25,309 bases of DNA. Origin: a virus. Taxonomy: Duplodnaviria > Caudoviricetes. A program made the translations under genes and the position numbers. The notes under the pieces are model-generated. The model saw only the letters and a program-made list of their open reading frames with translations. It had not been told where the DNA came from and searched no databases. Positions 1 to 25,309 of this stretch are shown here, in pieces. How positions within the stretch are numbered: position 1 is the stretch's first letter; every line of letters starts with the position of its first letter. Location of the stretch: positions 1-25,309 of IMG/VR virus record IMGVR_UViG_3300020045_004787. One strand, written 5' to 3'.

Positions 1-414
1 ACTTGATTTGATCACCACACCCAATGATGGCGAATTAAGCGGGGACGGGCAACAGCCAACGACAGAACAACCAATTAGAAGCGTTTTAATTGACGTACCA
101 GCTCTATTTACTCCACTGCCTATTTTAATGTCACATGGCAATTTACGGTTTAAAAAATCTTCTTCCGTTTCTGGTTGCTGCCAGTCTTCGCCGATAGGTC
201 TATGCTTGTCTGTGTCTATCAATCGCTTAAGCACCGATACAGCATAGTCATAATCATCATCAGGATAAGAAGGCATGGCATCCAAAAAGCACCGCACAAG
301 CCCGTCACTGCGTAGCCAAGAAATCGCGTTTACTGGGTCGGTACAACTCCAATGCCCAAGCCAATTCTTAGCGGCTAATTCATCCATTGCTGGATTGATT
401 CCTAATTGTTTCAT
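1..414 (-). CDS. Hypothetical phage protein, 3' end runs off the window
   Basis: Not in the ORF track. ATG at 414 overlaps the stop of the upstream gene (ATGA). Hand translation MKQLGINPAMDELAAKNWLGHWSC...KLPCDIKIGSG... stays open to position 1. Confidence 0.65.
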   Translation of the reverse strand, partial: MKQLGINPAMDELAAKNWLGHWSCTDPVNAISWLRSDGLVRCFLDAMPSYPDDDYDYAVSVLKRLIDTDKHRPIGEDWQQPETEEDFLNRKLPCDIKIGSGVNRAGTSIKTLLIGCSVVGCCPSPLNSPSLGVVIKSS

Positions 415-692
415 GATTGCACCAATCCATGCGCCCGACAAACACCAGAAATATGAGCATCAACTAGCGTGTTCATGACGTAGTTAAGATCATCTAATAC
501 TTTTTGGGTTTGGTCATCGTAAATTAGGCTGATTTCTCCAGTGTCGATATTAAGCACTCTTTCAGGAATTGCTGCGCTAATTACTTTAGCAATGGCTAAA
601 ACGTAAGGTATTTTGATATTGACAATATCGACTTGTAATTGAGCTAATACCTCAATAGGTAGCTCTTGTTGCGGAACGGTTTTATTATTCAT
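411..692 (-). CDS. Hypothetical protein (93 aa, MNNKTVPQQELP...)
   Basis: ORF track 411..731. Start moved to ATG 692 because AAGGA (701..705) precedes it and the upstream sequence is a structured leader. Confidence 0.7.
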   Translation of the reverse strand: MNNKTVPQQELPIEVLAQLQVDIVNIKIPYVLAIAKVISAAIPERVLNIDTGEISLIYDDQTQKVLDDLNYVMNTLVDAHISGVCRAHGLVQS

Positions 693-812
693 TTTGGTAA
701 TCCTTGAACATGGATAAAGTGATTTGAACAAATTGGGATTGCGGCAATGGGTGTTCAGTCCACTTTAACACGGGGATCAATCCGCATACAGCCGCAACAT
801 TTTAAAATTATA
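693..812 (-). promoter_or_regulatory. TATAAT -10 plus structured leader RNA (copy 1)
   Basis: TATAAT at 807..812; outer stem TTGCGGC/GCCGCAA; two inner hairpins. Loop ACTGAACA is complementary to TGTTCA at 725..730 and 705..710, the latter abutting the RBS. Confidence 0.7.
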
Positions 813-834
813 CTACATAAACACAATGGCAGTT

Positions 835-1050
835 AGTTACCCCTTTTCCTCTTTTAAATTGCCGCTCACTAGGCAATCACCACGGAATTTTACTTTAGCA
901 TTTTCCCGCTTTCGCTGTGTTTCACCACGAAACAACCGCTAACTACTTAGTAGCCGCTCTTGTTGAGTATCGTGACCGCCACATGACAGGATTAAACCTT
1001 CTAACTACTAGAGTCGCTCTTATTGAGTAAGTGGCGAGGTGATTATAGCA
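835..1050 (-). ncRNA. Putative structured ncRNA with two tandem cloverleaf-like units behind an extended -10 promoter
   Basis: TGcTATAAT at 1042..1050. Unit 977..1036 is closed by CGCCAC/GTGGCG and unit 926..974 by CACGA/TCGTG; both carry a CTC-AAYAA-GAG hairpin. Further hairpins lie downstream and there is no ORF. Confidence 0.4.
939..1029. repeat. Imperfect ~30-bp direct repeat (2 copies)
   Basis: ctaactacttagtagccgctcttgttgagta (939..969) versus ctaactactagagtcgctcttattgagta (1001..1029). Confidence 0.8.
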
Positions 1051-1137
1051 AAGATTAATTGTTTTTGTTATATTTAAAATGTGTGTTTAGAGTCGCTAGG
1101 TTATCACTCGAATTAACGGAAAACCTAAGAGCATATA

Positions 1138-1236
1138 TGTTATAATTAACAAGTGGCTAGGGCATCGAACCCGAAGTAGTCTTATCAACTATTGCCACTA
1201 AACTATTCGATAAGCCTAATGATAAAAGGTGTCAAA
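1138..1236 (+). promoter_or_regulatory. Extended -10 promoter plus structured leader RNA (copy 2)
   Basis: TGtTATAAT at 1138..1146; outer stem AGTGGC/GCCACT. Loop CTTATCA (1181..1187) is complementary to GATAAG (1209..1214) and TGATAA (1220..1225) next to the AAGG RBS. Confidence 0.75.
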
Positions 1237-2013
1237 ATGTATTTGTATAAAATCTCATTTCCTAAGCATTTAACAACTAAGTGCTATATTGGAATAACAT
1301 CACAAACATTAAAGAAAAGACTTAAAGGTCATTGCAGATTATCTAGCGATTCTCTTATTTCTAGGGCAATAAAAAAGCATGGAAAGAAAAATACTATTAT
1401 GTCTGTTATTGCAGAATGCGATAACTGGGAATTGTTGTGTCTTGCTGAAATGGAGGCTATTGAAAAGTTTAACTCCTTTGCTCCAAATGGTTACAACCTA
1501 ACTAAAGGCGGGGAAGGTCTTAATGGTCATGTGTTTACAGAATTGCATAGAAAAAGAATTTCTTTAGCATTAAAAGGTCGTGTTTTTTCGGACGATACAA
1601 GAATAATAATGTCTGAATCTGGAAAGAAAAAGATAATCACGACTGAGCATCGTAAAAGATTATTGGATTCCCAAAAGGGCGATAACCATCCTAATTTTGG
1701 GAAAAACTTATCTAGCGAAACAAAATTAAAAATATCAATCTCTTTGACTGGGAAAATGGCATCACTAGAGACAAGAAAAAAACAATCCATTGCTCATTCA
1801 AATATTTCAGACGAGCTAAGATTAAAATTATCTAGCGCGAACAGAAATCATCCAGCTATTTCAAAATCTGGATTTAAAGGAGTTTGCAAAACAAAAGAAG
1901 GTAATAAGTGGAGGGCTAGATGTACGGTAATGGGAAAAGAGAATGTCATTGGGTATTTTGATACGCCTGAATTAGCTTCTGAGGCGTATCAAAATTTTAT
2001 TGCTAATCTTTAG
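1237..2013 (+). CDS. Free-standing GIY-YIG homing endonuclease with NUMOD3-like repeats and C-terminal AP2 domain
   Basis: YLYKI...CYIGIT...R..H...E..I...NGYNLTKGGEG; repeats such as FTELHRKRIS and LSSETKLKIS; AP2 motif SKSGFKGV...KWRA...IGYFDTPELASEAY. Start ATG 1237 follows AAGGTG. Confidence 0.92.
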   Translation: MYLYKISFPKHLTTKCYIGITSQTLKKRLKGHCRLSSDSLISRAIKKHGKKNTIMSVIAECDNWELLCLAEMEAIEKFNSFAPNGYNLTKGGEGLNGHVFTELHRKRISLALKGRVFSDDTRIIMSESGKKKIITTEHRKRLLDSQKGDNHPNFGKNLSSETKLKISISLTGKMASLETRKKQSIAHSNISDELRLKLSSANRNHPAISKSGFKGVCKTKEGNKWRARCTVMGKENVIGYFDTPELASEAYQNFIANL

Positions 2014-5000
2014 CCAAACCGTTTATTAAACCGCTCAAGAACAACAATTTCCTGTTTTTCAAGACTATCAATCATCGCCTTATTACCTATGCTTCTAGCC
2101 TTATCCTCTCTGGTTCTTATTGCGTTTAGCTGCTTCTTTGTCATGTCTGCCATTTTATTAAGCCTTAACAAATCTCCACTATCGGCGCGTAACTCTTTAA
2201 CACCATCTTGGTTCTTTGCTGATTGATATACCTTAAGTTGTTCGTGTGCTTGCGATACTTCGTCATATTGTGCGTAGAACCTGCGGCGATAATCATCAAC
2301 AGTTGTGGCTTTGAAGAACGATTTAGCAATGGGTAGCTTTTCCTTGCTCACATCTTCACCATTAACTGCCATCGTAGCGTCATCAAACGAATCCGTAACG
2401 AATCTACCAGCACCACCAGCGATATAATTCACGGTGTTTTTTATAGTCTCTGGGCTAATATCAATCCACCCGCTTTTCGCTTCATCGCCGCCTGTCAGGC
2501 TGTTTAATCCTTTCGCTGCTATATCCTGCCATCCGCCGCGTGTTTTACGGTAAACTTTTTCACTGTCTGGTTGTGATTTTTTAAATGGCGAATCTGGCAT
2601 TAACGGCGTACCGAATGAGCCTTTATTAACCGCTGGCATAATAAACGGCTTAGCGAATGTTGGGGCAAATGCTACGATAGCATTATCAGACGATAAATCG
2701 CCCTGCGGTATTGGGTTGCCTATTGGTGAAAAGTTTCCCAAAAATGTTGATGCTAATTTCTTGCTGATTTTTTCAATGTCACCGCCATTGGCTACCTGAG
2801 CTAACGCCCTACCAATGTCTCTGAAAAATGAGAACCCATAAGGCAGTGGTATCGTTGCACGGTGTCCATCACCTAAATCAATTGAAATATTACGCTCTTT
2901 CTCATTGTCACTAATCAGATCATCATCGCCATCATCACCCGCTGACATTGCCGCCATAAATCCCAATGCAACTAATCCGCCAACTAATGCCTGTGCTTGC
3001 TTTTTATGTTTTGACTGGGTAAGGGTTTTAAATACGTTGGAATTGCCTTGAATATTTGCATTCGCAAACAAAAACATACTTCCTAACTGACTGCCATACT
3101 CACCCTTTTTTGTGAAATTAACTGTGACATTAGATGATAATTTAGCCGCTTGCGTGTCGCTATACCCTGCATTGATAGCTGCTTTAAATGTTGCTAGGCG
3201 TGTTGCACCCTCAAAAGCCGCGTTCAGGTGTTCGATAGCATCAAACAGCTTGTTATTTAACGCTCTAAACGCCGCCGACTTCATGGCTTCTTTGTAATTG
3301 CCAGAAGCTACTAGGCTACTAACTGACTCACCACCATTGCGCTGTAGTTCGCGGTGAATATCATCACTAATCTTTTCAAGGCTACCGATGTACGCAGTAC
3401 TTACTGAGCCACCAGCCGCAAGATAACGCTCAAGCATTGCCTGTTCTTCGGGTGATGACGCTGGTTTTTCTCTGGCATGTGCCATCATGGTACGCCAAGA
3501 TGAACCCCAGTTTTTCATTGCGCTTGCTGCAAGACTAACTCCCCCCTCACCAGTCAATACAATGCCCGCCGTCTGTACGTCACGGATAGGATTGATTAAA
3601 AAGAAAGCAGGGTTTTTAGCTGTCCACGCTTGACGCAAGAAGCTGTTAAACGTCTGTGCCGCTGCGAACACGCCATTATTAACATCACGGTCAAGTTTGT
3701 TAAATGACTGTAGCAATAACGGGTCTTTAATCTGTATGCGAACCTCCTTACCGTCTTTGATGTAACGCACTTCTTTTTCAGCATCAAAAGGCGCGGGGGT
3801 TAATCCCACTTTGTCATCGGATTTAATTATGTTTATTCGATAGTCTTTTCTATCCTGCCCGGTTCTCGCTATTTCAGCATCCCTGAATGTACGCATATCC
3901 TTGGCATTATCTGCTTTTCCGACAAATGAACCATTGTAGAAAAGAAAGAACTGCCGCTTTCCTTTGACCAGTGCCGGTTTAGTTTGCGCTACGCCCTTGG
4001 TGTAAATTTTATCATCGGGATTATCATCAACAAGATTACCTAATGTTTCAGCGACTTTTGTTTTTTCACTCCAAACAATAGCGCGTTCATGATCGCGTAG
4101 TATGTTCTCGAATATCTGACCTGCTTTAGATGATCTGCCTAGCGCACGTTTACCAAAACTTCTAGCCGTTGAGAACCCTAAACCTGTGCCATTGGTTTTA
4201 TTACCCGCTTCATCCAACACTTCAAATCCTTTCAGCGGCACATAGTTTGCGTAAGTATCGCGCATAGCCTGTGCCTGTTCGGGCGTGTAAACGCCTGTTG
4301 ATTCAAGAATATCGAGTGTTGAATTGGTTATGCCTTGCAAGTCTTTGGCAATGCGTTCAAGTTCTGCAAACTTAGAACCATAATCTTCCTGTAATTGCGT
4401 AACAGCAAAATCCGCCTGTGCGTCCGTCATCCCTGAACCACCATCGGTAGCAAAACGCGGGTTAATCTTTGCCATTTCAGCGTTGCGTTCTTTAGCGTGT
4501 CGGGCATAAAGCAACAATGCCACATCGTCTTTAGTCGCGGCAATGGCGGTCATGCGCTTAAATATCGGCTTAGTGACTGCTTGGTGATACTTGGCTACTC
4601 TATCAGCCGCTTTGTGGGGCATAAGCTCCATAGCGGTGTAAACGTCATTAGCATCATTGATAAATCCACCTGCTTTTTTAATGACGTTTTGCAGTACCGT
4701 CCAGCGGTTGTTTTCATCTTGCCATAGACGTTGCTGGTGCTGTAGTTTTGTTTCTGCTGGTAGCGTGTAGTTATCGCCTACGGTTGCATCACTAGCCATT
4801 GAATACCGAATATCAGGCGATTGCGTAGGCTCATCATTACTGGTCAACTTAGCCTGATTCGACTCAAAGACAATTGCGTACTTAGCGTCTGTCAGGTAAA
4901 TAGCATCAAAACCCTGCTTCTTTAGTTTATCGGCATAAGCCTTAGCTTCTTCGATGCTGTCAAACTGCGGCAATTGGTCAACAGTCATGCCCTTAACTTT

Positions 5001-8000
5001 CTGCGCCGATAAATAAAACTCACGAACATCTGATCCGTAATGCGTAGCAGTTTCTCGTTGTGGGGAAAAGAAAAAACCTAGCCCACTGGTTGAGTGGTTC
5101 GGTGTGCCAGTGCCTATCTTGGCATGACTGAATTCGTTAAAAGTGCTGTTTGAACCGTGGTAAAACTTAACTGGCTGACCATCTTTACCTGAGAATTTTG
5201 AGCCATTCCACCAGTCAAAGAAAGCTCTTGACCAGATTTTAGGGGCTTTTGAGAAACGGATGTCGTTGTTGTCTTGGCTAAATGCGCCTGTGTTGCCTGT
5301 GGCGGATTTTATTTGGTTTGGATTTGCGATAACTATTTCTTTAAATTCATGCGCCGACATATCACCAATAACATAGGAATCATAATTATTATCTACCCCC
5401 ATTTCTGGAAAACCAACATCATCAATCCAATGCTTATCTTCAAACACACTCAGATTTTTTTCAATCAATGGGTTTAATGACCTGATAAATACAGGCATCA
5501 CATTACCATTTTCTTTTATTTCTGCGTAACCAGACGCCTTTAATTTATCTCTTGATAAATATATGCCAACACCAAGAAAGCCATCTTTTTCTGATTTTTT
5601 GAATTCTGAAAAATCTGCGCCAGTGCCATGATAAACTACTAAAGGTTCGCCATTCTCATCAATTACACGAGATACGCCTGAATAATCACCGGTTTGATAG
5701 GCTTTATCGAAGTCACCAAACCACGCCTTAAATTCAGGAGTCCTAACCTGTGCGTGTTGCATAGCGTTTAATTTCGATGGCAAGCCATTAGGTGCGAGTA
5801 GTGGACTGGTTACAGTGTCTTTTTTGCTTGCCAGTAAATTAGGGCTATCGGCAAAGTCCGGGTCGAATGCGGCATCTGGACTACGAATATTGTTGGGGTT
5901 AAATACCGTTCTATTTATATGACCATTTTCTCTAGCATAATTATCTATATCATCTTCATCAATATCTTCGCCCGTCATATTGACTGCGATTCTGTCGGTA
6001 TATTGAATCCCTTGAATGCCTATGCTATCAAGAAAATAACTAGCCTCAAGGTCTCCATCAAATTCACCACCCATTAATGAAGCAATATCATAATACAATT
6101 CTTCACCAGTAACTCCTGATGATATTGATATGTTTGCTTCTTTTAGCACATTAATTACATCTTTACTTTGCTTACTTAATGGTAAATGCCAGTCAAGATA
6201 CACATCATTTTTTAAATATAAATTATATATCTTTTTCTTTTTATCGCCTAAATCATGCCAATAATCTTTGGCTGTATCTTTGGTTTTTGTTACATGAAAT
6301 CCATACCCAAAGCCTTGCCCACCCTCTCCATTGCCATAATTAGACATATCTATTACTGAGCCAAAATTATGCGAACCATGATAATAGTCTGTATCAACAT
6401 CAAAACCCATATCCTTAGCCCTAGCCATCCTAGCCTCTTGTGACATATCCAAGCCCTTAGCAACAGCGCGCAACCATTCCTCGGCTTCTCCCGTACTGCT
6501 ACCCTCATAGCCTTGTTGCTTAGCAAGCTTAATTGCATCACCGCTGCGCCCAACAGAATCAAATAGTAAATCATTCGGGGCAAATCTCAACGCACTAACC
6601 GCCATCCCCACCAAATCACTATCACTAATAGCAGTAACACGTCTAAACCACTCGGTACGCTGTACAGGCGGCAATGCTTTACCGATAGCGCGTAGTTTGT
6701 TTCTGAACCAGTTTAGGAATTTTTGGCTAAAAGACAATTTAGGATGATACTCAAGTAAATACGATATTACCTCGTTATTTACATCGTCAAGTGATACAAT
6801 AGATGGCAACAATACACCAATCTCACTTAGTGCATTGTCTAACTCAACATCATTATTAGGAATGACATTATGTGTACCAACCATTGTATCAAGTGCGGGG
6901 CTATTATTCCCGCTTCTCGTAAATTCTGTAGTAATTCCTGCTCTATCAGCTTTAGAAACTCCAACATTAGAACTGGTGTTGATGTTCCTTGTGGATGGTG
7001 CGGTGTCGTTATTTACGCCAGACCGTCCAGAATTAAAAGAGCTGGTGGCGTTGTATTTTGCTCTAAGCCTTGCACCATGCACTATCGCCATAAAGACACT
7101 ATCGGCACTGTTAATGGTGCTGGCTATAGGATTATTACGGTCAACGGTATTCAGGTCTACGCCCATAGACATATCATGTCGCAACATATCGGGCGTAAAC
7201 TGACGACTCACGAGCATATCCATCACGTCAACGGGGATAAACTCGATAATAGAATTGATAATCTTGTTATCTTGAGCAATTCTGCTCATAGCATCGAGCA
7301 TCATACCTTTATCGACACTGCCAGAGTTAAAAGCCTTAGAGATACTGGAATGTCCTTTAAGAGTATCGGAAAGGAACTTAATTGCAGTGCTGCTGGAGTC
7401 AAAACTGCTTTGGTTCGCGCTGGGCTTCATACCCCTGCTTACAGAAGAACCGTTTATGACTTTGAGTTGATCGAACAGCTTTTTAATAGTGGACTTAGCC
7501 GCAAGGATGTCGCCGCGAGAATAGGCGTTTCTGTTGACGCTCTCGACCATGCTATCAGCTATCGGAAGACTGGAAAGACCAAACGACTCTAACGCCCTTA
7601 CATAAGCATCTTGAACAAGCTTGCTAGACTTTCTCATTCTGGCAAGCTCTCCAAGAATATCTTGAAAGGCTTTGTCGTCTTTTCCTAAATTGAGTTGGTG
7701 GGATGCTATCTCATGTAGGGCTAATCCTAGTAAATCCTTATTCTTATCTATGTTATCAGCAATAAAATATGTTGTATCAGCACTCAACCCCTTTGAATTA
7801 GCCGATGTAGCATAAAACGCCTGAGCTTTTTCCATAACACCCATTGCAATTGCCTCCTCACTACTAATCACCTTAACCTTACCAGTAGCCATTAACAACT
7901 TAGTCCAGCCCCGTCCAAACTGCTTATCAAGCTGTGCGGTAAAGGATTGGGTGAATGAGGTTAGGGTGTGGGCGTTAGTTGATTGATTAGCTTTGCTGAA

Positions 8001-11000
8001 ATGCAAATCACTGAATTTATTTACCGCTTCCGCCCGTGCTTTTTCATCGCCGCGGTCATAGCGTTGAATATTGTTATCAAGTAATGTATCCTCATAAGCA
8101 TAACTTTCAGGGTGGTTATTATCTTCCGCATCTTCTAGTTCTTCGGCAACACTAGACAGTCCTCTGAGTATCGCTCTTTGTTTATCGGTTAAATTTCCAC
8201 CGTCTTCATATGCAGAAACAGCCGTTTGTATTTCTTTTACTGAAATATTGCCAGAATATTTATTGCCAGTGTTTTTATTAAGGGCAACGAACGCACCATC
8301 TTTAAACCAGTCTGGATTAGTCGATGGTGTTCTGCCGTTTATTTTACCGTTTTCATCGTATGTATATGATACACCGCCGCCGACAACAAGTTCATTGGCT
8401 AATGAAGATATTGCAGGGTGATAGGTTTCTGGCTTAGCTTGACTGGCTACCTTGCTTTCAATCGGTTCAGCATCATAACCCTCATACTCGGTTTTATCCT
8501 TAGACTCCCAAACACCATTCTCATTTTTTGCCACTGGCACACTATCGCCGTCATCATTGACAGTGTGGGTAGGATTAAATTGTGTAGCGGGTTCAGACTT
8601 AGCTTCACCCGCTTTATTTAGCACTTCGTTTTTGGTGGTCGTTTTTTCGCCATTGTTGCCTCCTGTGGTTGATGGTGTTACCGCTTGCGTGTCGGTTTCT
8701 TGCGTGGTTGCGTTCTGGCTTTGGTCATTGGTTGCCTGTGTGGGTTGTGACAATGGCTTTAAAATTGATTTTCTTTGTGGCATTACTTCGCCAAATAAAT
8801 ACTCATCCGCGTGGTCTTTTGTGGCGGCAGGATAACCATACTTTCTATTCTTATTTTTCTTGTCGTTGTACCTATCATAATCAGCTTGGAATATCCTTTT
8901 AGTTAAATCATCCCCTCTTGATTCAGCTTCTAAAATTGCATTTTCAATAAGCCAGTTATTTGTTTTTGCTACATCACGTCCAAAAATAGCCGTTCTGTCT
9001 GCATTTTCTTTATGCTCGTAAAGGTTGAATTTAGGGTATGGAGTTGTTTTTCTGCCTGTTGATGTTAGAACAACTTGCCCAGTAGCCATTTCGCCACCAA
9101 CGACACCCGACTTTTCTTCCTGTGCGCTAGTGATACCAACTGCGGGTGAATTAGTATCTGTTCCTTGTGTTGCTGGTTGTGCTGTATCTGTTGGCGTATC
9201 ATTGGTTAATGACGTTTTATTTCTAATTACCAAGCCGCGTTCTTTAGCTTCTGCTATGGCTTCATTATGCGCTTCTCGTGATTCATTCGATGGCTGTAAT
9301 GGCGCGCTAAACTCCTCAATCGTTAGTCCGTGGTCTGGAATTTCAGTTTTTGTACTTAGTTTCTCGCCATTATTTAACGCCGTAACAATGCGGTTATCGT
9401 ATTCATCCTGTGCTTTTCTGGTAAATTCCGTTGTGTCTCGCTGTTGCTCGGTAGCTGTTCTGGGTTTTTTACCAGCTTTTCTGTTTTCAGTATTTACCCA
9501 TTCCTTAACGAAAGCATCTTTATTGCCTTTAGGTGTTTTGCCGCTAGGCTTTACCGCCGCTGTCTGCGTAGAAACCTTGGCATCACTGGACGAAACACTC
9601 GGAACTTCTGCCGATTGTTGTGCGCTATCCGTCTTATTCTGTCCTGTACGAACTTTGGAAGCCTTAGTTGGCTCGTCCTGTGTAACAGTTGGTGCTTGAG
9701 TGGGTTCTGTGGATATGTTTGCATTTACAATGCTCTCGACTTCGCTTTGAATTTCATGAATGGGTTTATTGGCGGTCTCTACGCCAACAGTCGGCGCGAT
9801 ACGAAGCAAATCATCGGCGTGTTTTGGGATAAGCGTTTTTGTTTCGATCGCCCTGTCGATTTCTGCCAGTGTAACCGCTGCTTGTTGTACGGATTCTGGG
9901 CGCGGCTTAAACCCGCCACGTTTAGTAGTTTGATTTATTGTGTTTGTGTTCGCCACATTATCATCACGCTTTGCATCTATTTCAGCAACCTTAGCGGAAA
10001 CATCTGTGTTAAATTTTTCGTCAGTGGCGCGTTGATTATCGGCTTGTGATTGCTTAGGTGAATCGATTGCTTGGCTATCAGTATTAGTTACTTGCTGAGC
10101 ATTACCAACAATTGGTTGTAATGTCGATACGGTATCAAGATTAACGGGGCTTGGTTGTACATCTTGCGCTGTACCACCTGTACCGCCGCCTACTCCTGAG
10201 CCACCCGAAACACTATCAGCCTTAATAGTATCAGCCCTATCTTGTGCAACCTTTGCATTTGCCGCTGCTGCCGCTGAACCTAGTGTGTTGCCTTGCGCTT
10301 GTTGGCTTTGATGTTCCTGTACAGCTGTATCGGCTTCGGCTTGTGCCTGTTCTACAATAGGGTTAATTGTTGGTGCTGATTCTGATTCCGTTGCTGTCGT
10401 AGTCCCTGCTGGTTTCTGTGGCAATAAAGCACCTGCACCACCAAACGCACCCATAACACCGCCTGAAATACCACCAACAACACCGGCGTTTAATGCGCCT
10501 TCATTGACATCTTGATTAGGGTCAACATAATCCTTAGTAGCCTGATTAGTTGTTTTTTGCTCAAAATAACTTTGTGGAGCTTCCTGTCCTGCTTCTGACG
10601 CTATGCCTTTGACTGTGGACTTTAAAAATCCATCAGCTACTTCACCTATAACAGGCTTAGCTACCGACCTATTTAATACACCCAATACGCCACCGCCAGT
10701 AACCGCAGACAATCCACCGGTTTTTATCGCCGTGTCCTTGAAAATATCGCTCTGACCTTTATTAATTAAGGCTTCTTTTGCCGCTTCTGGGTCATTGCCA
10801 TTATCAGCAAGGGCTTTATTCCAAGCTGGATGCTGCTTAAATACCTCTACTGGTTTGGCGCGTTGCTCATGCCCCCACTGCTCTGCATTTTGTGCGCCTG
10901 AGAATACGCCTTCCGATGCACCAAACCCTAAGCCGCTACCGATAACAGGAGCTAATGCCTTCCCTACTCCTGCCGCAGTTGCCGCGCTAGTCCCCAGTGC

Positions 11001-11498
11001 CGCTAATGGCGCACCTGCTACGCCCATAGCTACTGTACTTGGGATTGATGGTAATACATTTGCTTCTAATGAGCGAAAGCCAAAATCAGGATTAACCGAT
11101 AATGCGCCATCATCCGCTTCATTAATCAACGGCTGTTTTTGTGCTTCCTGCATTTGTGGCGTTAAATGACTTTGCAGTCTAGCCTCTTGAGGCAAACTAG
11201 ATTCCTGAATAGTTCTGCCAAGCTGCGGGGCTATGCCTGATTTTTCTAAGCCATAGCCAACAACGCCACCTACACCCTCAACGCCCTGCAACAACAATCT
11301 TCCAGTATCGCCTAGGTTTTCACTTAGTGTAGGCTGTGCTAATTGTGGTGCGACAGGTTTTGCTTCTGGTATTTTGTAGTCAGCAATCCAGTCTGGCAAT
11401 CCGTTATCAATAGCGTGCTGCTGTGCGTCACTAACAGACGTGTCATTTTTTAAGTAATCATCAACCCATGAATAAGGCTTAGCATTATTAGTTACCAT
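2010..11498 (-). CDS. Large polyvalent virion/ejected protein (3162 aa): Gly/Ala-rich N-terminus, metallopeptidase-like domain, three ART-PolyVal-like modules, LPD38-like C-terminus
   Basis: HEIASH at 7698..7715. YYHGS (6372..6386), VYHGT (5622..5636) and FYHGS (5151..5165) sit in ART-PolyVal-type context (PEFKAWFGD...GEPLVVYHGT...PNQIKSATGN). The C-terminus has NFTKKG...FANANIQG, IPLPYG and DISPE. Last gene of the virion module. Confidence 0.9.
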   Translation of the reverse strand: MVTNNAKPYSWVDDYLKNDTSVSDAQQHAIDNGLPDWIADYKIPEAKPVAPQLAQPTLSENLGDTGRLLLQGVEGVGGVVGYGLEKSGIAPQLGRTIQESSLPQEARLQSHLTPQMQEAQKQPLINEADDGALSVNPDFGFRSLEANVLPSIPSTVAMGVAGAPLAALGTSAATAAGVGKALAPVIGSGLGFGASEGVFSGAQNAEQWGHEQRAKPVEVFKQHPAWNKALADNGNDPEAAKEALINKGQSDIFKDTAIKTGGLSAVTGGGVLGVLNRSVAKPVIGEVADGFLKSTVKGIASEAGQEAPQSYFEQKTTNQATKDYVDPNQDVNEGALNAGVVGGISGGVMGAFGGAGALLPQKPAGTTTATESESAPTINPIVEQAQAEADTAVQEHQSQQAQGNTLGSAAAAANAKVAQDRADTIKADSVSGGSGVGGGTGGTAQDVQPSPVNLDTVSTLQPIVGNAQQVTNTDSQAIDSPKQSQADNQRATDEKFNTDVSAKVAEIDAKRDDNVANTNTINQTTKRGGFKPRPESVQQAAVTLAEIDRAIETKTLIPKHADDLLRIAPTVGVETANKPIHEIQSEVESIVNANISTEPTQAPTVTQDEPTKASKVRTGQNKTDSAQQSAEVPSVSSSDAKVSTQTAAVKPSGKTPKGNKDAFVKEWVNTENRKAGKKPRTATEQQRDTTEFTRKAQDEYDNRIVTALNNGEKLSTKTEIPDHGLTIEEFSAPLQPSNESREAHNEAIAEAKERGLVIRNKTSLTNDTPTDTAQPATQGTDTNSPAVGITSAQEEKSGVVGGEMATGQVVLTSTGRKTTPYPKFNLYEHKENADRTAIFGRDVAKTNNWLIENAILEAESRGDDLTKRIFQADYDRYNDKKNKNRKYGYPAATKDHADEYLFGEVMPQRKSILKPLSQPTQATNDQSQNATTQETDTQAVTPSTTGGNNGEKTTTKNEVLNKAGEAKSEPATQFNPTHTVNDDGDSVPVAKNENGVWESKDKTEYEGYDAEPIESKVASQAKPETYHPAISSLANELVVGGGVSYTYDENGKINGRTPSTNPDWFKDGAFVALNKNTGNKYSGNISVKEIQTAVSAYEDGGNLTDKQRAILRGLSSVAEELEDAEDNNHPESYAYEDTLLDNNIQRYDRGDEKARAEAVNKFSDLHFSKANQSTNAHTLTSFTQSFTAQLDKQFGRGWTKLLMATGKVKVISSEEAIAMGVMEKAQAFYATSANSKGLSADTTYFIADNIDKNKDLLGLALHEIASHQLNLGKDDKAFQDILGELARMRKSSKLVQDAYVRALESFGLSSLPIADSMVESVNRNAYSRGDILAAKSTIKKLFDQLKVINGSSVSRGMKPSANQSSFDSSSTAIKFLSDTLKGHSSISKAFNSGSVDKGMMLDAMSRIAQDNKIINSIIEFIPVDVMDMLVSRQFTPDMLRHDMSMGVDLNTVDRNNPIASTINSADSVFMAIVHGARLRAKYNATSSFNSGRSGVNNDTAPSTRNINTSSNVGVSKADRAGITTEFTRSGNNSPALDTMVGTHNVIPNNDVELDNALSEIGVLLPSIVSLDDVNNEVISYLLEYHPKLSFSQKFLNWFRNKLRAIGKALPPVQRTEWFRRVTAISDSDLVGMAVSALRFAPNDLLFDSVGRSGDAIKLAKQQGYEGSSTGEAEEWLRAVAKGLDMSQEARMARAKDMGFDVDTDYYHGSHNFGSVIDMSNYGNGEGGQGFGYGFHVTKTKDTAKDYWHDLGDKKKKIYNLYLKNDVYLDWHLPLSKQSKDVINVLKEANISISSGVTGEELYYDIASLMGGEFDGDLEASYFLDSIGIQGIQYTDRIAVNMTGEDIDEDDIDNYARENGHINRTVFNPNNIRSPDAAFDPDFADSPNLLASKKDTVTSPLLAPNGLPSKLNAMQHAQVRTPEFKAWFGDFDKAYQTGDYSGVSRVIDENGEPLVVYHGTGADFSEFKKSEKDGFLGVGIYLSRDKLKASGYAEIKENGNVMPVFIRSLNPLIEKNLSVFEDKHWIDDVGFPEMGVDNNYDSYVIGDMSAHEFKEIVIANPNQIKSATGNTGAFSQDNNDIRFSKAPKIWSRAFFDWWNGSKFSGKDGQPVKFYHGSNSTFNEFSHAKIGTGTPNHSTSGLGFFFSPQRETATHYGSDVREFYLSAQKVKGMTVDQLPQFDSIEEAKAYADKLKKQGFDAIYLTDAKYAIVFESNQAKLTSNDEPTQSPDIRYSMASDATVGDNYTLPAETKLQHQQRLWQDENNRWTVLQNVIKKAGGFINDANDVYTAMELMPHKAADRVAKYHQAVTKPIFKRMTAIAATKDDVALLLYARHAKERNAEMAKINPRFATDGGSGMTDAQADFAVTQLQEDYGSKFAELERIAKDLQGITNSTLDILESTGVYTPEQAQAMRDTYANYVPLKGFEVLDEAGNKTNGTGLGFSTARSFGKRALGRSSKAGQIFENILRDHERAIVWSEKTKVAETLGNLVDDNPDDKIYTKGVAQTKPALVKGKRQFFLFYNGSFVGKADNAKDMRTFRDAEIARTGQDRKDYRINIIKSDDKVGLTPAPFDAEKEVRYIKDGKEVRIQIKDPLLLQSFNKLDRDVNNGVFAAAQTFNSFLRQAWTAKNPAFFLINPIRDVQTAGIVLTGEGGVSLAASAMKNWGSSWRTMMAHAREKPASSPEEQAMLERYLAAGGSVSTAYIGSLEKISDDIHRELQRNGGESVSSLVASGNYKEAMKSAAFRALNNKLFDAIEHLNAAFEGATRLATFKAAINAGYSDTQAAKLSSNVTVNFTKKGEYGSQLGSMFLFANANIQGNSNVFKTLTQSKHKKQAQALVGGLVALGFMAAMSAGDDGDDDLISDNEKERNISIDLGDGHRATIPLPYGFSFFRDIGRALAQVANGGDIEKISKKLASTFLGNFSPIGNPIPQGDLSSDNAIVAFAPTFAKPFIMPAVNKGSFGTPLMPDSPFKKSQPDSEKVYRKTRGGWQDIAAKGLNSLTGGDEAKSGWIDISPETIKNTVNYIAGGAGRFVTDSFDDATMAVNGEDVSKEKLPIAKSFFKATTVDDYRRRFYAQYDEVSQAHEQLKVYQSAKNQDGVKELRADSGDLLRLNKMADMTKKQLNAIRTREDKARSIGNKAMIDSLEKQEIVVLERFNKRFG
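6792..6869 (+). promoter_or_regulatory. Putative extended -10 promoter and RBS of the nested HNH gene
   Basis: TGaTACAAT at 6792..6800; AGGA about 8 nt before ATG 6870. Confidence 0.5.
6870..7592 (+). CDS. HNH endonuclease (two CxxC...CSxxC zinc fingers, HNH, two HTH-like repeats), nested antisense within the giant gene
   Basis: CIKC..FCSNSC and CGWC..FCSKPC; YAHRHIM...HIHHVNGDKLDNRIDNL...H; GMSFKSIGKELNCS and GLSRKDVAARIGVS. Confidence 0.9.
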   Translation: MCTNHCIKCGAIIPASRKFCSNSCSISFRNSNIRTGVDVPCGWCGVVIYARPSRIKRAGGVVFCSKPCTMHYRHKDTIGTVNGAGYRIITVNGIQVYAHRHIMSQHIGRKLTTHEHIHHVNGDKLDNRIDNLVILSNSAHSIEHHTFIDTARVKSLRDTGMSFKSIGKELNCSAAGVKTALVRAGLHTPAYRRTVYDFELIEQLFNSGLSRKDVAARIGVSVDALDHAISYRKTGKTKRL

Positions 11499-13531
11499 TA
11501 TCTCTGTCCTACTGCTAGTTTGTTAAGTGCGTCTATTGCTTGCTGTCTTCTTGTCGGGTCTTTTTCGTTTTCAGCTGCGTACTGTAATTTTTTCATATTT
11601 TCATTGGCTGCCGCTTGGCTACGCTCCTGCATTACCTGTCTAGGCGACTTGTAAATAACGCTTCCATCATCATTTTCGCCAACCTTTACTGGAGTATCTA
11701 GCTTTACATCGCGGTCTTTATCTTTGTTAAGTTGTTCTAGCTGTGCTTTAGACGATTCTGATTGTGCGTTTTGCTGTGCCGACTCCGCAGCTTTCTGGTC
11801 TTTAAGCTTGCCATAATTAGCCGTATCAGACTGTAATAACTGATTCCACGCTTCTTCACTCTGCTTCTGTTTTTCAGTCCGCTGGTACTGACTTTCATCT
11901 TGCGCTTGATTATTATTCGCCTGAGCCGCAGAACGGTCTTGCGTGTCTTTACCTAAAATAGTGTCCATACTCTTTTGGGCATACTTTGTTGCAAGAGCAT
12001 CGCTCATATTGCCAGTGCCTCTATTCATAGTAGCAAGGTTACGCGACACCTGTTCATTCAATGCCGCCTGATTTTCTGGGCTAAGAATACCCTGTATCTG
12101 TGGTGCAACAAAACCGCGTTGCTTTGGCTGTGGGGCTGTGGGAGTTAATAGCTGTGGGGCTGGTTGCTGTACAAGCCTTCCATTATTGATAGATGGTGGC
12201 GGTGGTGTTTCAGTTTGCGCCTGTTTGTCTCTAGCTTGCATCGCTTCTTCCATTGTCGGTGCAAGAGCTTGACCGCCTTCGCCGCCCATGCCAACACTAC
12301 CGCCTTGTCCTGACCCTCCCCCAGTATTTACCTGTGGTAGAGGTATTCCAGTTCTCCCTGCCGCTTCCAGTTGTGCTTGAGTGGCAAATTTACCTGCACC
12401 CGCATTAGGCGTATCATTTGCCATTTGTCTTTGAGAAAGATCTCGACTATCAGCTTCCGCACTCGAAACCTTAGTGTCGTACTTAGGTCTTGACTGGTTT
12501 CCAGCTAATAGATTATTAACAGGTGGTTGCACGGATACAGTTGGAATGCTGGGTTGCGCCGAACCATCAACAGGCAATCCTTGTTGCATACGCAATTGTA
12601 TTTCTGGGGTAATTATCGATGGTTCTTGATGGGCTTTGTATTGCGCTTCGGTTTGAACTTGGGCAACTCCTTCTTGGATTGCACGGCGGGACTGAGGTGT
12701 AGAGTTGTTTGCACTCAATAACGGCACGGGCGCGTCCACTGCTGTCATCGGTCTATCGCTGTACGATATGTTGCCGTTTTTTTGAACCTGTTTATTAAAA
12801 CCCGCTGGCATAGTTTCATAATCCAACTTACTTGGGTTGTTTATTTTTGCAGTTGGGAGTAATGACGGGGCTGTACTTCCCGATGTCTGTTGCTCTCCAG
12901 TTGCTACATTTGACCGCACACCGCCTGTAGGGGTAAATTCTGGAACATTAGCTACAGGATTGGGAATTCCACGCACCATATTAGCCACTTCGTCATTGGT
13001 TGCTACTGGTTTAGGTACACTTGCTTGGTTTGTTGGTGGTAAAACTGAAGGTGCAGGTGCTGTAGATAATGCCTTGCTAATTAATGCTGGGGAACTATTA
13101 TCAATTACAGCTCCTATTGTGTCGCCAACCCCCTCTCTTACTTTATTCGTTACATCTTGTCCCATTAATGACAATGGGTTTAAGTTTGTTTTGGCTAAAG
13201 GCTCAATGATGTTTCTTGAAGCCGCATCAACAATTTTATTGCCTGCATTATCATGACCACCATAATACCAGTCTTTTATCCCACTTGCGCCAGCTGCCGC
13301 ATGAAGCACCCCATCAACTACCTTTGTCTCTGCACCTTTAGGAGCATAAATAGCATTAAATTCATTAATACTCATACCCATGAGTTTTGCGAACGCTTCC
13401 GCCGCCCCTGCATTGAGAATAGCCTCCTTATTTGCTACCAGTGCGGGGTATTTATCTTTGGTCACAGAACCGCTACCGTCAATAGTGCCTGTGAGTGAGG
13501 TTGCCAATTGTGGTGCGCGTTGAGTCTTCAT
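11498..13531 (-). CDS. Probable internal virion/DNA ejection protein (677 aa)
   Basis: Q/P/A-rich low complexity with a coiled-coil-like C-terminus. N-terminal GSGSVTKDKYPALVANKEAILNA resembles the GxGT..D.IPA.LS.GE.V motif of phage ejection/tape proteins. Stop overlaps the giant gene start (TAATG). Confidence 0.7.
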   Translation of the reverse strand: MKTQRAPQLATSLTGTIDGSGSVTKDKYPALVANKEAILNAGAAEAFAKLMGMSINEFNAIYAPKGAETKVVDGVLHAAAGASGIKDWYYGGHDNAGNKIVDAASRNIIEPLAKTNLNPLSLMGQDVTNKVREGVGDTIGAVIDNSSPALISKALSTAPAPSVLPPTNQASVPKPVATNDEVANMVRGIPNPVANVPEFTPTGGVRSNVATGEQQTSGSTAPSLLPTAKINNPSKLDYETMPAGFNKQVQKNGNISYSDRPMTAVDAPVPLLSANNSTPQSRRAIQEGVAQVQTEAQYKAHQEPSIITPEIQLRMQQGLPVDGSAQPSIPTVSVQPPVNNLLAGNQSRPKYDTKVSSAEADSRDLSQRQMANDTPNAGAGKFATQAQLEAAGRTGIPLPQVNTGGGSGQGGSVGMGGEGGQALAPTMEEAMQARDKQAQTETPPPPSINNGRLVQQPAPQLLTPTAPQPKQRGFVAPQIQGILSPENQAALNEQVSRNLATMNRGTGNMSDALATKYAQKSMDTILGKDTQDRSAAQANNNQAQDESQYQRTEKQKQSEEAWNQLLQSDTANYGKLKDQKAAESAQQNAQSESSKAQLEQLNKDKDRDVKLDTPVKVGENDDGSVIYKSPRQVMQERSQAAANENMKKLQYAAENEKDPTRRQQAIDALNKLAVGQR

Positions 13532-13594
13532 TGCTAAATTTCCAGTGTTTTATTTATCTGTGATTTTAGCATTATTTGTGATATGACGGACAAT

Positions 13595-13626
13595 AAAAAA
13601 CCCGCTTTCGTGAGATCACGGGTTTT
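13595..13626 (-). terminator. Intrinsic terminator of the tRNA cassette (possibly bidirectional)
   Basis: Minus strand AAAACCCG-tgatctcacgaaag-CGGGTTTTTT. Confidence 0.75.
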
Positions 13627-13677
13627 AAATGTCTGATTCGCTCGTACTTCAACTTTTGGTCAGTGTTGAGTTCTGTT

Positions 13678-13749
13678 TTACATTGACAGGGTTTTTAAGT
13701 ACCTGCGACTGCGTGTTTCCACGCTATTCACGTTTGAACTACAATGTAA
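13678..13749 (-). ncRNA. tRNA-like cloverleaf with the anticodon loop replaced by a GAAA tetraloop
   Basis: TTACATTG/CAATGTAA acceptor stem; TA-GTTCA-AACG-TGAAT D arm; GCGTG-GAAA-CACGC; AGTC; GCAGG-(11-nt loop)-CCTGT T arm. Confidence 0.6.
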
Positions 13750-13765
13750 TTGGTTTTTATGTAGT

Positions 13766-13829
13766 CTTCCCTACTGCCATTATCGGTTGTCTTTCAGTGC
13801 AACGCTCTATTCAATTGAGCTATGAGGAT
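13766..13829 (-). pseudogene. Degenerate tRNA-like element (Phe/GAA-like), T arm missing
   Basis: Canonical D arm TAGCTCAATTGAATAGAGC, then GTTG-cactGAAaga-CAAC. No TTCRA arm. Confidence 0.5.
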
Positions 13830-13844
13830 AAAAAATTAAAAACA

Positions 13845-13914
13845 CTGTGCAGCAGAATTCGAGCCTACAACTTTGGTTATGAAGCAACGTTCATCCGATT
13901 TGAGCTATGCACAG
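13845..13914 (-). pseudogene. Degenerate tRNA-like element with CAT anticodon
   Basis: CTGTGCA/TGCACAG acceptor stem; TAGCTCAAATCGGATGAAC; loop TTCATAA in a weak stem; GTAGG-CTCGAAT-TCTGC T arm; no encoded CCA. Confidence 0.6.
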
Positions 13915-13963
13915 TTTACTGCACCAACACACTCTAATCCGCAGTCTATCCCGCTGTCAACAC

Positions 13964-14042
13964 TGGTGCGCCCTCTTGGGAGTCGAACCCTAGAGTCAGC
14001 CGATTATGAGTCGGTTGCTTTCACCACTTAAGCTAAGGGCGC
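13964..14042 (-). tRNA. tRNA with CAT anticodon, most likely tRNA-Ile2 (alternatively Met)
   Basis: GCGCCCT TAGCTTAAGTGGTGAAAGC A ACCGA CTCATAA TCGGC TGACT CTAGGG TTCGACT CCCAAG AGGGCGC ACCA. CCA is encoded, and the CCCTTAGCT / GACTCATAATCG context resembles bacterial Ile2 tRNAs. Confidence 0.9.
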
Positions 14043-14050
14043 GTAATAAA

Positions 14051-14079
14051 ATTATACTTCACTGTTAATAAATTTCCAA
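14051..14079 (-). promoter_or_regulatory. Sigma70-type promoter of the tRNA cassette
   Basis: TTGGAA (14074..14079), 17 nt spacer, TATAAT (14051..14056), 8 nt before the tRNA. Confidence 0.7.
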
Positions 14080-14199
14080 ACTTTTAAAGTCTCTTGCTGT
14101 CAATAGCTCATCGCGCTGTTGCTTTGTTATCGCGCCCTGTACAAAAGCATTTTCAACCGCTTCGATGTAGCAGGGGTTTTCTCTAAGTCTTTCTTGCAT
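14065..14199 (-). CDS. Small hypothetical protein (44 aa)
   Basis: Hand-translated MQERLRENPCYIEAVENAFVQGAITKQQRDELLTARDFKSLEIY; AGGA upstream at short spacing; fills the gap between neighbours. Confidence 0.5.
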   Translation of the reverse strand: MQERLRENPCYIEAVENAFVQGAITKQQRDELLTARDFKSLEIY

Positions 14200-14216
14200 T
14201 GTTCCTGTTGTTCATG

Positions 14217-14492
14217 CTAATTCCAGCAATTCATCACACCATTAACAATCTGACACCATTGTCCAGTAGACGGCACATATTGAGGAACGGTATTAATTTG
14301 TTGCGGCTCTTGCTCTTGTTGATTAGACTGACTGCCGCCGTTGCACTGGGAATTGTACAAATCAGTTGCATAGTTACGCTCTTGTTTATCGGTAATGCCC
14401 TGTACTTGTGTGGCGAAAAAATCACAGTCTACCGCAGCGATAACTGGCATTGATAGCATTGTAAGTGTTGATATTAGAAATAACTTTTTCAT
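14217..14492 (-). CDS. Small secreted/periplasmic protein (91 aa) with signal peptide and 4 Cys
   Basis: MKKLFLISTLTMLSMPVIA-A is signal-peptide-like; start lies 1 nt after the upstream stop. Confidence 0.75.
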   Translation of the reverse strand: MKKLFLISTLTMLSMPVIAAVDCDFFATQVQGITDKQERNYATDLYNSQCNGGSQSNQQEQEPQQINTVPQYVPSTGQWCQIVNGVMNCWN

Positions 14493-14493
14493 T

Positions 14494-14664
14494 TTAAACG
14501 CCGAAATAATGATAGAGAAGATAGCCCACCGATCCAAACCATATTACAACTGGGAAAGTGTCGAATTTATAAAATTGTCCAAGTGGGTCTGTAAATATTA
14601 CATACCAACTAGCAGATAGAGATATTGTGTAGATTGTAGCGACAATCCAAGCTAAGTAAATCAT
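14494..14664 (-). CDS. Small two-TM membrane protein (56 aa)
   Basis: Not in the track. MIYLAWIVATIYTISLSASWYVIF...FPVVIWFGSVGYLLYHYFGV; AGGA RBS; TATAAT near 14753..14758 upstream. Confidence 0.65.
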   Translation of the reverse strand: MIYLAWIVATIYTISLSASWYVIFTDPLGQFYKFDTFPVVIWFGSVGYLLYHYFGV

Positions 14665-14765
14665 GTCAATTGTCCTAAGTTAAGTTAATAAAATAGGCTA
14701 ATAAGGTTCTGTGCTTTTGTTTGTGCCGACTAAGCCAACAGGCGACAATGCTATTATATGCTTTT

Positions 14766-14966
14766 TTATGCTATAGAATTATATTTTCCAGCACTAAAAA
14801 AATTACCATTGTGGCTTTTAACATATTTCCTACAGCAAGTGCATTGATACTGCTCATGCACTCCATCTGAGCTTTCCGAATATAGAAATCTTTTTAATTC
14901 CCCTTTGCAGTCTTCGGTTTCTTTGCAAGGTAAAGTTGATGGTGTTACTTCGAGTTGTGTTTGCAT
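14766..14966 (-). CDS. Small Cys-rich, zinc-ribbon-like protein (66 aa)
   Basis: MQTQLEV...CKETEDC...CTCC. Start moved to ATG 14966, downstream of the structured leader. Confidence 0.65.
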   Translation of the reverse strand: MQTQLEVTPSTLPCKETEDCKGELKRFLYSESSDGVHEQYQCTCCRKYVKSHNGNFFSAGKYNSIA

Positions 14967-15057
14967 TTTCTGTTCCAAAATAGGTTTCCAATAAAAGGAG
15001 TGGGCTGCAAGGGAAACAGCTTGCGGCGTTGCAACACCTGCCCACAATGTAATTATA
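14967..15057 (-). promoter_or_regulatory. TATAAT -10 plus structured leader RNA (copy 3)
   Basis: TATAAT at 15052..15057; outer stem GTGGGC/GCCCAC; hairpins GGTGT-TGCA-ACGCC and GCAAG-CTGTTTCC-CTTGC. Targets GGAAAC (14984..14989) and GGAACAG (14970..14976). Confidence 0.75.
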
Positions 15058-15065
15058 CATCCTTT

Positions 15066-16127
15066 TTAAGCAGAAATCGATTCGCCATAGCTCCAAGATT
15101 TACCCGTACTAAACGACTGACTAAGATTAATACCATTCATCCAGTTAGCCCCGACTTGACCATTCACGGCGGCAATGGATTTTATCTTCTCAATGCCAAG
15201 CTGTGCATTGCTTGTGTAATGCGCCTCAATCAGTTTGATTTTTTCCAGTGAAATGTTGGTCAACTGGACATTCATTTCATTAACCTGCCTGTACTGCTCC
15301 ATCCTGAACTTGGCTTCTTCGATAGTGACACCAGTTAGTGATGAATACGCTTGAATCTCGCTTGCATAGATGTCGATAAACCCCTTGTTAATATCAATAT
15401 AAAGCATTGCCGTGTCGATAACGGTTTTTTTCTGTGAGTCATACAGAATTAGTTCATTGCCTTCACTGGCTTGTTTCAAATCAAGCAATCTGGAATTGAG
15501 CGATAACAATTGATCCAATGCCTTTTGCTTAATAGCCAGCTCAACATCAATTTGTTTAATCATGATGTCACGCCTAATGCTGGAAAGCTTGCCTTTCTTC
15601 TCCAGTTCAAAACGCATAAATACAGCTTGGTCTTGACCGCTTGCTGCTTCAAACCCCATTGATAAATTACTGGATAAATAATTTTGATAGCCTGTACGCT
15701 GTAACTTTGTTTCGTCATCTATGGATTTCGCATAGATAGCGTCAAACATCACACCCATCACGCCGTAAGGATTGGCTAATAGCGATTCAATCTCAGAGAT
15801 TAGTCGATTAATGACACCAATAATCATATCCTTATCGGCAATTACCGTAGTCCATAAATAAGGTGCAGCTGGCATAGCTCCAATTGGCACATCTAACAAT
15901 AACGGTTTTGTTGGGATAGCTGGTAAAGCACCTAGTGCAATATCAGACGGGTTTATTAATGTAGTGGTAAGTCCTGAAAAATCGGGGAAAGGCGTTAATT
16001 CAGCCGTCATCCCGTTGACTGCATTTGTTGCCGCTGTTAGTGCTTTGACCGCCTCATCAAATAACCGATTAAGATATGAGTCGTTTACCGACGTAATGGA
16101 ATTTAAAAATTGATGCTGTGCTGACAT
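15066..16127 (-). CDS. Probable virion structural/ejection protein, helical C-terminal half (353 aa)
   Basis: Long ORF translationally coupled to the upstream gene within the virion module; no catalytic motif recognised. Confidence 0.6.
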   Translation of the reverse strand: MSAQHQFLNSITSVNDSYLNRLFDEAVKALTAATNAVNGMTAELTPFPDFSGLTTTLINPSDIALGALPAIPTKPLLLDVPIGAMPAAPYLWTTVIADKDMIIGVINRLISEIESLLANPYGVMGVMFDAIYAKSIDDETKLQRTGYQNYLSSNLSMGFEAASGQDQAVFMRFELEKKGKLSSIRRDIMIKQIDVELAIKQKALDQLLSLNSRLLDLKQASEGNELILYDSQKKTVIDTAMLYIDINKGFIDIYASEIQAYSSLTGVTIEEAKFRMEQYRQVNEMNVQLTNISLEKIKLIEAHYTSNAQLGIEKIKSIAAVNGQVGANWMNGINLSQSFSTGKSWSYGESISA

Positions 16128-17428
16128 TACCTTTCGCTCCTAACATTTTCAACAGGGTTATATTCAATAGAGCTAATATCAAGACGTGCGCATCCTGTAC
16201 CAACCACCTCAAGCTGAACATAGTTAAATTTTATACCTCGTCCTATCGGTACGCGGTGAGTAGCAAAGCCGCTATGACTAATTGCATTTGCGTATGATAA
16301 AGCCGTGTTTTCGTCCTCTGTGACATTTACCGTCACTTCTCCTCCTGATTTGTCACAATCAATGACAATTTTTGCATCGGGTATGCGCTTAATTTTACTG
16401 CTTGGGTAAACGCCATTCCTGCCCATTACGCCATTCATCTTGCCGGTCTTCATACTGGCAACTATCGCTATCCCGTTGTCAGACTCGCCGCCATACTCAA
16501 AAACACCGGTGTCGTTTATAAGCAAAGTTTTACCGTTAAACACACATGATCCAGTAAAGTTAAAATTACTGTAATTAGTGATAGCCTTGGTTTCTGTGCC
16601 ATACGCATAGCCTAGGTAGTTTGCATCATTAACTGCAAGACTAGGTGTGCTGTAAAGCGGGTAGACACTGACAACATTAATCACGCCCACACTTGGGGTA
16701 TTAACAGTTGGGGTAGTAAACAGCGGCACAGCATCAACGCGCTGCACCGACATTGCAGTAGGATTGTTTAGCGTTGGTGTTGCCGTTAATGCGCTTACTG
16801 GTGTTTTTGCCATTATGCCAACAGTGGGCGCGTTTAATGTAGGTGTAGATGTTAACGCGGTTACTGGTATGTCCTGAATGTAATTTACACTAGGCGTACT
16901 TAGGATTGGTATTGATGTTAATGCAGTTGACGTGACGTTCGCTATGACATAAGCAGTAGGATTATTTAGTGTTGGTGCGGCAGTTAGTGCGGTTACTGGA
17001 ATATCCACAACGCCTACATTGAAAGTCTGTACGTCTGCTGGGAAAAGAAAGCTAGTTTTTGTCGCCGCCGTTGTCCACGTTACGCCGTCATCAGAATAAA
17101 TCACATTCCAGCTTTTAGGACGCTCAGCGGGATCAGTAGTGCTTGTATAAATCGTGTATTGAATAATATCAACAGGCGTTAAAAACTGGTATGTCAATGC
17201 CTGTGGTGGTGAGAACGGGTTATCTGGAATCCAAAAATTACTAATCCCAAAATCATTATCAAAAGCTTTATCTGGTGTATTTGCCAAATAACTTGATGTC
17301 GCAGAAGCCGTGCCGCCCACGCATTCATTAGCACCTCCGTATGAAGACATCATCTTAAGTTCATGGACAACTAAAATTGCACTGTAAGAATCAGTGAATT
17401 CTATGCCCCAATATGCGTGTGTAGCCAT
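16127..17428 (-). CDS. Virion protein: discoidin/F5-8 type C-like N-domain, T/P-rich repeat stalk, phage structural C-domain
   Basis: ASATSSY...DKAFD...FW...PKSW...SDDGVTWT (discoidin-like); about six 22-aa repeats; C-terminal AITNYSNFNF...GGESDNG..I.AS.KTG. Confidence 0.7.
   Translation of the reverse strand: MATHAYWGIEFTDSYSAILVVHELKMMSSYGGANECVGGTASATSSYLANTPDKAFDNDFGISNFWIPDNPFSPPQALTYQFLTPVDIIQYTIYTSTTDPAERPKSWNVIYSDDGVTWTTAATKTSFLFPADVQTFNVGVVDIPVTALTAAPTLNNPTAYVIANVTSTALTSIPILSTPSVNYIQDIPVTALTSTPTLNAPTVGIMAKTPVSALTATPTLNNPTAMSVQRVDAVPLFTTPTVNTPSVGVINVVSVYPLYSTPSLAVNDANYLGYAYGTETKAITNYSNFNFTGSCVFNGKTLLINDTGVFEYGGESDNGIAIVASMKTGKMNGVMGRNGVYPSSKIKRIPDAKIVIDCDKSGGEVTVNVTEDENTALSYANAISHSGFATHRVPIGRGIKFNYVQLEVVGTGCARLDISSIEYNPVENVRSER
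16630..17002 (-). repeat. About six 22-aa (66-nt) intragenic repeats, consensus IPVTALTxTPTLNxP
   Basis: IPVTALTAAPTLNNP, VTSTALTSIPILSTP, IPVTALTSTPTLNAP, TPVSALTATPTLNNP, VDAVPLFTTPTVNTP, VSVYPLYSTPSLAVN. Confidence 0.85.
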
Positions 17429-17472
17429 GACTGTTCCTATTTTTTTGGTAATTATCGCACTAATTGCGGTAA

Positions 17473-17522
17473 ATTATAACTATTTTTAAATATAAGCCAT
17501 TGATTTTCCTATGGCGTATAAT
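17473..17522. promoter_or_regulatory. Divergent -10 boxes in an AT-rich gap
   Basis: TATAAT on minus at 17473..17478 (towards the gene starting at 17428) and on plus at 17517..17522 (towards the pilin cassette). No clear -35 boxes. Confidence 0.45.
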
Positions 17523-17596
17523 TACGCGCTTGCGTAAAGGAGAAAAAAGGAGAATACTTTAATCGTAGTTTTATTTTAATTCATTTGGAGAGTGTC

Positions 17597-17776
17597 ATGA
17601 GCGTAGAAATTTATGTGTTATTAGTTTTATCAATCGCTGGTTTTTCAGTCCTGTCGATTAACTTCCGCACCGCATTGGCGTTGCATCAGTTTCGTATTAA
17701 AGAAATGCAAATATCTCCGCTGTTTTTTGCGTGGATTATCTGCCTGTCATTCATAATCTCGTTCATACAATCATGA
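17597..17776 (+). CDS. Small two-TM membrane protein (59 aa)
   Basis: GGAG RBS and ATG 17597; two hydrophobic stretches; stop overlaps the pilin start (ATGA). Confidence 0.7.
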   Translation: MSVEIYVLLVLSIAGFSVLSINFRTALALHQFRIKEMQISPLFFAWIICLSFIISFIQS

Positions 17777-18357
17777 AGGCGCGCAACGGCTTTACATTGC
17801 TTGAGCTTACGGCGGCAATAGGTATTACCTCAGCTTTAGCCATCATTGCCGCGCCGTCATTTATCGATATGCTTAGCAATAGCAGGATGACTGCTATCAA
17901 TAATGAGGTTGCAGGTGCTTTGAATTTTACGCGTAGCGAGGCAATAAAACGCAGCACTACCATAGGCGCATATCTTAATCAGCAATACCTTGATAAGGAT
18001 GGGATTACCACTAAGGAAGCGTCTATTATTGTGAAGCAGACAGACTGCAATAGTGTTGACTGTTTTTTAAGGATTTATGATAATCTCCCTGAGTTTTTCA
18101 CAGTATCAGCAGTTAAATTACAGGGTATAAATGAAAATAACGTCACCCCAGTCCAGATAAATTCCATTAATTTTTCAAGTCAAGGCACAACAGGCGCAAT
18201 CGAGTATGTGAAAATATGCTCTCAAGGCAAAATCAAAGTGGTGTCGATTAGTCATCTTGGCAGGATTTCATCCGTCAAAGACACCAATAACAATGGAACT
18301 CTTGATATTGTGATAAACGAAACATTGATAGAAATACCACCATGCCCGATACAGTAA
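17773..18357 (+). CDS. FimT/FimU/GspH-family type IV minor pilin-like protein
   Basis: Prepilin cleavage/methylation site MKARNG^FTLLEL, hydrophobic helix ending AAPSF, family motif ALNFTRSEAIKR, and C-terminal V.IS..GR. Confidence 0.92.
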   Translation: MKARNGFTLLELTAAIGITSALAIIAAPSFIDMLSNSRMTAINNEVAGALNFTRSEAIKRSTTIGAYLNQQYLDKDGITTKEASIIVKQTDCNSVDCFLRIYDNLPEFFTVSAVKLQGINENNVTPVQINSINFSSQGTTGAIEYVKICSQGKIKVVSISHLGRISSVKDTNNNGTLDIVINETLIEIPPCPIQ

Positions 18358-18521
18358 ACATAGGCAGGTCTCTTGCGGGTATGAGGAAGACTGTTTCCCA
18401 TACCTGCAATAGCCCAGAATGCCAAAATATCTACAATGGATTCACCAATAAAAAGTATTGTTGCGGAAAGTGCAAAGATAGGGCTAGGTATTTAAGGCGG
18501 CTTAGGAAGCTTGGTAAGTGA
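18342..18521 (+). CDS. Small basic zinc-finger-like protein (59 aa; alternative start 18381)
   Basis: Not in the track. ...MRKTVSHTCNSPECQNIYNGFTNKKYCCGKCKDRARYLRRLRKLGK; overlaps the pilin 3' end and the convergent gene's end. Confidence 0.6.
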   Translation: MPDTVNIGRSLAGMRKTVSHTCNSPECQNIYNGFTNKKYCCGKCKDRARYLRRLRKLGK

Positions 18522-20213
18522 TATGCAAGTCGTTGGATGCTCAACTATCTTACGTTTTTTTCCCTTAAAGTCTGAAATAAGCGTAAATGATTTATCTACC
18601 AAATCGCCACCTACAAGATCAGTTGTTTCAATTGAAGCTACCATTGCGTCTTTCGTGTACGCATAATCATTAACAAATGCCTCGGTTAATGCTAGATTGC
18701 TGGAGTAAAGTTCACCAAATTTTTTAGATATAACTGATAATGACACGCTTGATGTTGTTATGTCGGGTATTCCATCGAATTGCCATCCGCTCCCTGTTGT
18801 AGTTTGATCGACTATAGAGTAAATGGCTTCGGATGATTTTTTTAAATATATGCCAACATAACACCATTGCTCGGTTGTTGTTCCAGAGGTAAATACATCA
18901 TCGCCACTTTCATTTATGACTTGTGTCGCAATGTTATTGCCCGACACTGATTTTAATAAATCCTTTTTTAACCCATCTTTTTTTGACCATGATACTAGAT
19001 GGTGTTCGTCAGTCCATTGATGGGTTTGCAGTGGACGATAATTAAAATATGGTCCAACTACTTCAGCACCAATATCCTTTATGTTTTCAACAGCCATTTT
19101 CACTGCGAATGAAACATTGTTACCACGAACATCTATAAAATCACATAATATATTCTCAGTAGGTATTACTAGCGTAGTTACACTGCCAGAATAACTATTG
19201 TTGTACCCATTCGATATAAATGGACTTGCCTCATAAATTATTTCATCGCTTAGAATGCTGTCGTAGCTAGTGGCTAACTCAATGCAATGCAACACAGATA
19301 CATTAACCAATATCCCTGCTGGATAGTCTACGGTAATATACGTTCTTTGCGCTGAACACCTTATAGCTAAGTGCTTAGTGTCACCAAAAAAGCCAGTAAA
19401 TAACTTGGTTCCATATCCTACTGTCGTGTAATTCGCGCTTGGTGTATCAGTTAGTACAATGTCAGTATCATTAAAGATAGTTGCGCCAATCTCAGTTAAG
19501 CCAATCTCTGAGCCGATAAAATCAAGCTCATACGAATAAACGGCAATGTACCTATCCGCGCCTGTTCCAGCATAATCTACCCTATCATGATAGATGATAA
19601 CGATTTGCTGAACAGCCGCGCCATCGTTATCCTTATCTATTAATGCGCACGCCAACGGCTCTAAAAACTTACCCCATAACAATCCAGTCTCAATGCCATT
19701 TATCGCTATTTTCCCGTACTTTCGTTTTCTATTTATATGACCGACAGGGTAACTGGTGTCTAAATACTCTACATAATCCCAGCTAACCGTGGCATTTTCC
19801 TTATCATTTACCCAGTAATTTGTTCTTGCGCTGTAGGTAGGTGTTGGTAACACCAAATAATTAGGATTATCGTCGGCTAAAATCAACTCGCCTTGTTTTT
19901 TTGCTGGGTATGGAGCTTTATAAATCTGAGTACCTAGGTCGGTGTCATTGAATGAGGTAGGGAAAAGAACCTCCGCGCCCTCACTGCCAATAGGTGCTAC
20001 ATAAATCTTAACAACACCACGCTTCTCATCGTATGCCTCAGTCCACACCGTAACTTGCATAGCGGCAGTATCACCATCACGTTTCTCGCGCTGGATAGAT
20101 TGCACATCGCCCATTGAACTACAAACGAACTGATAAAAAGCCAGTGCTGCACCTTTCAGTGTACTGGCTTTTTCAATGTCCCCGTAATACTCAAGGCGTG
20201 GCGGTGTAAGCAT
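18492..20213 (-). CDS. Probable tail/virion protein, beta-rich (573 aa)
   Basis: Long ORF coupled to the upstream structural gene; function not recognisable. Confidence 0.55.
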   Translation of the reverse strand: MLTPPRLEYYGDIEKASTLKGAALAFYQFVCSSMGDVQSIQREKRDGDTAAMQVTVWTEAYDEKRGVVKIYVAPIGSEGAEVLFPTSFNDTDLGTQIYKAPYPAKKQGELILADDNPNYLVLPTPTYSARTNYWVNDKENATVSWDYVEYLDTSYPVGHINRKRKYGKIAINGIETGLLWGKFLEPLACALIDKDNDGAAVQQIVIIYHDRVDYAGTGADRYIAVYSYELDFIGSEIGLTEIGATIFNDTDIVLTDTPSANYTTVGYGTKLFTGFFGDTKHLAIRCSAQRTYITVDYPAGILVNVSVLHCIELATSYDSILSDEIIYEASPFISNGYNNSYSGSVTTLVIPTENILCDFIDVRGNNVSFAVKMAVENIKDIGAEVVGPYFNYRPLQTHQWTDEHHLVSWSKKDGLKKDLLKSVSGNNIATQVINESGDDVFTSGTTTEQWCYVGIYLKKSSEAIYSIVDQTTTGSGWQFDGIPDITTSSVSLSVISKKFGELYSSNLALTEAFVNDYAYTKDAMVASIETTDLVGGDLVDKSFTLISDFKGKKRKIVEHPTTCISLTKLPKPP

Positions 20214-20635
20214 TAGCCAGTAGGTTGGTTCATATTAAAAATTAAATCAGGAAATAGTACGGGGTCACCTGAAACAATAACACGATCTACCGATACGTCC
20301 CACACTGCCAATACCTCGCTGCCGACTGTATCAAGAGCGGCATATTTCAGATACCCTGCACTGCCGCTCGATGTCTTGACTGCGGTAGGGTTTGAAACCG
20401 GTGCGGCAATGGTAGCCTTTCGCCCATTTGTTCCTTGTGCCGCTAATGTAGTATCAGTCGATACAATACCGGTGCGTTCAGCAATGATATTTACATCCGC
20501 TGTACCGCGCACCGCCGCATAGCTGTCGCCCGCCGCATAGACATAATCGACTAATACGACACTGTTACACTTTGTTTTTAAATAAGCTAGACCGTTGTCT
20601 AGTACGTTTGTTGAAGACCATACTGGTGCTGTCAT
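20213..20635 (-). CDS. Probable small virion structural protein (140 aa)
   Basis: AGGA RBS; position in the operon; VLDNGL...G.PV.FP pattern recalls small phage structural proteins. Confidence 0.6.
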   Translation of the reverse strand: MTAPVWSSTNVLDNGLAYLKTKCNSVVLVDYVYAAGDSYAAVRGTADVNIIAERTGIVSTDTTLAAQGTNGRKATIAAPVSNPTAVKTSSGSAGYLKYAALDTVGSEVLAVWDVSVDRVIVSGDPVLFPDLIFNMNQPTG

Positions 20636-21205
20636 TGTTATGTCCTGTAGATAAATTACTGCGCTTTGTTGGGCGTTATTTGCCAGTCTTCGGCTAAAAT
20701 ATCAGTTTGTGACGCTAACCAGCCAACCACAACTTTATCATCTGCCGTTTTCATGCAAATAGAGTCGCAAATTGGAAGACCATTTTCCCCGTCTCCGTAA
20801 ACACTGCTCATTGATTCTTGTATATCTATGCCTCGCATCAAAAACAGCCACATACCTTTGCCATTCCAGCCAGTACGCGATACCATCAATCCTTTTTTCA
20901 AGGCTTCGATTGCCAATCCAAACGTCATTTGTTCAATGGGTCTGTATGCGTCTTGAAATACATCCGCTGGACTCCACGCACGATAAGCAGGGGCATTGTC
21001 ACGCTGTTTATATTCAACAAGATAGCCTGAACAATCGCCATCTTCATTTGTTAAGCCTTCATAGCCTACAGTACGACCAAGAACTTGCTGAGCTTGTAAT
21101 AGTCCCATTATTTGAGCTTTTATGATTTTTACACCGATAAATTTTTGCTCAATGTTTAATATTTCGTCTTCTATGTAATTTATTACTGTCATTGTTATGT
21201 CCTGT
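20629..21205. repeat. Perfect 20-bp direct repeat flanking the DUF2829 gene
   Basis: ctgtcattgttatgtcctgt at 20629..20648 and 21186..21205. Confidence 0.95.
20656..21192 (-). CDS. DUF2829 (Tad2-like) domain protein with extra N-terminal domain
   Basis: MTFGLAIEALKKG..V.R.GWNGKGMWL...MKTAD...GWLASQTDILAEDW; N-domain FIGVKIIKA...GYLVEY...WSPADVF..AYR. Confidence 0.88.
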   Translation of the reverse strand: MTVINYIEDEILNIEQKFIGVKIIKAQIMGLLQAQQVLGRTVGYEGLTNEDGDCSGYLVEYKQRDNAPAYRAWSPADVFQDAYRPIEQMTFGLAIEALKKGLMVSRTGWNGKGMWLFLMRGIDIQESMSSVYGDGENGLPICDSICMKTADDKVVVGWLASQTDILAEDWQITPNKAQ

Positions 21206-21338
21206 TAATAAATAATTGTACAATGCCTTTTGAGGTCAACAATTCAAAATACTCCGTGTTGACTTCAATCACATCACCTTTTGTGTAGTCGTTGCCCATG
21301 TAGCGGTAGTTTCTTAGCAATAATACGGTTTTCATCAT
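21195..21338 (-). CDS. Small phage protein (47 aa)
   Basis: Not in the track. MMKTVLLLRNYRYMGNDYTKGDVIEVNTEYFELLTSKGIVQLFINRT; ATGA overlap with the upstream gene; Y..GD.I.V.....L...G pattern of small head-module proteins. Confidence 0.7.
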   Translation of the reverse strand: MMKTVLLLRNYRYMGNDYTKGDVIEVNTEYFELLTSKGIVQLFINRT

Positions 21339-22615
21339 TCGCCCCAAACGCCGTTATCCCACACGGGGACATACGGCTGTAATTCATAGTCACGCGCTGG
21401 AACTTTTGCCCCTGACACGATAGCTACATAATTGAATGTGTCCAAATGTTTTATAACTGCACTGGCACAAGCTTTGAACTCTGGTAATAACACATTTTGT
21501 TGTGAAACATTAGCGAACTGTCCGCCATCCATGAGTAAAATCATGCCATCGTGAGCCGTGACCATGTAGCCATACTGACCAGTCCCACCAGCGATAAACT
21601 CTGCTGGGATTAGTTGTTGAGTGCCAAGCAAAGGACATGAAGTGTGCTGTTTTTTTGCCTGTGAAAAATCTCCCAGTGCTTCTGCACCGTGGCTTGGCTG
21701 TCTGCCGCTAATCCAAAATAGACCGTCTTTCTCTGTACCTACCCATAGTCCAGACTCGCACGGACATAGTGCCGTGATATTGCTTGGATATTGGTAATTG
21801 TCGAATGGATTCCAGCGTTCATACTGTTTTGGTAGAGAGTAAAATAATGTTTTGCCTTGGGCAATAAACAAATGACTGTAATGCTGGGCAATCAATTGAC
21901 CTGTTGGTGCAGGGAAAATACCCACCGTGTCGAGTGACTTGGCATGAGCATCAACTTCATAAATAGTCACTTCTGACGTGCCAGTGGCAATAACGCCTTG
22001 CCTAAACAATTCACTACCGTCTCGCTGACTAACGTAGATTGCTAGGTACGTTGATCTAGCATCATGTGGAAAAAATAACTCAGTAAGCCTAATCGCTTTA
22101 TTGTCTGCCGATAGCGTGATTAAACGCGGATCTGCCGTGCCTGACTCCATGCCATTATCATCTAATAGCGTGACTGCCACTAGATAATTACCCGCCAGTA
22201 ACACTCCGCCGTTAGCTTCGGCTAGTGTTGGCTGCCGAGTAACTATTTCTTGTCCAAATATCTTTGCAGAGTTCCCAGAAATAATGCCATTAACTGAGCT
22301 GCCGACATAATAATAATTGCCGTTAGCGCGAGTGAAATCAAGGCGTATTCGCCCAATCCCAGCTCGTAGTGTTGATACCGTGTAATCACTGAATACCTCC
22401 TTTAAATTGCCGTCTATAACTGCAAAACAACGTAAATCATCGCTCCAGATAGCAGTCAGTTCCCCCGCTATCACCAAACCAAACCCATCTCGCTGACTAG
22501 CAATACCCGAACTATCGATGTTCAGGTTGGTTATTTCACGGACAAAACCATCGGGCAAGCGTTCAAGCCGCGCCGTGTTGTTTATGCCTTTGGTGAATGG
22601 AATGGTGATTGGCAT
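21335..22615 (-). CDS. Probable tail tubular/nozzle (head-closure) protein (426 aa)
   Basis: N-terminal F.KGINN....LP.G..R...N..ID..G....R.G pattern; beta-rich; follows the adaptor gene. Confidence 0.65.
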   Translation of the reverse strand: MPITIPFTKGINNTARLERLPDGFVREITNLNIDSSGIASQRDGFGLVIAGELTAIWSDDLRCFAVIDGNLKEVFSDYTVSTLRAGIGRIRLDFTRANGNYYYVGSSVNGIISGNSAKIFGQEIVTRQPTLAEANGGVLLAGNYLVAVTLLDDNGMESGTADPRLITLSADNKAIRLTELFFPHDARSTYLAIYVSQRDGSELFRQGVIATGTSEVTIYEVDAHAKSLDTVGIFPAPTGQLIAQHYSHLFIAQGKTLFYSLPKQYERWNPFDNYQYPSNITALCPCESGLWVGTEKDGLFWISGRQPSHGAEALGDFSQAKKQHTSCPLLGTQQLIPAEFIAGGTGQYGYMVTAHDGMILLMDGGQFANVSQQNVLLPEFKACASAVIKHLDTFNYVAIVSGAKVPARDYELQPYVPVWDNGVWGE

Positions 22616-22617
22616 GG

Positions 22618-23001
22618 CTACACCAAAATAGTATTAGCATTAACGGAATAGGTGATGCTATCAGCATCACCATGCGTCATGACGACGCGCCAGTTTTTAG
22701 GGATAAAGTCGTTAGCGGTTAAGTTTGTCACGACAGTAGCGTTAGGAAATACCCGTAAAACCGTTGTGCCAGTACCGGTAATCGCCGCGCCAACAAGAAT
22801 ATCGTAGTAATTTCCGCTTGCGTCCTTTCCTTGAATCTTCGGTACTACGCTAGGTGTAGCGGTCACTGCCGACACAACAATAGATACATGAACACCATTG
22901 TAATCAACATTAACTTGGTCATCACTGGTAACTGTTGCAGTTCTTGCCGCCGATGCTAAAACAACAAATGAGCCAGCATTATTTAATAATTGTGTGTACA
23001 T
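22618..23001 (-). CDS. Probable small virion protein, beta-sandwich (127 aa)
   Basis: T/V/A-rich beta-type sequence tightly packed in the structural operon. Confidence 0.55.
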   Translation of the reverse strand: MYTQLLNNAGSFVVLASAARTATVTSDDQVNVDYNGVHVSIVVSAVTATPSVVPKIQGKDASGNYYDILVGAAITGTGTTVLRVFPNATVVTNLTANDFIPKNWRVVMTHGDADSITYSVNANTILV

Positions 23002-23004
23002 GGG

Positions 23005-23655
23005 TTATCTCTGATTAGTTTCAAATTGATGTTGACGCACAGTAGCGGGAACAGGTTTTCCGAATGCTTGATTAAACAAAGCAAGATGGTCTACTGACCT
23101 GCGTTCATCTTTTACCGCCATGTGTTCATCGGATGCCACCTCGTTACTATAGGCTTTATGACAAACCCAGTGAATAAGCTTTTCGTGGTATTCGATAGGG
23201 ATAACGGGGGCATCGGTGGTAAGAGTAAAATCTGCCGATGGATAAATAAAGCCCTCGATGTAGACCTTTAGACCTGCATCGGTAGCGTTTGGCTTAGGCG
23301 TAAAAGTCACAAGGTTTCCGCGCACGATGTAATTTCTGTCACTGCTCTCACTAAACCCTGAACGTGTACGCCAGTCTTGTGCCAATTGTTCTGGCAATGA
23401 TTTTTTTAATTCTCTGTCCTCGAAAGTTAAAAAAAGCAATCTAGTTAAATTTATTGGTAAAACGTAACTCCCTGTATCAGCCGCAAGGGTTAAATACAGG
23501 GAATCGGTAAAAATAAAGTCCGTGCGATTACAAGCTTGACGCTGTGCCTCTGAAAAATTACGCAGAAACCACGCATCATCCCAAGTTTGACCGGGTGTAG
23601 TTGCATCGTTTAAGTAATCACGTCTAGCAATAGTTATCAGGCTTGCAATGTTCAT
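23005..23655 (-). CDS. Probable head-tail adaptor protein (216 aa)
   Basis: LI..AR...L.D....WDD......SEAQ...C; P.IP..YHE.L..W...KAY pattern; position after the capsid genes. Confidence 0.72.
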   Translation of the reverse strand: MNIASLITIARRDYLNDATTPGQTWDDAWFLRNFSEAQRQACNRTDFIFTDSLYLTLAADTGSYVLPINLTRLLFLTFEDRELKKSLPEQLAQDWRTRSGFSESSDRNYIVRGNLVTFTPKPNATDAGLKVYIEGFIYPSADFTLTTDAPVIPIEYHEKLIHWVCHKAYSNEVASDEHMAVKDERRSVDHLALFNQAFGKPVPATVRQHQFETNQR

Positions 23656-24321
23656 TTATACGCCCACCATCTTTGCATTAGTTGACGCATCAACAGCCAT
23701 CCACACAATAACTTCTGAGCCGTCTAACGCACTGGTAAACGCAATCGTTCCACGTTTATCAGCATCAGCACTGGTTGAACCAATGACAACAGTTAAGCCG
23801 CCGCCATCTAATACCGCGCCGAACCACGCTTGCATTAAATCAGGTCTTGCATTGAGCTTTACTGGTAAGCCTAGTTTTGAACCCATGCCAATGGTAACGG
23901 CTGTCGCTCCCAGTCCAGACCCGCCTTCTGGAGTGATTGATGTTACGGTTTTGAACGCCTTAACACCTTGAATTGTTGCCGTTCCGATTAATGTAATTGT
24001 TTCGGTAATAACATTGCCATACACGTCAGTACCAACAATATCAAGAATAGCATCCGCGCCACTTGCACCTGTTGCCGTGATGTTACGAGGCACTGCCAGC
24101 GTGGTATTTGCCAGCGTTAGCGGGGTAACTGCTGCATCAACGATAGCCTGAGTTGTTGCGATAAAGTTCGCACTTGCTACTGCTGGACTGCCTAAGCTAA
24201 TTTTGCTGATTAGATTAACTGGATAACCAGCTACTCCGTCTTTTGAGTCATTAACAGGCGCGTAGTAAGCATCACCGAACATCAGTGTAACTAATCGCCC
24301 TATGGATTGAAAAAGTGCCAT
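23656..24321 (-). CDS. Probable capsid decoration/cement protein (221 aa)
   Basis: Directly after the MCP; A/T/G-rich; PRNIT...I.GTD.YG..I.ETI...G.KAFKTVTSI. Start ATG 24321 follows AGGA. Confidence 0.68.
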   Translation of the reverse strand: MALFQSIGRLVTLMFGDAYYAPVNDSKDGVAGYPVNLISKISLGSPAVASANFIATTQAIVDAAVTPLTLANTTLAVPRNITATGASGADAILDIVGTDVYGNVITETITLIGTATIQGVKAFKTVTSITPEGGSGLGATAVTIGMGSKLGLPVKLNARPDLMQAWFGAVLDGGGLTVVIGSTSADADKRGTIAFTSALDGSEVIVWMAVDASTNAKMVGV

Positions 24322-24342
24322 TTGTATTTTCCTGTTCAAAAT

Positions 24343-24370
24343 TCTGGAACGGGGAATTCCCCGTTCCAGA
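24343..24370. terminator. Perfect 28-bp palindrome after the capsid gene (attenuating terminator or mRNA stabiliser)
   Basis: TCTGGAACGGGG-AATT-CCCCGTTCCAGA followed by ATTTT on the minus strand. Confidence 0.7.
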
Positions 24371-24384
24371 TATACGTTTAACCG

Positions 24385-25299
24385 CTACGCACCCAAACTG
24401 CCAAAAATACAGCGGGGGTTGAAGTGTCCAAAGGAATATCGCTCACTAGCATAGCCTTGGAACGAACGGGTATTCGCATCAAACTCTGTTTCAAAACTAA
24501 ACGCACGGCGTTTGTAATGAATCAAGCCTTTCGGTGCGTCCGTTTTTATAAACCACGCATCAGGGTCGATGATACGATTCATTTTGATAGGCGGTTTGCC
24601 GAACAACCCCATGTCTTTCATCCAGTTTGCATCATTGTTATTCGTACCCGGTCTTAGCGTACTTTGTAACAAACGATGTGCAACCGTGACCAAATCAGGT
24701 GGAATAATCAGGTCTTGTGGATTCAATGCGATCTGCAATCCTTTTTCATCAACAGCACGCTCAATCATGATACGCGCTGTATCTAAAGAGGTTTCCGATA
24801 ATTGCATACCAGAAAGGAAGTTGCTGAATGTCGAGCCATTTGCCAAAGGATGTGCAGTGGATAACAACGCCACACCATCACCGCCTTTAAAATCACGGCT
24901 TGTTGATGTCGCATTATTGAACAACGCCGCGCCCTGAATCTCTTTGGTTTCCCAGAAAGAGTTAGACAACTGCTTGCCTGAGTCCTTGCCGATGTCTTCA
25001 TACTGTCCGTCTTCAATAGCGATACGGGAAATACTAAAACCAAGTGCGTACTCTTTATGGATAAATTGCTTTACCCATTCGTCTTTGCCGCCATCCATCG
25101 GGGTAGCCGCCGATTCACTGACTTGGTACGCTGTACCCATGCCAGATGTCATCAACATTTCTTCTTTGTACTTTGTTGAGTTACGGGTTTCGTACACTTG
25201 TTGCCATTGTATAGGCTTTTTCGCGTACTCTGCGTTCATCACAAAATCAATACCAACACGCAGTCTGTGCTGTTGGTCTGTGCTTAATAAAATAGCCAT
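24385..25299 (-). CDS. Major capsid protein (HK97 fold)
   Basis: YALGFSISR.AIED..Y, ETKE...A..FN, GGDGVAL.ST.HPL..G, LSETSL, LIIPP.L, D.DAWFIKTD, ERYSFG..NPR..FGS.GA: motifs of a widespread phage MCP family. Confidence 0.92.
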   Translation of the reverse strand: MAILLSTDQQHRLRVGIDFVMNAEYAKKPIQWQQVYETRNSTKYKEEMLMTSGMGTAYQVSESAATPMDGGKDEWVKQFIHKEYALGFSISRIAIEDGQYEDIGKDSGKQLSNSFWETKEIQGAALFNNATSTSRDFKGGDGVALLSTAHPLANGSTFSNFLSGMQLSETSLDTARIMIERAVDEKGLQIALNPQDLIIPPDLVTVAHRLLQSTLRPGTNNNDANWMKDMGLFGKPPIKMNRIIDPDAWFIKTDAPKGLIHYKRRAFSFETEFDANTRSFQGYASERYSFGHFNPRCIFGSLGA

Positions 25300-25309
25300 T
25301 AGATACCAC

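Follow-up and report, generated by a model that had tools for sequence, protein, structure and literature searches.

Results

The giant gene and its neighbours

The window, i.e. the whole stretch of 25,309 nucleotides analyzed here, is a phage late region, in which profile searches recovered capsid, head-closure and adaptor genes. The capsid and head-closure genes sit upstream of a giant gene on the minus strand (2010..11498), whose 3162-aa product contains no Cys. Giant and multidomain, with three ART-PolyVal domains, an LPD38 domain and late-gene neighbours, this product has the characteristics of a phage polyvalent protein and is likely packaged and then ejected. Two neighbouring proteins, of 677 aa (11498-13531, minus strand) and 353 aa (15066-16127, minus strand), are Cys-free like the giant protein, which suggests a set of ejection proteins. 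Giant virion RNA polymerases of the N4 type are also described as lacking Cys, and a need for this during tail and periplasm passage has been proposed (PMC3715699, PMC3915230).

Polyvalent proteins with zincin-like metallopeptidase (MPTase) domains have been described (Iyer et al. 2017, PMC5512222). In the giant protein, a HEIASH motif of the HExxxH type (7698..7715, minus strand; residues 1262-1267) and the Glu of EVISY (residue 1576, codon at 6773), which belongs to the helix segment EVISYLLE (6750..6773, minus strand), mark a presumed domain of this kind. H, E, H and the downstream Glu are invariant in all 12 aligned alleles. The zincin-like label is presumed from these motifs; no Pfam family scored above cut-off for the domain, and the host-domain profile had no sequence match in the PDB. 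An AlphaFold2 model of the domain with its insert was uninformative (mean pLDDT 41.5, pTM 0.25).

Elsewhere, the window carries a tRNA-Met (CAT) gene (13964-14042, minus strand), a gene with a Tad2-like anti-Thoeris domain (20656-21192, minus strand; PF11195, E 1e-23) and, backwards in the late region, a FimT/GspH-like pilin gene (17731-18357, plus strand; N_methyl and GspH matches). A free-standing GIY-YIG/NUMOD3/AP2 endonuclease gene (1192-2013, plus strand) is convergent on the giant gene, the two stop codons overlapping by 4 nt. It contains 23 TTA/CTA/TCA codons and its antisense frame is closed.

An HNH gene nested backwards and in register

An intact HNH endonuclease gene (6870..7592, plus strand) lies wholly inside the giant gene, on the opposite strand, as an earlier note on this DNA had described. 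Its 240-aa product has two Cys-rich treble-clef-like repeats, an HNH_3 core and two HTH. PF13392 (HNH_3) matched residues 96-141 with 43.5 bits (cut-off 24.8; E 2e-11), and the active-site pattern H118, H119, N131, H140 and H144 is intact, these residues presumably having the roles known from colicin-type HNH nucleases. The gene covers giant-gene codons 1303-1543 in exact register, its TAA being the TTA of codon 1303.

The inserted element as a whole (6776..7592) amounts to about 270 giant-gene codons, where the empty allele has some 11 residues. It is flanked by HEIASH and the EVISY Glu, again in agreement with the earlier note. The boundary at the HNH stop (7592) is sharply defined, and the one on the promoter side is placed loosely, at about 6776-6803. 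The HNH ORF and its leader occupy the entire insert. A transposon or insertion sequence was ruled out, as no repeat pair links the two ends of the insert and the HNH gene is its sole ORF.

The promoter and ribosome-binding site proposed for the HNH gene are present as candidates. The sequence TGATACAAT (6792..6800, plus strand) lies 78 nt upstream of the HNH start and reads I-V-S in the giant-gene frame; the candidate -10 recurs 75 nt upstream of the HNH start in loci L004 and L008 (handles in L or P are ours). A sigma-70 scan omitted the site because it has no -35 box, so that it is at most an extended -10 candidate. A candidate Shine-Dalgarno (SD) motif, AGGA (6858..6861, plus strand), stands 8 nt before the ATG, with GGA invariant in four of four aligned leaders. 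The antisense of the -10 box gives an I-[IV]-[SPT] peptide past the HNH start in the giant-gene frame of the window, L004, L008, L088 and P0009. Elsewhere in giant phage proteins, peptides of this kind may point to concealed antisense promoters.

A long antisense ORF is by itself weak evidence here, since the giant gene holds a second TTA/CTA/TCA-free run of 224 codons (residues 484-708; 4 Leu, 14 Ser; p ~5e-4, uncorrected). The corresponding in-register antisense ORF (9025-9699, plus strand), opposite a segment of the giant gene with few Leu codons, is probably a shadow ORF. The stop-free run under the HNH gene is far stronger (13 Leu, 39 Ser; 2e-10), and its Pfam match, selection and recurrence rule out a chance antisense ORF.

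Empty and filled alleles

Homologues of the giant protein, gathered by a region search (8 other proteins) and locus scans, include nine without the insert, i.e. the empty alleles that the earlier note had proposed to look for, and eight besides the window that are filled at this site. The distance from the HE motif to the downstream E is 314 aa in the window and 273-361 aa across five filled alleles (window, P0002, L004, L008/L090 and L088), compared to 52-55 aa in seven empty alleles (L101-L104 and P0006-P0008) and 77 aa in two others (P0004 and P0005). P0013-P0016 are filled at the identical site by protein alignment. In all relatives with DNA, the host frame is open across the insert, without stops, as expected if it is read through. 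The loop of P0004 and P0005, 24 aa longer than in the other empty alleles, is similar to both element ends and may be a deletion scar.

The filled alleles do not form one clade on a host-flank tree (four changes; monophyly rejected, AU p=0.0016), calculated from 14 rows and 154 columns under LG+G4, without the mixture model; polyvalent genes, moreover, undergo recombination. On it, the window and P0002 are sister to the empty L101 and L102. On a quick HNH tree whose backbone is weak (2 of 56 branches starred), the four same-site HNHs are one group (SH-aLRT 91), and L004 has L088 as its sister (97), unlike their hosts. Since the same-site HNHs are merely about 50% identical, no recent homing event was caught. 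The patchy distribution of filled and empty alleles fits homing, but it also fits repeated loss.

Codon exclusion and the very likely translation of the insert

A hand count in the earlier note had given 13 Leu and 20 Ser codons in the HNH gene, none of them TTA, CTA or TCA. The count was exact, and the avoidance is significant (0/33; p=1.4e-7, from the codon use of 14 other ORFs in the window). It extends to 16 nested loci, with TTA+CTA at 0/237 (57 expected) and TCA at 0/260 (65 expected), where expectations were taken from the codon use of each host gene itself. Beyond stops, ACA (0/167; 44 expected) and GCA (0/167; 47 expected) are also absent, together 0/334 against 91. Either codon in the HNH frame places a Cys in the host frame, and the flanking host residues of these loci contain 13 Cys in 24,844. 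Eight of the 16 loci came from HNH-frame similarity alone, and a held-out element, L108, retrieved through a DNA pattern, had 0/24 host-Cys codons.

Codons that give Trp or Tyr in the host frame are scarce in nested HNHs (CCA 5/74, ATA 12/290, GTA 11/179), whereas AGA, CGA, GGA and CAA, which give Ser or Leu, are undepleted. The filter therefore tracks the host residue and not A at the third position. ACA and GCA are used freely by control genes, with 94/347 in co-oriented HNHs, 27/51 in co-oriented HNHs of the same subtree (n=5) and 52/147 in HNHs nested on the same strand. Together, the codon comparisons and controls rule out both a broad bias against codons ending in A and a peculiarity of the lineage as the source of Cys exclusion. 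The absence of host-Cys codons in nearly Cys-free hosts indicates that the insert is very likely translated and retained rather than removed by splicing, and suggests that it travels with the ejected protein.

Searches for splicing point in the same direction. Pfam profiles detected no intein family or Hint domain in the insert or the giant protein, and the insert has neither Cys nor a terminal His-Asn. No group I or II intron matched at Rfam gathering or E-value thresholds (one chance match, E 4.8), the Rfam scan of the window, L004 and L005 returned a tRNA alone, and no Rfam family of HEARO or other RNA-associated HNH matched. Contigs from six DNA runs, which contained 5-6% of the sequence words, were fragments of relatives, and no junction skipping the insert was seen among them. 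Ribosome bypass of the T4 gene 60 type, which needs a stop codon at take-off, was also rejected, as it leaves the Cys exclusion unexplained. Taken at the level of codons and profiles, the giant gene is very likely read through the insert without splicing.

Selection acts on the HNH frame

Across four same-site alleles, the HNH frame is under purifying selection (pN 0.34-0.38 vs pS 0.61-0.73), compared to pN 0.40-0.46 vs pS 0.39-0.49 in the host frame. Host-frame identity (0.28-0.34) equals or slightly exceeds a null set by the HNH alone (0.27-0.31). In a filled relative, X1, 43 codons changed (among the differences listed, 40/142 plus 40/45), 25 of them silent in the HNH frame and 11 in the host frame. 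Among these listed differences, no change creates a stop in either frame or a host Cys, and a single 12-nt net deletion preserves both frames. The C-terminal part of X1 has no frame asymmetry (6 vs 5 silent of 12 codons, among the differences listed). In the flanks, 15 of 20 changed codons of X1 are silent, likewise among the differences listed. The loop that the earlier note had called neutral appears so in one respect, the identity of its residues being unconstrained, yet it excludes Cys and is depleted in Trp and Tyr, so that it is not fully neutral.

A double hairpin over the HNH leader

On the host-mRNA strand, the region 6776-6900 folds at z -5.5. It contains a covarying double hairpin (6805..6874, minus strand) with stems at 6874-6841 and 6839-6805 and 6-nt loops, the first of which overlaps the complement of the candidate SD. 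Five leaders share the two stems of 13-14 bp and the 6-nt loops, with 90% of cells paired. Two-sided changes occur in 14 of 27 pairs (0 of 500 shuffles as high), a test inflated by relatedness and by deriving the structure from the same five sequences. The 31 G-U cells, against 5 A-C, assign the structure to the host strand. An RBS hairpin on the HNH strand, like that of mobE, was unsupported (z 0.09).

The pattern of hairpin 1 retrieved L108, an additional nested element with both stems; three of the seven pattern matches (L107, L109 and L110) were dismissed as chance. With a covariance model over 99 sources, six elements with the double hairpin were found, and it is absent in L088, at the same site, and in the other nested loci searched. 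A 15-nt inverted repeat (6792-6806/6877-6891) pairs the -10 region with HNH codons 3-8, and makes an outer stem on the host strand in the window, L008 and L108. The double hairpin spans the strand complementary to the HNH leader, so that its likeliest, putative role would be to control how the sense and antisense RNAs pair.

Related elements in other genes

The antisense peptide of the window matches 105 protein clusters (50% identity), of which 86 are at least 1000 aa (median 2206). These are protein-level matches; intact HNHs were established for 17 nested loci with DNA, window included. The antisense segment contains 0 Cys in 19,633 residues in 93 large proteins, and two or more copies occur in 5 of 108 proteins scanned. 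No match to the peptide was found among 423-2000-aa proteins (word index), GenBank phages, the ESM Atlas or Pfam. Single-protein HNH scans of viral contigs and GTDB genomes gave no close relative, and the HNH profile had no sequence match in the PDB.

A scan for HNH loci covered 600 stretches, 414 of which were confirmed. The best 80 of the 414 yielded 79 distinct loci, L039 being dropped as identical to L038. Among those 79, eight HNHs are nested antisense and in register, in ORFs of more than 1000 codons, and eight are nested in other frames, seven of them resembling ShiLan (see Discussion). L006 and L097 (the same place as L056) were ruled out as nested loci; they are free-standing HNHs with antisense stops. 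Related HNHs occupy many further sites in giant proteins.

Some loci differ in kind. In L005 (5965-6459) and P0009 (about 3172-3347), an antisense HNH occupies the position expected for the core of an ART-PolyVal-like repeat, with the N-terminal motif of the repeat on one side and its C-terminal motif on the other. The ShiLan-like set with HNHs on the same strand in the +1 frame, in ORFs of 500-1600 codons (L017, L020, L021, L023, L038, L045, L083 and L002), includes an annotated methylase of cyanophage Cr-LKS3. In L079 (2408-3979), the HNH is antisense in a non-register frame of a DNA-methylase-like ORF, and the insert is Cys-rich.

Backwards HNH genes are also found between operon genes. Of nine HNHs with both flanks on the opposite strand, six are free of antisense-stop codons (0.8 expected), compared to none of 25 co-oriented ones (Fisher p=6e-5), where orientation comes from a crude ORF map, three opposite-flank loci break the rule and the remaining loci are mixed or unclassified. 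The filler ORFs of L007, L025, L033 and L034 start, with an SD-like motif, at most three codons from the HNH stop, and their own stops overlap or abut the next gene. In L076 (around 2923-3480), the N-terminus of the downstream gene is duplicated ahead of the backwards HNH, and the gene itself begins anew shortly past the filler stop. Intergenic fillers retain Cys (19/111) and are scattered over the HNH tree. On general grounds, such filler ORFs may avoid transcriptional polarity. The backwards pilin gene of the window, with 8 antisense-stop codons, has no full filler frame and is a counter-example to this idea for non-HNH genes.

Discussion

A backwards HNH gene lies in register within a presumed metallopeptidase domain of a giant phage protein. 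We regard it as probable that the giant gene, very likely read straight through, keeps a filler of about 270 residues and that the nuclease likely homes. Ribosomes would translate through the antisense insert without splicing, and the filler would be retained in a Cys-free ejected protein comparable to N4-type virion RNA polymerases, with the protease presumably still active. The nuclease would be expressed from its own predicted promoter and spread to empty alleles by homing, while the hairpin may control pairing between the two overlapping mRNAs. The nesting is real, read-through is strongly supported, and homing is likely.

The nuclease could instead be a settled or domesticated passenger that no longer homes but is still read through. 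It would pass down together with the host gene, be moved around by ordinary recombination and be lost time and again. Such a history is unlikely, but it has the most in its favour among the alternatives: same-site HNHs have diverged to about 50% identity, P0004 and P0005 resemble deletion scars, and the sister relationship of the window and P0002 makes at least that step vertical. However, the uniform spacing of 52-55 aa in seven empty alleles would require repeated clean loss, the HNH tree conflicts with the host tree, and related HNHs sit at many other sites in giant proteins.

Two further explanations fare worse. Removal or cutting of the translated insert from the protein, by cryptic intein-like splicing or polyprotein autoproteolysis, or inactivation of the protease by it, seems quite improbable. 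An insert of 270 aa between presumed metal ligands invites the thought, autoprocessing has been proposed for polyvalent MPTases (PMC5512222), and antisense endonucleases are known within inteins (bioRxiv 10.1101/2025.01.02.630785). Yet there is no Hint domain, the insert is Cys-free and has no His-Asn end, and Cys exclusion suggests that it travels with the ejected protein. Moreover, H, E, H and E are invariant, the flank of a filled allele is under purifying selection, and variable inserts between these two helices were noted in PMC5512222. Still less probable is that the host mRNA loses the segment as an unrecognized self-splicing intron whose 3′ structure includes the double hairpin. Although a conserved, covarying RNA structure does lie on the host-mRNA strand at the 3′ end of the insert, no Rfam intron matched at gathering or E-value thresholds, the 5′ junction has no notable structure (z -1.0) and the hairpin is lacking in most nested elements. 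Nor would an intron need to keep host-frame stop and Cys codons out of all 16 loci.

The closest known system is ShiLan, a hidden out-of-frame HNH in mycobacteriophage DNA methylases (Arsenault et al. 2025, PMC11855218). In both cases, a zinc-finger HNH is nested in a phage gene that keeps its reading frame, neither an intron nor an intein was detected, the distribution is patchy and the insert is predicted to loop out; the two nucleases are homologous (38% over residues 37-151). ShiLan (L001 in our set) lies on the same strand in the +1 frame, has no detectable RBS and occupies a dispensable methylase. The window HNH, in contrast, runs antisense to its host in exact register, is preceded by a candidate promoter and RBS, and sits in a virion polyvalent protein between presumed metal ligands. 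Its element also excludes Cys and carries a double hairpin on the host strand, and the two HNHs fall in different parts of a weakly supported HNH tree. Relative to the hidden-HNH insertions reported in 2025, the window element is a variant on the opposite strand. The mechanism suggested in the earlier note withstood the sequence-based checks, but its proposal of another route for homing endonucleases is not new in principle, as a hidden HNH on the same strand of an open phage gene had already been described (PMC11855218), and so had antisense endonuclease genes within inteins (bioRxiv 10.1101/2025.01.02.630785).

Two other systems share single features with the window. Genes for LAGLIDADG or VSR-like endonucleases can lie antisense within inteins, with the host frame opposite them open and translated (Gosselin et al., bioRxiv 10.1101/2025.01.02.630785). 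There, the antisense peptide is spliced out, whereas the window has an HNH nuclease and no splicing domain was found. Free-standing homing endonucleases such as mobE in Aeh1 nrdA and mobA in T4 gene 60 (PMC2988022) are likewise HNHs in functionally important parts of phage genes, without intron or intein. These split their hosts into separate polypeptides, whereas in the window one frame runs through. The main text of PMC5512222 does not contain the words "antisense", "homing" or "opposite strand", and the window insert matches no Pfam family. In a literature search covering few subscription journals and no supplements, we found no paper on read-through of an antisense in-register HNH without an intein.

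More tentatively, and with somewhat less conviction than would tip the balance, these elements may represent a widespread stealth homing lineage for giant Cys-free ejection proteins. Their antisense would be pre-adapted as a Cys-free filler, a "shadow domain" in at least 100 clusters, able to enter catalytic domains. The hairpin of one subfamily would govern nuclease expression, and the operon-strand rule would extend to coupled filler ORFs that avoid polarity.

The window locus provides a natural example of dual coding over a long stretch in exact register. As a warning for annotation, the "domain" that recurs across at least 105 protein clusters is the shadow of an antisense gene missed by gene callers. 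Exclusion of Cys from the host frame offers a sequence-only test that separates read-through from RNA splicing, and the paired empty and filled alleles bring homing, tolerance by the protease and antisense control within reach of direct tests. The locus also points to a way in which selfish nucleases could sit deep inside large phage genes with no need for splicing.
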